A stretch of DNA of 64,000 bases from Candidatus Micrarchaeota archaeon (lineage in GTDB: Archaea > Micrarchaeota > Micrarchaeia > Anstonellales > Bilamarchaeaceae): contig WJMN01000047.1 in the NCBI GenBank assembly GCA_014727925.1, positions 41,833-105,832 on the forward strand, written 5' to 3'. A program made the position numbers and the translations under genes. A model generated the notes under the pieces. The model saw only the letters and a program-made list of their open reading frames with translations. It did not search any database and was not told where the DNA came from. This document shows, in pieces, positions 1 through 64,000 of this stretch (position 1 is the stretch's first letter; every line of letters starts with the position of its first letter).

Positions 1-55
1 ATAGGCTTTTTCAGGGAAGGAAGAATAGAGAACATGATTCCAAAATGCAGGAGAA

Positions 56-2776
56 TCATTCAAGGATGATTGCAGGCTTTCCCGGAGCAGCTGCAGCCGC
101 CTTCTCGTGCTCTGCTCCTCCCTCCCTTCCAATAACCACTTCAGCACCGGTTTCCCTGGAAATAAATGCTTTTGCATCCTCTAGTGCCCCAAGCTCTTCC
201 TCTTCCCCAAGCACAGCCGGAAGCGAGTGGACTTTTTTAAGGAGGGACTTTGCAAATTTTGAGGCTGCCCCCATATCCTCCACCCTGTTTGCCTTTGCCC
301 ATTCAATCCCTGCACGCATATCCTTCTTTTCCCGCATTTCCCTGTATATCTCCCTTTTCCAGGGCGCGGCAGCATAAATGTAGATTCTGGATGCCTTTTT
401 TCCAAATCGCTTTTCTATATTTTCCACATCCCCCAGCACCCCTAAGATGAGTTTCTCTCCCATCTCAACTGCATCATCTATCGCACCATATTCCGGCCCA
501 GGGTATTTCTGCTCAACAGCCAGCCCATCTTTTTCGCATCCTGACCATATCTCTTCGGCAAGGTGGGGCATGAAAGGAGAGAATGCGATGCACCATTTTT
601 CCAGGAATTCTCCGAGCGCCGGCGTTTCGGAGCGTTTTATGTACCACTGCAATTCCTGGACTGTTTCATAGAAAAGCATCTGCCCAAGCTCCCTTATCTG
701 CATTCCTGAATAAAGCAACTGCGCATCCCTTAGCTTTCTGTTCAGGCGGGAGCGGAGCCATTTTCCTGCCCGCGAGCCATCTCCTGCTTTTCTATATTTG
801 CTCAGGGAAAGCATGTATTCGGCCCTCTCCTTTACCCCCTCAGCAATGCTTGTTTCAAAATTTGTGTCCTGGGGAAGGTCCGCTCCTCCCACTACAGAGA
901 ATCTTACCACATCCGCACCATATTTCCTTATCGCTTCCCTGAGGGGGAGAATGTTCCCAAGCGATTTGCTCATCTTCTTGCCCTCCATGAGCACAAACCC
1001 GTTTACGATTATGCTCTTCGGCCATTGGGCCTTTGGGAACACTGCAGCATGGTTGAAAATAAAGAAGGGGAGGTGATTCCTTACCAGGTCTGCCCCGGAA
1101 TGCCTTGCATCAAGCGGATACCAGTACAGGAATATTTTCCGCAGCTTCTCTGCTTCCGGGTGCACATCTTTGTCCCCTTTCCCCAAAAACACATAATCAA
1201 AAAATTCCTCGGTAAGCTCTTCCGGGGACATTCCTGAAAGCTCATGGGCGATGGTGTAAAAAGCCATGTATATTGTTGAATCCGAAAGCGGTTCCACAAT
1301 CTTGCTCTCATCAAAAGGGAAAGGAGTTCCCAACCCAGAAGACCTTGTGCACGCCTTCTTCTTGAGCCAGTCTACTGTGCGGAGATAGTCCTTTCTGGTT
1401 TTTTCAGGTATAAGCGACATTTCGGCCAGGCACTCCTTTGCCTTTATTTTCCATTCCTCATCCCCATAGTTGATGAACCACTGGTTTTCCACCCTCTTTA
1501 CTGCTATCCTTGTTCCGCATCTGCAGACTACCGGTCCGTTTGCAACCACGTAAATTGTAAATGCCTTGTTTTCTGTTGCAAGTTTTTCTGCAACCCTTTC
1601 CTTTGCCTCCAGCACAGGCATCCCTTCAAATTCCCCAATGGTCATCTTCCCTTTGTGCGCCTCTTTCTTGTAAAGTTCCTTGGTAGCAATCTCTGCTTTT
1701 ACATCTCCCTGTCCCTCAACCCCCAGTTTATCAATAATCCCTTTTGCAGGAATCTCTGTAGCACCGGGAAAGGAGAGAAGGGGGATAGGGGGAAGCTCCT
1801 CCAGCTTATCCAGGTCCCGGAGCGCAAGATAATCATAGGGAGCGTGGGCAGGAACGCTCATTACAATCCCTGTCCCTGCCGAAGGGTCAACAAAGGATGC
1901 GGGAAGCACCGGAACCCCCCTTCCAAGCGGAGTCATTGCTTTTTTCCCCGCAAGCACACTTCCATCAATTTCTCCTAGCACTTCGCCTTCCATCTGAAGG
2001 GAAACCGCCTCCCATGCATCTTTACCGAAATAAAGCACCCCTTCCTTTGTTTTTACCCTGACTATTTTTGATTTGGGGCTTACCCACAAATTTGTAACTC
2101 CATAAACTGTTTCCGGGCGGTAGGTGCTCACAACAAGGAATTCCCCTCCCCCGAGCCCGAACTTTACTGCAGTAACCTCTTCGATTTCCGGGTCCACATC
2201 TCCCTTTGTGTCATGTGAGCTCACTACGTTTCCGCAGGAAGGGCACCAGGCAAGCCTGTGGTTTCCCTGCGTAATGTATCCCAGCTCATGCAGCTTCTTC
2301 ATCTGCCACTGGATAAATTTGCTAAAATACCTGTCAAATGTGTAGAATTTTCTTCTCCAGTCTATTGAATATCCCATTTCCTTCATCCCCTCTTCAATCT
2401 CCCCTGAAAAATACATCACAAGCTTTTTCGGGTCTCCCAGTTCCGCAAGCTTTTCTTCCGGAATTCCATAGATGTCCCTGAATATCCTCAGTAATTCCTC
2501 ATCTTTTTCCCTTATTTTTTTTGCCATGGCCAATATTGGAGTCCCTGTTACGTGGAATGCCATGGGCAGGAGCACGTTTTTGCCCTTCAGCCTTGCATAG
2601 CGCGCATGGATATCCAATATGGTATATGTCCTTCCGTGGCCTATGTGCTGAGGGGAATTCGGGTAAGGGAATGCAGCAGTATAGAACTGCTTTTCCCCAC
2701 CTTCATCCTTAGGATTGTAAGCCCCTCCCTTTTCCCACACTCCCTGCCACTTTTTTTCCATCTCCCTAAATTCCAT
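56..2776 (-). CDS. leuS: Leucyl-tRNA synthetase, archaeal type
   Basis: 906 aa. HIGH motif (PQHIGHGRTY) near the N-terminus, KMSKS motif (KMSKSLGN), editing domain length typical of archaeal class Ia LeuRS. Confidence 0.93.
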   Translation of the reverse strand: MEFREMEKKWQGVWEKGGAYNPKDEGGEKQFYTAAFPYPNSPQHIGHGRTYTILDIHARYARLKGKNVLLPMAFHVTGTPILAMAKKIREKDEELLRIFRDIYGIPEEKLAELGDPKKLVMYFSGEIEEGMKEMGYSIDWRRKFYTFDRYFSKFIQWQMKKLHELGYITQGNHRLAWCPSCGNVVSSHDTKGDVDPEIEEVTAVKFGLGGGEFLVVSTYRPETVYGVTNLWVSPKSKIVRVKTKEGVLYFGKDAWEAVSLQMEGEVLGEIDGSVLAGKKAMTPLGRGVPVLPASFVDPSAGTGIVMSVPAHAPYDYLALRDLDKLEELPPIPLLSFPGATEIPAKGIIDKLGVEGQGDVKAEIATKELYKKEAHKGKMTIGEFEGMPVLEAKERVAEKLATENKAFTIYVVANGPVVCRCGTRIAVKRVENQWFINYGDEEWKIKAKECLAEMSLIPEKTRKDYLRTVDWLKKKACTRSSGLGTPFPFDESKIVEPLSDSTIYMAFYTIAHELSGMSPEELTEEFFDYVFLGKGDKDVHPEAEKLRKIFLYWYPLDARHSGADLVRNHLPFFIFNHAAVFPKAQWPKSIIVNGFVLMEGKKMSKSLGNILPLREAIRKYGADVVRFSVVGGADLPQDTNFETSIAEGVKERAEYMLSLSKYRKAGDGSRAGKWLRSRLNRKLRDAQLLYSGMQIRELGQMLFYETVQELQWYIKRSETPALGEFLEKWCIAFSPFMPHLAEEIWSGCEKDGLAVEQKYPGPEYGAIDDAVEMGEKLILGVLGDVENIEKRFGKKASRIYIYAAAPWKREIYREMREKKDMRAGIEWAKANRVEDMGAASKFAKSLLKKVHSLPAVLGEEEELGALEDAKAFISRETGAEVVIGREGGAEHEKAAAAAPGKPAIILE

Positions 2777-2799
2777 AAGCGTTGCCTCTGATTAAGAGT

Positions 2800-2826
2800 A
2801 AAGTTTATGTAAATACATTTATATTT
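2800..2826. promoter_or_regulatory. Bidirectional AT-rich promoter region (TATA-like elements) between leuS and the six-gene membrane array
   Basis: AAAGTTTATGTAAATACATTTATATTTG. TTTATATTT lies 23 nt upstream of the ATG at 2849, and the complementary element lies about 30 nt upstream of the leuS start. Confidence 0.4.
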
Positions 2827-2848
2827 GTTAGTCGCCAGAAGTATCCCC

Positions 2849-4072
2849 ATGAGCGGGCCATCATTACCCATGCAAGTCCTGCCCCTGCTCCAGGCCGGTG
2901 AGGTTTCATGGCTTGGCCAGGAGGTTTCCCAGAATCCCATGGTCACCAGCCTTCTCCCTATTGCCCTCCTCACTGCAGCATTTATCATAACCCTCTATTA
3001 CCTTATTGGAAAAGCCCTGAGCTCCCCCCAGGTGAATGCATTTGCCACAGAAGAGTTCTCCCAGCTTCTGGTTTCTGTTTTCATCGCAGTTGCCTGGTTT
3101 GCGGTTTATGGAGCGCTTGCAGGGGCAACTTCGCTTGCAATATGCTATCCGGATTACTGCGACCATTTTGACATCGCCTTCTACTCTCTTGATATGCTTT
3201 TCTACAAGCTAATTTCCACCTACATTGGCTACACCACAATAGAGATATTTGTGGGTCTTGTTTCAAGCCTCGGGTTCAGCGTTCCTCTTAAGTCCCCGGT
3301 GCTTGCAGTAAAATTCCTCAGTTTTTCACCTTACTCTGGGATGGGGATGCTTAGCAATTCAATAGTAGGGATACTAGAAAGCCTGGGGATGTTCATCGGG
3401 CTTGTTGTCGGGAGGAAGCAGCTCCTCACCTTTTTCTATGAGATAACCCCGATGTTCCTACTCCCGTTCGGGCTTTTCCTTCGCTCCCTCCCGTTTACCA
3501 GAAAAACAGGCTCCAGCATAATTGCAATAGCTTTTGCAGGATTTTTCATCTTTCCTGCTTCAATAATCCTTTCCCACTATATGATGTTCGGGACAAGCGG
3601 CCACCTCGCCTACATCCCCATGGCCCCCACTCCCACTGGGCTCTGCACGGCCCCGGAAAACCCAGAGGATGAGGCAGCTGCCCTAGCTTACCTAAACCAG
3701 TCAAACACAGAGGTGAGGGAACACCTTGCGGAAGACTTAAGCGCCTCTGCCTCGTATGAAGGCAACTGGTACCAGTTTTCCGGGCTGGCCAATGCCATAT
3801 ATTCCTGGATTGCAGAGGCCCTTGATGAGTCGTGGGGCGTTGTTTCGGAGAAATTTTCATTTTATTCCCTCTTTGACCTGCTCAAGCCCACAACATTCGC
3901 TTATTTCTTTTATTTCCTGATACTAGAGCACCTCCAGGCATTTGCACAGGTTGCAGTAATGACCATAGTCACTTTCGTGATTGAGATAATAATTACGGTT
4001 ACCGGGTACCGCGCAATAGCAGCGGCGCTTGGCGGGGAACTGGAAATTCTCGGCCTCACAAAGGTGGTGTGA
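2849..4072 (+). CDS. Polytopic membrane protein, paralog 1 of a six-gene tandem family (unknown function)
   Basis: Multiple hydrophobic helices. Shared motif LLPFGLFLRSLPFTRKTGSSIIAIAFAGFFIFP and conserved C-terminal tail ...ELEILGLTKVV. The ORF-track start (TTG 2825) lies inside a TATA-like element, so the ATG at 2849 (MSGPSLP...) fits a leaderless transcript. The stop overlaps the next paralog start (GTGATG). Confidence 0.7.
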   Translation: MSGPSLPMQVLPLLQAGEVSWLGQEVSQNPMVTSLLPIALLTAAFIITLYYLIGKALSSPQVNAFATEEFSQLLVSVFIAVAWFAVYGALAGATSLAICYPDYCDHFDIAFYSLDMLFYKLISTYIGYTTIEIFVGLVSSLGFSVPLKSPVLAVKFLSFSPYSGMGMLSNSIVGILESLGMFIGLVVGRKQLLTFFYEITPMFLLPFGLFLRSLPFTRKTGSSIIAIAFAGFFIFPASIILSHYMMFGTSGHLAYIPMAPTPTGLCTAPENPEDEAAALAYLNQSNTEVREHLAEDLSASASYEGNWYQFSGLANAIYSWIAEALDESWGVVSEKFSFYSLFDLLKPTTFAYFFYFLILEHLQAFAQVAVMTIVTFVIEIIITVTGYRAIAAALGGELEILGLTKVV

Positions 4073-5037
4073 TGCCCCTCCTGGAAACATACCTCCCGAT
4101 AGTCGGAATAACTGTGCTTGCAGTTGTTGCATATATCTCAATAATAACTATTGCTGCATTTGCCCTGAGGCGCCCCCAGCTTGCTGCGTATGCAAGGATA
4201 GAGTCCTACCAGCTATTTCTCTCGTTCCTCATACTTGTTGCCGCATTTGCAGCCATGGAATTCTCCAACCTGATTTCTACTATGATTTCCCAGGCACCCC
4301 CAGGGGAAACAGCAATAGACATTTCAGTGGATTTTCTAGAAAAGGTAATCCATGAAGGTATCCTGCCTATTTACCTAAAGCTCGTGAGGATGGAAGTCCT
4401 GCTCACCTACTTCAATGCAGTTGAGTACAGGATGGGTCCTGGAGTATGGAACTGGATAACCAAAGCAGTTCCCGGTCTTGACCCAATAATTTCCCTGGTG
4501 CGGATGCTTGTTTTCACATTTACTGCCCTATATGGAACTCTCAGCGTCCAGATAATAATATTCCACCTAATTGATGCGATTATGTACTTTTATGTGCTGC
4601 CCGCAGGAGTAATATTGCGGTTTTTCCCGCCCACGCGGGACGCAGGGGTCTATCTGATAGTGCTGGCCATAGCTTTCCAGGCATTTTTTCCCATGTTTTA
4701 TGCAATAAACTATGCTGCACTGGATGACATGTGGGAGATGCACGGGTGGGCGGACCCGGACAGCACCGGAACTTACGATAGTTATACTCCGGATATTGAA
4801 GACACCAATTATTTTGAAAGCGTCAACTCGGCACTGGGCACTGCGACAAGCATGGCAGATACTTATTTCAATTGGGCACTTCCTGTGTTCCAGCCCTTCG
4901 CTTTCTCAGTGCTGGTTCCATTCCTTGACCGTATTGCCCAAATTTCCCTGGTCGGGCTGTTTCTCCCGGCCCTTTCAATGAGCATTACAATAGCCTTAAT
5001 TAATGCGGTGACCAAGTTCATCACCGGGAAGGGATAG
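4069..5037 (+). CDS. Polytopic membrane protein, paralog 2 of the six-gene family
   Basis: Motif VLPAGVILRFFPPTRDAGVYLIVLAIAFQAFFP and N-terminal PQLAAYARIESYQLF motif shared with the siblings. 4-nt overlap with the upstream gene and 2-nt gap to the downstream gene. Confidence 0.7.
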   Translation: MMPLLETYLPIVGITVLAVVAYISIITIAAFALRRPQLAAYARIESYQLFLSFLILVAAFAAMEFSNLISTMISQAPPGETAIDISVDFLEKVIHEGILPIYLKLVRMEVLLTYFNAVEYRMGPGVWNWITKAVPGLDPIISLVRMLVFTFTALYGTLSVQIIIFHLIDAIMYFYVLPAGVILRFFPPTRDAGVYLIVLAIAFQAFFPMFYAINYAALDDMWEMHGWADPDSTGTYDSYTPDIEDTNYFESVNSALGTATSMADTYFNWALPVFQPFAFSVLVPFLDRIAQISLVGLFLPALSMSITIALINAVTKFITGKG

Positions 5038-5038
5038 G

Positions 5039-6301
5039 ATGGTTCTGGAATTGTGGGCGCAATGGGGCGGACTTGCCGGGGTAGGGATAATGCTGGCAGT
5101 TGCATTTGCGGTGCTTGTTTACCTTCTCGGAAGCTTTCTGAACAACGACAGAATGAGGGCCTTTGGGCGGCTTGAGGTTGTAGAAGCTTTCTATTCTGCC
5201 ATACTCCTGATATTAATTTTCTGGATTCTTGCAACAGCAACCGGTGCAGCAGAAACCCTCATAGTGGGCGCCTACCCCGGAGAGATAGGGGCAGCAGTGT
5301 GCGGCTCCCAATACGATGCATACTTCAATGATTATGACGGTGCCTTCCCCTGCCACATGCGCACTGCCCGCTTCTACCTTGACCAGCTATATGCAGAGGG
5401 CAAGGTATTCAATTATGAGCTTCTTTCAATCCACATGTGGTATTCTTTTATGCAGAACATCGGGGTTTCTGCGGATTTCCACGCGCACAGCACCGGCTCT
5501 GCAAATTATTCTCCCCTCGGTTCTATTTTCAGTCTGCCCTCATCCATCTATTCCTACATGTTTGAGATAGGGATGAAGTCCATGATAGTGATACGTTTCC
5601 AGCAGTTCCTGCTGAATTTCATAAACTATTCACTTTTCCCCGTTCTCCTGGTGCTCGGACTTCTTCTGCGCACTTTCCCTTTCAGCCGACGCCTGGGGGG
5701 CCTGCTCATGGCAATGGCAATTTCCCTTTATTTTATTTATCCAATGTTCTATGTGCTAGGAGGCGTAATCTTTGACAATATTGCGATGAAGAGTGCATAT
5801 TATTCCGGGGGCCCCACGGTGGATGAAAACGGAAACATAAAGCGCCCCTCAGTAATCACGTCCCTTGAATTTGACCCTGAGGAGTTTTACGGCAAGGTGG
5901 GCATTACAGATGAAGATGCAGACCTCCTGCCCTCAGGAGACGAAGTGCCGGGCAACAACCAGGACGATGTCAACCTAGACTACCTTGACCAGCTTTATCC
6001 TGAAGAAATGGAGATGTGCAGGAGTTCGGATCTTGGTGTTGTGGACGGGATTTCCATGATATGGGACTGGGCAAAATTGTTCCTTTACGAGGTTGATTTT
6101 ACCGGGCTGATAATCTCAAATGAGAGTTACATAGATTCCCTAATATCCCCCGGTGGGGTGATAGATGCAACCGCCCGCTTTGTATTCTTTTCAATGTTTT
6201 TTGCCCTGCTTTCAATATTTTCCACAGTAGCTGCGATAAGGAGCCTTTCTCCGCTCCTTGGAGGAGACATAGAACTCGCCGGGCTTACCCATCTGCTATG
6301 A
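5039..6301 (+). CDS. Polytopic membrane protein, paralog 3 of the six-gene family
   Basis: Motif LLVLGLLLRTFPFSRRLGGLLMAMAISLYFIYP, C-terminal tail ...IELAGLTHLL, large acidic extracytoplasmic loops. Confidence 0.7.
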   Translation: MVLELWAQWGGLAGVGIMLAVAFAVLVYLLGSFLNNDRMRAFGRLEVVEAFYSAILLILIFWILATATGAAETLIVGAYPGEIGAAVCGSQYDAYFNDYDGAFPCHMRTARFYLDQLYAEGKVFNYELLSIHMWYSFMQNIGVSADFHAHSTGSANYSPLGSIFSLPSSIYSYMFEIGMKSMIVIRFQQFLLNFINYSLFPVLLVLGLLLRTFPFSRRLGGLLMAMAISLYFIYPMFYVLGGVIFDNIAMKSAYYSGGPTVDENGNIKRPSVITSLEFDPEEFYGKVGITDEDADLLPSGDEVPGNNQDDVNLDYLDQLYPEEMEMCRSSDLGVVDGISMIWDWAKLFLYEVDFTGLIISNESYIDSLISPGGVIDATARFVFFSMFFALLSIFSTVAAIRSLSPLLGGDIELAGLTHLL

Positions 6302-6311
6302 GGTTCCAAAA

Positions 6312-7433
6312 ATGAAGACAAAAGTTTTGTTCCTGGTGCTGCTGTTCCTGTCTGCAGGGTTTGCCCAGGCTGGGGACCAGGCTTTGCAGGAGGCCGAACA
6401 GGATGCAATGGAAACTGCCAGCGAACTTCTTCAGGAGATAGGGATAACCAAGGATACCTGTGCCCCGGAAGAAGGCCCGCTTGACCTGGCCATCCCATCA
6501 GCAATAGCCCTGCTTGTTATCGGGACCGGCCTGGCAATATTCTACATGGCCGCTAGTTTTTTCAATTCCCCGCAGATGATTGCCATGGCAAAGCAGGAGG
6601 GCTTTGAGTTTATCCATACCCTGATAATTGTCGTTTTGTTCCTGAGCTTCATTTCCTTTGCCCAGGGTCTGCTGGGCGTTCACGGAGTTGGCCCCCTTGA
6701 TGTATATTCAAAAGCAATGGAATACTGCGTGGTCATGGTGCAGAAGATAACCGGGGACATGTTCTGGCTGGGCTTTTTCAACAACATTGTTTACCTTGTT
6801 TACAGCTCTCCACTTAGAATAGGCATCCTGCACCAGGCGGTCCACTTCAACCTGGGCGGAATACTCAAGCCCATGGTGGACGGGCTGGGCACCATGGCTT
6901 CCCTTCTTTCATTTGCAATGGGAGAGTGGATTGTACAGCTGATTCTGCTATGCCTCATAAAGAAGCACATGCTCACTGTCTTCCTCCCGCTTGGAATCCT
7001 GCTTAAGACCTTTCCCCAGACCAGGGGAGGGGGAAATGCCATAATCGCCATTGCAATAGCCCTTTCCTTGATCTATCCAATGATGATTCTGATGAATTAC
7101 CAGGCATACCAGTACCGTTATGGACAGATGGATGCAATAAGCGGGATAGGCGAAATCCTAAGCGACTGGACAATTTCCGGCGGAACACTTGCCACGGCTG
7201 CAGTGAGCCTTTTCCTGCTAAAGGGCCTGCTCAAGACTCTGCCCGGCATAGTGCTCCTAAGCTGGCTGGTGACGGTTTTCTTTGACCTTTATGCGGACGT
7301 GATTTACACGGTTTTTGTGCTGAGCATTTTCCTTCCCCTCCTCAACATTTTTGTCACATTCACTTTTGCGAGGGAGATAGCAAAATACTTCGGCACGGAA
7401 ATAAATATCTCAGCTTTCACTAAGCTGATATGA
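6312..7433 (+). CDS. Polytopic membrane protein, paralog 4 of the six-gene family (N-terminal signal-peptide-like segment)
   Basis: Motif FLPLGILLKTFPQTRGGGNAIIAIAIALSLIYP, tail ...NISAFTKLI. The N-terminus MKTKVLFLVLLFLSAGFAQA looks like a cleavable signal peptide, unlike the siblings. Confidence 0.7.
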   Translation: MKTKVLFLVLLFLSAGFAQAGDQALQEAEQDAMETASELLQEIGITKDTCAPEEGPLDLAIPSAIALLVIGTGLAIFYMAASFFNSPQMIAMAKQEGFEFIHTLIIVVLFLSFISFAQGLLGVHGVGPLDVYSKAMEYCVVMVQKITGDMFWLGFFNNIVYLVYSSPLRIGILHQAVHFNLGGILKPMVDGLGTMASLLSFAMGEWIVQLILLCLIKKHMLTVFLPLGILLKTFPQTRGGGNAIIAIAIALSLIYPMMILMNYQAYQYRYGQMDAISGIGEILSDWTISGGTLATAAVSLFLLKGLLKTLPGIVLLSWLVTVFFDLYADVIYTVFVLSIFLPLLNIFVTFTFAREIAKYFGTEINISAFTKLI

Positions 7434-7442
7434 GGTGGAACA

Positions 7443-8483
7443 ATGCCATATGAGATGCTTGCGACACAGGCCTGTTCTCCGGAGAACATGCTGATTCCGG
7501 ACTGGCAGGCCCTGGCAGTTGTTGCAATGGCAGCATCCGCAGCCCTCCTCGGCCTCCTTTATGCAATAAACCGGTTTTTTGGAAACGAAGCAGGAGAAGC
7601 AGCAGTCAAGCTGGAGCTTTTTGAGCTTTTTACAACAGTATTCATAGTTATCGTGGTATTTGCGTTGCTTAATTCTGCATGCGGGTATGATGCTAGCGGC
7701 CTGGTAATCGCCCCAAGCAATTTTGAGGCAGGCACAAATATTTTTGACGGGGCGGCCCAGGTTCTTGATGAATTTTCAACAAAGCTGGTGATAATCGCAT
7801 CTCTTCTCCATACAATCTATATTCCTCTTGATTTTACCACTTCCACCACTCTTACCCAACATCCCCTTGGCATGGGAACTGCCTTCCAGCCCACTGGAGG
7901 CTTTGGGGCTGTCATGAAGCCCCCACTTGTGCAGTCTTTCCAGATGGTTGCAGTTGCATTTGTAATTATACGCGCACAGCTTCTTGTGCTTGATTTTGTC
8001 ACTTTTGCCTTTCTCAAATATTACCTCCCCATAGGGATAATCCTGCGTTCCTTTACCCCTACCCGCAGGATAGGTGGAACAATAATAGGGCTCACAATAG
8101 GCATGGTAATCATCTACCCTCTTTTGATAATACTAAATGGGTTCATGCTTGACGGGCTGGACATAATGGATGTAACCAATCTTCCCGAATACTTCGGGGA
8201 GCTGCTTTCTGCTGCTCTTGAGCCTCTTAGGAATTCAACAAAGGTTCTCTCCCTTTATGAGCCCCTCTCAATACTTCAATTCGGAAAGCTGGCAATAACC
8301 AGCTTTTTTGGGGCACTACTTTCTGTATACTATGGACTGTTAATGCGCACTGCGGCAGTGGCTTTTCTTGTGGGGCTTTTTTTCCCCGCTTTCAATACTC
8401 TTTTACTTGTTACCATGATAAGATACCTCACAAAAACACTCGGTGAAGAGATGGATGTCACCAACCTCACGAGGCTGATATAA
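7443..8483 (+). CDS. Polytopic membrane protein, paralog 5 of the six-gene family
   Basis: Motif YLPIGIILRSFTPTRRIGGTIIGLTIGMVIIYP, tail ...MDVTNLTRLI. The stop overlaps the next start (TAATGG). Confidence 0.7.
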   Translation: MPYEMLATQACSPENMLIPDWQALAVVAMAASAALLGLLYAINRFFGNEAGEAAVKLELFELFTTVFIVIVVFALLNSACGYDASGLVIAPSNFEAGTNIFDGAAQVLDEFSTKLVIIASLLHTIYIPLDFTTSTTLTQHPLGMGTAFQPTGGFGAVMKPPLVQSFQMVAVAFVIIRAQLLVLDFVTFAFLKYYLPIGIILRSFTPTRRIGGTIIGLTIGMVIIYPLLIILNGFMLDGLDIMDVTNLPEYFGELLSAALEPLRNSTKVLSLYEPLSILQFGKLAITSFFGALLSVYYGLLMRTAAVAFLVGLFFPAFNTLLLVTMIRYLTKTLGEEMDVTNLTRLI

Positions 8484-9526
8484 TGGACGGCTGGATAATG
8501 ATATCTGCGGTCGCGGTTATAATCTCTGCCCTGCTTGCAGCTATCATGATAATGGCCTCCCGCCTCATGCAGCTCCCTGACCTTGAGCAGTGGGCAAAGT
8601 CCGAGCTGGTCTTCTCGCTTTCCACAGTATTTGTGCTCCTTTTCCTAATCTCCATAATTGAGTTTGCCGAGCCCCTCCTAGTAGACATCATAAGGGAGAT
8701 GACTGAATTCAACTTCGGGCAGCAGAGCGGCCAGATACCTGTGCTTCCCCCAGGGGAAGAGGCCACACTCATGGATTACGCCCTTGCGTATATGCATTCT
8801 GTTTTTTCCTGCATAAAATCTCTTTTCAAGTTCCTGCTCAAGCTGAATTTTCCCCTGGAACTGGCCGCCTCATTCAGCGTGGATGTTTTCATGTTTGATG
8901 CGGTGGGAGGCTGGGTTTACAAGGGCCCGGTCCAGACAATTAAGAACATGGCCAATTACATAACATTCACCCTGTTCATCTATTACTTGTTCATACACAT
9001 AATGCGTTTCCTGGAGGCAACTGCACTCACAATATTCATTCCGCTGGGGATAATTCTCAGGCAGTTTCCCCCCACCCGGGGCTCGGGTGCATTCATAATC
9101 TCATTTGCAATCGGGTTTTATATAGTGTTCCCGCTTGCTTACCTCCTCGTGGTCAATGTGGTGCCGCAAACGTTTGCCTGTCCGGTACTTCCGGAGTTTG
9201 AGCATCTAGATGGCCTTACGGCATATGGAATGGGCGACTCCCATACTGCTTCGGACATGCTTCTCTGGTCCGATGCCCACCAGAGCGGAGTCTGGAATAC
9301 CCTGAGCGGAATAGGCGGGTATCTTGCAGGTTTCGATCTTGATTCTTTTGATGTAATCCCGGATGCGGTTGAGTTTACTGCAGGAAGGGTTGCAGGGTTT
9401 TCCATAAACCTTTGCTGCCTCCCCTTTCTTGCAATGATAATAACAATGAGCTTCATCCTCTCCAGCACGAATCTTTTCGGAGCTAATCTTCCTGAGATAG
9501 GAAGGGGATTCATCAAGCTAATCTGA
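8483..9526 (+). CDS. Polytopic membrane protein, paralog 6 of the six-gene family
   Basis: Motif FIPLGIILRQFPPTRGSGAFIISFAIGFYIVFP, tail ...GRGFIKLI. Confidence 0.7.
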   Translation: MDGWIMISAVAVIISALLAAIMIMASRLMQLPDLEQWAKSELVFSLSTVFVLLFLISIIEFAEPLLVDIIREMTEFNFGQQSGQIPVLPPGEEATLMDYALAYMHSVFSCIKSLFKFLLKLNFPLELAASFSVDVFMFDAVGGWVYKGPVQTIKNMANYITFTLFIYYLFIHIMRFLEATALTIFIPLGIILRQFPPTRGSGAFIISFAIGFYIVFPLAYLLVVNVVPQTFACPVLPEFEHLDGLTAYGMGDSHTASDMLLWSDAHQSGVWNTLSGIGGYLAGFDLDSFDVIPDAVEFTAGRVAGFSINLCCLPFLAMIITMSFILSSTNLFGANLPEIGRGFIKLI

Positions 9527-10582
9527 TTTTTTGAACAGGTAGTGATAGAATGGATTTTTTTCCGCCCCCCGCTTAAGCAGCTCAATATCATACCCTTCCT
9601 TCTCAAGTTTTTTTGCCTCCCCCTCTATTTCAGCAGCCTCCATGTAATCCAGCTTTTCAAGCTCTACCGAAAAAAGCTTCCGGCCCAGCACCCTCTCCAC
9701 GAACCCATCCTGTGCCTCAACACTCCCCCTGCATTTTTTCTCAAGCCACCCGAAATCAACATCAACAGTGTACTGCTCCCCGTATTTCCTTACAACTGAA
9801 CTGTTCCATATTTCAGATGTAAGCGCTTCAATTTCCTCTGTTCCGTAGAATCCATACTCAAAAAGGCTCAGCCCCCCTCCATCAGCGAGTTTTCCCTTCC
9901 ATTTTTCCACCAGGCCGATTGCTTCAATGTTCACCGGTACCCAGTATCCCTCCGGGATGTTTTCCATCCTTTCCATGGCAACTGCAGGGGCGCGTGGCTG
10001 TTCCCATGCCGCAAATTCACCGTTGTTCCATCCCACTTCGTAAATTTTCCCCTTCTCTTTTACAAATACTCTTGCAGGAATATCATCCAGAATCTCGTTT
10101 CCCCTTATCCAGAGAGCACTGCCCATTTTTTCCGCTTCTTCTGCAGGGGCACACACGGATTCAATTGCATATTCCCTCAGCTTCTCCTCAGACGCATCCA
10201 GCATTTTCCTGCTTATGTCCCACAGCGTGTATACTACCCTCTTGCCCACCGAATGATCTATCCTGTTAATGTTTTCAAGGAATTTTTTGGCAAAGCTGCC
10301 GTCACCCACACCAAACTCATAAACCCTGAGCTCCCCTTCTGTGTTGCCCGCACTCTCAAGGAATTCCAGTGCACATGCCTTGCCCAGCCTTGCAGATGCC
10401 GCAAAGGTCTTGAAGTCCTGGTAGATGTGCTTGCCCCTTTCCGGATAATACCTGCGGTTGGTCCTCTCCATAAGCTTTGCAATGCTCTCCATCACACTTT
10501 TCCTGCTCCGAAACAAATAATAATCATCTCCCTGATTTATCCGCATGCAGCAGTTCGTACTTGACACAAGCCTTTTTGTCAA
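9518..10582 (-). CDS. Class I SAM-dependent methyltransferase-like protein
   Basis: Gly-rich motif I (VYEFGVGDGSF) followed by an acidic beta-2 end (VYTLWDIS). Substrate unknown. Confidence 0.5.
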   Translation of the reverse strand: MTKRLVSSTNCCMRINQGDDYYLFRSRKSVMESIAKLMERTNRRYYPERGKHIYQDFKTFAASARLGKACALEFLESAGNTEGELRVYEFGVGDGSFAKKFLENINRIDHSVGKRVVYTLWDISRKMLDASEEKLREYAIESVCAPAEEAEKMGSALWIRGNEILDDIPARVFVKEKGKIYEVGWNNGEFAAWEQPRAPAVAMERMENIPEGYWVPVNIEAIGLVEKWKGKLADGGGLSLFEYGFYGTEEIEALTSEIWNSSVVRKYGEQYTVDVDFGWLEKKCRGSVEAQDGFVERVLGRKLFSVELEKLDYMEAAEIEGEAKKLEKEGYDIELLKRGAEKNPFYHYLFKKSD

Positions 10583-11102
10583 TCCTGACTGCAGGAAGCA
10601 GTTTGGGAAAACCCCCTACTCTTCGGTTTCAGGCTTCATAAAAAAAGCGAAAACAAAAAAGAAAAAGGCAGAGTTCTACATGCCTCCCATCGTGTTCAGG
10701 GAACTTTCCCATTTCACTGAAAAGGGCTCTTCCCGGCTTTCAACTGTAGTTAAAAAGCGAGCCCCGAACCTTTATGGAATATACATACCTGCAGCAATCC
10801 TCTACACCTTCATAGATGATGTAAGGATGCGGGTAAACAAGGGTCTGAGGCTCGCAGAGGAGTTTGCCAGGGACAACAAGCCGGACAACAGGGCAAAGCT
10901 CAACAAACTCAGGGCAAAATACAGGGAGGCTATGCGCAGGGGGATGGTTGATTCCAAGGAGGACCTGGAGGTTATACTGCTCGCGTATGAGCTCGGGGCA
11001 ACAATTGTCACTTCTGATGAGGGGATGGTTGAGATGGCGAACAAGATAGGTGTTGAATGGATAGAGGCAGAGAGGTTCGGCGCCCTTCTCAAATCAATTT
11101 GA
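10545..11102 (+). CDS. RNA ligase partner protein, UPF0278/MJ_0950 family (PIN-like)
   Basis: N-terminus MQQFVLDTSLFVNPDCRKQFGKTP...FYMPPIVFRELSHF closely matches the conserved N-terminus of archaeal UPF0278 proteins. A Pab1020-type RNA ligase lies 500 bp away. Confidence 0.75.
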   Translation: MQQFVLDTSLFVNPDCRKQFGKTPYSSVSGFIKKAKTKKKKAEFYMPPIVFRELSHFTEKGSSRLSTVVKKRAPNLYGIYIPAAILYTFIDDVRMRVNKGLRLAEEFARDNKPDNRAKLNKLRAKYREAMRRGMVDSKEDLEVILLAYELGATIVTSDEGMVEMANKIGVEWIEAERFGALLKSI

Positions 11103-11135
11103 TTTAAAAGTATTTCTCTAGCCTAATCCCATCGT

Positions 11136-11594
11136 TTGGTGATTTTTATGCCCCCCAGAAAAATCCATAAATCTGCCCCGCTATCTAACCGCAGCCCTAC
11201 TATAATGAAGGCAGGCGGGATTTCCGGCCTACAGCACCTTCCACGCTGGGAAAAGTACCTTAAGCTGGGGGATGCTGCAGAAGAGCTGGGCCTGGGATTG
11301 GCTCACCTTGAGTGGAGAATCCGGGCATATTTTACTGCGCTGGAGCAGGGGAATTACCCTGCTGCACAGAAGATTGGACTGATTCATTTCACTGATAAAG
11401 AGGTGCGCATTGCCGAAAGCCTCCAGGTGCTTGGGGAGAATGCCCGCTCAGGCAGGCTGAACTCAGAACTCCAGTGCCTTGCTGAGAATGCCCTTGTGAC
11501 CGGAGTGCCGCGGGAGCTGGTTGCATGGGAGCTTGCAAAGCACCGTGCCCCAGATATGACTTTTCTTGAATGGAAACACCATATGCAACCTTAG
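11136..11594 (+). CDS. Hypothetical protein
   Basis: 152-aa ORF between the RNA ligase partner and the RNA ligase. No recognisable motif. The start may be the internal Met (MKAGG..., about 11205). Confidence 0.35.
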   Translation: MVIFMPPRKIHKSAPLSNRSPTIMKAGGISGLQHLPRWEKYLKLGDAAEELGLGLAHLEWRIRAYFTALEQGNYPAAQKIGLIHFTDKEVRIAESLQVLGENARSGRLNSELQCLAENALVTGVPRELVAWELAKHRAPDMTFLEWKHHMQP

Positions 11595-11599
11595 CCTTT

Positions 11600-12667
11600 C
11601 TAATCAGCCTGAGCATATCCTCCTATTGCCCTTCTCAGCCTCCTGCTTCCCTTTTTGTAGATTTTCCTGAATTTTATTCGTGTTCCCCCCTCCTCTTTCT
11701 TTTTTGAGTCCACTTCTATCCGGACCTCATCCGACATATGCTCCAGGACCTTCCTCCAGGTCCTGTTTTTTTTCACGAGAACCTCAAAGTCCTCACTTAC
11801 TTCCCCTCTGTTTTTTATTGCAGTGTAAAGATTTTTGTGCAGGGCCCTCCCCAGCTTTCCATCATATTTATCCTTGTCCAGCCCAAGTTCAGAAATGGAT
11901 ATTGCGCTCCTAAAGACACGCTGCTTCATGAACCCTGCCGGCATATCAAATATCATGTGCGAATTTTCTGCAAGGTCCTCTATCTCGGAGGAGGGGACCA
12001 CATATTTTATTATTTTTCTCGGCTTATCCTGCTTTAGCACAATCCCCTCCCCCCCGCTTTTTTCAACCCGAATCGCCGCTTTTTTTAGTTTCCCCGAATC
12101 CGGGCCCCCCATCCTCTCTACCAGGGGCGCGGCTCCCATTCTGTATTCTCTGCAGAGCTTTCTTTTTTCCCCGGTAGGGAGGAAATTGAGCTTTCCGTCG
12201 CTTATGTCAAACACATAATACTTAACATCATAATCCTTTGCGGGAGGGGTGTAGGGAGTGCACCCAACCATCTCAATATGGAGCACCTTTTCCGGGTGGA
12301 TTTTGAAGAATTCCCCTACTTCCTCCCTCTCCGAAATCTTCTCCATTGCAAAATAGTCCAGGAATCCTCCCCGTGAAATGCAGACAACTTTCCCGTGTTC
12401 ATAAGCAACCCTCAGGTTGAACCCGTCAATCTTTTCCTCTGCCCACGTTTCCTTTTTCCCAAGGTTTCTTTCCGCCCCTTCTGCAAGCGAAAAAACCCTC
12501 CTTATTTTTGGGTAACCGTACACAACCCGTTTTCCGATTATCACCGTCCCCCTGGGGATACTCCCTATCCTGTCCGAGAAGCGGTAGATTCCGTCTCTTT
12601 CCTCTACTTTTCCATTTCTGATTGCATCCCTGACCTTTTTCCTCAGCCCCTTATTCAGTTTCTTCAT
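11600..12667 (-). CDS. ATP-dependent RNA ligase, Pab1020/Rnl3 family
   Basis: Nucleotidyltransferase motif I EEKIDGFNLRVA (KxDG lysine). Upstream RGTVIIG...GYPKIRRVF aligns with the Pab1020 N-terminal domain. The ORF track extends to 12760 with a Lys/Arg-rich N-terminus that would overlap the antiporter gene by 110 nt, so the start at Met-32 (12667) was chosen. Confidence 0.85.
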   Translation of the reverse strand: MKKLNKGLRKKVRDAIRNGKVEERDGIYRFSDRIGSIPRGTVIIGKRVVYGYPKIRRVFSLAEGAERNLGKKETWAEEKIDGFNLRVAYEHGKVVCISRGGFLDYFAMEKISEREEVGEFFKIHPEKVLHIEMVGCTPYTPPAKDYDVKYYVFDISDGKLNFLPTGEKRKLCREYRMGAAPLVERMGGPDSGKLKKAAIRVEKSGGEGIVLKQDKPRKIIKYVVPSSEIEDLAENSHMIFDMPAGFMKQRVFRSAISISELGLDKDKYDGKLGRALHKNLYTAIKNRGEVSEDFEVLVKKNRTWRKVLEHMSDEVRIEVDSKKKEEGGTRIKFRKIYKKGSRRLRRAIGGYAQAD

Positions 12668-14006
12668 CTTCCTCAACCACTGTTTTCTGGATTTCAACCT
12701 TTTTCTTCTTTTTGGGGTTTTTTGCGGTCTGCCCATCCCCTTTCTCCCCTGCTTCAGCATCTCCCTTTTTTGCAGGTTTTCCGTTGCCGAATATTACTGT
12801 GCCAAGAGTTGTGGCCAGTATGCTTGTAATTATTACCACGAATGCAATCTGGGGAAAAGAGGAGAACATTTTATACAGTATGTTGAATTCCCCTGCCTCC
12901 AGCAGGCTGGATTTTTCCAGGAGCATTGCTGCAGGGTAAGTGGCCATGATTGCGGTTGCCAGCCCCCTCGGCATCAGCACAGTAAGCTGGGGCCGGAATT
13001 CTAGCAGGTCGCTTTTCCAGGTTGAAACCCAGACTGCTGCAGCCCGCACTGCAAGCAGGAGCAGGGTCACCCCAATTCCTACAAGCACCAGCCCCATATC
13101 TGTGATATTTACAATGGTTCCCAGGAATACAAAGAAGAATGTCCGCACAAGGAAGGAGATCTCATTCTGGAATTTGCTTACCCCCGGCTCTTCGGCGACC
13201 CCCTCAAACCTGAGCATCTTTCCGATTTCCCCCATGTTTCCAAGCATGAAACCGAAAACCAGCGCGGCAATTGCCCCGCTCCCTCCGGTAATTTCTGTGA
13301 TTATGTAGAGCACAAGCATTATTGCAAGTGTGAGCATGTAGAAAAAATTCAGCTTCCTGAGCTTGGGGCTCAGCCCTATCCATGCCATTCCAAATATTAC
13401 CCCGAGCACTGCACCTATTGAGAAGCTGGAAACCACGCTTTGCGTAGTGCCCTGGATGCTTGCATGTCCTGAGATGAACGCGCCGGTCAGAGAAAGGACC
13501 AGTACCACTGCAACAACATCAGTTATCGAGGATTCTATGGTTATTGTCTGCCTGGCCTTCTCGCTTATCTTCATTCCCCTGGCTATGGGTATTACTATTG
13601 CGGAGCCGGTTCCTGCCACCACTGAACCAAGGATTATCCCTGAGAAAATGCTGTTTCCCATAATCGCCCAGGCAGCAGCAACCGCTCCTATTGCAAGGGC
13701 AAGCCCCAGCACCCCGAGGATTATTCCCCTCCCGCTCTCATGCACAAGCCGGTATATGTTCAGCTGTGTTCCACCATCAAAAAGCAGTATCAGCAGGGCA
13801 AGCGGGGCAAAGATGTACTCCAGCCCCACCATTGTATCAACATCAACTATCCCTGTTACCGGCCCCAGCAGGTACCCTGTTGCAAGCAGCAAAAGCACAG
13901 AGGGGATTCCATATCTCCTGAATATCAGCTCCCCCAGGAACCCCACCAGGATTATTCCGGCAAAAATTGCAAAAGCAACCAGTGTAGCAAACGCCATGCA
14001 TCTCAC
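12651..14006 (-). CDS. Na+/H+ (cation:proton) antiporter, CPA1/NhaP-like
   Basis: 451 aa, about 12 TM helices, N-terminal region typical of NhaP-type exchangers, acidic/lysine-rich cytoplasmic C-tail. Confidence 0.65.
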   Translation of the reverse strand: MRCMAFATLVAFAIFAGIILVGFLGELIFRRYGIPSVLLLLATGYLLGPVTGIVDVDTMVGLEYIFAPLALLILLFDGGTQLNIYRLVHESGRGIILGVLGLALAIGAVAAAWAIMGNSIFSGIILGSVVAGTGSAIVIPIARGMKISEKARQTITIESSITDVVAVVLVLSLTGAFISGHASIQGTTQSVVSSFSIGAVLGVIFGMAWIGLSPKLRKLNFFYMLTLAIMLVLYIITEITGGSGAIAALVFGFMLGNMGEIGKMLRFEGVAEEPGVSKFQNEISFLVRTFFFVFLGTIVNITDMGLVLVGIGVTLLLLAVRAAAVWVSTWKSDLLEFRPQLTVLMPRGLATAIMATYPAAMLLEKSSLLEAGEFNILYKMFSSFPQIAFVVIITSILATTLGTVIFGNGKPAKKGDAEAGEKGDGQTAKNPKKKKKVEIQKTVVEEDEETE

Positions 14007-14546
14007 CTACCAGGGGACTTTCTTAAGCCCTGCCCTGTTTGCCATCAGGTTTGTGCCCACATGAAGCAGGTAGGATATAATCAGTATGAATGCGATATTT
14101 GGAATCGTGTATATGCCTTTTGCAAATGGGTATGCGAAGACCAGTGCACCCATTACGAAGTCCATCTGGTCTAGCACCCTTGAGTGCATTCCCGGTCTGA
14201 CACCCATCCTCCTTTTTATGAAGCTGCCTCCCGCATCCCCCACCAGGGCTCCCACTGCAAGCATTGAGCCGGAGAGGAAGAGCACCTCGCGGTTTCCAAA
14301 AAGCAGGCCGGGCCACCACAGGGAGATGAGCCCCGATGCAATCACGCCCGCTGCGATTCCCCCTAAAAATCCCTGAACTGTTTTGGTCTTCCCAAACAAG
14401 CCCATTCCGTCTCCAAGCGTAATCCCGCAGTCAAGGCGGCCCCCCCCTCCAACCAGTACAGGTGCGGCATTCGCAATGTAACAGGGAAGCATGAATGCAA
14501 GGAGCTCCAGAAAAATCATTTTATTCTTCATCACATTCCCAATCAA
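14007..14546 (-). CDS. carS: CDP-archaeol synthase (CDP-2,3-bis-O-geranylgeranyl-sn-glycerol synthase)
   Basis: 179 aa. Motifs LPCYIANAAPVLVGGG, GDAGGSFIKRR and C-terminal LKKVPW match the CarS family. Confidence 0.8.
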   Translation of the reverse strand: MIGNVMKNKMIFLELLAFMLPCYIANAAPVLVGGGGRLDCGITLGDGMGLFGKTKTVQGFLGGIAAGVIASGLISLWWPGLLFGNREVLFLSGSMLAVGALVGDAGGSFIKRRMGVRPGMHSRVLDQMDFVMGALVFAYPFAKGIYTIPNIAFILIISYLLHVGTNLMANRAGLKKVPW

Positions 14547-14616
14547 TCTTTATAAAATGAACTCCGTTTTTGCATATCAGTTAAGTATATAAACATTATT
14601 TAACACAATATTTACT

Positions 14617-15687
14617 ATGAATTCCCACCAAAACCCTCCTCACACCCCAAAGCAGCAGGTTGAGGATGCACTGGAAGGTCTTTGTTCTCCCTCTTCTGCA
14701 AACAGAATTACTGCTGCGCAGGAGCTCCAGGAGCTTGCCGCCAGCATGGATCCTGCCCAGAGGCCCCCGGTAATGGCGGCGCTGGCCCAAATGCTTGAAA
14801 GCGCCTCTGAATATACTGAAGTTGTTTTTGGCCTCCATTGCCTGTCTGTTGTGGCCTCAGGGCAAATGCCCGATTATTCAGAAGAAGAGATTTACAGCAA
14901 GGCGACCGCCGCAGAAAAAGTTGTTACAGTCTGCGGCCACATACTCCGGGTTCTTGACAACTCAAAGGAAACCCAACTTATCAGCCTTGGGGCAAAATCA
15001 CTTTCACGCATTTTTAAAACATCAGGAAAAGAAGAAAGAAATTCCTTCCTTTTTAGGGTACTCTCAGGCAGCAAGCTGGAAAAGATGGTTGCCCTGACTT
15101 CAATACATTCCATGGATTACAGGGACGATGCAGTTTCCACCAAGGTCGCGTTCTGCACCCAGGACTGGGACCATGAGGTCTGCACCAGGGCAGAAGAGGT
15201 TTTCCGCAAGATTTCACAGCATACTGAGGATAAGGGCAGATTGATCAAGCATCCCCTCAGGGAACTGGTGCTTGAAGAAAATGAGGAAAAGCTGCCCAGG
15301 CACATTAAGAAGTACTTCAAAAGAAATGGCAAAGACTCCAACGCGGCAGAACTCCTTAAGGCATTTGCAATAACCGGATTTGTAAGGGGCCTTGAAAACG
15401 GCACAACGATTGCAAAAGAGCTTGCGCGCATGGGCCACATTTCAGATTCAGATATTGACAGGCATGGCAAAAACGCCAAAAAAGGCGGGAGCAATCACCC
15501 TTCCCGGCCCAATCCTGATAAGCAGCTGGACCGCCTGCGCTCCCTTGCTTCATCAAAGGCCACATTTTCCGTTCGCCGGAGCCTTCCCCGCAGGAGCAGC
15601 CTTTCTCCTCCCCGCGGCAGGGGGCCAAAACCCCAGAAGAAGATAGAGTTCACTTCCTGGACACTTGCAGGAAGAACGGCTAATTAG
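14617..15687 (+). CDS. Hypothetical protein (possible HEAT/ARM-like repeats, Arg/Ser-rich C-tail)
   Basis: 356 aa, alpha-helical repeat character, basic RS-rich C-terminus. No catalytic motif. Confidence 0.4.
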   Translation: MNSHQNPPHTPKQQVEDALEGLCSPSSANRITAAQELQELAASMDPAQRPPVMAALAQMLESASEYTEVVFGLHCLSVVASGQMPDYSEEEIYSKATAAEKVVTVCGHILRVLDNSKETQLISLGAKSLSRIFKTSGKEERNSFLFRVLSGSKLEKMVALTSIHSMDYRDDAVSTKVAFCTQDWDHEVCTRAEEVFRKISQHTEDKGRLIKHPLRELVLEENEEKLPRHIKKYFKRNGKDSNAAELLKAFAITGFVRGLENGTTIAKELARMGHISDSDIDRHGKNAKKGGSNHPSRPNPDKQLDRLRSLASSKATFSVRRSLPRRSSLSPPRGRGPKPQKKIEFTSWTLAGRTAN

Positions 15688-15761
15688 GCACGGGGCCCCT
15701 GAAGCATCCGACCGATAGCTATTTAATTATCATTTTCCATCTTTTACAAACAGGTGGGCTG

Positions 15762-16712
15762 ATGTCTGATAAAAAATATATTCGCCACAATCCAAAGAAA
15801 GAAAAAGGGATAAAATTTCCTTATCTTGTGCTTGCATTCCTTACCTTGGGCTTTCTTGCAATGATTATCTCGGTTTTTGTTTCAATGGCTTCAGAGGGCC
15901 CTGTTTTCGGGGAGTGTGTGGCCGTTGTGGAAATAAATGGGGAGATTACAACCCAATCCTCGCCAACGAGCATGTTTGCTGAAGGGACCTATGGCTCCTA
16001 TGAACTTTCAAAAAGAATAAACGCACTCAATGGGCGCGATGAGGTTTCTTCTGTGCTGCTTGTGGTAAATTCACCCGGGGGCTCAGTTGTTGCAGCAGAT
16101 GAGATTTACCGTTCGGTGGATTCAGTTGAAAAGCCGGTTGTCGCTTATTTCCGGGAAACGGCTGCTTCAGGTGGATACTATATTGCCGCACCCGCGGATT
16201 ACATAGTTTCTGAGCCCAACACCCTTACAGGCTCACTTGGGACAGTAATGTATCTTGCCGAATTCAGCGAGCTTGCAAAGGAGCTAGGCATAAAGGACGT
16301 TGTAATAAAATCAGGGGAAATGAAGGACATTGGAAATCCCATGCGCAATATGACAGAGGAGGAGGAAGCCCTGCTCCAGGAGGTTGTGGAAGAGGCATTC
16401 CAGCATATGAAGTCCAACATAGAGGAGCAGCGCGGAGACTCCCTCGTATACCCTGAGTTCAACGAGGTTCTAGACGGAAGAGTTCTTTCCGGCAGGATGG
16501 CACTTGAGGCGGGCCTTGTTGATGAGCTTGGCTCAAGGGACGATGCCCTTATGAAGGCAGCAGGGCTTGGGGGGACTGAAGCTGCCTCCCCTTCTGATGT
16601 GGAGGTGTGCATGATAAAGACCAAGCCTGAGGCTGCGGGCCTCTTTGACATGAGTTCCTTCATAAGCAGTATTTTCTCAGAGGAACAAACACCTTCACTC
16701 AATTACCGGTGA
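15762..16712 (+). CDS. sppA: Signal peptide peptidase SppA (protease IV, S49 family, 36K type)
   Basis: N-terminal TM, VVNSPGGSVVAADEIY and AASGGYYIAAPADYIVSEPNTLTGSLG motifs characteristic of S49 peptidases. Confidence 0.85.
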   Translation: MSDKKYIRHNPKKEKGIKFPYLVLAFLTLGFLAMIISVFVSMASEGPVFGECVAVVEINGEITTQSSPTSMFAEGTYGSYELSKRINALNGRDEVSSVLLVVNSPGGSVVAADEIYRSVDSVEKPVVAYFRETAASGGYYIAAPADYIVSEPNTLTGSLGTVMYLAEFSELAKELGIKDVVIKSGEMKDIGNPMRNMTEEEEALLQEVVEEAFQHMKSNIEEQRGDSLVYPEFNEVLDGRVLSGRMALEAGLVDELGSRDDALMKAAGLGGTEAASPSDVEVCMIKTKPEAAGLFDMSSFISSIFSEEQTPSLNYR

Positions 16713-17083
16713 ACCCCTTGGAACCAGAAAAAATCCTTGTTGCATCAGTCGCAGTTTTTACAGGGTTGTTGATACTTGTGCTATTTATTTACTTTTTTTC
16801 TTATCCTGGCACCCGCCTGGATTTTTCGCCCACTTCCCTTGACCTGGGGAGCTCAGGCTATGAATGCACTCTAGGAGATGAGCTTCCCTGCACCGATGAG
16901 GGGGGTTGCCCGGGCACCAGATCCTGCCTACACGGAGACTGGTCTTCCTGCACTGTCCGGGAGGAATGCACCCCCGGGGAAACCCGCTTCTGCCCCACCG
17001 GGGGCTGCACCAACGGGGTACAGAGATGCGATGCATGCTCCCAGTGGGGGCCCTGTCTCCCCTCTGGATGCTCCAGCGGATAA
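16709..17083 (+). CDS. Small membrane-anchored Cys-rich protein (hypothetical)
   Basis: GTG start overlapping the sppA stop (GTGA). N-terminal TM helix, then a domain with about 10 Cys plus Gly/Thr/Pro. The alternative-frame ORF 16878.. overlaps it but is probably non-coding upstream of 17124. Confidence 0.45.
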   Translation: MNPLEPEKILVASVAVFTGLLILVLFIYFFSYPGTRLDFSPTSLDLGSSGYECTLGDELPCTDEGGCPGTRSCLHGDWSSCTVREECTPGETRFCPTGGCTNGVQRCDACSQWGPCLPSGCSSG

Positions 17084-17123
17084 CTCCGGTGTGTTTAAAA
17101 GCTTTTATTTTAGAATTATATCG

Positions 17124-17789
17124 ATGGGAACCAGAAAAGCATTTGTATTTTCCCTTGATTCATTTGTTGCATTTGTGCTTACAGTTGCTGCTCTGTATTC
17201 CCTCCTGTTTTTCGCAACGGTTCCTGCTGCTTATTATTCTTCGCTGACACAGGCAAATTACCTTGCAAAGGATACTCTGCTTGCGCTTGCAACAACCACT
17301 GCAGGTGAAGGGGCCGCCCACTGCAGCGAAGGGCAAACATATCTCGACTGTGTAATTGAAGATAAAAAAGCAGCGAGGATATATATAGGCTCAAAGGGCC
17401 AGGAAGGAGGATACGATGAGAGCGCCCTTGTGCCTGCCCAGTTTGGTTATAAGATTGAGACCCTTGATTTTTCGGAGGGAGACGGGGAAATAAACTTTTC
17501 TGATGCAGACTGGAGCGAAGTTTATAATACGGCAGATGACCCGCAGTCTGCAAACAAAAAAGAATACCACAAGCTCAAGGCAGCTGCCCACGCGCTTTAT
17601 TTTGGCTACAGCCAAGCCCCGGAGGGGGGAGAGGAATCCCCGCTCCACTATGTTAGCTGTGGAGGAGAATACACAATTTGCTCCTGGCCCGAGCCATTCA
17701 TTTATTATGGCAGCTATGACCATGAAGGGAACACTGACATCGTTGGAGATGCATATTCGCGGGTTGTGAGATTCACAGTATATACTTGA
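17124..17789 (+). CDS. Pilin-like protein A with class III (type IV prepilin-like) signal peptide
   Basis: Start at the internal ATG gives MGTRKA|FVFSLDSFVAFVLTVAALYSLLFF: short basic n-region, K at -2 and A at -1, then a hydrophobic helix. AT-rich TATA-like sequence immediately upstream. Confidence 0.55.
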   Translation: MGTRKAFVFSLDSFVAFVLTVAALYSLLFFATVPAAYYSSLTQANYLAKDTLLALATTTAGEGAAHCSEGQTYLDCVIEDKKAARIYIGSKGQEGGYDESALVPAQFGYKIETLDFSEGDGEINFSDADWSEVYNTADDPQSANKKEYHKLKAAAHALYFGYSQAPEGGEESPLHYVSCGGEYTICSWPEPFIYYGSYDHEGNTDIVGDAYSRVVRFTVYT

Positions 17790-17797
17790 GGTTTTCC

Positions 17798-19552
17798 ATG
17801 AACAGAAAAGGGTTTTTCTTCATAATCGTGGCGTTCGTCCTTCTTTCCTACATCCTTACATCTACCTATTTCTGGGTGCGGGCAATAGAGATGGAAGAAT
17901 CCAGGTATTCCGAAGCATTCCGCACAAGCTCCATGGAGATGGCGCTTTCCCAGGTAAATGAGGAAAGCGTAGGAGAATATGTGGACATTTCGGCCAGGTA
18001 TGCATTTTACCGCCTAAACCACCATTCTATTGAAAACCCGGTAAGTGTTCCGGGTGGTGTTGATATTGCAAATGAGGATTCCCTGGATGGCTCCGAGCTT
18101 GAGAACGTCCGTCTCGCGATGCGCGAGCTTGTGCTCTCCGGAACAGCACCAGAGGATTATTTTGAAGGGGAACCGCTAGAATATAGCGAAAATGAAAAAC
18201 TGGTCTATTCTCTGGATGGGTGGAAAAATCAGCTGAATGCATCGCTTGCCGCAGCCGGCTTTGAGCTGGTTGAGCTTTCAATAGATGAGGGTTCATTTGA
18301 GTTCAACCAGGTTAACTTCACCCAGTTTGAACTCGTTTTTGAAATGAACATGACCATTGTGGACAGCCAGGCAGGCTCTTCAACTTCCCTCCACCGCACT
18401 TATGATGTGAACCGCACGGTGGATGCAACAGGCATGGTGGATCCCTACATTGCCCGCGAATCCAAAAATCTGGACCTTGAATGGGAAGGAGAGAGCGTGC
18501 TGGTTGGGAAACCGGTATTTATTGCGCCCTACTGGGAAGATGGCTATGAAGCACTCTGCTCAGGAGGGGAAAACGGCCCCTGCTATTACGAGGATGATGG
18601 CTCAGAAGGCCAGGGCTGGTTTTATGGGCCAGTTGTTATGGCTGAGGATGCCTCCACTGTTCCTGAAAATGCAACCGACAATTATATTCTTGCAGGAAAT
18701 TATTCTGCTATAAAAAGCACTCCGGACTGGGATAAGTTCGGCGCATATATACTCACGAGCCCTCCCACCGAAGAGAATTCCGATTGCCCGGGCGAGAATG
18801 ACCAGGATGATACATTCAGCCCTGTTTATTATGATGGGGACTGTGATGCAGAGCTTGATACCGGATCAAACGATTACATCCAGAAGCCCTTCATGGTCTA
18901 TGAAGGGTTTGATATTGGTGATTATGGGGGAGTGGACCTCCAGAGCGGGGACGAGAATGCCCACAAGCTCCTATTTGTTGCAGGGGCAAACCCCTGGGAG
19001 GTAGAAACAGACCCGGAGCTAAAGTTTGAGGGTGTTTCAGTTTACAATATTGAAAATCTTAGGGATTTTGTAATGTGCGGATACTACATGCCGCGCAACA
19101 ACAGCCCCTCCTTTCTCCACCGCATGTTTGACCTGCAGGGAATGTTTAATGACGAGCTCCCTGCCTACGATGGCTGGCCCGAGAGCCCCTGGGGAATTGA
19201 GACCACTGCAGCAGGAAGGTGGGCAGGGGGAAACCTTGTGGCAGATTCCTGGGATGCCTACAGCAGGGTTGATGTTGAGTTCTTTTCAGAGGTGGAGAAT
19301 ACTCCCCAGAACCCGGTGCAGATGATTAAGGGGATGCCCGGGAACAAGAATATTTATATGTGCAACATGGAGTTTGGCTACGACCCGAACCTGGAGCATG
19401 TGGGCCATTTCAGGCTGAGTGACTGGGCCCAGGAAGACAGGGAAGAATACGATGATATTTACTGGATAGAAACTGATGACAGCCCGGATGTACCGGAGAA
19501 CGACAACACAGGTTGTGATAATGATGAGCAGGCAAACTGCGAGCTCGACTAA
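17798..19552 (+). CDS. Large pilin-like/adhesin-like protein B with class III signal peptide
   Basis: MNRKG|FFFIIVAFVLLSYIL N-terminus. 585-aa acidic extracellular domain with N-x-S/T sequons. The TTG at 17786 is an alternative start. Confidence 0.55.
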   Translation: MNRKGFFFIIVAFVLLSYILTSTYFWVRAIEMEESRYSEAFRTSSMEMALSQVNEESVGEYVDISARYAFYRLNHHSIENPVSVPGGVDIANEDSLDGSELENVRLAMRELVLSGTAPEDYFEGEPLEYSENEKLVYSLDGWKNQLNASLAAAGFELVELSIDEGSFEFNQVNFTQFELVFEMNMTIVDSQAGSSTSLHRTYDVNRTVDATGMVDPYIARESKNLDLEWEGESVLVGKPVFIAPYWEDGYEALCSGGENGPCYYEDDGSEGQGWFYGPVVMAEDASTVPENATDNYILAGNYSAIKSTPDWDKFGAYILTSPPTEENSDCPGENDQDDTFSPVYYDGDCDAELDTGSNDYIQKPFMVYEGFDIGDYGGVDLQSGDENAHKLLFVAGANPWEVETDPELKFEGVSVYNIENLRDFVMCGYYMPRNNSPSFLHRMFDLQGMFNDELPAYDGWPESPWGIETTAAGRWAGGNLVADSWDAYSRVDVEFFSEVENTPQNPVQMIKGMPGNKNIYMCNMEFGYDPNLEHVGHFRLSDWAQEDREEYDDIYWIETDDSPDVPENDNTGCDNDEQANCELD

Positions 19553-19988
19553 GAAAGGGCAGGCGGCCACTGAAACAATGGTCACCCTTGGAATGATCCT
19601 TGTTTTCGTGATACCCATACTGCTCCTGCTGCTCGTTGGCGCACAGGCCAGGTTTGAGTCTCTCTCCCATATTCAGGGTGGTTCAGTTATCAGGATAGTT
19701 TCTGATTCCATAAATGAGGTATATATAGAAGGCCCGGGCGCTTCAAAAACAGTTGTGGTTAATTTCCCAAGCAACGCCCGCTATCTCAACGTAACTGAGG
19801 ATGAGGTGGTGATGGGGCTGGATACCCGGAGCGGCCCAACAGATATAGTTTCCCCGTTTTTTGGTGAGCTCAACCAGAGCTCCAGGGGCCTGGTTGCACT
19901 TCCTTCAGGGGATGCACCTTCCGGGCTTTATCCAATAAAGTTTTATGCAGACAGCAGTGGAAATGTGGTGGTTGAGCATGGCGGGTAG
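19521..19988 (+). CDS. Pilin-like protein C with class III signal peptide
   Basis: MMSRQTASSTKKG|QAATETMVTLGMILVFVIPILLLL: KG followed by Q at +1 and Glu at +5, the hallmark of archaeal and type IV prepilins. The start overlaps the end of gene B. Confidence 0.6.
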   Translation: MMSRQTASSTKKGQAATETMVTLGMILVFVIPILLLLLVGAQARFESLSHIQGGSVIRIVSDSINEVYIEGPGASKTVVVNFPSNARYLNVTEDEVVMGLDTRSGPTDIVSPFFGELNQSSRGLVALPSGDAPSGLYPIKFYADSSGNVVVEHGG

Positions 19989-20523
19989 CAGAAAAGGCCA
20001 GATTGCAATTGAGTTCCTGATGTATTCAGGGCTTTTCCTGATAATTGCAATCGGCGCATATGTCCTTACTTCTTTTACAGAAAGAGGGGAGGTAAGCCTC
20101 AGGGAATCACAGCTGCTTGATGCATTCGGCTACAAGTTCGCTTCTGCGCCCACAATTGCCTACAAAGGAGGCGAGGGATTTACCTATGATATCTCTTTTG
20201 CAAAAAAGCTTGACAACCGCCCCTACAATGTTACCTATGCCTGCACAGGAGGCGACTCCAGGAGCTGCTATGTGCAGATTGCCTGGAGGGGCACTTACCA
20301 GGAATTCACCTACCCCTACGTGATTGCACCTGCCTTGTACAAGAAAGGGGAAGGTGCAGGGGATTCAGCTTGCATTGAGGATATAAGCTCAAGCAGCTCT
20401 GTTGACCTTGCTCTCAGGGTGGATTCTGAGTATTCAGATGGGCACCTTATATTCCGCAACACGGGAATCAAGCCAGGAGACGAATATCCCACAGTTGAAC
20501 TATATTGCGAGGTGGATGAGTAA
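19978..20523 (+). CDS. Pilin-like protein D with class III signal peptide
   Basis: MAGSRKG|QIAIEFLMYSGLFLIIAIGAYVL: RKGQ with Glu at +5 (same pattern as Methanococcus EppA-type pilins). Overlaps gene C by 11 nt. Confidence 0.65.
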   Translation: MAGSRKGQIAIEFLMYSGLFLIIAIGAYVLTSFTERGEVSLRESQLLDAFGYKFASAPTIAYKGGEGFTYDISFAKKLDNRPYNVTYACTGGDSRSCYVQIAWRGTYQEFTYPYVIAPALYKKGEGAGDSACIEDISSSSSVDLALRVDSEYSDGHLIFRNTGIKPGDEYPTVELYCEVDE

Positions 20524-20981
20524 TGAAGGGCCAGTATTTCAGTTTTGATGCAATAATCGGCGCATCCATATTCATCCTCACCCTTGTTGCAATCTTTTCT
20601 TACTGGTATGGGGTGAGCAATTCAATTGAGCAGCAGCAGTCAGCCCTTGCAACAGAGGCAATCCGCATAGCGGATATCCTTTATTCACCAACCGAAGTCC
20701 CTTATGGGGTAACTGTAAACTGGAGCAACAAGCACCTATATGTTCCCAAAGTGGAAGCTCTCTGTGATGAAGAGGCCCCTCCCTCAGATGTGCTGGGCTC
20801 TGAGTATGCGGTTTCAATTGATTTCAACACCCGTGGGGACAATATTTGTACCTGGGGAGAACAGTCCATAAATTCAAATGAGATTTACAGGATGCGCAGG
20901 GCAGGTTCTTACTTAGATGAAGATGGCACAACCAGACTGGGCTATGTGGATATCTTTGTTTATAACCCCTATTCAAACTAA
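20523..20981 (+). CDS. Pilin-like protein E with class III signal peptide
   Basis: MKG|QYFSFDAIIGASIFILTLVAIF: KGQ with Asp at +6. Overlaps gene D by taATGa. Confidence 0.6.
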   Translation: MKGQYFSFDAIIGASIFILTLVAIFSYWYGVSNSIEQQQSALATEAIRIADILYSPTEVPYGVTVNWSNKHLYVPKVEALCDEEAPPSDVLGSEYAVSIDFNTRGDNICTWGEQSINSNEIYRMRRAGSYLDEDGTTRLGYVDIFVYNPYSN

Positions 20982-22294
20982 ACAGGCTCTCCAAACAGGC
21001 TCCCATGGTTATATCCAATTATTTTTGCCTTTACCCATTCTCCGATTTTTACATCAGAATCTATGCATACCTGCTTGTAATTGCCCATTCTGCCTGTAGG
21101 TGTTTTCTGCATCTCGGTTATGAGCACGTCCACTGTTTTCCCGAGGTAGCCGGAGTTCCGCCTTTCTCCAAGAATGTGGACCAGCCTGCTCATCTCGGTG
21201 CTCCTCCCCTTTATTTCAGCAGTATCTATTTTTTTCATCCTGCTTGCTTCTGTTCCCCTCCTGGAGGAGAATTTTGAAATGTTCACTATGTCCGGCTCCA
21301 CTCTTTCCAGCAGTTTTTTGCTCTGCTCAAAGTCTTCTACTGTTTCAGTAGGGTAGCCCACAATAATGTCTGTGGATATTGTTGCATCCGGAAACCCTTC
21401 CCTTACTGCGGACACAACTTCTTCAAAATCCTTTACGCTGTGCGCACGGTTCATGCTTTCCCGCACTCTCTCGCTCCCGGTCTGCACAGGAACATGGAGG
21501 AACCTGTAAAATTTCGGGTGCTCCATTATTTCCAGCAGTTCAGGCAGGAATCTTTTTGCATGGCCGGGATTTACCATCCCCAGCCTTATTCTGAAGTCCC
21601 CTTCCACCTCCAGCATTTCTCTAAGGAGTTCAGGCAGCCCTGAACCGATGTCCAGCCCATAAGCTCCGGTGTCCTGCCCGGTTACCTGTATCTCTCTTGC
21701 GCCTTGTTCAACCCCCACCTCAACCCATCTTTTTATAGTCGTTGGGCTCCTGCTGCTCAGTCTCGGCCTGGCTATCTTTGTCTGGCAGAAGCTGCAGTTT
21801 CCCACACACCCATCCTGCGCCGGAATCCTCAGTATTGGCGCAGTGTATTTCCTGGGAAGCAGGCCCTTGTTTTCACCCCCCTCAAAAATTTTATTTTCCC
21901 CCCTTTTTGCGCATTCCACTGCTTCCACTATGCTCGAGAGGGCGTCGGGCATTATTATTGGCGCGTTTGGGCAGGCCCTTGCCACCCTTTTCCTGTTCGG
22001 GCCCATTCCCAGGCATCCTGCAACAACAAGTTTCTTTCCCTCCCCGTGCAGCTGTGAAAGCCGGTAGATGATTTTGTTTTCTGTTGTTTCCTTTACTGCG
22101 CAGGTATTCAGAATAAAAATGTCTGCGTCCGGGAGTGGGGAAGAGTTCGTGCTTTTCCCCCCGCCTCCCGGAATGCCCATATCCTTGAGTACTCGGTAGC
22201 CCGCCTCCTCCAGGATCCCCTCTATTATATCACTGTCCCCGTGGTTTAGCGTGCATCCGTAGGTTTCAATCCAGACTGTTTCCATCACGCTCAC
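20978..22294 (-). CDS. Radical-SAM methylthiotransferase, MiaB/MtaB (CDKAL1-like) family
   Basis: N-terminal MTTase domain (YGCTLN...NTCAV...AGC), radical SAM CxxxCxxC (GNCSFCQ), C-terminal TRAM-like region. Confidence 0.8.
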   Translation of the reverse strand: MSVMETVWIETYGCTLNHGDSDIIEGILEEAGYRVLKDMGIPGGGGKSTNSSPLPDADIFILNTCAVKETTENKIIYRLSQLHGEGKKLVVAGCLGMGPNRKRVARACPNAPIIMPDALSSIVEAVECAKRGENKIFEGGENKGLLPRKYTAPILRIPAQDGCVGNCSFCQTKIARPRLSSRSPTTIKRWVEVGVEQGAREIQVTGQDTGAYGLDIGSGLPELLREMLEVEGDFRIRLGMVNPGHAKRFLPELLEIMEHPKFYRFLHVPVQTGSERVRESMNRAHSVKDFEEVVSAVREGFPDATISTDIIVGYPTETVEDFEQSKKLLERVEPDIVNISKFSSRRGTEASRMKKIDTAEIKGRSTEMSRLVHILGERRNSGYLGKTVDVLITEMQKTPTGRMGNYKQVCIDSDVKIGEWVKAKIIGYNHGSLFGEPV

Positions 22295-22295
22295 A

Positions 22296-23729
22296 CTACT
22301 TCTTGGAAGAGGGAATTACCAGCTCAAGCTTGGTGGGCTTTTTGCTTACGTTCCCCATTTTTCCTCCCACAAGGACTTTCACTCCCTTGCTTTCTGCAAG
22401 GTCAACCAGCCTCTGGGTTACAATTCCGTCAAAGACGATGGCATGGATTCCCTTAAATTCTTCTAGGGATTTTATCACTTCCCTCACCGGAAGCTCCTTC
22501 ATCATATTGTAATCCTCATCATAGAATCTTGCCTTGAGGGTTTTGGAAAGCTCCTTGAGCTCGTTTTCCAGCTCCTCCTTGGAAAGCTTCTTTTTTTCCT
22601 GCACAGAGGATGCGGCTGCCTCCTTTTCTCCTGTTTTTTCCTCAATCTTCCTCTCCTCTCCTTTCTCTTTTTCCCTGGAAGGTGTTGCTTCATCTTTTCC
22701 CCGTTTTTCCTCTCCTTCTTTGACCGAAGCCTTCATTTTTGCAGCCTCCCTCTCAACTTTTTCAAGGATACTCTCCCTCCTCTTCCTTCTTCCTCCTCCG
22801 GAGGAGAGGCGCTCACTCGGCTGGGGCTGCTGCGGCGCTTTTTGCTCAGGCACATTCATTACAGTATTCCTGTGCGAGGGGATTGGCGAAGAGCCCTTTG
22901 CTTCCTGTTCAAAAGGAACCTTGTTTTTCAGGCATTTCATCACTTCCTTTCTTGTAAGCTCTTCTACTTCCTTTCCTGCAGGCGCCCTTGCAAGGAAGTC
23001 TATGTCTGCACCCGCATTTATCAGCTCACGCAGTATCATGTCTCCTCCGCGGTCGCCATCAAGGAATACCGTAGTTTCCTTTTCCTTTGTGAGCTTTTCT
23101 ATTGTCGGTGGCACTTTTGCCCCCCCTATCCCTACTACGCTGGAGAGGTCTTTCTTCAGGAGGTTTACCACATCTGCCCTTCCTTCAACAAGGATTATCT
23201 CCTCTGCCCTGGATATTCCCGGGCCTGCAGGGAGCCTGTCTTTTCCGTAGGTAGTTATTTCTGCTGCCTTCACTTCTTCCCGCACCATATCCGAGATTTC
23301 CTGGCTTTCGGGAAGCTCAGTGTTTATGAGGTGCCTGAGCAGCCCTTTTGAGCGGGTTATCAGCTGGTCCCGCTTTATGTTGCGGGTATCCTCTATGTTG
23401 CTCGTTTTGATGTTTGCCTCACAGGGCCCAACCCTTTCTACTGTTTCAATCGCTGCTGCAATTATGCAGGTTTCAACCATATCCAGTGAGCTGGGGATTT
23501 TTATTACTCCCCTGGTCTTTCCGCCTTTTGGCTTCAGGTCAACTTCTATTCTCCCTATTCTCCCATTTTTCTGGAGGTCCCTCAGGTCAAGTTCTTCTCC
23601 GAGGAGGCCCTCCGTCTGCCCGAATATTGCTCCCACAACATCTGGCTTATCCACTATTCCATCAACATTTACGTCTGCATAAATGAGGTATTTTACTGTA
23701 TCTATGTATGTTTTTGCCATAATATTCAC
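22296..23729 (-). CDS. dnaG: Archaeal DNA primase DnaG (Toprim domain; exosome-associated)
   Basis: N-terminal MAKTYIDTVKYLIYADVNVDG..DVVGAIFGQTEGLLG typical of archaeal DnaG. Toprim segment ILVEGRADVVNL. Contains a Lys/Glu-rich low-complexity insertion. Confidence 0.85.
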   Translation of the reverse strand: MNIMAKTYIDTVKYLIYADVNVDGIVDKPDVVGAIFGQTEGLLGEELDLRDLQKNGRIGRIEVDLKPKGGKTRGVIKIPSSLDMVETCIIAAAIETVERVGPCEANIKTSNIEDTRNIKRDQLITRSKGLLRHLINTELPESQEISDMVREEVKAAEITTYGKDRLPAGPGISRAEEIILVEGRADVVNLLKKDLSSVVGIGGAKVPPTIEKLTKEKETTVFLDGDRGGDMILRELINAGADIDFLARAPAGKEVEELTRKEVMKCLKNKVPFEQEAKGSSPIPSHRNTVMNVPEQKAPQQPQPSERLSSGGGRRKRRESILEKVEREAAKMKASVKEGEEKRGKDEATPSREKEKGEERKIEEKTGEKEAAASSVQEKKKLSKEELENELKELSKTLKARFYDEDYNMMKELPVREVIKSLEEFKGIHAIVFDGIVTQRLVDLAESKGVKVLVGGKMGNVSKKPTKLELVIPSSKK

Positions 23730-24164
23730 CTAATTTTCTTTTAATTCTTCTAATTTTTCCGTATATTTTTTTCCAAAGTTTTCAATGTGCGTAAGCCGGA
23801 GTATTGCCATCAGCCGCTTTCTTGTTTCAAGGTCTGCCTTTATGCTGTTTGCCTCAAGCTCCCCCTTAGTAATCACTGCCAGTTCCTCACCCGCACTGTC
23901 CCTGTCCATTAATACTATTGCTTCTCCCCCTGCCTTTCCTCTGCAGTTGCTGAATATTTCTGAAGCCCTCCTGCAGGCGGTTTCCAGCCTGCCTGCTGCC
24001 TTCAGGATTTTCCCTGATTCCATGTAGGGCTCCAGCGCCCTCTCGTCCTTTTTGCCCTCCACCAGGACAACAGAGTCCCGGAGCCTTTCCATTAGCTTAT
24101 TAAGCTCCTTTTCCTGTGCCTGCTTTTCTGAGTGCGTCAAGGACCTCTTTTTCTTTTCCCTCAA
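23730..24164 (-). CDS. Small Toprim-domain protein
   Basis: VVLVEGKKDERAL ... AIVLMDRDSAGEEL (conserved Glu and DxD of Toprim). The start may be the internal Met at 24092. Confidence 0.5.
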   Translation of the reverse strand: MREKKKRSLTHSEKQAQEKELNKLMERLRDSVVLVEGKKDERALEPYMESGKILKAAGRLETACRRASEIFSNCRGKAGGEAIVLMDRDSAGEELAVITKGELEANSIKADLETRKRLMAILRLTHIENFGKKYTEKLEELKEN

Positions 24165-24363
24165 TCTCCAGCACCTTCTTTCTTGCCGTTGCCCCGGAAA
24201 TGAGCCGGACCCCCTTTCCCAGGAGTTTTTCCAGCCCCTTTATTACTGCAGCATTTGCCTTGTTTCCCTCTGCCTTCTCTTTCACGTATATTTTCCATCC
24301 GCCGCTGTTGCTGCTTATCCTGAATTTTCCGGCATTTGGCACCACTCTTACGCATATTTTCAT
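24100..24363 (-). CDS. DUF167/UPF0235 (YggU-like) protein
   Basis: MKICVRVVPNAGKF...KANAAVIKGLEKLLGKGVRLISGATARKKVLEIEG matches the YggU family signature. The ORF-track N-extension (to 24447) was trimmed to the internal Met. Confidence 0.65.
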   Translation of the reverse strand: MKICVRVVPNAGKFRISSNSGGWKIYVKEKAEGNKANAAVIKGLEKLLGKGVRLISGATARKKVLEIEGKEKEVLDALRKAGTGKGA

Positions 24364-24507
24364 ATCTTCACGTGCTGAGGGTTCGGAGAAGCTGCCGCTG
24401 CAAAATGAGTAGGAGTATGAGCTGTGCACTGTTGACGCAACGGTCATCGCTTGAAGCTACCGCGGCCATCCTGTGCACAGCGTGAGCATATTGCATCCGC
24501 CGCCCCT

Positions 24508-24540
24508 TCAAAACCAAAACAGGGCAGCTGGCTGCCATTC
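24508..24540 (-). terminator. Hairpin plus oligo-T terminator downstream of the CBS gene
   Basis: Perfect palindrome GGCAGCTGGCTGCC (24523-24536) lies immediately after the CBS stop codon. On the minus strand it is followed by GTTTTGGTTTTG. Confidence 0.4.
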
Positions 24541-24543
24541 TTT

Positions 24544-24972
24544 TCAAACCAGGCCTGCTTCGGCCCTTTCTTCTAGCAGGTCAACAATTGAGGGGAAAAC
24601 ACCCATTATGTCCCCCTCGCTTATCATTCCCACCAACCGGTTGTCTTCACCAACCACGGGAAATCTCTTGAGCCCGTGTTTCCGCATCATGCTTGCAGCC
24701 TCTTCAAGTTTTGTCGCGGGCCGCACAACCTTGAGCGGTGAACTCATTACTTTTTCCGCATTGATTTTTGAAGCATCTGCACCCTCTGCCACGATTTTAT
24801 GTATTATGTCTTTCTCGGTGATAATCCCTTCGGCTTTCTCGTTTTTTGCAACCACTATGGAACCAACATCGTGGGACTTCATGAGCTTTGCAACTTCAGT
24901 AACAGGTGCTGTTTCTTCTATGGAAATAACATCTTTTTTCATTATGTCTCCTACTCGTATTTCCGAACCCAT
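24544..24972 (-). CDS. CBS domain pair protein
   Basis: Two CBS repeats (VGDIMKKDVISIE...VGSIVV; KVMSSPLKVV...VGMISEGDI). Confidence 0.85.
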   Translation of the reverse strand: MGSEIRVGDIMKKDVISIEETAPVTEVAKLMKSHDVGSIVVAKNEKAEGIITEKDIIHKIVAEGADASKINAEKVMSSPLKVVRPATKLEEAASMMRKHGLKRFPVVGEDNRLVGMISEGDIMGVFPSIVDLLEERAEAGLV

Positions 24973-25112
24973 GCTGTTTTTATTGCTGGAAAGGTTTTAA
25001 AACCAAAACCTCTCTGCTGTTTTCTATGGTAATTTATGTGCATAAAGCCTTTTAAATCCTCCATTTCCCTCATACTCCCACATCTTCTCCCACCTCGCCC
25101 ACCACACCAAGG

Positions 25113-25127
25113 AAATGTTTATAATGC
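25113..25127 (+). promoter_or_regulatory. TATA box (TTTATAAT) for the large surface-protein gene, leaderless arrangement
   Basis: TTTATAAT at 25118-25125, 24 nt upstream of the ATG at 25149. Confidence 0.5.
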
Positions 25128-25148
25128 TTATTTTAATTATTACTCCTA

Positions 25149-28100
25149 ATGTCTTCCCATTCAAAAAAAGGTTCCTTCAGCTTCAGGCGTTTTGATGAGC
25201 TGACGGTCCTGCTTGCAGTTTTCTTTTTCATCTTTGGATGCATAATCATCCCGGAGCCACCTATACCTGTGGAGCTCAACAAGTTCTCTGACCTCTCTAC
25301 AAGCAAGGAGCTGCAATTTGAGTCCCCCCCGGAGTCCCAGAGTTTCCACCTCAATATCTCCAGATACGCCACAGTGGGAAATTCTTCCATTCCTGCAGAG
25401 GGCAATCCAGGCGTAGTGCAGAATTTCAGCATGCGCATCTGCCCGATTGAGCATATGGGCTCCAATGTATCTAACCTGACTATGCACTGGCCCGGGGGAG
25501 AATCCTACATGTTTTACCCCGGAACCCTGGATTCCTGCGAGGAGGTTTCAATAAACGCATCAGGATTCAATAGCTATCTTTCTGTGCACCAGGCGCCCAC
25601 CATAACAGGGATGCTTTCAAAAATATCTTCGGGTGAGAATGTTTCAATGGAATGGGGAATAAGCATGAAGAACCCCAAGATGAAGGATGTGGATGACCCG
25701 GTAACATATCAATTTATGATAATAGAGCCATCTATTCCCGAGAATTTGATTGAGCAGCTGATTGCAGCTACCGGGACCGCACTTCCACCAGGGTTTGACC
25801 TGCTCACCGATGCCCGCCTTTCAGGAGTGTCCTATACATGCTATGGCTGGGATCAGGTTAGGGAGACCACTTCCCCTTCAGCAGCATACCCTATACAGGT
25901 TTCAGTTCCGGGAATGAACCTGAGTGCGCTTATACCCGACCTTACAATTCCCAATGGGACGGTTGTGATGAATGCTTCTGTTTTTGAGATGGACTGCCCT
26001 GCATACGGCACCCCGGGAAAATACCGCTCAGAAGTCCGCAGGCTCCAGTTGAATCTGAACAATTATACAGGCCCTGTGCCCAGCGCTTCATTTTCAGATG
26101 ATTTTAACAGCCCTTCTCTGAACCCTGCATGGGTATTTGAATATGCGGGAACCCCTTCTGTCCTCGGATGGTATGTTGACAACAGCACACAGAGCACAGT
26201 TGAGCTTTATTCAGAAGGCAACGCTTCTGGCTCATCTGCATATTATTACCGCAACCACACCATTGATTCCAGCGGAGGTGCATTTGTGCTTGAAGCAAAT
26301 ATCTCCACTGCAGGAGAACCGCCAATAAATATGTCCATGCCACTCCCAGAGGGCGCAGGAATGGTTGCATTCACAACCAACCATTCTTACCCTGGCCCCA
26401 TGGCATCCGCAGGCACCCAGCTACGCAGCTTCATAGCCTTTGGAAATAATGCAACTCTCATCGGGTGCCCGGATGGGACCAGGGCATCCATTATCCCCAC
26501 TTCTTCAGGCTACCACACGTTCAGGATAAACATCACAAATGACACTGCAACATATGCTGTGGATGGTGCGCAGGTTTTCCAATGCACAAACCATACCTCC
26601 GCGGAACTCTACCCAATGTTTTCATCTGATTTCCTCACTGATGGGTTTATGGGCAATATTTCAGTTGACTGGATAAACATAACAGCTTACTCTGGCGGCC
26701 CTGGCACATGGTCTGAGGAATGGTCTGAATTTGACCATTTTGATTCCCCACTGGATACTGGCAAGTGGCTTATGCGCAATGTATCTGTGCCTAAACAGAT
26801 ACCATATTATTCCTACCAGCCGTCCCTGAGCAAAATTGACCTCTACTCATACAATACAGATGAAAACGATAACAGCACAGGCATATTAATGTACTATAAT
26901 GAGTCCTTTGCCCCGCCCACAAGCAACGAATCAGGAATTTATTTTACCACATCAGTTTATTTTAATGAATCAAACCCTGCTGCAGCCCCAGGATTCATGT
27001 TTATGAATGATACTGTGTCTCCTGCCGGATTCAGTGAACTGGAAGACAATTACCGGGGAGGGATAATCTACTCAAATGGCTATATTGTGCTGACCTGCCC
27101 CAACACCTCAAAAACTTATGCTGCCAACCTTAGCCAGCTCTCCTACATTATGGGCTGGGGAGAACCCACCGGATGGCACCAGCTGGGTTACTATTCCACG
27201 AATGATACTACTGCATTCTTTTATGATGATATGCCCATGCCCCTGAATTGTTCCCCACATAATGAAAGCGTTTATATTGCTATCACATCTGACCCCACAA
27301 CAGATCTCACAGAAGGCAATGGTTCAGTGCGCTGGTTTGAGGCATACAGTGTTGAATACGAAGAAAACTATTATGGGGAGAAGTGGTTTGATCTTGGTCT
27401 CCTCTCATATATGGGATACATAAACAGGAGCATGTATTCTGATGTTATTGTTTTTGATGCGGACTCAGAAGGCAATTATTATGACAGGGAATTTGAGTTT
27501 GAAGTCACCTCAGATACGCCCGGCCGCCTCCAGATGGATGCCCTCAATATAACATATGGTTCCTTGATTTCATATGGCCCGGGGGGCACAGCACCCACAA
27601 CCACACTGGACCCGGATTCGGATTTCTCCTGGTTTGCGATAAACTCTGAAATAGATAATTCCCACATGCGCCTAAATTCCTTTGCCTACAACTCTACCCT
27701 TACTGATTCTGAGCTTATAATGGCAAGGGCAGACTGCGTGAATATTACAGATTCCAGGCTCCTGTTCTCTGGTGCAGTTTACAATACAGAAGAGAAGCAC
27801 CTAGGTGAGCTGGGGGGGCTACTCGAAGACCTGAACATGACTTCCTGTGATGGAGTAGTAGAAAATTCCGAACTGGAATTTGTTTTCCTTATAGGCGGGA
27901 ATGCATTCAATTCTGAACTCAAGACGCTTCCCGCCATAATTGCAACTGATTTCTATGATGCAACGATGGACAACCTCACCCTTTACAGGGGCAGGATGGT
28001 GATAAACGGGACCCGTGCCCCGGACATGTTCCAGGATGAGCTTGACCTGGGAGATTTTATGGGAATCGGGCTTTCAACCTTTGAGGACAACACCACCCTT

Positions 28101-29369
28101 CCATTCTCCTGCGAGGAGCAGTCAACCATGGCAATAGATGGCGCAGCAGACCTCAGGCTTGCGGATGCCCCTGCCAAAACCGTGAACTGCCGCTTTGAAC
28201 TGCACAATTCCAATTTCACCGTGCAGAACCTTACTTTTGACAACGAGTTCGGGGGAATCCGGGTTTCCCTGGACAACAGTTCCCTCCATGTAAATGATAT
28301 GCCCGAGCCAATAAACCTGACAACATATGGGCAGCTTACAGATGTTGTAATATGGAACCTGGATACCTCACTGCTTTCTGGTCCCCTGGTAGTTTCAGAT
28401 GAAGGGATATACATTGAAACAGGGATGGCTTCTGTTAACAAGACTGCACCAGGAGCAAATATGAGCGAGATTTCAGACCTTTTCAACATTTCCCTGATAT
28501 ATAATAATGTCGGGGAGTGGGACGGCAGCATAACATATTATGGCAATTTCACCCGCAACAGGACACATGCAATGCAGAGTGGAATTGAGTGCCCCGCAGA
28601 CCGCTGCCAGAATGTAGTGTTTGACCGCTCTGCCCACACAATCCGGGTAGATATTTCCAATTTTTCTACATATGTGGTCAATTACACTGAATATGAAGAT
28701 GAGGATGAAGAAGAGGATGACGATGGCCCAGATGATGTAGATTATCAGCTTGAGGTCGAAGGCGCATGCGCAGGCTCTGCAGTAAATTTCACTGCAAGCC
28801 GCTCCGGGCTTGGCACAAGCGGAATCACAATCCGGGTTTATGGCCCAGACAACCAATCCCTGTTTTATGGCCATGATGAAACAGGAAGCCATGGCCGCGC
28901 TTCATTCACCCCCACATTTCCCGGAACATATTACTACTCAGCAGGCGCAGCAGGTTATACGGAAAAAACAGGCAGCATTGAGATACTAAACTGCACCACC
29001 CCCTCCGGGGAAGCCCCTCCTGCCGAGCCAATTCCTGAAGAGGAGCCTCCAGCAGGCACTCCTTCAAAGGAAGAATGCTATTTAGATGCTGATTGCCCGG
29101 CAGGCCATTGGTGCATAGAAAATGAGTGCGTGCTTGCAATTGAGCCTACTGAGGAAGGCCCGGGCCCCGAAATAACCCCGCCTTCCCAGGCCCAGGAGGT
29201 TCCGTCTGTGGCAGAGCCCAAAGAAGAGGCTGGGGAAACCCCTCCATGTTGTCTCGTGGGCATCTGCCTTGAAGTGCTGGGAGTATGCTGGTACTATTGG
29301 GTTGCAGGGCTGGCGATTCTTGGCCTTTTTGTCATTATTTACATCAATTATCCGGGCAAAAAGAGATAG
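25149..29369 (+). CDS. Large N-glycosylated cell-surface protein (S-layer/adhesin candidate) with C-terminal TM anchor
   Basis: 1406 aa. N-terminal signal/anchor (LTVLLAVFFFIFGCIIIP), dozens of N-x-S/T sequons, acidic run EDEDEEEDDDGPDD, Pro/Glu/Thr-rich stalk, then C-terminal hydrophobic helix CWYYWVAGLAILGLFVIIYINYPGKKR (PGF-CTERM-like topology without the PGF tripeptide). Confidence 0.7.
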   Translation: MSSHSKKGSFSFRRFDELTVLLAVFFFIFGCIIIPEPPIPVELNKFSDLSTSKELQFESPPESQSFHLNISRYATVGNSSIPAEGNPGVVQNFSMRICPIEHMGSNVSNLTMHWPGGESYMFYPGTLDSCEEVSINASGFNSYLSVHQAPTITGMLSKISSGENVSMEWGISMKNPKMKDVDDPVTYQFMIIEPSIPENLIEQLIAATGTALPPGFDLLTDARLSGVSYTCYGWDQVRETTSPSAAYPIQVSVPGMNLSALIPDLTIPNGTVVMNASVFEMDCPAYGTPGKYRSEVRRLQLNLNNYTGPVPSASFSDDFNSPSLNPAWVFEYAGTPSVLGWYVDNSTQSTVELYSEGNASGSSAYYYRNHTIDSSGGAFVLEANISTAGEPPINMSMPLPEGAGMVAFTTNHSYPGPMASAGTQLRSFIAFGNNATLIGCPDGTRASIIPTSSGYHTFRINITNDTATYAVDGAQVFQCTNHTSAELYPMFSSDFLTDGFMGNISVDWINITAYSGGPGTWSEEWSEFDHFDSPLDTGKWLMRNVSVPKQIPYYSYQPSLSKIDLYSYNTDENDNSTGILMYYNESFAPPTSNESGIYFTTSVYFNESNPAAAPGFMFMNDTVSPAGFSELEDNYRGGIIYSNGYIVLTCPNTSKTYAANLSQLSYIMGWGEPTGWHQLGYYSTNDTTAFFYDDMPMPLNCSPHNESVYIAITSDPTTDLTEGNGSVRWFEAYSVEYEENYYGEKWFDLGLLSYMGYINRSMYSDVIVFDADSEGNYYDREFEFEVTSDTPGRLQMDALNITYGSLISYGPGGTAPTTTLDPDSDFSWFAINSEIDNSHMRLNSFAYNSTLTDSELIMARADCVNITDSRLLFSGAVYNTEEKHLGELGGLLEDLNMTSCDGVVENSELEFVFLIGGNAFNSELKTLPAIIATDFYDATMDNLTLYRGRMVINGTRAPDMFQDELDLGDFMGIGLSTFEDNTTLPFSCEEQSTMAIDGAADLRLADAPAKTVNCRFELHNSNFTVQNLTFDNEFGGIRVSLDNSSLHVNDMPEPINLTTYGQLTDVVIWNLDTSLLSGPLVVSDEGIYIETGMASVNKTAPGANMSEISDLFNISLIYNNVGEWDGSITYYGNFTRNRTHAMQSGIECPADRCQNVVFDRSAHTIRVDISNFSTYVVNYTEYEDEDEEEDDDGPDDVDYQLEVEGACAGSAVNFTASRSGLGTSGITIRVYGPDNQSLFYGHDETGSHGRASFTPTFPGTYYYSAGAAGYTEKTGSIEILNCTTPSGEAPPAEPIPEEEPPAGTPSKEECYLDADCPAGHWCIENECVLAIEPTEEGPGPEITPPSQAQEVPSVAEPKEEAGETPPCCLVGICLEVLGVCWYYWVAGLAILGLFVIIYINYPGKKR

Positions 29370-29395
29370 CCCAGAAACCATCCGGAGGTCTCCAG

Positions 29396-30379
29396 ATGAA
29401 TGTGCAGGAATATTCTAATATCAAGCGGAGAAAGATAGACGATTGCCTGCTTTCAAAAATCCCCAGTGAACCTGAACACATCTATTCCATGCTCCGGGAA
29501 TTTATTTTCCGGGGGGGCAAGCGCATCCGCCCAACGCTTACCCTTGCATGCGCAGAAGCCGCGGGAGGCTCGGAATCTGATGCAATGGACTATGCAGTTG
29601 CAGTTGAGCTTTTCCATAATTTTACCCTGATTCATGATGATGTGGAGGACAATTCTTCCCTGCGCAGGGGCAAGCCAACCATTAATGCAGAATATGGAAT
29701 CCCTACTGCAGTAAATGCAGGGGATGCTCTCTACCGGGCAATGTGGTCAGCTGTGCTCTCAAGCAGCGACCCTCCGGATAAGCGACTGGAAGCACTCAGG
29801 ATAATGGTTGACGGGTTTTCTTCTGTTGTTGAGGCACAGGGCACCGAGCTGTTCTGGCAGCGCAACCGCAATTTTTCTGTTTCCGAAGAGGAATATCTCC
29901 GGATGGCATCAGGAAAGACAGGGGAACTTATCGGCCTTGCATGCAAGATGGGTGCATTTTCCGCCGATGCTCCCGAGGAGCTCCAGCTTTCTCTGCAGGA
30001 ATTCGGAAGGAAAATCGGTCTTGCCTTCCAGATAAAGGACGATGTTCTCAACCTGGTTTCCAATGCGGATAAATACAATAAAGAGCCAGGAGAAGACATA
30101 AGGGAAGGAAAGCCAACACTTGTGGCTCTCAAGCTTCTTTTTTCCCTTCCGGAAAACGAGAAGAATGAAGTTCTGCAAATTCTGGGAAAGCATGGAAATT
30201 CCAAAGAAGAGGTTTCCCGCGTCCTCTTTCTTGCAAAAGAGCACGGCTCAATTGATTACGCAAACACAGCTTGCGAGCGCCTCCTTTCCGAGGCAAAATC
30301 CTGCCTTTCTGTTCTCTCCCCCGAAAAGCGCTCCCTTTTTTCCGGCATGGCTGATTATGCAATAAGGAGGGAGGAGTAG
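29396..30379 (+). CDS. Geranylgeranyl diphosphate synthase (short-chain trans-prenyltransferase)
   Basis: First DDxxD (LIHDDVEDN) with the RRG downstream, second DDxxD (FQIKDDVLN). The start was moved to the ATG at 29396 after the stop of the upstream gene. Confidence 0.85.
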   Translation: MNVQEYSNIKRRKIDDCLLSKIPSEPEHIYSMLREFIFRGGKRIRPTLTLACAEAAGGSESDAMDYAVAVELFHNFTLIHDDVEDNSSLRRGKPTINAEYGIPTAVNAGDALYRAMWSAVLSSSDPPDKRLEALRIMVDGFSSVVEAQGTELFWQRNRNFSVSEEEYLRMASGKTGELIGLACKMGAFSADAPEELQLSLQEFGRKIGLAFQIKDDVLNLVSNADKYNKEPGEDIREGKPTLVALKLLFSLPENEKNEVLQILGKHGNSKEEVSRVLFLAKEHGSIDYANTACERLLSEAKSCLSVLSPEKRSLFSGMADYAIRREE

Positions 30380-31284
30380 TGCTGGAAAAGCTCAAGAAGG
30401 CAATCTCCATAAGCCGCCCTGTTTTCTGGCTTGGGCCCATGCTTGTTTACCTCGCAGGATTGTTTATGGCTGGGATTCCCCGCGGCCCCCTTGAAACGGT
30501 TGAAATGCTTCTCCTCACATTTCCCTTCGCATTCATAATTTACGGGCTAAACGACATATATGATAATGAGGTGGACAAAAGCAGCCCGCGCAAGGGAGGC
30601 ATGTGGGGCGCAAGACTGGAAAAGAAGGACATCCCATGGGTAAAACATCTCATAATTTTCTTCTCAATTGCAATAATCTTTACTTCCGCCCTCTCCTTCC
30701 AGCCCCTGCATTTCGCATTCTCTTTCCTTATGGTTGCTGTTCCCTACCTATATTCTGCGCCCCCTTTCCGCTTCAAGGCCCGCCCGTTTTGGGATTCTTT
30801 TCTCAGCGGCGGCTATGGAGTCGGCCCATTTATGTTCGCTTATACGCTTTCAGGGGAATTCTTCCCATACCCTGAGCTTTTTGTTGTTTCTGCAGGATTT
30901 TCCGCAATCCATGCAATTGCCACGATAATGGACTACAGGGAGGACAGGAACTCGGGCATAAACACCTTCGCAGTTGGATATGGCCCGGCTGCCCCCGCAC
31001 TTTTCGTACTCCTTGTTTGCATCGTGAATTTCATATATTCCTGGGGCTTTTCATACATTATTTCCGCAGGCATTGGCCTTGCAGGAATTCTGTCTGCATG
31101 GCTTGCATTCTGCCCCACCCCAAAAAATGCAAAAACAGTTTTCAAACTCCTCATTGCTTATGTATTTTTCTGGCTGTTTTACTTCTTCCTTAAGTATTTC
31201 GTGCTGGGCCCATGGTTTGCAGACTATTCAGAAATGGAGTTCCGCACAATTCTCCCCGAAGTTCTTGAGTATGTACGACAGTAG
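30379..31284 (+). CDS. UbiA-family prenyltransferase, probable digeranylgeranylglyceryl phosphate (DGGGP) synthase
   Basis: About 8 TM helices, NDIYDNEVD (NDxxDxxxD) motif, second Asp-rich motif DYREDRNSG. Translationally coupled to the GGPP synthase (overlapping stop/start). Confidence 0.6.
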   Translation: MLEKLKKAISISRPVFWLGPMLVYLAGLFMAGIPRGPLETVEMLLLTFPFAFIIYGLNDIYDNEVDKSSPRKGGMWGARLEKKDIPWVKHLIIFFSIAIIFTSALSFQPLHFAFSFLMVAVPYLYSAPPFRFKARPFWDSFLSGGYGVGPFMFAYTLSGEFFPYPELFVVSAGFSAIHAIATIMDYREDRNSGINTFAVGYGPAAPALFVLLVCIVNFIYSWGFSYIISAGIGLAGILSAWLAFCPTPKNAKTVFKLLIAYVFFWLFYFFLKYFVLGPWFADYSEMEFRTILPEVLEYVRQ

Positions 31285-31288
31285 CCCC

Positions 31289-32359
31289 TCATTTTCGTAT
31301 TTTAAAAACCCTGGTCCTTCCGCCTCCCCCTCCTAAAAACACGGCCTCAACGAGCCCCATGCTCTCCAGCTTCCCCAGGCGCATCCGCACGGTTCGCTCA
31401 TTCCTCTCCACCTTTGAATAAATTTCCCCGCTTTTTATCCCATCCTCACCTGCTCCCCTGATTATCTCCACAATCTGCTTGTCCAGCCCATCTAGGCTCT
31501 CAATTTTCTCCTTCTTCAGGCTCCCAAGCACACTTCCCTTGACTGCCTCCACATCATCAACAGTGATTTCGTCCCGCGCATCTTTTTCCGCACTTCTCCC
31601 CGCAAGCCAGAGCAAATTAAGTGCAACTCTTGCATCCCCCCCGTTTTTTGCCCCGAATCCTGAACACATCCCAACAACTTCTTCAGTATATGCTCCGGGG
31701 AAGAGCCCAATCCGCGCACGCTCCCTGACAATTTCCTTCAGCTCAGCAGGGCTATACCGCTTGAATTCCATAAACGACTGCAGCAAAGAGCTCCGCACCC
31801 GGTCATCCAGCTGAGAAAGCACGTCCCCCCTGTTTGTGATTGCAATTACCCCCACATCAATCCCGTCATTTTCTTTCATCCTAAGCAAATCATAGAATAT
31901 TTCCTGCTCTTCATCTGCAACCACGTCTGCTTCATCCAGCACAACTACCGGAACTTTTTTTGCATGCTTTAGCGCACCGACCAGTTCTGCCCTAACCTCA
32001 TCAACTGCTACCCCCCTCCTGGGTATGAATATTCCCACTTCTTCTGCAAGCCTGCTGAGTATGGAAAACCTGCTCGGGTAATTCCAGCAGTTTAGGTAAA
32101 CTGAAAAGCACCTGGAGGTGTATTCGGTTAGCTGACCCAGCACATGCTTCACTGTGCAGGTTTTTCCGGTTCCCGGAGCCCCGTAAATTACTATGCTCTG
32201 GGGTCTCCTGTTCTCTGAAATAGGGCGAAGGGCAAAGGCAAGTTCCTTGATTTCGCTTTCCCTCTTCACTATGTCCTCAGGAATGTACTCCGGCGCAAAT
32301 GCCCCTTCATTCTTGAATATCTTCCCCCCATCCCCAAGCTGCCTGAAAATGTTTGACAT
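31289..32359 (-). CDS. cdc6: Orc1/Cdc6 replication initiator
   Basis: Walker A (GAPGTGKT), Walker B (VVVLDEADV), C-terminal winged helix. 356 aa. Confidence 0.9.
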   Translation of the reverse strand: MSNIFRQLGDGGKIFKNEGAFAPEYIPEDIVKRESEIKELAFALRPISENRRPQSIVIYGAPGTGKTCTVKHVLGQLTEYTSRCFSVYLNCWNYPSRFSILSRLAEEVGIFIPRRGVAVDEVRAELVGALKHAKKVPVVVLDEADVVADEEQEIFYDLLRMKENDGIDVGVIAITNRGDVLSQLDDRVRSSLLQSFMEFKRYSPAELKEIVRERARIGLFPGAYTEEVVGMCSGFGAKNGGDARVALNLLWLAGRSAEKDARDEITVDDVEAVKGSVLGSLKKEKIESLDGLDKQIVEIIRGAGEDGIKSGEIYSKVERNERTVRMRLGKLESMGLVEAVFLGGGGGRTRVFKIRK

Positions 32360-32436
32360 TTTTTTCTACCCTGCTTAAAGGTTGTCATAATATCTTAATA
32401 AGTGTTATTGTACACGATATTTGAAGGTGGGAGGCA

Positions 32437-33207
32437 ATGGCCAAGAACAATTCGAAAATTACGGAAAACAAGAACATTCCTGTGCTCCGGGTTGCAGGGA
32501 GCTATCTGCTTCGCAACAGCCGGCAGAGCTTTTTTGATTTGTGCAAGCCCGGACCTGACAGGGCAAGGCCAATCTCTTTCACATCTGCAGTGAAGCTGAT
32601 AAAAGCGCTGCACACCCTTCCCTCAACCGATGAATCAACCATAACTGAAAAAGATGGCGGCGTGCTGCTGGAAAACCCTGCCTATTCCTGCTTTATAGAG
32701 GGCATGGAGAGAAAAGGGCTGCTTAACATACTCAGCCATGCCTGCCCCTTCTGGGTTGATGCGCTCCTTTTTGAGTATCCGCACGAAAATCGCCCTGGGA
32801 GAATGTTTTCAGAGCCTGAAGAAAGCCCCTGCAAGGGATGCTCCCTGGAACTCCCTCCAGGCTTTACACCCGGTAAAAGAGGAAGGATAATCCTTGATTC
32901 CGGCTCATGGGAATTCTCAGAACAGGGCCAGGGAGTTTACTTTAGGGCAAAGGAAGGCACAAAGCCTATTCGTGTTGGTTTCAAGAGCGCCGAGCTTTAC
33001 CTTGGTTCTGATGGAAACCTCAGCCCTGATTCTTATTTGAGCAGGAGAAAAACAGACCCGATGGTCACTATTTTTGGGTTAAGGGGAGCCGGGCTTGCCC
33101 CCATGATTGCTGCAATTACTCCAATCTCCGGCAAGCTGATAATACGCGGCTCTGCACTCCCTCCTGGCACAAAGATGGGTGCAATACTTGAGGTTCCCCG
33201 AGGCTAA
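32437..33207 (+). CDS. Hypothetical protein
   Basis: 256 aa, no recognisable motif. Confidence 0.35.
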   Translation: MAKNNSKITENKNIPVLRVAGSYLLRNSRQSFFDLCKPGPDRARPISFTSAVKLIKALHTLPSTDESTITEKDGGVLLENPAYSCFIEGMERKGLLNILSHACPFWVDALLFEYPHENRPGRMFSEPEESPCKGCSLELPPGFTPGKRGRIILDSGSWEFSEQGQGVYFRAKEGTKPIRVGFKSAELYLGSDGNLSPDSYLSRRKTDPMVTIFGLRGAGLAPMIAAITPISGKLIIRGSALPPGTKMGAILEVPRG

Positions 33208-33270
33208 TCCCCTCCGTTTTCCATATCCTGTAGGGGAAGCATCCTCCTCTTTAGTGGAACCACATCCCCT

Positions 33271-34314
33271 CTAATCATTTCTTTTTCCGTTTTTTCTCCA
33301 GTACTCATTAATATCATTTACAAAATACAGTTCTTCCCCGCATTCAGGACACTTATTGTATCCGTCAACCTTATTCTCAACAACACCAAACCCCCTTCTG
33401 CACACAACCATCTCCCCGCATTTTGGGCAGTAGGTGCTCTCGCTTTTTTCATCCATCCTGTTTCCTGAGTAGGCAAACTTCACTCCCTCATCCATTGCAA
33501 TTTCCCGTGCCTTCAAAAGTGTGTCCAGTTTTGTGCTGGGAACGTCCTCCATCTTGTTTGCAGGGTAAAACCCGATAAAGTGCAGCGGCACGTTGGGGTC
33601 CAGCTCCGCACACCATTTGCTCACTGCGCGCAAATCATCTTCGTCATCATTGTACCCCGGAACAACCAAATTTATGATTTCAATGTGCCCAATTTTGTAC
33701 AGCCCCTTTATGGTTGCAAGCACCCCCTCAAGTTCCACGTCCCCGCAAACATCCCTGTAAATCTTTTCGTTGAACCCCTTTAAATCAATCCGTGAAGCGT
33801 CAATTCTCCCCGCCATCTCAGAAATCGCTGCATCGCTCTCATATCCATTAGTTACAAATACGTTGAAGATGTCCTTCTGGTGCGCAAGCTTTGCAGTATC
33901 CAGCGCATATTCCATGAATATGGTTGGCTCAGTATAGGTATATGCAATTCCCGAAATATTGTTGGAACTGCTGTATTCAACGATTTTTTCCGGAGGCCAG
34001 TCCTCCCCCACAATCCCGGAGTATGCCTGGCTTATTTCCCAGTTTTGGCAGTACTTGCACCTGAAATTGCATCCCACCGTGGAAAAAGAAAAGCAGTCTG
34101 CCCCGGGCATAAAATGGTAAAAAGGCTTTTTTTCAACAGGGTCCACGTTCACTGCTACTGCCTTTCCATAAGGGAGCGTGTAAAGCGTCCCGTCCCTGTT
34201 TTCCCGCACATGGCAGTAGCCTGTTTCCCCAGGCTTTATCCTGCACATCCTCCTGCACAGGTAGCACTGCACATCCCCGCCCTCCTGTTTTGTATAGCAC
34301 ATTGCTTCCTTCAT
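33271..34314 (-). CDS. AmmeMemoRadiSam-system-type radical SAM enzyme
   Basis: N-terminal CYLCRRMC..GYC Cys cluster, VDPVEKKPFYHF, radical SAM motif GCNFRCKYCQNWEIS. C-terminal zinc-ribbon-like CPKCG...CPECG. Confidence 0.75.
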   Translation of the reverse strand: MKEAMCYTKQEGGDVQCYLCRRMCRIKPGETGYCHVRENRDGTLYTLPYGKAVAVNVDPVEKKPFYHFMPGADCFSFSTVGCNFRCKYCQNWEISQAYSGIVGEDWPPEKIVEYSSSNNISGIAYTYTEPTIFMEYALDTAKLAHQKDIFNVFVTNGYESDAAISEMAGRIDASRIDLKGFNEKIYRDVCGDVELEGVLATIKGLYKIGHIEIINLVVPGYNDDEDDLRAVSKWCAELDPNVPLHFIGFYPANKMEDVPSTKLDTLLKAREIAMDEGVKFAYSGNRMDEKSESTYCPKCGEMVVCRRGFGVVENKVDGYNKCPECGEELYFVNDINEYWRKNGKRND

Positions 34315-34413
34315 ATTTGCACAACTCCCTGTCTAAGTTTATATTGCTTGGGGAATGTGTCCATTTATGGTTAAAAGAGATACATTTTTAAACCTGAACG
34401 GAGTAAAAAAACC

Positions 34414-35280
34414 ATGAAAATGATGCTCCAGCCCGTGGTGGAAGACCCACATCCTCCGGATGCAGAGAAAATCATGGGCAAATTCCCAAAAAAGGCAATC
34501 CTGCTCTCACCCCATAGCAATGAGAACCCCACGACTCTCTCGGTAATGAAGAGGCTTGCAGAAAAGCTTTTGCAGCGAGGAATTGAAGTTGAGCAGTCCC
34601 ACCGGGAGGGGATGATGAAGAGGATATGGGAGCTAAGAAGCTATATTGATTCCACCAAAGAAGGCAGGGAAGGCCATTTCCCCAAGGATGCCATTTCTCT
34701 GCTCATGAGTGCAGAAGACATACTCTTCAGGCTGGATACACTATCCAGCGCATTTGACCAAAATCCCGAAGGCACTGTTGTTGCAGAGCTGCATGCAATG
34801 AATGCAAATGTTTTCACTTCTGTATATGGTGCCCAGTATTATCTTGAGGAGGGCTTTGAGAAGGTGCCTGATGCGCATGCCCTTTCAATGGGAGACCCTT
34901 TTTGGCATTTTGCTGATACCCTTTCGTTTATCAGGGAGGATTATGGATGCAAAGGGTACCACGATTCAGATTTCTCAGGATTGTTTGAAAAGTTAAAAGT
35001 CCGGTTTGGAATGGCCCTGGACAATATTGTTGAAGAGGCAAAAGGGCTCCTGGAGAAGCTTAGTTCCCACAGGTGGAAAATCCGCCTTTTTGAGTTTCCT
35101 TCATTTGAAGAGCCCCTCTCCAAGGGCCACCCTGCACACCCTGTTCTTTTCAGGAAACCAGATACTCTCCGCAGCATATCAGATTTTGAGAGAACATACG
35201 GCGCTTGCCTCCGCCATGATGCATGCCCGGATGATTCAGAGCTGGAGGCAGTTGCCGAGATGTTTAGGGCAAGGGAGTGA
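34414..35280 (+). CDS. Hypothetical protein
   Basis: 288 aa, no recognisable motif. Confidence 0.35.
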   Translation: MKMMLQPVVEDPHPPDAEKIMGKFPKKAILLSPHSNENPTTLSVMKRLAEKLLQRGIEVEQSHREGMMKRIWELRSYIDSTKEGREGHFPKDAISLLMSAEDILFRLDTLSSAFDQNPEGTVVAELHAMNANVFTSVYGAQYYLEEGFEKVPDAHALSMGDPFWHFADTLSFIREDYGCKGYHDSDFSGLFEKLKVRFGMALDNIVEEAKGLLEKLSSHRWKIRLFEFPSFEEPLSKGHPAHPVLFRKPDTLRSISDFERTYGACLRHDACPDDSELEAVAEMFRARE

Positions 35281-35318
35281 CCCAGCATTTTTTTAATCCT
35301 TAAGCCCTGATTTTCCAC

Positions 35319-36629
35319 ATGAAGATTATCCCCAGCCCTCCCCGGGCAACCTGGTCTAGGCACTGGGTTTTCATTTTGGCATGCATCGGATCCGCGGTTG
35401 GGCTCGGGAATATCTGGAGGTTCCCCTACATTACAGGGCTGCACGGGGGCGGCTCTTTTCTTGTCCTTTACCTGGCAGCGGTGCTTTTTGTGGGTATTCC
35501 TGCACTGCTTGTTGAGCTTACCGCGGGCAAGGCCCTGAGGGCTGAGGCAGTCAATGCTTTTAGGAAGATGCTCAGGGACAAATGGTGGGTTTCAGCCCTT
35601 CCCCTTGCCCTATGCCTCCTCATACTCTCATATTACTTAGTGATAATGGGCTGGACGCTTTTCTACGCATTTTTCTCACTTGGTGGAAACCACATTCCAT
35701 TTTCCGAGGCAGCATCAGGGTGGGCCCTTCCACTTGCAGGGATTGCCTGCCTGGCGCTGGTTGAGCTTGTTTCCAGGATGGACATAAAGGATGGGCTAGA
35801 AAAGGTCAATATCTATCTTTTCCCAATTTTCTTTGGCTCCCTTGTTTTTATTCTCCTGCATTCTCTCACTCTTCCCGGCTTTTCCGAAGCGGTTTCATAT
35901 CTTACTACTATCAATATGGGTGAGGTAACTTCTCCCCTGAATATAATCAATGCAATAACCCAGGCTGTTTTTTCGCTTTCTGTAGGCATGGCGGTGATGC
36001 TCACCTACGGCAGCTATCTCGGAAAAAAAGCAGATGTGTTTCATTCCTCCCTTGCAATTGCGGTTTCTGATGCCGCCATTGCAATAACCGGGGCCCTGGT
36101 GATTTTCACAATCAGCTTCACATTTTCCATCCCGGTTTCCTCCGGGCCCCAGCTTGCATTTGAATCTCTTCCCCTTGCCTTCCTTTCGCTAGAGTATGGG
36201 GAATTCCTGATGCCACTGTTCTTCATACTGCTCCTGAGTGCAGCAATAACTTCTGCGGTTTCCCTTTCTGAAACTCTTGTGGATAACCTTAAAATCAAGA
36301 CCGGCTCCCGCAGAACAGCAAGCGGAGCAATGCTTCTCCTGCTCCTGGTCTTTTTTATTCCCTCTGCGCTAAGCTATAGTCCCCTTGCCGCAGATTTCAC
36401 ACTCAATGGCATCCCCTTCCTTGAGTTCATGGATGCAGAGATTGTAGGCCGCCTCGCCCCCTTGGTGGTTGTTGCAACAATAGTTTCAATTACCTGGGGC
36501 TGGAATGGCTGCCGCAGAGAGCTCCGGAAGGCCCTTCCCGGTTTCCTGGTTTCCCCCGTTTACCTGATGGCAAAATATATTGTCCCTGTCGCAATACTCA
36601 CCCTGCAGGTTCTCGGGTTTTTCTCCTGA
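35319..36629 (+). CDS. Sodium-dependent transporter, NSS/SNF (LeuT-like) family
   Basis: WVFILACIGSAVGLGNIWRFPY...GGGSFLVLYL signature of the neurotransmitter:sodium symporter family. About 11-12 TM helices. Confidence 0.88.
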   Translation: MKIIPSPPRATWSRHWVFILACIGSAVGLGNIWRFPYITGLHGGGSFLVLYLAAVLFVGIPALLVELTAGKALRAEAVNAFRKMLRDKWWVSALPLALCLLILSYYLVIMGWTLFYAFFSLGGNHIPFSEAASGWALPLAGIACLALVELVSRMDIKDGLEKVNIYLFPIFFGSLVFILLHSLTLPGFSEAVSYLTTINMGEVTSPLNIINAITQAVFSLSVGMAVMLTYGSYLGKKADVFHSSLAIAVSDAAIAITGALVIFTISFTFSIPVSSGPQLAFESLPLAFLSLEYGEFLMPLFFILLLSAAITSAVSLSETLVDNLKIKTGSRRTASGAMLLLLLVFFIPSALSYSPLAADFTLNGIPFLEFMDAEIVGRLAPLVVVATIVSITWGWNGCRRELRKALPGFLVSPVYLMAKYIVPVAILTLQVLGFFS

Positions 36630-36671
36630 AGGCAACGAAAACTTTATATTATTCCTTTTTGATACCGCCTC

Positions 36672-37364
36672 ATGGCAAAGAAAAAGCCCTCTGCATGCAC
36701 TATCAGTTCACTGAAGAAAGAGGGAGAGCATTATCTTCTTACGCTGAAGTTTCCAAAGGGCTTCAGGTTCAAGGCGGGGCAGTTTGTCAAGCTCTATCTG
36801 GATTCCAAGCTCATCAGCTTTGAACCATTCTCCTTCTTTTCCGCGCCCGAAGAGAAGGAAACAATGTTCATGTTTAAGCCATCTTCACCATTCAAGCAGG
36901 CCCTTGCAGAAGAGAAGAAGGGCTCCAAGCTTTATTTTGAAGGCCCCTACGGGGATTTTACGATTCTCCCAAAGCCCTCCAGTTCCGTGCTTCTCTGCAA
37001 GGGCCTGGGGCTCATTCCCATCTCTTCAATCGGCAAGTCCCTTATTGAGAAGCGGAAGAAGCTGGAAATCCATCTTCTTTATGAGAACAGGAACCGCAAG
37101 GAGGTCCTGAATGAGAAGCGACTCAGGGAGTTTGACAATCACAAGCGGGTAAACATACTGATGACCATCCTGAATGAGCGCCCCATGGACTGGCCTGGAA
37201 AAGTGGGCCAGATTTCCAAGGATATGCTGAAGAGCTTTGTGCCTAAACCCCGCACAAAGGACTATTATATCTGCGGCCCCTCAACTTTTGTAAACCGCAT
37301 GAACACAATCCTCTCAGAGATGCGGGTTTCAAAGAAGAGGATAAAGTCCGAGCCCTGGGATTGA
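36672..37364 (+). CDS. FNR-like oxidoreductase FAD/NAD(P)-binding domain protein (degenerate FAD motif)
   Basis: Paralog of the next gene. NAD-binding YICGPSTFVNRM. The FAD-site RxYS is replaced by PFSFFSAP. Confidence 0.5.
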   Translation: MAKKKPSACTISSLKKEGEHYLLTLKFPKGFRFKAGQFVKLYLDSKLISFEPFSFFSAPEEKETMFMFKPSSPFKQALAEEKKGSKLYFEGPYGDFTILPKPSSSVLLCKGLGLIPISSIGKSLIEKRKKLEIHLLYENRNRKEVLNEKRLREFDNHKRVNILMTILNERPMDWPGKVGQISKDMLKSFVPKPRTKDYYICGPSTFVNRMNTILSEMRVSKKRIKSEPWD

Positions 37365-37406
37365 ACAGCTCTTTGGGCGGAAGCATAAAAAGAATGATGA
37401 TTAATA

Positions 37407-38147
37407 GTGGATAGAAAGGCCGTGCTTTCGCGTACCTGCCGGATGTTTGAAATGGAATCAAAGACGTATGTTGTAAAAAGCAACCGCGAGATTGCCGAGG
37501 GCATTGTTTCCCTGAAGCTTGCCCCCGAAGATGGGGAGCAGATAGCCTACACACCAGGCCAGTTCATGCTCCTTACTCTCCCCTCTGAAACAAAGCGCGC
37601 TTATTCAATTGCATCTTCTCCTGGCTCTGAACATCTTGAGTTTGCGATAAAGCTCGTAGATGGGGAATTTACCTCCCGAGTTCCCGGCCTTAAGGAAGGA
37701 GACAGGCTTATAGTGGAGGGTCCCCTAGGCCCGTTTATTTATGAGACCTGCGAGGAGTACGTGCTCATTGCAGGGGGAATAGGGATAACCCCCATGATTT
37801 CCATACTCAGAGACAGGGACGGAAAGTCCGAGTGCCAGAAGGCCATTCTTTTCTATTCTGCAAGGAGAAAGGAGGGGCTTGCGTTTTTTGATGAGCTCAG
37901 GGAGCTTGATTTGCGAAATGAAAACATACGCACGGTTTTTACCCTTAGCCGGGAAGAGCCTCCGGGCTGGGAGCATGAAACCGGGCACTTGGACGGGGAG
38001 ATGCTCAAAAAACACCTCAGCAGCCCGGAAAAGAAAAGGTATTTTGTATGCGGGCCTGCCCGGATGGTGGACGCTTTCCGCAAGCTCCTGCTTGAGGACC
38101 TGAATGTTCCTCAGGAGAACTGCACATTTGAAGGCTGGAATGTATAA
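37407..38147 (+). CDS. FNR-like oxidoreductase FAD/NAD(P)-binding domain protein
   Basis: RAYSIASSP (RxYS FAD motif), GGIGITP, YFVCGPARMVDAF NAD(P)-binding motif. No Fe-S cysteine cluster. Confidence 0.65.
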   Translation: MDRKAVLSRTCRMFEMESKTYVVKSNREIAEGIVSLKLAPEDGEQIAYTPGQFMLLTLPSETKRAYSIASSPGSEHLEFAIKLVDGEFTSRVPGLKEGDRLIVEGPLGPFIYETCEEYVLIAGGIGITPMISILRDRDGKSECQKAILFYSARRKEGLAFFDELRELDLRNENIRTVFTLSREEPPGWEHETGHLDGEMLKKHLSSPEKKRYFVCGPARMVDAFRKLLLEDLNVPQENCTFEGWNV

Positions 38148-38204
38148 TTTCATTTTACATTTGTGCCCTCTTTTATAAACTTTGCTGGTTATATGTAGAT
38201 ACTT

Positions 38205-38735
38205 ATGGTTTCAAAGCAAAAAGCTCCAAAGGAAGGAAAAGGCGGCGGAAGGGTTCTTCCCCGCACATGGTCACAAAATCCTTTTTTGAAGAAGGGCCCC
38301 CTCCACCGCATGTTTTATATGGGCAGGGAAACCCGCAGGCTTGTAAACGAAGGCGCTTCGCTTAAGAGGGAAGGCAATCTCGAGGGCGCATTTTCCAAAT
38401 TCCAGCTTGCAGCCTCCGGAGCATCAAATCCCGCGTTTTCTGCCGACCTGCATGAAATGGCAGGAGATATGATGCTAATGGTTTCCAGAAACCATTTTGA
38501 GGGTCTGAAAAGGAGTGCCAGCCTGGAAGCTGCAGCCGGAGAATACAAAAAAGCAGCAGCAAAGTGCAAGGATGCAGAGCCTGAAAGGGCAGCAAAATTG
38601 TATGGGATGGCAGGGGAATTTTTCCAGAAGCTAGGATTGCAGGCTCAGGCCAGAGAATGCTATTGCTTTGCTTCAGGCCTGACTAAACACCAACAATTCA
38701 AAAATTTCCTCAATGCGAGGTCTGATTCCCTCTAG
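38205..38735 (+). CDS. Hypothetical protein
   Basis: 176 aa, helical, no motif. Confidence 0.3.
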   Translation: MVSKQKAPKEGKGGGRVLPRTWSQNPFLKKGPLHRMFYMGRETRRLVNEGASLKREGNLEGAFSKFQLAASGASNPAFSADLHEMAGDMMLMVSRNHFEGLKRSASLEAAAGEYKKAAAKCKDAEPERAAKLYGMAGEFFQKLGLQAQARECYCFASGLTKHQQFKNFLNARSDSL

Positions 38736-38896
38736 CTTCTATCTCATGATTAGTGAAAAGAAATGGCTCAGTAGGGCATCAAATTTCGCCCTGGCCAAAT
38801 CCAGCCAGCACAGTAAAAATGGGAAAAGATGGGCTCTTTGCGCCTCCCCGCACAACTGCCGATAAGCGCGCAGATCTTTGAGCGCTTGTGTAATCC

Positions 38897-38905
38897 TTTT
38901 ATAAT
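38897..38905 (+). promoter_or_regulatory. TATA box for ppsA
   Basis: TTTTATAAT about 30 nt upstream of the ATG at 38936. GGTGA Shine-Dalgarno-like sequence 5 nt before the ATG. Confidence 0.45.
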
Positions 38906-38935
38906 TTGTCTTCATATTCTGGAACAGGTGAGTTC

Positions 38936-41299
38936 ATGAAAGATGTTCTTTGGTTTGAAGAATTAGACAAGGGCAGCCTTGCTGAGGCAGGGGGAAAAGG
39001 TGCAAACCTAGGAGAGATGCTGAAGGCAGGCTTTCCCGTGCCCCCGGGCTTTGTAACCACAAGCGGGGCTTATTTCAAGCACCTAGAGCAAAACGACCTC
39101 ACAGAAAAAATAACCGAAATGCTCTCCGGCCTGGATGTAGATGACACTGCAAAGCTTCAGGAAACCGCGGAGAGGATACAGGAATTGATTATTGAAGGGG
39201 AAACGCCCCCGGAACTTGAAGCCAAGATAAAAGAAAACTACCAGAAGCTCTGCCAGATGCGCGGAGAAGAAGAGGTTTATGTTGCGGTGCGCAGCTCTGC
39301 AACTGCAGAAGACCTTCCGGGCGCATCTTTTGCAGGGCAGCAGTCCACCTTCCTCAATATCCATGGCCCTGATGGGGTGGTGAAGGCAGTTAAGGAATGC
39401 TGGGCATCGCTTTTTACTGCCCGTGCAATATTCTACAGGGAGCAGAATGATTTTGATCATATGAAGGTGGGCCTTTCCGCGATAGTCCAGGAGATGGTCC
39501 AGAGCGAAAAGGCAGGAGTCATGTTCTCCGTAAACCCGGTAAGCAACAGGAGGAGCGAGCTGATGATTGAGGCTGCTTACGGGCTTGGCGAAGTTGTGGT
39601 TTCCGGCTCGGTAACACCTGATACTTATGTGGTGGACAAAGACAGCTTTGAAATCCTCAAAAAAGATATTGCGAAGCAGACATGGATGGTAATGAAGCAC
39701 AAGGGGGAGAATGCAAAAGCAGAGATAAAAGACGAGATGCAGGATAAGCAGAAACTGCCGGATGAAGATATTGTGGAGCTTGCGAAATTAGGGGTGAAGC
39801 TTGAGGAGCATTATGAATTTCCCCAGGATGCGGAGTGGGCATATGCGAATGGCGAAATTTACATCGTGCAGTCCCGCCCCATCACTACTCTTACTGAAGA
39901 AGAGCTTCCCGGGCCCTCTGAGCCGGAGGAGATGGAGGAAAAGGACGAGCCTTCGGAAGCAGAGGTTATGCTGCGCGGCTTGGGCTCATCCCCCGGATTC
40001 GGTACAGGAAAAGTCGCCCTGCTTGAAAGCGCAAAGGATATTTCCAAGATGCCTCAAGGGGCAATACTTGTTACGGACATGACCACACCCGATTTTGTCC
40101 CTGCAATGAAAAAGGCAGCTGCAATTGTTACAAACACGGGCGGAATGACTTCGCACGCAGCAATTGTGAGCAGGGAACTGGGAATTCCCTGTGTTGTGGG
40201 AACCCAGCGTGCCACGGATATGCTGAAGGAGGGCATGGATGTCACGGTTGATGGAACACATGGAATAATTTACAAGGGAAAAGTGGCACTCGGAGAGCCA
40301 AAGCCAGCAGGAGAGTCAGCGCCCGCACCCTCTGCTTATGAAGCCCCGGTAACAGGCACAAAGATTTACGTAAATCTTGCAGAAGCAGACCTTGCGGAAA
40401 AAACCGCCAAGCTCCCTGCAGATGGAATAGGGCTCCTCCGTGCAGAGTTCATGATTGCGGATATGGGTGAGCATCCCCGCAAGATGTATGAGGACGGAAG
40501 GGAAAACGAATTCATAAACAAGCTTGCAGAAGGGATGCGGCGCTTTGCATCTGCGTTCTATCCCCGCCCGGTTGTTTACCGCACCACCGATTTCAAGACC
40601 AACGAGTACCGCAACCTGAAGGGAGGGGGGGAATACGAGCCTGAAGAAGCAAACCCCATGATGGGATATCGCGGCGCGGCGCGCTACATAAACGAGCCAG
40701 AAGTTTTCAAGATGGAGCTCAAGGCAATCAAGAAGGTGCGCAATGAACTCGGCCTCACAAACCTCTGGATGATGGTGCCGTTTGTGCGCCGTATTGGCGA
40801 GCTCCGCGCAATCAAGGACATGATGCGCAAGGTTGAACTCTATCAGACCAAGGATTTCCAGCTCTGGATAATGGTTGAGGTTCCGAGCACAGTGATGCAG
40901 ATAGATGAGTTCTGCGAGGAAGGAATTGATGGGATTTCCGTAGGCACCAACGACCTGACTCAGCTGATGCTCGGCATAGACAGGGACAACGCAACCCTTG
41001 CAAAAGGCTTTGATGAGCGCAATAATGCAATCTACCGCGCGCTTGAGCGCGTAATCAAAACCACCCGCAAGTATGGGATTACATCCTCGCTTTGCGGGCA
41101 GGCCCCCAGCGTTTACCCCACGTTTGCGGAGAAACTCGTAGAATTTGGAATCACCTCTATGAGCGTGAACCCGGATGCGGTTGAGCGCACCAGGAAGATT
41201 GTGGCTTCGGCGGAGCAGAAAATGACCCTTAAGTATCTCCGGGACATACGCGAGGGAAACAGGTACAGCGGCCCTGAAGAAACCCGTGAGCGTGATTAG
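38936..41299 (+). CDS. ppsA: Phosphoenolpyruvate synthase
   Basis: N-terminal MKDVLWFEELDKGSLAEAGGKGANLGEM, phosphohistidine domain TNTGGMTSHAAIVSRELGIPCVVG, C-terminal PEP-utilising TIM barrel. The ORF-track TTG start at 38906 was replaced by the ATG at 38936. Confidence 0.95.
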   Translation: MKDVLWFEELDKGSLAEAGGKGANLGEMLKAGFPVPPGFVTTSGAYFKHLEQNDLTEKITEMLSGLDVDDTAKLQETAERIQELIIEGETPPELEAKIKENYQKLCQMRGEEEVYVAVRSSATAEDLPGASFAGQQSTFLNIHGPDGVVKAVKECWASLFTARAIFYREQNDFDHMKVGLSAIVQEMVQSEKAGVMFSVNPVSNRRSELMIEAAYGLGEVVVSGSVTPDTYVVDKDSFEILKKDIAKQTWMVMKHKGENAKAEIKDEMQDKQKLPDEDIVELAKLGVKLEEHYEFPQDAEWAYANGEIYIVQSRPITTLTEEELPGPSEPEEMEEKDEPSEAEVMLRGLGSSPGFGTGKVALLESAKDISKMPQGAILVTDMTTPDFVPAMKKAAAIVTNTGGMTSHAAIVSRELGIPCVVGTQRATDMLKEGMDVTVDGTHGIIYKGKVALGEPKPAGESAPAPSAYEAPVTGTKIYVNLAEADLAEKTAKLPADGIGLLRAEFMIADMGEHPRKMYEDGRENEFINKLAEGMRRFASAFYPRPVVYRTTDFKTNEYRNLKGGGEYEPEEANPMMGYRGAARYINEPEVFKMELKAIKKVRNELGLTNLWMMVPFVRRIGELRAIKDMMRKVELYQTKDFQLWIMVEVPSTVMQIDEFCEEGIDGISVGTNDLTQLMLGIDRDNATLAKGFDERNNAIYRALERVIKTTRKYGITSSLCGQAPSVYPTFAEKLVEFGITSMSVNPDAVERTRKIVASAEQKMTLKYLRDIREGNRYSGPEETRERD

Positions 41300-41406
41300 C
41301 CCCCTCTTTCTTCCTTTTTCTTCTTTCCAAACCGGATGTTCCCAGACCTCCTGATTCCCCCAAGCTATGTATATGCTTTTTTTTCTTTTCTATCCCTTTC
41401 AATAGT

Positions 41407-41578
41407 ATGAAAATCCTGCTGCAGTTTCCCGATCTGTTTCATCTTGCGATGAAATCTCGTGAAACTTTATACTGCAAAACAAGGGTGAGCCCATGAAAAT
41501 CCTGCTGCAGTTTCCCGATCTGTTTCATCTTGCGATGAAATCTCGTGAAACTTTATACTGCAAAACAAGGGTGAGCCC
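41407..41578 (+). repeat. Tandem direct repeat, 2 x 86 bp, duplicating the dph2 promoter plus the first 26 nt of dph2
   Basis: Units 41407-41492 and 41493-41578 are identical. Each starts with ATGAAAATCCTGCTGCAGTTTCCCGA (identical to the dph2 start at 41579) and contains a TTTATA box about 24 nt before the next ATG. Each unit encodes a 29-codon ORF (MKILLQFPDLFHLAMKSRETLYCKTRVSP) whose TGA overlaps the next ATG. Confidence 0.9.
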
Positions 41579-42490
41579 ATGAAAATCCTGCTGCAGTTTC
41601 CCGAAGGACTCAAGAAAAATGCACTTTCCGAAGCCCAAAAACTAGAAAAGGAAGGCCAGGAAGTTTACCTTTCCTCTTCTGCATGCTACGGAGCCTGTGA
41701 CCTCCCCATGGAAGAGGCATCAGCCTTGAATATAGACAAACTGATTCATTTTGGCCACTCCCAGTTTATACGCACGAGCCTTCCATTCCAGGTTGAATAC
41801 CGCGAATATTATGCACATCTAGATGTGGAAAAGCTGGAGGGCGCACTCTCCTTCCTTGAAGGAAAAGAGCGTATTGTGCTGGTAACAACAGTGCAGCACA
41901 TTCCCCAGCTGGAGCAGGTGAAATCCTTCCTGGAAAAAGAAGGCAAGGAAGTGCTCATTGGGAAGGGCTGCTTCACCGCGCACCCTGGCCAGGTTCTCGG
42001 GTGCGATCCAACCGCTGCAACATCTGTTTCTGAAAATGCAGATGCAATCCTTTATGTAGGCGATGGCAAATTCCACCCAACCGGAATCCACTCTGATCTC
42101 CCTGTATTCTCCCTCAATCCCTCTTCTGGGCAATGCAGGCAGGTAAATGATGAAATAGAGAAAATACGCAAAAGGAAGAAGGGCAGGATGCTCAAGGCCC
42201 TAGAGTGCAAGGTTTTCGCAGTTCTCCTTTCTACCAAGCCAGGGCAGTTCTGCCCGGAAGTTGCGCGTGAGGCAAAAAGGAAGCTCCAGGATGCAGGCTT
42301 TGCTGCAGAAATCCTTGTCTCAAATGAGTTCAACCCTGTTTCCATCGGGAATTTCCCCCAGTTTGAGTGCTACATAAACACTGCCTGCCCCCGCGTTGAT
42401 GAGGATTCCGAGCTTTTTGACAAGCCCATTATAAATGCAGTGGACCTGGATGAGTTCCTAGAGCTCTATAATGAATCCGGTTCTGGCTAA
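41579..42490 (+). CDS. dph2: Diphthamide biosynthesis enzyme Dph2 (2-(3-amino-3-carboxypropyl)histidine synthase)
   Basis: MKILLQFPEGLKK...SACYGACDLPMEEA...IHFGHSQF matches the archaeal Dph2 N-terminal region. 303 aa with the three conserved Cys-bearing segments. Confidence 0.85.
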   Translation: MKILLQFPEGLKKNALSEAQKLEKEGQEVYLSSSACYGACDLPMEEASALNIDKLIHFGHSQFIRTSLPFQVEYREYYAHLDVEKLEGALSFLEGKERIVLVTTVQHIPQLEQVKSFLEKEGKEVLIGKGCFTAHPGQVLGCDPTAATSVSENADAILYVGDGKFHPTGIHSDLPVFSLNPSSGQCRQVNDEIEKIRKRKKGRMLKALECKVFAVLLSTKPGQFCPEVAREAKRKLQDAGFAAEILVSNEFNPVSIGNFPQFECYINTACPRVDEDSELFDKPIINAVDLDEFLELYNESGSG

Positions 42491-42555
42491 ATTGTGTTTT
42501 TAAGTGTAAGAAAAAGATTTTTAAATAGTTTTGCACCCAATTATTTCCGGTTAAA

Positions 42556-43413
42556 ATGGGATTGATACTCAGTATCATAGACCACATCGAGCGTTTGGAG
42601 ATGGACCCTGCCTTAAGGGCAGAGAGGGGCCCGCGCACCCCTGAAGAACTCCGGCAGCATATTGCTGATTTTTCCAGGGGCTTGAACACACCCGAATTCT
42701 ACACCGCATGCACCCATTTCTACTCTATGCCAAGAGTTCAGGCAGTCCCCGCACTTATTTCAGCATTGGAAAACCTCCACCCAAAAATAAAACAGAGTGC
42801 CGCAGTTATGCTTAGCCTGTTTGATGCGCGAGAGGCAATCGGCCCAATAATTGGAATTTTTAAATCAGATGTTTTCACAGTAAGATATGCGGCAATCTGC
42901 ACGCTTTTCTGGTTTGGAAAAACAGCGATACCCAGCCTGTATAAAAACACCCTAAAAACAAAATCTTCAAAAATTGCAGTAGATTCACTGGCTACTCTCC
43001 TGGCCATTGCAGCATATGCCCCGCGTAGTTATAATGCCGGTTCCGAATGCCTTCTTAATGGAAATCCCCTAACAATTGCTGATCGAAGATCGACTGTGGA
43101 GCAGATGTCTTCCTGGATTATCCACGACCGCACAGTGGAAGCACAGGCTATTTTTTCAGAGGTTAATAGTGGCCCGCGCAAGGAATCTTCTTTTCTTAAT
43201 GTTCTAAAAAGGCACCTGGACGACGCACAACTGATTTTTATAGGAAAGCAGATAAACCGGGCCCTTGTGCCTGAGCCTGAAGAAAAACTGCCGAGACCCA
43301 GGGTGCTGAGGCCGGATTTTAAGCGCTCCAGAACGAGGATTCCGCGCAACCTTCCCAGGAAACAATCTTCTGCCCTGGCTTATCTGAGAAGAGGCCCAAC
43401 CAACAAAACTTAA
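42556..43413 (+). CDS. HEAT-repeat (PBS-lyase-like) protein
   Basis: Repeated helical hairpins (PALISALENLHPKIKQSAAVML..., VRYAAICTLFWFG...). Confidence 0.45.
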   Translation: MGLILSIIDHIERLEMDPALRAERGPRTPEELRQHIADFSRGLNTPEFYTACTHFYSMPRVQAVPALISALENLHPKIKQSAAVMLSLFDAREAIGPIIGIFKSDVFTVRYAAICTLFWFGKTAIPSLYKNTLKTKSSKIAVDSLATLLAIAAYAPRSYNAGSECLLNGNPLTIADRRSTVEQMSSWIIHDRTVEAQAIFSEVNSGPRKESSFLNVLKRHLDDAQLIFIGKQINRALVPEPEEKLPRPRVLRPDFKRSRTRIPRNLPRKQSSALAYLRRGPTNKT

Positions 43414-43451
43414 AAAAGCTCTTTGCCTAATTCCCCTCCAAGGGTGGAGTT

Positions 43452-44330
43452 ATGGAACCAATTACTAAAACATATCTGGACTTACCGTTAATCCACAAAG
43501 GCAAGGTCCGCGAAATGTATGATTATGAAGATGACAAAATCCTCATGGTTGCAACCGACCGCATAAGCGCATTTGATGTGGTTTTCAATGAAGGAATCCC
43601 CTACAAGGGCGCGGTGCTCTCCACACTCTCCAAGTTCTGGTTCGATAAAACAAAACACATTCTCCCCAACCACCTAATCACCACCCAGATGCCTGACACG
43701 CTTCCAAAATACCTCCAGGGCCGCGCAATGATTGTAAAGAAGGCAAAGCCCCTCAAAATTGAAGTAATTGTGCGCGGCTACCTCACTGGTAGCGGCTACA
43801 AGGACTACAGAAAAACAGGCTCGGTCTGCGGCATAGGCCTCTCTGAAGGAATGAATGACGGGGACAAGCTGCCCGAGCCTATTTTTACTCCTTCCACCAA
43901 GGCTGAAAAAGGCCATGATGTTAATATCACGGAAGGGGCAGCAGCAGAGATAATCGGGCAGGAACAACTGGCTCTTGTAAAGGAAAAATGCCTTGAGTTA
44001 TACAAGTTTGGGCACGAATACCTCCTTTCCCGTGGCCTGGTTCTTGCAGATACCAAGTTTGAGTTCGGAGAACTCCCGTCCGGGGAATTAATACTTATCG
44101 ATGAGGTGCTTACTCCGGACTCCTCCCGCTACTGGCCCCTGGACAAATACAAGCAGGGCCAGCTGGTTTCCCTGGACAAGCAGTATCTCCGCAACTACCT
44201 AGAAACCCTAGACTGGGACAAGACATATCCTCCCCCCGAGTTACCAAACCACGTAATTGAAGTTGTGAGCAACCTTTACCTGGATGTTTACGAGAAAATA
44301 ACCGGGCAGGAGTTTCCAACTGAAGAATGA
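43452..44330 (+). CDS. purC: Phosphoribosylaminoimidazole-succinocarboxamide (SAICAR) synthase
   Basis: LIHKGKVREMY...LMVATDRISAFDVV...KIEVIVRGYLTGS signature segments. Confidence 0.9.
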   Translation: MEPITKTYLDLPLIHKGKVREMYDYEDDKILMVATDRISAFDVVFNEGIPYKGAVLSTLSKFWFDKTKHILPNHLITTQMPDTLPKYLQGRAMIVKKAKPLKIEVIVRGYLTGSGYKDYRKTGSVCGIGLSEGMNDGDKLPEPIFTPSTKAEKGHDVNITEGAAAEIIGQEQLALVKEKCLELYKFGHEYLLSRGLVLADTKFEFGELPSGELILIDEVLTPDSSRYWPLDKYKQGQLVSLDKQYLRNYLETLDWDKTYPPPELPNHVIEVVSNLYLDVYEKITGQEFPTEE

Positions 44331-44340
44331 GAAATCCGTT

Positions 44341-44805
44341 TTATCCAAGGATTTTCTCAAGGCGGGAAAGTGCTCCCTGCCCCTCTCCCCTGTTCAGCCC
44401 AATCAGAAACCCAATGTGCACAAGTTCCTCCGCAGTGCGCATCTCCCCCTCGTTTTCCGCAAAGCTCGCCACCGCAAAGGGGACCTTGTACTTAAGACAC
44501 ATCCGGGCAAAGTTTCGCATTCGCTTAAGCACAGAAGCCCGCTTCCCCCTGCCTGTTTTGGTTATTTCAGAAAAGTCCAGCAGGAACAACGCGTTTTTCT
44601 CCTCAAAGCCCCGCACTAGCTCAAGGCTCATAGGGTACCCTGAAACTCTCACAAGAACGTTGCGGTTGCGGAGTTTCACTGCTTCCTTTTCGTTTTCTGC
44701 AAATACTATCCTTTCTTTTACAGAATTGAAAAAATAAGTTTTGGAAAACCCGTATTCCTCCGGGCTTTCGCATTCAAATTTCAGGATGTCAAAACAGCCT
44801 TTCAT
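44341..44805 (-). CDS. rnp3: RNase P protein component 3 (Rpp30), short form
   Basis: C-terminal LKYKVPFAVASFAENEGEMRTAEELVHIGFLIGL resembles the Rpp30 KY.VPIIISSGA.S..ELRSP region. Translationally coupled directly downstream of rpl15e, as in the archaeal exosome superoperon. Confidence 0.55.
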   Translation of the reverse strand: MKGCFDILKFECESPEEYGFSKTYFFNSVKERIVFAENEKEAVKLRNRNVLVRVSGYPMSLELVRGFEEKNALFLLDFSEITKTGRGKRASVLKRMRNFARMCLKYKVPFAVASFAENEGEMRTAEELVHIGFLIGLNRGEGQGALSRLEKILG

Positions 44806-45380
44806 CTTTTCCTGTACCTGCGGCTCTTATTCTGGTTCCTTTCTTTTTTGTTCTTGGAACCTTTCCTCTGTGCCTTCCTTCCTTTTGCCCTGAGGCCCCG
44901 TGTCTTTTTTCCTGAGCTGCTCATTCCGCGGTAGACCCGCCTTTTGTTTAGTTTCACTTCACTATTACGGCGGGTGTCAACTAGCAGGACCTCAAAGAAC
45001 TTGTAGTTTCCGTCCTCACCTGCGAGGTATGAGTTGAGCACTTCAAGGTTTGAGTATTTTCTGTTTGCCTTCTGCTCTGCTTGTGTCCTGAGGCTTGAGC
45101 CTGGCTGCACATAGAGGTAAGCATGCGCAGGCTTCCTTCCTTTGCCTGAGGTGCGCCTCCTTCTGCGTCCCTTGCCTACCCTTACTCTTGCAACTACGTA
45201 TCCCTCTTTGGCCTTGTATCCGAGGGTGCGTGCACGCACAAGATTAGATGGCCTCTCAACGCCATGCACAACAGGCCCCCGCCTCCAGCGGAAGATCTTG
45301 TCCTTGAGCAATGCGCTCCTTTCCCGGAGCTCTTCCTGGTATGTTTTTTTCATGTATTTGTATGCTCCCATAACATTCAC
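44802..45380 (-). CDS. rpl15e: 50S ribosomal protein L15e
   Basis: MGAYKYMKKTYQEE...RWRRGPVVHGVERPSNLVRARTLGYKAKEGYVVARVRV is the canonical L15e N-terminus. Confidence 0.93.
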   Translation of the reverse strand: MNVMGAYKYMKKTYQEELRERSALLKDKIFRWRRGPVVHGVERPSNLVRARTLGYKAKEGYVVARVRVGKGRRRRRTSGKGRKPAHAYLYVQPGSSLRTQAEQKANRKYSNLEVLNSYLAGEDGNYKFFEVLLVDTRRNSEVKLNKRRVYRGMSSSGKKTRGLRAKGRKAQRKGSKNKKERNQNKSRRYRKR

Positions 45381-45485
45381 CTATAGGGCAGTTCAGGATA
45401 CCACTCCCACATCCGGCCCGTGGAGTTTCTTTAAGACGAGATAGCTTTAAAAATAGTTATGTCTTAATTCTCATCCCTTAGCGGT

Positions 45486-45824
45486 GTGGTTATGGAGGAA
45501 AATGACGCTTCATTTATGAAAACAATAGAAGATGTTAAGTCCGCCGAGCAGAAGGCGGAAGAGCTAAGGGAGGATGCCCGCCAAAATGCCGAGAAAATCT
45601 CCCTCTCCGCAAAAAAGAAAGCTGAGGATATCCGGCTGGAAGGGGAAAAGAAGGCCCTTGAGCTCAAAGAAAAACAAATTTCAGAAGGCAAGAAGGCGAC
45701 TGAAAAAGAAGTAAAGAAAATACTTTCTTCAGCAGAGAAGAAAGCAGAACAAATAAAGGGCAAGAAGGTGAATTCCAAAGGGATTTCCAATCTTATGGAC
45801 AATTTTCTGAAGTCTTTCCAGTGA
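45486..45824 (+). CDS. atpH: A-type ATP synthase subunit H
   Basis: 112-aa Lys/Glu-rich coiled-coil protein at the head of the atpHIKECFABD operon. Confidence 0.65.
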   Translation: MVMEENDASFMKTIEDVKSAEQKAEELREDARQNAEKISLSAKKKAEDIRLEGEKKALELKEKQISEGKKATEKEVKKILSSAEKKAEQIKGKKVNSKGISNLMDNFLKSFQ

Positions 45825-45828
45825 TATC

Positions 45829-47727
45829 ATGTTGAAACCCGCAAAAATGCAAAAGGCCAGACTTGTTGCATTAAAATCTGTTTCCCGCCCCCTCCTATCC
45901 GAGCTTCACCGCCTTGGGATGCTTGAAATTCGCAGATTCGGGGGCGATGGTTTTGAAAGCGGGAAAACCATGGAGATCTATGACCGCGTTTCCTCCAGCC
46001 TGGTAAGGCTGCGCTCTATCAAATCAATGCTCGGCCTTTTAGGAAAGCATCCCGAGGATGCCGAGGTGGGGCTTGAAAAAACACTTGAAGAATCAGAGTC
46101 ATTTAATATTGAAGAAGGGCTGCGGGAAAAACACACCCTCCTTGAAAAAAAGCAGAACGAACTTTCCAACATACATTCAAAACTAGAAGACCTGAAAAAA
46201 CTTTCAGGCTTCGATATTGATTTTTCTAAACTGACTTCCGGATCCCTCTCCTTTTCAGTAGGCACTGTGCCCCTGGCAAAGCTCCCTTCCCTTAAGAGAG
46301 AACTTAAAGGAGTCAGCCTGGATTCCCATGTTTTGGGCAGAGAGGGGGTAGTTGCTGTTGCCTACCCATCGGACGAAGCAAAAGTTGAACTGGTGCTCAG
46401 CCGCCACAGCTTCGTTCCCATAGAGTATGATGGGTTTACAACTCCTATGGAAACGGATAACGAACTCCGTGAAAAGGCATCTGAACTAAAGGTTGAGATA
46501 GGAGAAATAAAATCTGGCATAAATGAAATGGCAAATAAATATGGGGAAAAAGTGCTTAAGCTGAATTACTCGCTTGGGCTATGGTCCGAAAGGATGCTGG
46601 CCACAAAAGAAATGGGATTCGGGTCCAAGACCCTTATCCTGGAAGGTTGGGTAAAGGCAGACAATTACGATTCATTCAGGAACACCCTCCAGACAAAATT
46701 CGGAGACAAGGTATATATTGAGAGAATATGCCCCAGAAAGAAGGAAGAATCCCCTGTTGTTCTAGATAACCCTGAGGCAACTTATCCCGCCCAGTTCCTT
46801 GTAAGGCTTTTTTCCCTTCCAAAACCATCAGAGATTGACCCCACCATAATACTCTATGTTACTGTACCTCTTATTTATGGGATGATGCTAGGAGATGTGT
46901 TCTATGGGCTGATATCCCTTCTTCTAGCCGGCTGGCTTCAGAACAAATGGAAGAAAGGCGGTCTTGGATATGGGGTTGCCTCAGTATGGAAATTCTCTGC
47001 AATAGCAGGAATCATTTTCGGGATAATCTTTGATGAGTGGCTGGGCATGTCTTCCTACCAGTTTCTCTTGCTTTTCCAGCAGTGGGGGCTAGTAAATCTT
47101 GCTTCGTTTGGAATAACAGGACCCCTTTACCATGGGTTCCACCGCTCTGCCCAAGTTTCCCTATTGATTGGAATGTCTATTCTGCTTGGGCTAGTTCACC
47201 TGGCGCTTGGGTTCCTCCTGGGCGCAATAAACGAGTGGCACCACAATAGGAAGCATGCCATAGGAAAGCTATCATGGATTTTCATAGAGCTGGGCGGTTT
47301 CCTTGCTGTTGGTTCTATGATGTTCGGTATTTTCCCGGAAGCAGTAGGGATGGCCGGCGCCGGGCTTTTCTTGCTTTCGGTAATCGTGATGGCATTCACT
47401 GAAGGCCCCATAGGCCTAATTGAGATTCCCGGCCTCCTGGGAAACGTGCTATCATATGCCCGTATCGCTGCAGTGGGCTTAGTGGGGGTGCTGCTGGCCG
47501 AACTTATAAATAACTCTTTTGTCCCTGCACCAGAGCAGGGAATTGTTTACGCGGTGCTTATGCTGCCGCTATTGGTGCTTTTCCATGTAATGAACATCGG
47601 CCTGGCAATGGTGGAGTGCGTTGTACAGGGCGGCCGTCTGAACCTTGTGGAATTTTACGGAAAGTTCTTCCAGGGAGGCGGAAAGGAATTCACTCCGTTT
47701 GCAATAACAGCAAAAAATGAAAAATAG
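45829..47727 (+). CDS. atpI: A-type ATP synthase subunit I (V-type subunit a)
   Basis: 632 aa. N-terminal soluble coiled-coil domain plus C-terminal polytopic membrane domain with the conserved Arg-containing helix (...YARIAAVGLV...). Confidence 0.85.
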   Translation: MLKPAKMQKARLVALKSVSRPLLSELHRLGMLEIRRFGGDGFESGKTMEIYDRVSSSLVRLRSIKSMLGLLGKHPEDAEVGLEKTLEESESFNIEEGLREKHTLLEKKQNELSNIHSKLEDLKKLSGFDIDFSKLTSGSLSFSVGTVPLAKLPSLKRELKGVSLDSHVLGREGVVAVAYPSDEAKVELVLSRHSFVPIEYDGFTTPMETDNELREKASELKVEIGEIKSGINEMANKYGEKVLKLNYSLGLWSERMLATKEMGFGSKTLILEGWVKADNYDSFRNTLQTKFGDKVYIERICPRKKEESPVVLDNPEATYPAQFLVRLFSLPKPSEIDPTIILYVTVPLIYGMMLGDVFYGLISLLLAGWLQNKWKKGGLGYGVASVWKFSAIAGIIFGIIFDEWLGMSSYQFLLLFQQWGLVNLASFGITGPLYHGFHRSAQVSLLIGMSILLGLVHLALGFLLGAINEWHHNRKHAIGKLSWIFIELGGFLAVGSMMFGIFPEAVGMAGAGLFLLSVIVMAFTEGPIGLIEIPGLLGNVLSYARIAAVGLVGVLLAELINNSFVPAPEQGIVYAVLMLPLLVLFHVMNIGLAMVECVVQGGRLNLVEFYGKFFQGGGKEFTPFAITAKNEK

Positions 47728-47737
47728 GTGAAAAAAT

Positions 47738-47977
47738 ATGGCAGAAGGTTTGTTTGCAGCTGAAGGGCTTATCGCCCTTGGTGCAGGACTGGCGATCGGA
47801 ATCGGAGCAATCGCTACCGGTATGGCGCAGGCGTCTATCGGTTCAAGCGGTATGGGAGTTCTGGCAGAAAAGCCAGAGGAGTTTACCAAGGTACTTATCT
47901 GCCTTGCGCTTCCGGAAACCCTGGTGATTCTTGGTTTCGTGATTGCGTTCCTGCTCATCGGCAAGATCGGTGCTTGA
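47738..47977 (+). CDS. atpK: A-type ATP synthase subunit K (proteolipid c)
   Basis: 79-aa two-helix hairpin with Gly-rich helix 1 and ion-binding Glu in LALPETLVILGFV. Confidence 0.9.
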   Translation: MAEGLFAAEGLIALGAGLAIGIGAIATGMAQASIGSSGMGVLAEKPEEFTKVLICLALPETLVILGFVIAFLLIGKIGA

Positions 47978-48003
47978 GCTTTCCTCACGAGGAAGGTGTG
48001 TGA

Positions 48004-48567
48004 ATGGGTATTGGCCATCTCACCGCCAATATTCTTGCGGAAGCAAGAAAGGAGGCGAAAGCAATAACCGGTGAAGCGGAGGCAGAAAAGAAGCAAGTAG
48101 TAAAGGAAGCCAGGCAGAAAGCTAAGGAACGGCTAGCCGCTGCAGAAAAGAACGCAGAGGAGTTCGTGGAATCCCAGAGAAGGGAGAGGATAGCCTGGGC
48201 AAAGCTTGAAGCAAAAAAGATGGAAGGCGAAGCCCGGGAATCAGTCATTTCCGATGCAATGGACGGCCTTTACAAGAAGCTTTCAGAATTCCGCAAGGGC
48301 AATAGATACCCTGGATTTCTTAAGGAGCGTGTGCATGAGGCAATGGGTGAAATCCAGGTGGATAACCATCTTGTGCGCATTTGCAAGGGAGACAAGGGCC
48401 ACCTTAAAGGAATGAAGGCCGACATCCAGGAAGACCTTTCAGGGATGGGAGGCGCGATTGTTTCTTCCCCCAATGGAAACGTGAGGGTAGACTGCACGCT
48501 TTCTTCCCTTTTTGAGGAGAAGAGAGAATTCCTGAGGAAAAAGCTCTATGAAAGCCTATTTGGGTGA
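48004..48567 (+). CDS. atpE: A-type ATP synthase subunit E
   Basis: 187 aa, N-terminal Lys/Glu/Ala-rich helix, operon position. Confidence 0.75.
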   Translation: MGIGHLTANILAEARKEAKAITGEAEAEKKQVVKEARQKAKERLAAAEKNAEEFVESQRRERIAWAKLEAKKMEGEARESVISDAMDGLYKKLSEFRKGNRYPGFLKERVHEAMGEIQVDNHLVRICKGDKGHLKGMKADIQEDLSGMGGAIVSSPNGNVRVDCTLSSLFEEKREFLRKKLYESLFG

Positions 48568-48573
48568 TGGAAT

Positions 48574-49692
48574 ATGAATCCGCTTGATGCAATGGGAAAG
48601 CTTTTCTACAACCGCCAGCTTACTTATGGATATGCAGCAGCCAGGGTAAGGGCGAGAAAGGCTTTGCTCCTGCAACAATCATTCTATGAGGACCTCCTTA
48701 ACCAGAGGACTTTTGATGGAATGATTGCAATGCTTGAGCGGACATATTATAAGAAAGTGCTTACCGGAGGGGTGTTGCAGGAGTATTTCACCCCCGGAGA
48801 GGGTTCCCGCTTCATAGAGATGGCCGCAGAGATACACTATAAAGATGTGGTCAATAAGGTTAGGAGTTTCACACCTGAAGATGGCTTGCCCGTGGTGAAT
48901 ATGCTGATGCGCAAGTGGGACATTCTAAACCTCCGCACCATAATCTCTTCTAGGAGGATGGGAAAGAAGTGGGAAGACATCTATCCATACCTTGTTTCCG
49001 CAGGCGAGCTCTCGGTTTCTGACCTGAAGAGGATTGCGGAAAGCGATCCGGAGAAGCTGTATGTAAGAATAAGGTCCACCTCTGTGGGGAGGCAGGTACT
49101 TTCCCATTCCAGCAAGGAGCTTAGGGGCACAGAGCTTGAGCAGATGTTTATAAAGGCAGTAAAGAATGCAGAAGTGCTGAACCAGCTGCAGGTAATCCTG
49201 GATTCTAGCTATTATAACTACCTAGAAGACAGCATAGTTTCTTCGGACAAAGATATCGTATGGATTAAGAATACAGTTTCCAAGGAAATAGACCTCAAGA
49301 ATATAATCAATGTACTTCGCCTCAAGGAACATGGAGTAAATGAAGTTTCAATGCTTGAGCCCCACCTTATAAAGGGAGGAAGGGCTCGCGCAGGATACCC
49401 CGAAGAGCTCCTCAAGGCAGGTAATTATAAGGAGATTGTCCAGATTATCAGGCCACTCTTTAAGCTTGAAAAAGAGGAGTACGGCTCCCTCGCGGAGCTT
49501 GAAACCGCGATGCAGCAGCAGCTTGCAAAGGAGAGGGTGAGGATTTTCTACCGCAACCCGGTTTCCATTGCAACCATTGTCGGCTTCCTCCTGATAAAGG
49601 AGGAGGAAATGAATAACCTGCGCAAAATTGTAAGGGGCAAGGATTACCACCTCTCCCCCGAGGAGATAAAACCAATGCTTGTATACTACTGA
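48574..49692 (+). CDS. atpC: A-type ATP synthase subunit C (V-type d)
   Basis: 372 aa helical protein, operon position between E and F. Confidence 0.75.
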   Translation: MNPLDAMGKLFYNRQLTYGYAAARVRARKALLLQQSFYEDLLNQRTFDGMIAMLERTYYKKVLTGGVLQEYFTPGEGSRFIEMAAEIHYKDVVNKVRSFTPEDGLPVVNMLMRKWDILNLRTIISSRRMGKKWEDIYPYLVSAGELSVSDLKRIAESDPEKLYVRIRSTSVGRQVLSHSSKELRGTELEQMFIKAVKNAEVLNQLQVILDSSYYNYLEDSIVSSDKDIVWIKNTVSKEIDLKNIINVLRLKEHGVNEVSMLEPHLIKGGRARAGYPEELLKAGNYKEIVQIIRPLFKLEKEEYGSLAELETAMQQQLAKERVRIFYRNPVSIATIVGFLLIKEEEMNNLRKIVRGKDYHLSPEEIKPMLVYY

Positions 49693-49700
49693 GGTGCAGA

Positions 49701-50024
49701 ATGTCTGAAAGGATTGCAGTGATTGGGGATGCGGCTCTTGCAACCGGCTTCCGGCTGGCAGGACTTTACCATGTCCATGTTGTCAAGGATGGAAAGGAGT
49801 TTGAGGAAAAGCTCAGAGAGGTTATTGAGGATCCCAAGTTTGGTATTGTAATCGTGAATGAATCTTACCTCCCCGGGATAGACTGGAGGCTCAAGAAGAA
49901 GATAGACAATCTTGCACACCCGGTTGTTGTGGGCGTGGCAGACATCTCAGGAAAGACAGAAGAGGGCGAAGACCTGAGCGAGTTGATCAAGAAGGCCCTC
50001 GGTTTTGACGTTTCAAAAGGGTGA
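49701..50024 (+). CDS. atpF: A-type ATP synthase subunit F
   Basis: MSERIAVIGDAALATGFRLAGL... typical subunit F N-terminus. Confidence 0.85.
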   Translation: MSERIAVIGDAALATGFRLAGLYHVHVVKDGKEFEEKLREVIEDPKFGIVIVNESYLPGIDWRLKKKIDNLAHPVVVGVADISGKTEEGEDLSELIKKALGFDVSKG

Positions 50025-50029
50025 TATGA

Positions 50030-51781
50030 ATGGCAGTTAATGGAAAGCTTTCGCGCATTACAGGCCCGGTTGTTGTGGCCAAGGACCTTAAGGGCGCAAA
50101 GCTCTACGACGTTGTAAAAGTCGGAGAGGAAAAGCTCGTAGGAGAGATTATCAAAATTGTAGGCAACGAGTCCGTTGTCCAGGTTTACGAAGACACTGCA
50201 GGCCTCAAGCCGGGCGAAAAGGTCATTTCCACCGGCCAGCCGCTTTCAGTTGAGCTCGGCCCCGGGATACTCCGCTCTTTCTATGATGGCATCCAGAGGC
50301 CCCTAGACAAGATAGAGCAGGCCGCAGGCGCCTTCATTACCCGCGGAATTGATGTTTCCCCTCTTGATCACAAGAAGAAATGGGATTTCAAGGCAACAAA
50401 AAAGAAAGGGGAAAAGGTGCAGGCAGGAGATATCCTTGGTGAAGTACAAGAAACTGATGTGATTACCCACAGGATACTAGCAACAGAATCAGGAAAGCTC
50501 ACTGACATCAAATCCGGTAAATACACTCTTGATGACCAGATTGGCACAATTGAAGCGCGCAACAAGAAGCACCCAGAAAGGCTTTACCACAATTGGGTTG
50601 TGAGGAAGCCCCGCCCCTACCGCGAGAAATTTCCCCCGGTTGTGCCGCTTTCTACCGGAATGAGGATTGTAGACACATTCTCCCCGATTGCAAAGGGAGG
50701 GACAGCATGCATTCCCGGGCCTTTCGGTTCAGGAAAAACTGTTACCCAGCAGTCCCTTGCAAAGTGGTCTGATGCTGAAATTGTGGTTTACATCGGGTGC
50801 GGAGAGCGCGGAAACGAAATGACTGAAGTGCTCAACGAGTTCCCAAAGCTTATAGACCCGAAGACCGGGAAGCCTCTCATGGAGCGCACGGTGCTGATTG
50901 CAAATACTTCCAACATGCCGGTTGCCGCGCGTGAGGCGTCTATCTACACAGGAATCACCCTTGCAGAGTATTACCGCGACATGGGCTATGGTGTTTCCCT
51001 GATGGCCGATTCCACTTCAAGGTGGGCAGAAGCCCTCCGTGAAATCTCAGGAAGGCTAGAGGAGATGCCTGGTGAGGAGGGCTACCCTGCCTACCTCGCA
51101 AGGAAGCTCGCAGAGTTCTACGAGCGTGCAGGAAGGGTAAAGACTCTCGGCTCTCCTGACCGCGAAGGGAATGTAACGGTTATTGGTGCGGTTTCCCCTC
51201 CCGGGGGAGACATTTCCGAGCCGGTTTCCCAGAACACTCTCCGCGTAACGAAGGTTTTCCTTGCGCTGGATTCTTCTCTTGCCCAGAGGAGGCACTTCCC
51301 TGCTATCCACTGGCTGAAGAGCTATTCCCTTTATACAGAAACCCTTGACCCCTGGTATGAGGAAAACATTGCTGCAGACTGGCCCCGCCTCCGCAACGAT
51401 GCCATGGCCCTTCTCCAGAAGGAGGCAGAACTTCAGGAGATAGTCCAGCTGGTCGGGCCCGATGCCCTCCCTGAAAAAGAGCAGGCAATCCTCCTGGTCG
51501 CGAAAATGATTCGTGAAGATTACCTCCAGCAGTCCGCATTCCACGAAGTAGATGCGTTTGCAACCATGAAAAAACAGCACGCGATGCTCAAGACCATCAT
51601 GAGGTTCCACGAGCGCGCCATGGGCGCCATTGACCTTGGCATCCAGCTCAAGACAATTACCGGAATGAAAGTCCGGGAAAAGATTGGCAGGATGAAGGAG
51701 GTTCCTGAAGACAAGCTCAAGGACATAGAAGCTGTATATAAGGAAGTGGACAAGGAGTTTGATGGCCTCAGGAAGGAGTAG
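50030..51781 (+). CDS. atpA: A-type ATP synthase catalytic subunit A
   Basis: Walker [10 protein letters not shown], non-homologous region insert, 583 aa, no intein. Confidence 0.95.
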
Positions 51782-51789
51782 GTGGTACT

Positions 51790-53181
51790 ATGAAAGAATA
51801 CAAAACAGTTTCACAAATTGCCGGTCCCCTTGTATTTGTTGACAATGTTGTAGGTGTCGGATACAATGAGCTGGTTGAGGTAACCCTGCCCAGCGGGGAA
51901 AAGCAGAAAGGGCAGGTCCTTGATATAACCGAAAAGGTTGCGGTTGTGCAGGTTTTCGGCGGAACCTCGGGCCTGAACACCTCCGACACTTCAGTGAAGT
52001 TTCTTGGGGAAACCATGCATCTTGGAGTTTCCGAGGACATGCTTGGCCGCGTTTTCACCGGACTTGGCGAGCCGCGCGATAATGCGCCCAAGCCGGTTGC
52101 AGAAGAGCGCCTTGACATCTCAGGGGCAGCAATAAACCCCTACTCCCGCGAAGAGCCGCGTGATTTCATCCAGACAGGAATATCAACCATAGACTGCATG
52201 AACACGCTTGTGCGCGGGCAGAAGCTCCCGATTTTCTCTGCTTCAGGGCTTCCCCACAATCAGCTTGCAGTGCAGATTGCAAGGCAGTCTAAGACCAAGG
52301 ACCAGAAGGAGGAGTTTGCAGTTGTTTTTGCCGCTGTTGGTATTACTCACGAAGAGGCATCATACTTTATGCGTGATTTTGAGAAGACTGGGGCACTTGA
52401 GCGCGCAGTTCTTTTCCTGAACCTCGCAGATGACCCCTCAGTGGAGCGTATCATTACTCCCCGCCTTGCCCTCACCACTGCAGAGTACCTTGCCTTTGAG
52501 AAGGGCATGCACGTGCTGGTAATCATCACCGACATGACCAATTATTGTGAGGCCCTGCGTGAGATTGCCTCTGCAAGGCAGGAAGTGCCCGGCCGCCGTG
52601 GATATCCCGGATACATGTACACTGACCTCTCCACGATTTACGAGCGTGCAGGGAGGATAAAAGGGCGCAAGGGAACAGTTACCCAGTTCCCCATCCTTAC
52701 CATGCCAGGAGACGACATCACCCACCCAATCCCCGATCTTACAGGATACATTACCGAAGGACAGATTGTGCTTTCCCGTGACCTACACAGAAAGAACATC
52801 ACGCCTCCGGTGGACCCGCTACCCTCTCTTTCTAGGCTGATGAACCTGGGGATTGGGAAGGGCAGCACCCGTGAAGACCACAAGGGAGTTGCAGACCAGC
52901 TTTATGCTGCATACGCAAACGGCCGTGACCTCAGGAGCCTGAGCGCGGTTGTAGGTGAGGAGTCCCTCACGGATATAGACAGGAAGTACCTTCGCTTTGC
53001 TGATGAGTTTGAGAACCGGTTCATCAGGCAGGGCAACACTGAGGATCGCACAATAGAGCAGACGCTTGATCTTGGGTGGGAGTTGCTTTCCGCACTTCCC
53101 GAAGAGGAGCTTAAGCGTGTAAAGCTGGACTTCATACAGAAATACGGCGGAAAGTTCAGGAATAAGGAAAAGAAGGAATAG
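51790..53181 (+). CDS. atpB: A-type ATP synthase subunit B
   Basis: 463 aa. Conserved subunit B segments ([17 protein letters not shown]..., [14 protein letters not shown]). Confidence 0.95.
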
Positions 53182-53190
53182 GCGGTAAGC

Positions 53191-53841
53191 ATGGCTGAGA
53201 AAGCTAATCCAACCAGGATGGAGCTGCTTAAGACAAAGTCCAGAATCAAGCTCGCCAAAAACGGGCACAATCTGCTTAAGCAGAAAAGGGATGCCCTTAT
53301 TATGGAGTTCTTCAAAATCCTCAAGAAAGCAAAGGATTTGCGCGGGGAGCTAAATGAAAAGATGGGGGAGGCATACAAGTCTCTTTCCATTGCCCATGCA
53401 TACCACACAACCTTTGAGCTTGAATCCATAGCTTCCGGCCTTGAGCAAGACCTCGGCCTTGAGGTGAAGTCTAGGAACGTTATGGGAGTCCGCATCCCCG
53501 AGATAAAGGAAGAGATTGAGGAAAAGAAGTTTGGAGAGCGCGGATATTCCGTAATGGGCACTTCTGCCAAGGTTGATGATGTGGTTGAGGATTTCGGAAG
53601 TGTGCTCAGAATTGTGGTTACGCTTGCAGAAACCGAAACCGCAATCAAGCGCCTCATAAAAGAGATTGAAAAGACCAAGAGGCGGGTAAACGCGCTTGAG
53701 TTCGTAGTGATTCCCCGCCTCGAAAAGCAGAGGGACGATATCATTTTCCGCCTTGAGGAGATGGAGCGTGATTCATTTGTGTCCCTCAAGGTAATCAAGA
53801 AGCGCCTTGAAGAGGAGGCTGCCGGCAAGGAGGCCGCATAA
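53191..53841 (+). CDS. atpD: A-type ATP synthase subunit D
   Basis: MAEKANPTRMELLKTKSRIKLAKNGHNLLKQKRDAL is the canonical subunit D N-terminus. Confidence 0.9.
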   Translation: MAEKANPTRMELLKTKSRIKLAKNGHNLLKQKRDALIMEFFKILKKAKDLRGELNEKMGEAYKSLSIAHAYHTTFELESIASGLEQDLGLEVKSRNVMGVRIPEIKEEIEEKKFGERGYSVMGTSAKVDDVVEDFGSVLRIVVTLAETETAIKRLIKEIEKTKRRVNALEFVVIPRLEKQRDDIIFRLEEMERDSFVSLKVIKKRLEEEAAGKEAA

Positions 53842-54311
53842 TGGGAACAAAAACCCTCTCCAAGCGTGAGATAAAAGAACTTTCCCCACAAATTTCTTCC
53901 CTTGTTTCTGTTTCCCCAAAGCAGAAACTGGAAATTATTCAGAAGGATAAATACACAGTTCTCTCTGTGGATGATGAGCCACTTCTCTTTAAGTTTGAAG
54001 ATAAATGGCTCCCACTTTTGCGCCAGCTTTTTTCCGGCCGGATTCTAGTAGATTATCCTAAAGTTACAGTGGATATGGGCGCCGTGAAATTTGTTGCAAA
54101 TGGGGCAGACATCATGCGCCCAGGCATTACCCATGTTGATGAGGGCATTTTAGCAGGGGGCCCTGTCCTGATTGTGGATGAAACCCATGGAAAAACCCTT
54201 GCAATAGGGCTCGCCCTTTTTTCTTCTGAAGAAATCCGCAGCCACGAAGGCGGAAAGGTAATCAGAAGCGCCCACGCAGCAGGAGACCGCCTCTGGGAGC
54301 TTACAAAGTAG
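53841..54311 (+). CDS. PUA-domain RNA-binding protein
   Basis: C-terminal VANGADIMRPGI...GPVLIVDETHGKTLAIGLA is a PUA domain. The start overlaps the atpD stop (ATAATGG). Confidence 0.65.
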   Translation: MGTKTLSKREIKELSPQISSLVSVSPKQKLEIIQKDKYTVLSVDDEPLLFKFEDKWLPLLRQLFSGRILVDYPKVTVDMGAVKFVANGADIMRPGITHVDEGILAGGPVLIVDETHGKTLAIGLALFSSEEIRSHEGGKVIRSAHAAGDRLWELTK

Positions 54312-54374
54312 CCATCCCCCTCTTTTTAGAGATGTTCAGAGTATTTTTATCCTTTTTCCAGGAATAGTAGTTAC

Positions 54375-56777
54375 ATGGTGGCCCACAAAAAAAAATTTCC
54401 TGGAGAGGGCAAAAAAAAACTGCTTGATAACCTAATACCACAAAGGGTTTGCAGCAGAATTTCTTCAGAATATTGTGAAAGGGCGAAATTGATTTCAATG
54501 AGAGCAAGCCGTTTGCTATCCTCTCCTTCTTCCAGGGAGTTGGATTCTTTTGTGCAATATTTAAAGGAACTAAAACAAGATGATGAATTTTGGGGCTGGC
54601 TGAGCGAGAACACAAAAATTGATGGATTTTTGGAGGCAGCAGAGGATGAGGAGCGCAGACCCAGGGTACTTTCCATTATAAAAAAAGCATCAGGTGGAAA
54701 TCTTCCTGCGGAATCTGCCAAGTTACAGCAACAGCTTGATGAAGCGATTGCTCCGGAAAGCTGGTGGGAAACAGCTGAGGATGTGGCAGTCAATATTCTT
54801 CTCGCTCCGCTGGCTGTTCTTGGGGCAATTTCGGGTTGTGAGCCCCATTACCAGGAAAAACCTTCCGGGCGTTCTGGAGGCAGTGGTCCACATGAGGGCA
54901 AGCCACCTTCTTCTGTTCAGGAGGACCTGGAATTTATTCCTGAAGGGGATACAGGTTACCTTGATGTTTCTGTGCAGTCCCCCCTCTGGGCCGAACAGGG
55001 GCTGGAATACGAAAACCGCACCCACGCCATCCTTCTTGTGGATATCCCGGATTCTGAGCCTCTCCTGATTTCAGGAGAAGAGGAAGAGCAGCATGTTTCC
55101 GGAGAGTTGCTCTATGTTTGCCCGGGTTCCCAGAGTTCCATCTCTCTCTTTGGAGAAAATATTCCACATGCTTACTATGACCCTTCTGATGAGGCATTTT
55201 ATTGTGCGGTTGCAGAAGGGTATGTCAGGGCGGAAAAGGAAGACCTTGTGTTTACCGAGATGGGGGATATTCCAGTTGAGTTTGAATGGAATTCGTTATT
55301 TTTCTTTGCCCGTGAAATAGATGCCCATGTGGAAGATTTGAAGGAAAATTATCTTAATTATCTTAAGGCCGGAGCAGAAGCGATGGACCTTGGGGCAGAC
55401 TGGTCGTTTTTGGATGAAGGAATATTGATTGAAAACCTGTCACAAATCCAGACTGTTTTTACCCGTGATTCTGTTTATGAGGGAGCAGGTGCAGCCGGCC
55501 ATGCCCACTTTGATTCCAATACGATTACTGCCACAGTTCCCGGGGATTTGGAGAATGCCCAGTATTCCTTTTCTACTTTTACTCATGAATTCACTCATCT
55601 GGTGCTGCATAATGCGGAATTTATTTCTTCAGGAACCCCGCGTTCCCCTTTTGGCCGGGGCCTGCATGAAGGGGAAACGGATTTTTTCAAGGGTCTTGTT
55701 AAACTTGGCATGGGCGGGGAATTTAGCGCTGGCGGCTATTCCCGTCTTTCTTATATCATTGCAGTATATGCACATATTCTTGGTCCAGACACTTTCTTCA
55801 GGGTATGTCTTGATCCCGGAGAAACAGACCTGGATGTGGAGATGGATGCCCTACTTGGAGAAGAGGGCAAACATGAAAAAATTGTAGCATATTTTCGTTC
55901 AGGGGAACTCCGCCCCTCCCTTACAGATGCCGTACCTTTTACAAATAGGATGCTGAGGCTGATGGGGGAGCTAGAAGCCCAAGGATTTAACTGGATAAGC
56001 GCGGTTGAATCAGTTGAACCATATTTCCAGCCCCATGTGCATGAACTTGATTTTTTTGAGAGGTTTGGGGTTGAGGAAGGAGTGCCCCTGCTTGAACAAT
56101 CCTGGCACAGGACACAATACTTATACTGGTCCGCACCCACTCCTGTATTTGATTTGCGGGATGAGCTTGAAAACCCTCCTGAAAATCTCATCCCCGTATT
56201 GGGCGCTGTTCCCATCTTAAATTCCCTGAATTATGAGAATTGTGATCTTCCTACCCAACATGTTGCCCTGGGAGCATGGAGGCATACGGTTGATTCTTTT
56301 GCTGATTACTGGAACGGGCTGAGCCAGGAGGAAAGAGCGAACAGCCAGGAGGATTTAATTTGGTTTTATAAGGCAAGTTATGCCCTGGCCGCACGCTTTG
56401 GAATAAGTGCACCAAGAATATCGGACAAGATAATGAATGCTTCTGCGGGAGCAGATATCCTGATTTCAGGAGATGATTATGGAAACTGGAATCCCTCCAC
56501 CGGCATTTCATTCAGCACTTCAACCCTTGAGTTGTCAGACTGGAGCATTGAATCTCCAGAGAATCCTTCTTTGTCCGAAGCTGTTGGAGATGGGGAGGCA
56601 GTGCTCTTTTCTGTTGAGTCTCCATGGCCACTTGAGCGTACATACTCCATCGGCCCGGACAGGGAATGGGTACTTTCACTTTATTCTGAAGGGGAGATAG
56701 TTGTGCAGTTTGTTGGAGGAGAAGCATCAATTTACGGCCTTGAAATAATTGAGAACAGTCCGCAGTTTTCTGAATAA
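54375..56777 (+). CDS. Membrane-anchored HExxH (zincin-like) metalloprotease-like protein
   Basis: 800 aa. About 150-aa basic N-terminal region, single hydrophobic helix ending in lipobox-like LAVLGAISGC, large extracytoplasmic domain with THEFTHLVLHN ... LHEGETD (HExxH plus downstream Glu). Confidence 0.5.
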   Translation: MVAHKKKFPGEGKKKLLDNLIPQRVCSRISSEYCERAKLISMRASRLLSSPSSRELDSFVQYLKELKQDDEFWGWLSENTKIDGFLEAAEDEERRPRVLSIIKKASGGNLPAESAKLQQQLDEAIAPESWWETAEDVAVNILLAPLAVLGAISGCEPHYQEKPSGRSGGSGPHEGKPPSSVQEDLEFIPEGDTGYLDVSVQSPLWAEQGLEYENRTHAILLVDIPDSEPLLISGEEEEQHVSGELLYVCPGSQSSISLFGENIPHAYYDPSDEAFYCAVAEGYVRAEKEDLVFTEMGDIPVEFEWNSLFFFAREIDAHVEDLKENYLNYLKAGAEAMDLGADWSFLDEGILIENLSQIQTVFTRDSVYEGAGAAGHAHFDSNTITATVPGDLENAQYSFSTFTHEFTHLVLHNAEFISSGTPRSPFGRGLHEGETDFFKGLVKLGMGGEFSAGGYSRLSYIIAVYAHILGPDTFFRVCLDPGETDLDVEMDALLGEEGKHEKIVAYFRSGELRPSLTDAVPFTNRMLRLMGELEAQGFNWISAVESVEPYFQPHVHELDFFERFGVEEGVPLLEQSWHRTQYLYWSAPTPVFDLRDELENPPENLIPVLGAVPILNSLNYENCDLPTQHVALGAWRHTVDSFADYWNGLSQEERANSQEDLIWFYKASYALAARFGISAPRISDKIMNASAGADILISGDDYGNWNPSTGISFSTSTLELSDWSIESPENPSLSEAVGDGEAVLFSVESPWPLERTYSIGPDREWVLSLYSEGEIVVQFVGGEASIYGLEIIENSPQFSE

Positions 56778-56778
56778 G

Positions 56779-57234
56779 TTAGGCAATCATTTTTCCCAGA
56801 AGCGCAGAAATCCATCTCTCAAAAAACAGCTCTTTCTTTTTTTCCAGTGTCCTGGCTTTCTTGAGGTCAATCCACCTGAAGCCAGAGAATTTTTCCGCGG
56901 GCCGGCATTTCATTTTTTTTGCAGTTACCTTGAAAACAAGCAGGGGGACCCATTTTTTGTATTTCCTGCTTCCTGCATTATACTTCCCCTCAAAAATTGC
57001 CTCGTGTATCTCTCCGTCTATTCCAGTCTGCTCCTCAAATTCCCTGTTTATTTCAGATACCGGGTCATCTCCCCCTTGTATTTTTACAAACGGCAGGGCC
57101 AGCCTCTTTTTTCCGCCCCTCTCATGCTCAAGGAACAGCACCCTGCCCCTGTCTTCCAGCATTCCGCAGGCAACTGCCTTTGGATAAGTTACCGGCTTTT
57201 TCCTCCTCCCCATAAATAAGCATATCCATGACAA
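56779..57234 (-). CDS. NUDIX hydrolase
   Basis: Nudix-box-like GGDDPVSEINREFEEQTGI, 151 aa. Confidence 0.6.
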   Translation of the reverse strand: MSWICLFMGRRKKPVTYPKAVACGMLEDRGRVLFLEHERGGKKRLALPFVKIQGGDDPVSEINREFEEQTGIDGEIHEAIFEGKYNAGSRKYKKWVPLLVFKVTAKKMKCRPAEKFSGFRWIDLKKARTLEKKKELFFERWISALLGKMIA

Positions 57235-57243
57235 GCGCTATGC

Positions 57244-57663
57244 TCAGAATAGCCCCTTTCCCCGTTTTCCGCGGGGTCTTCCCATTCCCCTGCCTTCTAT
57301 GGGCCGGCAGCCTCCTCTCCCCTTGTTTGCCTTCACTCCTCTACCCGAGCCGTCTCTTTTTGGAACTCCTTTTTCTAAAACCACATAATCTCCTCCCTCT
57401 ATGTTTATCTTCTTCCCGTTTACGATTGCATCCGCAACTTTTTTTCTTGCAGCCTCGAGGATTCTGCAGAAAGTTGGCTGGGAAACGTCCATCTCTTCTG
57501 CTGCTTTTTTCTGCTCATGGTCCTCTAAGTCCTTGAGCCTAAGGGCTTCAAACTCGTCCACGCTCAGGCAGACCGCTGCACCTTCCGGCAGAAAGCCGCA
57601 AGGGCCGAATTTTGAGTAGTGGGGCTCTTTCCAGACTCTGCGGAACCTTCTTCCTCTTGGCAT
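57244..57663 (-). CDS. DUF134/UPF0251 predicted DNA-binding protein
   Basis: MPRGRRFRRV...P...FGPCGF...VCLSVDEFEALRLKDLE...QKKAAEEMDVSQPTFCRIL matches the DUF134 family. Gly/Arg-rich C-tail. Confidence 0.75.
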   Translation of the reverse strand: MPRGRRFRRVWKEPHYSKFGPCGFLPEGAAVCLSVDEFEALRLKDLEDHEQKKAAEEMDVSQPTFCRILEAARKKVADAIVNGKKINIEGGDYVVLEKGVPKRDGSGRGVKANKGRGGCRPIEGRGMGRPRGKRGKGLF

Positions 57664-57694
57664 AGAGTAATAGGCGTTAAACTCTTTTTAAATT

Positions 57695-58831
57695 CTATTC
57701 TATTTCGCCCATTTCTCCGATGCTCTCTAGAACCAGCTTTTCCCCCTCCATTTCCCCATAATACTTTTCTACAATTTCTTTTTTTGCCTTTGTAACCGGA
57801 TTATTTACTGCCACGAGTGAGCAGCAGTCCTGGTAATCCTTTATGCTTTCCACATACGTTCCCATTTTCTCCGCCCAATCTACAATCTCCATCTTGTCCA
57901 TTGAAACCAGGGGCCTAAATACCGGAATCTCCAGCCCGTGCTGCGCTGCTCCGATGTTCTCCAGCGTCTGGCTTGCAACCTGCCCAAGCGAATCCCCGCT
58001 CACAATCCCCCCATATCCGTTTTCCAGCGCCACCTTTTCCGCAAGTTTGTAGAGGTATCTCCTGAATACCACCAGCTCATACTTCCTTTCCACTTCCCCT
58101 GTCCTCGCATAAAACCTATTGTAAGGGACAACGAGCAATTTGCCTTTTCTATGCTGCCAGGAGTCCAGCTCCCTCACCAGCTTCTCAATCTTGCTTCCTC
58201 CCACTTCTGCATTCTTTTCAAAGGGGTGCACGTGCAGAAAATCCACTTCGCACCCCCTCTTCATCATCATCCCCGCAGCAACAGGCGAGTCTATCCCCCC
58301 GCTCATAAGGCACAGCACTTTCCCCCCAACTCCAACTGGAAGTCCCCCCCGCCCCTTCAGCTTTTCAAAATACACAAATGCCTTTTTCTGCAGCACCAGT
58401 ATCCAGACCGTTGCCTCCGGATTGTCCAGGTCTACTCCTGCCCCTGTTTCTTCCTGTATTCTTCCCCCTATTTCCCCGCTCAGTTCCATGGATTTCATCG
58501 GGAAATTCTTATCACTCCTTCTTGTTTTTACTGCAAATGTTTTGCCCTCCACCCGCTTTAGGTTCTTTTTCACGCACTTCCAGATGGATTCCAGCTCCGG
58601 CCTGCACTCTTCTGCAATTGCAAACCACTCAATGCCGAACACTTTGCCCAGCTTTTCACATACATTACTTTCTGCAAACTTTCCTTCCGCAATAACCCTC
58701 TTCTGCTCGATTTTTACTTCCGGCTTTGCAGGAAGCAGTGCTTTCCGCACATTTGCAGCAAGCTTCTCCTCAAAGCTCCTCCTGTTCTTTCCCTTCAGCC
58801 CTATCTCCCCATAATGGATAATTGCAATCAT
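57695..58831 (-). CDS. thiI: tRNA 4-thiouridine synthase ThiI (THUMP plus PP-loop)
   Basis: N-terminal MIAIIHYGEIGLKGKNR (ferredoxin-like/THUMP), PP-loop LCLMSGGIDSPVAA. Confidence 0.88.
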   Translation of the reverse strand: MIAIIHYGEIGLKGKNRRSFEEKLAANVRKALLPAKPEVKIEQKRVIAEGKFAESNVCEKLGKVFGIEWFAIAEECRPELESIWKCVKKNLKRVEGKTFAVKTRRSDKNFPMKSMELSGEIGGRIQEETGAGVDLDNPEATVWILVLQKKAFVYFEKLKGRGGLPVGVGGKVLCLMSGGIDSPVAAGMMMKRGCEVDFLHVHPFEKNAEVGGSKIEKLVRELDSWQHRKGKLLVVPYNRFYARTGEVERKYELVVFRRYLYKLAEKVALENGYGGIVSGDSLGQVASQTLENIGAAQHGLEIPVFRPLVSMDKMEIVDWAEKMGTYVESIKDYQDCCSLVAVNNPVTKAKKEIVEKYYGEMEGEKLVLESIGEMGEIE

Positions 58832-58867
58832 GCAATAAGATTAAATCAAAACCTAAAAAAAGCGACT

Positions 58868-59812
58868 CTACATCCTGCCCCGCAAAGGCCGCGGCTGATA
58901 AACCCCCCTCCTGCTCTTAACTCTTATATGCGGAGGCCTGAAGGCTCTTTTTCCATCAAAGTATCTTGCTTCTATGGTGTCCCGCACATCCAGCACAGTT
59001 ATGCCTGCAACGCGTGGCGGCCTGAAATCTGTCCTCAGATATGGAAGAGCATAAGTAACCGAAGGGGTGCCCACCACTACCAGTTTTTGTTTCAGCCCAC
59101 ACCCCGAATATGTCCCTGCAAATGGGGAGTGCGCATGCGAGCACAATATGTCTGCCCGGGCCTTCACAATCTTTTCAAGCAGTTCTTTTTTTGCCCAGAG
59201 ATTGTACCCTACTTTCCTGCCCCACCTGTCCGTTACCCATGTTAATTTGTCCGGGGGAAAGTGGGTTGCGACGACCCTCCTTCTGCTTCCACCTGCCCAT
59301 AATTCAGAATCCAGGAAATCAACATCCAGTTTTTCTGGGTGGATGCCCGATAGTAAAATAAATCTTGTTTCGCCGACCATAAAAGATGAGTTGCCGATAT
59401 GCTCTTCCCGGACAGTTCCGCGCAAAACCCCACGGGCAAGCTCTTCGCTCCCATCATGGTTCCCAAAATTCAGGTGGGGAATAAACCCCCTTTCTTTAAG
59501 CGAAATGTATAGCCGCGCAAACTGTTCCCATTGCCACTCCCCATTTATGCATGTTTCTGCAAGGTTCGGAAACTCCAGCATATCTCCGTTGAAGATTAAA
59601 TGGAAACCCCTTTTACCTCCTGAAAGTGAAGCAAGGGACTCAACTAGCGCAGATGCTTTCTCTGAAGGATTGTCCCGTGTAAGGTGCAGGTCCCCCACTA
59701 CAAATATACTGTTTCCGGGCTCAGGCTCTGTTTCATATGAAATCGAAGGGATAAGCTTTACTGCCCCAAATGCAGCTGCGCCCGCAAGAAGTTGCCTCCG
59801 GCTTAGTGCCAT
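58868..59812 (-). CDS. Tat-secreted metallophosphoesterase (calcineurin-like)
   Basis: Twin-arginine motif SRRQLLAGAAAFGAV. Phosphoesterase motifs GDLH, GDMLE, GNHD. Confidence 0.75.
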   Translation of the reverse strand: MALSRRQLLAGAAAFGAVKLIPSISYETEPEPGNSIFVVGDLHLTRDNPSEKASALVESLASLSGGKRGFHLIFNGDMLEFPNLAETCINGEWQWEQFARLYISLKERGFIPHLNFGNHDGSEELARGVLRGTVREEHIGNSSFMVGETRFILLSGIHPEKLDVDFLDSELWAGGSRRRVVATHFPPDKLTWVTDRWGRKVGYNLWAKKELLEKIVKARADILCSHAHSPFAGTYSGCGLKQKLVVVGTPSVTYALPYLRTDFRPPRVAGITVLDVRDTIEARYFDGKRAFRPPHIRVKSRRGVYQPRPLRGRM

Positions 59813-59839
59813 AGAATTAATTTGTGGTTAGAAATGTAT

Positions 59840-60748
59840 TTAAGGTTCAACTACTGTTCCCGCCTTCCCTTCAATCGCTTTTTCAATTTCCACAAGCGCG
59901 CAGATTACAGCCTTTCCCCCGGTGCTATTTACAAATTCTACGCATGCCTCTATTTTTGGCTTCATGCTTCCTTCTGCAAAATGCCCTTCTTCCATAAATT
60001 CCGCAGCTTCCCCGGTGCTTAGCCGGTATAGCCCGCGCTGCCCCTCTTCTCCGAAATCTAAATACACCTTGTCTATAGAAGTTGCAATAACCATCATGTT
60101 CGCGCCTATTTCCTTTCCAATCAGCGCACTTGCCCTGTCCTTGTCTATTACTGCATCCAGCCCGGAGAGCTTTTCTCCTTCTCTGGACACGGGTATTCCC
60201 CCTCCCCCTGCTGCAATTACAACAATTCCTGCATCCAGCAGGCTCTTTATCGCCTCTATTTCAACCACTTTCTTCGGAAGCGGGGAGGAAACGACTTTTC
60301 TCCAGCCTCTGCCCGCATCCATTACCATCCCATCTTCAATTTTTTCCTCATAAAAAGGCCCAACAGGCTTTGTCGGGTTCTTGAAACCTGGGTCGTCCCT
60401 GTCCACCACAATCTGTGTAATTATGGTGGCAACGGTGCGGTGGCTTACTCTTTCAAGCTCGCTTTGTATAAAATATCCAAGTTCCCCCTGGCTCATCGCC
60501 CCGCAGACATCCATGGGCATTGCCGCTACCTCCCCTTTTGCCCTCTCCTGCTGGATTAGGAGATTTCCCACCTGTGGCCCGTTTCCGTGCGTGATTACTA
60601 CCTGATTCCCCTCTTCAATGATTTTTGTTACTGCTTTGCAGGTTTTTGCAATGTTTTCCCTCTGCTCCTCTGCCGTCCCTTTCTGCCCCTTTGCAAGCAG
60701 CGAGTTGCCCCCGAGCGCAAGTACAATCTTCATGCCCAGAATTTGCAT
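59840..60748 (-). CDS. arcC: Carbamate kinase
   Basis: MKIVLALGGNSL...VITHGNGPQVGNL and amino acid kinase fold motifs. 302 aa. Confidence 0.88.
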   Translation of the reverse strand: MQILGMKIVLALGGNSLLAKGQKGTAEEQRENIAKTCKAVTKIIEEGNQVVITHGNGPQVGNLLIQQERAKGEVAAMPMDVCGAMSQGELGYFIQSELERVSHRTVATIITQIVVDRDDPGFKNPTKPVGPFYEEKIEDGMVMDAGRGWRKVVSSPLPKKVVEIEAIKSLLDAGIVVIAAGGGGIPVSREGEKLSGLDAVIDKDRASALIGKEIGANMMVIATSIDKVYLDFGEEGQRGLYRLSTGEAAEFMEEGHFAEGSMKPKIEACVEFVNSTGGKAVICALVEIEKAIEGKAGTVVEP

Positions 60749-60837
60749 CTCACAATTAAAACAGTTGCTTTCTCAGGAACCTGTTTTTTATTGCCTTCGA
60801 TTCATAATTATAGCCATATATCCCAAAAAGTGATAAC

Positions 60838-61707
60838 ATGGAAGAGCTCACAAAACCTCTGCTGAATTTTCTTGATGGAACCCCGGATAAGAGAAAAAAA
60901 TGGATAAAGAAAGTCCTTTCCCACCCTGAGCCCGAGCTCATGATGGGAGCTGCCGGCATGATTTACCCACTTGCAACTCCACGGGAAAAAGAGTTCATAC
61001 GGGATAAGATGGGACATGACCAGGCAGAGAGCATAGTAGAATTCTCCGCTACATTCTACAGGTTTTTCTTCAGGGAGGTGCTTGCAGAGTTTGTCCCAGG
61101 GGAAACAGACAGGATACTCCTTGAAGCACTCAGGTCTCCTGACCCCCATGCCAGGGGGGAAGCGGCAAAGGCCTTTGCAGAAAACAAGGCATACCCCAAT
61201 CTCAAGATTCTCCATGCGCTGACCTTACTTTTGGGGGAAGGTGAAAAGGAGGTAAGAGATTCTGCTGCAGCAGCGCTGAAAAATGCCCACGAGGAGGGGT
61301 TTTCCCTATTCTTGTCTGCATTCCATTCAGGCGAAACCCGCGCAGCCCGCTCAATTGCATTGGGAGTATCCAAGGAGAACTCAGCCTCCCTGCTCATGTA
61401 CCTATGCATGTGCTCTGAACACTTTGGCATACATCCTAGGGAATTGCCCCGCGCGGTGCTTTTGGAGCTTTCTGATTCCTCAAAAATTAATGGGTGGGAC
61501 TTCACAGAGGCGGCCCGGCCCGCTCTCCAGCTTTTCCGCAGCCGCGGAAAAAGCTCTTCATGGTTTGCCAATGGACTTTCCAGGAAAGAGGCATTCTCCC
61601 GCATAAAAAAGATGTTCGGAGATTCAGTAGCTAAGAAGCAAATCCCAAGTAAGAGGATACCTAATTCAATTGCTCCGCCCCCAAGAAAAAACCGCGCACG
61701 CTACTAG
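60838..61707 (+). CDS. HEAT-repeat protein
   Basis: Repeats of LRSPDPHARGEAAKAF / EVRDSAAAALKNA type (PBS-lyase HEAT-like). Confidence 0.45.
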   Translation: MEELTKPLLNFLDGTPDKRKKWIKKVLSHPEPELMMGAAGMIYPLATPREKEFIRDKMGHDQAESIVEFSATFYRFFFREVLAEFVPGETDRILLEALRSPDPHARGEAAKAFAENKAYPNLKILHALTLLLGEGEKEVRDSAAAALKNAHEEGFSLFLSAFHSGETRAARSIALGVSKENSASLLMYLCMCSEHFGIHPRELPRAVLLELSDSSKINGWDFTEAARPALQLFRSRGKSSSWFANGLSRKEAFSRIKKMFGDSVAKKQIPSKRIPNSIAPPPRKNRARY

Positions 61708-62465
61708 TGTTTCTCAGGGTTCCAGGGAAGAATGGGCACAACTGACAAATCGCCAACAGGGTATATTCTCTCTCCCCTCTCATTCTCAAGGATTCCGCCG
61801 CAGTCTCCTATTCTTTTTACAACTTCCTCCCGCATCCCGGAAAATGCCCCTGCCATCTTTCCCCAGGAACCTCCCCCTGCTATTCCAACATAATCAATAT
61901 CCGAATCCGTAAGGTGGCCTATTCCTACCCTGAGCAGCCCTGTTATTGCAGGGCACATCGGGTCCAGCACTATTGCCCATCCATTATAGTTTTTGAGCCT
62001 CGCTTCAGCCATTGGATATATCCTGCACACCGAAGGCTGGGAACCATACATCCTGCACCTGAAGGGGGCACCCTCTTCCCTGTTCATGGTTTTCTGGAGG
62101 ATTTCCTGGGGTATTGATGCTTCTCCTTCTCCAGCCTCAAGAAAACCGCACCGACTTTCCCCCTTCCCCGGAAAGACCAGAAAAACTCTCTCCTGTTTCC
62201 TCCCCGTAGGTATGACCTTGAATTTTTTGTCTTCTCTTTTTACCCCCTTCATTATTGTTTCATAATGCGGCTCCTTTGCGCTGAAGCTGAAACCTGCGCT
62301 GCAGCATTTTGCGCAGAGCCTGCAGCTGTAGGATGAGAGCACTGCGGCAGCCAGGCCTTGGTTCTCCATTTCCAAAGGCAGCCCCCGTATTATTGCCTTT
62401 CCCCTTATCTTTTCAATCCTGGTTTTGGAATATTCCTTTCGGATCTGCCTTAGGGCGTTCCGCAT
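61704..62465 (-). CDS. YkgJ/UPF0153-like Fe-S or zinc-chelating domain protein
   Basis: CRLCAKCC (CxxCxxCC) plus downstream CGFL...CRMYGSQPSVCRIYP, typical of the putative zinc/iron-chelating domain. TATA box (62486-62497, minus strand) 25 nt upstream of the start. Confidence 0.55.
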   Translation of the reverse strand: MRNALRQIRKEYSKTRIEKIRGKAIIRGLPLEMENQGLAAAVLSSYSCRLCAKCCSAGFSFSAKEPHYETIMKGVKREDKKFKVIPTGRKQERVFLVFPGKGESRCGFLEAGEGEASIPQEILQKTMNREEGAPFRCRMYGSQPSVCRIYPMAEARLKNYNGWAIVLDPMCPAITGLLRVGIGHLTDSDIDYVGIAGGGSWGKMAGAFSGMREEVVKRIGDCGGILENERGERIYPVGDLSVVPILPWNPEKH

Positions 62466-62577
62466 ATGTTTTTAGGGGATGTAAAAGTATATAAAAGTTA
62501 TCTTTTGAGTTTTTTTGTGTGTTGAATTTGTTTGTTTTTTAACTGTTTCCCACCTAATCCTCTACAGGGAGATTCCA

Positions 62578-62739
62578 ATGGCACAGAAAGTTCGAGAAAA
62601 ACCAACGATGGTCCCCACAAGAGTGGAGCAGGAGCACATAGTGCCCAAGAGAGTGAGGAACACCCAGAACAATTTCTTTGTGCAGCGCAGGGAGCGCCCC
62701 CGCAATAGGGGTAGGACAAATGGCATCAGGATTTCCTGA
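62578..62739 (+). CDS. Small basic hypothetical protein (53 aa)
   Basis: ATG at 62578 (MAQKVREKPTMVPTRVEQEHIVPKRVRNTQNNFFVQRRERPRNRGRTNGIRIS) in a 330-nt intergenic region. No Cys. Coding status uncertain. Confidence 0.3.
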   Translation: MAQKVREKPTMVPTRVEQEHIVPKRVRNTQNNFFVQRRERPRNRGRTNGIRIS

Positions 62740-62796
62740 AGCATGCGCCCTTGTTTTTATTGGTTTTGCCCCCATATAATATGAGGTGTATATCCT

Positions 62797-63819
62797 ATGC
62801 CATATGAATCAAGGGAAACTTCTTTTGAGAAAGGAACTGTTGCCGACCGGCTCGTAAGGCTGGCAGGGGTTGAGCCCCACCTGAAGGTTCTCAGCAATCT
62901 TGAAAACAAGGAGAGCAGGAGCAACTCAGAGGAAATCCTGCGCATGGACCTTTATATGTATGTTCTCAATGAGCTGGATTCTGCAAAGGAAAGCTTTTCA
63001 GGCCCGGAAAAGGAGGACGCTGCCAGGTATGTTGGAAGGCTTAAGGGCGAGTACAGCATAAACACTGAGGATATCCATGAGGTAGGGGGAGAGGGAAATG
63101 CCCTTTCCCAGCAGGACATGGAAAAGGAACTGCTTAATTATTATATTTCAGAGTATCTCCTTGGGATGCGCACACCCGGTGAACAGGGGAACAGGCTCCG
63201 CAAGTATGCAACGAATGAACTGCAGTCTTATCTTAAATCTTCGGGAGCCGGCAGCCTTGTTGAGCTTGGGAAGAAGAGCGGGATTGTTGGCAAGGGCCTG
63301 GATGTGCTGGCATATTGTGACCCCACAGGGCAGGAGTTTGGCAAGCCCACCAGCCCGCCCCCCGAAGAAGAGATAGCAGAAGGCGAAATAATGGACTTTA
63401 CCCAGGATCCTCCACAGGAGATTGCAACAATGGATTTTACAAAAGAGAGGGAAAAAACGCTTGCAATTCCTATAAAGCGTGGAGCTACAGAGGATGACCT
63501 ATCCTCTATAATAGATGCTTACCTTGACGAGAGAAGGGGGGAGCTTTCACTAGATGAGTTCAGAGAAATCAAGGAGAGCGTAGCCAACCTCAAGGAAGCA
63601 TTCAGGAAATATTCCGAATTTCAGAGTGAAGTTGGCGACAGCCCTACCCAGGATCAGCTTGAAGAGCTGGACAATCGGATGGAGAAGATTGAAGAGGCAA
63701 AGAAGGAACTCATTAAGCACATGGACAAAGTTGGCGAAGAAAAAGTCCTTCCCCTGGTAACTTCCCTAAGCGAAAAGTACCGGAAGCAGCGCAAGGAGCT
63801 CGAATCAAAAATGGCATAG
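62797..63819 (+). CDS. Hypothetical acidic coiled-coil protein
   Basis: 340 aa, Glu/Lys-rich, no motif. Confidence 0.4.
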   Translation: MPYESRETSFEKGTVADRLVRLAGVEPHLKVLSNLENKESRSNSEEILRMDLYMYVLNELDSAKESFSGPEKEDAARYVGRLKGEYSINTEDIHEVGGEGNALSQQDMEKELLNYYISEYLLGMRTPGEQGNRLRKYATNELQSYLKSSGAGSLVELGKKSGIVGKGLDVLAYCDPTGQEFGKPTSPPPEEEIAEGEIMDFTQDPPQEIATMDFTKEREKTLAIPIKRGATEDDLSSIIDAYLDERRGELSLDEFREIKESVANLKEAFRKYSEFQSEVGDSPTQDQLEELDNRMEKIEEAKKELIKHMDKVGEEKVLPLVTSLSEKYRKQRKELESKMA

Positions 63820-63832
63820 AAGGTTTTGATTT

Positions 63833-64000
63833 ATGGATTCTGAAGAGAAGTGGATTAATATAGGAATAGCTGTTTCAGTTTCCCCCGAGAAAAGGGAGGG
63901 GATGGAGAAGCTGCTCAAGCTTTATGCTGATGAGCTTGGCTGGGAAGTTTCCTCCAGGGAAGTTCCCTCTGAAAAAGAGAAGAAGGCGGAGGTATTGATT
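63833..64000 (+). CDS. Hypothetical protein (5' partial, runs off the window)
   Basis: ATG at 63833, open to the end of the window (MDSEEKWINIGIAVSVSPEKREG...). Confidence 0.3.
   Translation, partial: MDSEEKWINIGIAVSVSPEKREGMEKLLKLYADELGWEVSSREVPSEKEKKAEVLI

Follow-up and report, generated by a model that had tools for sequence, protein, structure and literature searches.

A tandemly stackable leader ORF that copies the start of dph2 in Micrarchaeota

Described systems of coupled starts and leader ORFs

In the RNA phage MS2 coat/replicase pair and in many bacterial operons, upstream coding RNA forms a long-range helix that holds a downstream start, and in this structure-mediated coupling the start is opened only by ribosomes translating the upstream strand. 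Bypassing in phage T4 gene 60 involves a duplicated coding sequence, a gap of ~50-60 nt, a hairpin by the first copy and a Shine-Dalgarno-like element. Neighbouring ORFs may also be joined by ATGA or TGATG overlaps, for which strict termination-reinitiation coupling has been shown experimentally in Haloferax and E. coli (Huber et al. 2019, PMC6728339). The ermC/ErmCL and cat/cmlA attenuation leaders place a short leader ORF 5' of the regulated gene (PMC5499644), and mycobacterial leaderless short-ORF attenuators sense cysteine via poly-Cys codons (bioRxiv 10.1101/834739).

The locus described here is the 5' end of dph2, a diphthamide-synthesis gene, in a 64 kb stretch of Micrarchaeota DNA (hereafter the window), where a unit carrying a short upstream ORF (uORF) stands twice in tandem before the gene; similar units precede dph2 in related genomes. 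Like the termination-reinitiation pairs of PMC6728339, these ORFs are co-directional, overlap by 4 nt (ATGA/GTGA) or 1 nt (TGATG) in all 15 units, and carry the downstream Shine-Dalgarno (SD) sequence inside the upstream ORF, the first ORF having none. Unlike in those pairs, the upstream partner is a leader ORF of 28-43 codons rather than a protein gene, it partly copies the downstream gene's own start, and the module is tandemly stackable and has a covarying helix that spans the downstream start. The erm and cat leaders share with it the short ORF before the gene, a helix at the downstream ribosome-binding region, potentially exclusive helices and a partly conserved leader peptide. The dph2 leader differs from them in that its stop overlaps the next start, its host is archaeal, no inducer is known, its helix pairs codons 6-9 and not the SD, the alternative helix is without covariation, and its peptide is a copy of the regulated protein's N-terminus. 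The mycobacterial attenuators resemble it in the probably leaderless or SD-less first small ORF on the same transcript, whereas the dph2 uORF has no run of codons for a single amino acid and is tandem and tied to dph2. What sets the dph2 leader apart from MS2-type coupling is that a dedicated mini-ORF, itself derived from dph2, supplies the upstream strand.

Searches with the Rfam 15 covariance models, including riboswitches, gave no gathering-level match in the window, and between 41250 and 41700 they returned only chance-level matches on the minus strand (E at least 0.69, at most 20 bits versus cut-offs of 45-75).

The array before dph2 and its relatives

The array at 41407-41604 (period 86, 2.3 copies, 100% matches, 0 indels, score 396) is by far the top-scoring repeat found by Tandem Repeats Finder in the window. 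The unit at 41407-41492 is repeated without change at 41493-41578, and the 26 nt with which a unit begins recur at 41579-41604, where they open dph2 (41579..42490, forward strand, as are all features below). The gene encodes 303 aa matching PF01866 Diphthamide_syn (E=9.9e-69). Both the program and a reading of the sequence bear out the 86-bp perfect tandem duplication reported in the initial annotation, and the ORF coordinates confirm its two 29-codon uORFs with ATGA stop/start overlaps. uORF1 (41407..41496, MKILLQFPDLFHLAMKSRETLYCKTRVSP) copies the dph2 start in 41407-41432 and ends with a TGA at 41494-41496 that overlaps the ATG of uORF2; the identical uORF2 (41493..41582) ends with a TGA at 41580-41582 that overlaps the ATG of dph2. 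Each unit also contains a hairpin, P1 (TTTCATC-TTGC-GATGAAA, a perfect 7-bp stem, at 41437..41454 in unit 1 and 41523..41540 in unit 2), a motif M (TCTCGTGAAACTT, at 41455..41467 and 41541..41553) and an SD sequence AGGGTGA, which lies at 41482..41488, 4 nt before the uORF2 ATG, and at 41568..41574, 4 nt before the dph2 ATG.

Units of this make-up (the first 26 nt of dph2, a P1 hairpin, motif M and a GGTG Shine-Dalgarno) were found 5' of dph2 in 10 Micrarchaeota loci, which together hold 15 units, 14 of them distinct, in diverged sequence. Dph2 in the module-bearing loci is 46-87% identical to that of the window, and spacer sequence is kept between lineages in which Dph2 is only 46-49% identical. 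The comparison indicates that the architecture of 26 nt, ~60 nt and 26 nt is ancient. The closest relative (L073) carries a single unit of the same sequence class as the window. The earlier proposal that 100% identity marks a recent event holds for the second copy and fails for the module itself; judged from these comparisons, the 86-bp duplication is the recent doubling of a leader module that is old and conserved before dph2 in Micrarchaeota.

A comparison of copy number with related genomes had also been proposed, and copy number does vary, with 0, 1 or 2 units per dph2 gene in the loci compared. The module is dispensable, because many close relatives lack it (L001, L078 and L083). In L001, precise module loss leaves an intact dph2, and L018 presents the decayed state that follows loss of constraint. 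A motif search and a covariance model gave no further copies, either in the window or across ~290 kb of loci; the model gave 57-133 bits for the units and at most 31 for all else. Across 1,719 candidate starts tested, only dph2 has its own start repeated upstream, apart from an unrelated in-frame case in L041. Strong duplexes between upstream and coding sequence that were candidates for a leader-only form, with M and SD and without the ORF copy (L022, L040, L047, L031 and others), proved to be unrelated G-rich or terminator sequences.

Could the array have been produced by the assembler, by expanding a repeat in a genome that truly has one unit or none? The window derives from a metagenome-assembled genome that is represented by a single contig, we found no second, independent assembly of this genome in the collections, and a perfect 198-bp array exceeds typical short reads; the exact copy number in the window could be wrong. 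The architecture itself is not an artefact, because four independent assemblies of one lineage (L074-L077) agree exactly on two diverged units. The same architecture occurs at 9 further loci, which come from different projects and assemblers. A junction of spacer, 26-mer and spacer would need at least two units, and an assembler would not make one from a one-unit genome, in which only 26 nt are repeated. We therefore regard an artefact, which the initial annotation had listed as one explanation, as extremely unlikely.

Reading frame, peptide and helices

The units measure 83, 86 (eleven units), 89 and 128 (two units) nt, and all these lengths are 2 mod 3. The reading frame survives indels of -3, +3 and +42 nt, and a -1/+1 pair within one unit is compensated. 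Frame 0 is open in 14/14 distinct units, for each of which spacer shuffles put the chance at 16-41%, and the other frames mostly hold stops. The uORFs end in ATGA in 13 of the 15 units, in GTGA in one (L004) and in TGATG in one (L082 u2). An SD of GGTG/GAGT type stands 4-8 nt before every downstream start, with the GGTG type in most unit tails; the same kind of SD precedes 20/55 starts of window genes, among them that of purC. Upstream of the uORF1 ATG (41366-41406) there is no Shine-Dalgarno sequence. The earlier idea that the stop/start overlaps would allow termination-reinitiation gains strong comparative support from this conservation of frame, length, overlap and SD in 15 units from 10 loci.

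A comparison of uORF codons 2-8 with the gene copy gives 38 synonymous and 6 nonsynonymous changes, and the N-terminus MKILLQFP is conserved as amino acids. This synonymous excess is consistent with translation of the uORF and, with the open frame and the 2 mod 3 lengths, points to a short leader ORF maintained by selection. Some 26-mers are identical to the gene copy (L074 u1, L026 u1 and the copies in the window). We also note that a pure relay of ribosomes from one ORF to the next, discussed below, leaves unexplained why the uORF begins with the Dph2 N-terminal peptide.

Two helices can be drawn within and between units. P1 starts 5-6 nt after the Pro codon; at homologous positions its arms occur as eight other complementary pairs, and both sides have changed in 6/8 P1 pairs. 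Mini-hairpins of this kind are not a family enriched in the window (18 observed versus ~13 expected). The second helix, P2, is formed by M as the 5' strand and codons 6-9 of the next ORF, to which M is antisense. M of unit 1 pairs with AGTTTCCCGA at 41509-41518 in uORF2, and M of unit 2 pairs with the same sequence at 41595-41604 in dph2, so that the latter helix spans the dph2 start. P2 encloses the SD and AUG of the ORF concerned in a loop of ~39 nt in which neither is paired directly. Helix P2 is accordingly computed to enclose the dph2 ribosome-binding region, and by this occlusion it would block initiation.

These helices are further supported by covariation. Over the 14 units pairing in P1 and P2 together reaches 92.5%, against 29-52% in slid controls; both sides have changed in 10 pairs, and the covariation score is 0.364 versus 0.128 in shuffles (0/500). 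For P2 alone pairing is 96.1%, and both sides have changed in 4 pairs (0/500 shuffles). Given whole units, RNAalifold chose P1 and the pairing of M with the downstream copy, with compensatory changes in 8/19 pairs, and P1 with P2 is the single-sequence minimum free energy (MFE) structure in 12/15 units. Motif M is conserved in two different uORF reading frames and is therefore constrained at the RNA level.

Translational bypass of the T4 gene 60 type was considered because the dph2 array shares with it duplicated coding flanks, a hairpin and an SD-like element before the second copy. This was rejected: there is no stop after codon 8 or 9, the gap is fully open to the start overlap, and the Pro codons mismatch between copies (CCC/CCG/CCA) in L027, L080 and L081. 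A -1 frameshift site was likewise discarded. Although P1 is suitably spaced from UUU CCC, the sequence G UUU CCC does not make a slippery heptamer, and the W clade has a UGA in M that closes the -1 frame, which is open only in L026 and L080.

M could also pair with the 26-mer upstream of it, and such pairing underlies the view that the uORF is a sensor in a regulated translational attenuation. There, nascent MKILLQFP(D/E) together with P1, which would reach the ribosome entry channel as Pro-Asp is decoded, would cause conditional pausing, and the pause would shift a chain of mutually exclusive helices (26a:M1, M1:26b, 26b:M2, M2:26c), thereby exposing or hiding the dph2 start; the signal might come from the condition of the translation machinery itself, such as EF2 without diphthamide. 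The amino-acid conservation of the uORF N-terminus and the position of P1 past the Pro codon fit this view, as does the ability of M to pair with either neighbouring 26-mer, the MFE folds switching between both. The Dph2 product modifies EF2, loss of diphthamide alters translational fidelity (PMC6193676, PMC8449394), and leaders of the ErmCL type work in this way (PMC5499644). The upstream pairing, however, shows no excess over shuffles (pairing 74/500, covariation 98/500), and we rejected it as a selected anti-occluding helix. Duplexes of M with the downstream copy have energies of -9 to -16.5 kcal/mol, versus -2.3 and -3.1 for the upstream copy where that has diverged, and at 5 loci the upstream pairing of the first unit is weak, in several first units being lost. 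Attenuation is further weakened by the lack of a conserved slippery heptamer, by stops in the -1 and +1 frames of most units and by the absence of a recognisable stall motif or ligand in the sequence, and the conservation of the peptide could stem from gene conversion with the dph2 start in loci with identical 26-mers. We consider regulated attenuation unlikely.

The distribution of the module raises another alternative, a selfish or neutral recombination-prone repeat without a role in expression, spreading by homologous recombination on the 26-mer. A fold-back or template switch would have made the inverted (M) and direct (26-mer) copies of the dph2 start, and quasi-palindrome correction at the DNA level would keep the arms complementary. 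On the Dph2 tree the module is patchy, with unit-less sisters beside two-unit lineages; recombination or gene-conversion signatures are seen in the 26-mers identical within loci and in the chimeric L082 u1; the end of the 26-mer, read as its reverse complement, matches M at 10 of 11 positions; and precise loss, as in L001, restores an intact gene. Against this, neutral DNA would not hold frame 0, SD spacing and the stop/start overlap in every unit, nor would it keep a length of 2 mod 3 through three independent indels. The covariation is specific to the downstream partner across a ~39-nt loop, the spacer is conserved between the most distant lineages noted above, and L018 illustrates the decay that follows when constraint is gone. 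A selfish or neutral repeat seems to us quite unlikely.

Probable promoter position and a possible ribosome relay

The initial annotation had taken the unit for the dph2 promoter and the array for three stacked promoters, each unit with a TATA box, whose amplification would raise dph2 transcription. TTTATA is present in each window unit, and CTTTATAC lies ~24 nt before each downstream ATG in the window only, preceded there by a BRE-like GTGAAA. The substitutions that create CTTTATAC also weaken P2, and a lineage-specific internal promoter is conceivable. At the same site the relatives have CTGCATAC, CTGCGTAC, TTGTTCAC, TTGTCCAT or TTGCCCTG. Because TTTATA is absent from all relatives, the promoter reading is unsupported, and the stacked promoters fall with it, as no unit outside the window has a TATA-like box; the ORF, the two helices and the SD are conserved instead. 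The region 5' of uORF1 (41366..41406) consists of AT-rich TATGTATATGC (41366-41376) and then a pyrimidine-rich tract. It is homologous to the sequence directly 5' of the ATG in the unit-less L001, and also to the sequence 5' of the first uORF in L074, L004 and L082. The sequence common to unit-less relatives, presumably the real promoter, sits 5' of the first ATG, and 41366..41406 is probably the true promoter, with a very short leader. Promoter amplification is in our judgement very unlikely.

The reading we favour, and think reasonably probable, is that the dph2 leader module is a ribosome relay acting by termination-reinitiation through P2-locked starts. Each module would be a short translated ORF that begins with the first 26 nt, or 8 amino acids, of dph2, continues across P1 and M and terminates in a TGA that overlaps with the start codon of the next ORF. 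P2 would close a loop around the next SD and AUG, with both of its strands within the footprint of an initiating ribosome, and initiation would be unhindered at the 5'-most ORF alone, which is preceded by no M and as a rule by no SD. A ribosome on the preceding uORF would melt P2 when crossing M, terminate at the AUGA overlap and reinitiate there, aided by the SD. As modules can be chained (0, 1 and 2 are seen), Dph2 synthesis would depend on, and be scaled by, this relay. The 26-nt direct repeats that flank the spacer would let the array expand or contract by unequal recombination or slippage, expansion giving the recent identical second copy of the window and contraction the precise module loss in close relatives. 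Several points speak against the relay. The three 26-mers of the window are identical, and in its MFE structure every M is paired with the 26-mer that precedes it, so that the dph2 start stays free. The window M (GAAACTT) also forms, at -9 kcal/mol, a weaker P2 than any other unit. The unpaired SD and AUG in the P2 loop, the dispensability of the module and the Dph2-like start of the uORF, noted above, count against it as well. We infer the block that P2 places on independent initiation, the translation of the uORFs and the delivery of ribosomes to dph2 from sequence comparison.

A bolder proposal, which we hold to be highly doubtful, makes the module an autoregulatory sensor in which ribosome passage at P1 and Pro-Asp, and with it the number of ribosomes that arrive at the AUGA restart and open P2, would depend on the state of EF2, coupling Dph2 to the need for diphthamide. 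If true, a translation-factor modification enzyme would for the first time be seen to have a cis-acting feedback device, and DPANN archaea would have their first described conserved regulatory leader. Dph2 modifies EF2, and feedback between translation and diphthamide synthesis is therefore a testable possibility.

The dph2 leader module is described in no Rfam family or paper that we found, and in Rfam and the literature we found no description of a cis-regulatory RNA or leader ORF for DPANN archaea or for any diphthamide gene. To our knowledge, few such devices are known in archaea at all. The comparative signature of this module is unusually clear, with covarying helices, constraints on frame and length, and stop/start overlaps, and its modular, stackable and precisely excisable design lets copy number vary between close relatives. 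For annotation, it suggests that perfect repeats at gene starts in metagenome-assembled genomes should not be collapsed or dismissed as artefacts. The uORF offers an example of an upstream ORF that mimics the N-terminus of its main ORF, and the dph2 leader may serve as a natural system for studies of termination-reinitiation and start-site occlusion in archaea.

The dph2 leader unit and its distribution

The window holds a single outstanding tandem array, at 41407-41604 (Tandem Repeats Finder: period 86, 2.3 copies, 100% identity, score 396). As the initial annotation had read it, 41407-41492 and 41493-41578 are identical, both units encode the upstream ORF (uORF) MKILLQFPDLFHLAMKSRETLYCKTRVSP, the TGA of either uORF overlaps the following ATG, and a third copy of the 26-nt start begins the real dph2 ORF (41579-42490, 303 aa), which encodes Dph2 (PF01866 match, E=9.9e-69). 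One NCBI 'Candidatus Micrarchaeota' MAG contig carries an identical Dph2 protein, which places the window in a metagenome-assembled DPANN archaeon; a search for a second assembly of it found none. A PEP synthase gene lies 5' of dph2, and a HEAT-repeat protein gene and purC lie 3' of it. The gene between dph2 and purC differs among close relatives, being a HEAT-repeat protein in the window (42556-43413), L073 and L074, missing in L078 (2449-3324) and a HAD-family hydrolase in L082 (1273-1968).

We sampled dph2 loci from species-representative genomes, JGI metagenomes and contigs encoding close Dph2 relatives. Copy number varies among related genomes, with zero, one or two units at dph2. The layout in which dph2 is preceded by a spacer of ~60 nt and, before that, by a copy of its own 26-nt start occurs at ten loci with 15 units in total, and the sequences have diverged. 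Two units are present in the window as assembled (identical copies), in L074-L077, L003, L082 and L027 (Dph2 46% identical to that of the window), and one in L073 (87%), L004, L026 (49%), L080 (the closest relative of L026 among those listed) and L081 (a relative of L027). The L080 contig, from an NCBI MAG, carries a run of Ns (masked or unresolved bases) at ~894-937 within the upstream PEP synthase gene. An assembly artefact, which the initial annotation had considered, is excluded for the architecture, since three Logan run assemblies and one NCBI assembly of one lineage (L074-L077) are identical; moreover, the sole repeat of a one-unit genome is 26 nt long and presumably could not yield a spacer-26mer-spacer junction.

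No unit was found at dph2 in the close relatives L001, L078/79 and L083, nor in ~40 other lineages examined; in L001, the sequence that precedes uORF1 in the window directly adjoins the dph2 ATG. The unit-bearing lineages form three clades in a neighbour-joining tree of Dph2, with unit-less sisters interleaved, for instance L078 (no unit) beside its sister L082 (two). In sequence, the window unit falls into one class with the single L073 unit and with the first unit (u1) of L074 and of L003. The simplest history suggested by these sequences is that the module is ancient, that copy number changes and precise losses via the flanking 26-nt direct repeats have been frequent, and that the duplication from one to two units in the window lineage is recent. 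We further note a probable decayed unit at 592-654 of L018 (sister to L027), 5' of a unit-less dph2, in which the 26-mer is 19/26 identical, ATG has become ATC and P1, the hairpin of the unit, is deleted, with a partial motif and a GGTGG Shine-Dalgarno (SD) sequence kept (31.5 bits with the covariance model).

Within the sequence searched, the unit is specific to dph2. Rfam contains no matching family. Under a covariance model trained on nine units, all units reach 57-133 bits, while all other sequence stays at or below 31 bits (the decayed unit at about 31) and dph2 starts lacking a unit reach 17-21 bits, owed to the coding start alone. A further copy was found neither by this model nor by motif searches, which covered the window and ~290 kb of loci, and a search for a leader-only version found none. 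Among 1,719 candidate gene starts in all sequence analysed, upstream copies of a gene's own start are confined to dph2, bar one unrelated in-frame case (L041, minus strand, ~3382, where the first 24 nt recur 171 nt upstream with 21/24 identity). In L052, a distant relative, 121 bp are perfectly duplicated in tandem (x 2.0) within the dph2 coding sequence (2737-2979), a length not divisible by 3 that would shift the frame; the related L055 lacks the duplication, which may reflect a misassembly or a disrupted gene.

Frame, overlap and hairpin P1

Unit lengths of 83, 86 (eleven units), 89 and 128 nt (two units) are each 2 mod 3, and the indels separating units are -3, +3 and +42 nt; in 'class 2' units, an indel of -1 within the P1 loop is offset by one of +1 at a later point. 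All 14 distinct units keep frame 0 open, which only 16-41% of spacer shuffles do; the other frames contain stops in most cases. Every uORF stop overlaps the next start (ATGA; GTGA in L004; TGATG in the second unit, u2, of L082). A GGTG-type SD, present ahead of 20 of the 55 gene starts in the window, lies 4-8 nt 5' of each downstream start. The first uORF lacks an SD at nine of ten loci and has AT-rich TATA-like boxes 20-45 nt 5' of it.

P1 begins 4-6 nt 3' of the 26-mer and has nine differing, complementary arm pairs: TTTCATC/GATGAAA, TTTCATC/GATGACA (L003 u1, with one mismatch), AGTGAAC/GTTCACT, AGAAATC/GATTTCT, TTTGAAC/GTTCAAA, TTTGAACGA/TCGTTCAAA, TTTGGTC/GACCAAA, CTTCGA/TCGAAG and TTGCCCGA/TCGGGCAA. 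The 42-nt insertions of L074 u2 and L082 u2 fall within its loop and leave the stem intact. Each insertion (P1 loops at L074 1410-1455 and L082 219-262) consists of two small perfect hairpins, with stems of 6-8 bp, loops of 3-5 nt and often TCTC or TCTG directly 5'. In some relatives (L004 ~2686-2850; L074 ~1138-1225, same in L075-L077; L082 ~1-60), arrays of four to six such hairpins occupy the intergenic region 5' of the dph2 promoter. One of these hairpins, TCTCGTGAAC-GAA-GTTCACGA in L004, is similar to motif M. The window lacks this block at 41300-41365, and small hairpins are not enriched across it (18 observed, ~13 expected).

Codons 2-8 of the uORF are conserved in amino acids relative to the gene copy at the same locus, with 38 synonymous changes against six nonsynonymous ones, compared with ~25% synonymous expected under random substitution; third positions vary at all seven codons and second positions at one. 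L081 and L027 u1 have six and five synonymous differences, respectively, and no nonsynonymous ones. This conservation has two readings: the nascent peptide MKILLQFP may be functionally important, or gene conversion or recombination may repeatedly overwrite the uORF 26-mers from real gene starts. Conversion clearly occurs, because the 26-mers of both window units, of L026 u1 and of L074 u1 match their own gene copies exactly and that of L074 u2 has four synonymous differences.

Pairing of motif M with the next start

Motif M lies directly 3' of P1 (UCUCGUGAAACUG in the window clade, UCUCCAGAAAUUG in L027, UUCGUGGAAUUG in L080). It is translated in two different frames among units (KSRE and LLVK), and the constraint therefore acts on RNA and not on peptide. 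M is antisense to dph2 codons 6-9 (CAGUUUCCCGA) and could thus pair with the upstream or the downstream copy, the latter pairing being termed P2.

Four results favour the downstream copy. The M:downstream duplex has an energy of -9.0 to -16.5 kcal/mol in every unit, while that of M:upstream falls to -2.3 (L003 u1), -3.1 (L027 u1), -6.1 (L081), -7.3 (L073) and -7.6 kcal/mol (L074 u1). RNAalifold, run on whole units together with the start that follows, selects P1 plus M:downstream, with 8/19 compensatory pairs. Across the 14 distinct units, P1 and P2 are 92.5% paired (P2 alone 96.1%; 97.5% in an 11-unit test), ten pairs are changed on both sides (36 cells), and covariation scores 0.364, compared with 0.128 in shuffles (0/500); pairing drops to 29-52% when the partner is slid by 1-3 columns. 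The compensatory changes follow synonymous ones in the downstream ORF (CAG/CAA with C/U, CCC/CCG with G/C, UUU/UUC with A/G). M:upstream is 90.9% paired, yet does not surpass shuffles (74/500 in pairing, 98/500 in covariation), and it is an option only through the resemblance between the two 26-mers. When single sequences are folded without the upstream 26-mer, the minimum-energy structure of 12 of the 15 units is P1 plus P2; the remaining three pair the 5' part of M over the AUG itself.

The absence of covariation in M:upstream bears on regulated attenuation, in which conditional ribosome stalling on the uORF would control dph2. Its appeal lies in the conserved uORF peptide, in where P1 is positioned and in the modification of EF2 by Dph2, diphthamide loss being known to increase -1 frameshifting (PMC6193676, PMC8449394). 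However, its alternative helix would be M:upstream, a conserved slippery site is absent and shifted frames are closed in most units. Translational bypassing and frameshifting were also considered and rejected, their defining features being absent. A neutral or selfish recombining cassette fits in part, accounting for the patchy distribution and conversion signatures, but leaves the frame, length, overlap and SD constraints and the partner-specific covariation unexplained.

As the three 26-mers of the window are identical, its minimum-energy fold has each M paired locally with its own copy, and the dph2 start stays free. M ends here in CTT, not CTG, giving the weakest P2 among all units (-9 kcal/mol). 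Window-specific substitutions at 41461-41476 and 41547-41562 (GAAACTGCATAC to GAAACTTTATAC) make a TATA-like TTTATA box, with a BRE-like GTGAAA directly 5', and delete the terminal G-C pair of P2. A lineage-specific internal promoter is therefore conceivable, though not as the general nature of the module. The initial annotation had proposed a promoter amplification with three stacked promoters; this fails, as the TATA box is not conserved in the repeated unit.

A proposed ribosome relay at dph2

The ~39-nt loop closed by P2 contains the SD and AUG, and the two P2 strands lie at about -35 to -23 and +14 to +26 relative to the start, both within the footprint of an initiating ribosome. Conservation, covariation, frame rules and this geometry lead us to favour, with moderate confidence, a module that acts as a ribosome relay. 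The 5'-most ORF, with no M upstream, would initiate freely, the transcript probably being leaderless or having a very short leader, and P2 would clamp all later starts, including that of dph2. A ribosome translating the preceding uORF would melt P2 while passing M, terminate at the stop/start overlap and reinitiate with SD assistance. Strict termination-reinitiation coupling at ATGA/TGATG overlaps, with a variable SD contribution, has been demonstrated experimentally in Haloferax volcanii and E. coli (PMC6728339).

The components are of known kinds, namely a uORF, a termination-reinitiation overlap and a start-occluding helix; their combination was not found described in Rfam or the searchable literature. 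Together they make up a stackable, precisely excisable module of Micrarchaeota, built from a copy of the start of dph2, the gene to which it is dedicated, and equipped with a covarying clamp on the start that follows. That this leader element is real and under selection we hold with high confidence. In a relay, chained modules would scale dph2 output, and unequal recombination between the 26-mers would retune it.
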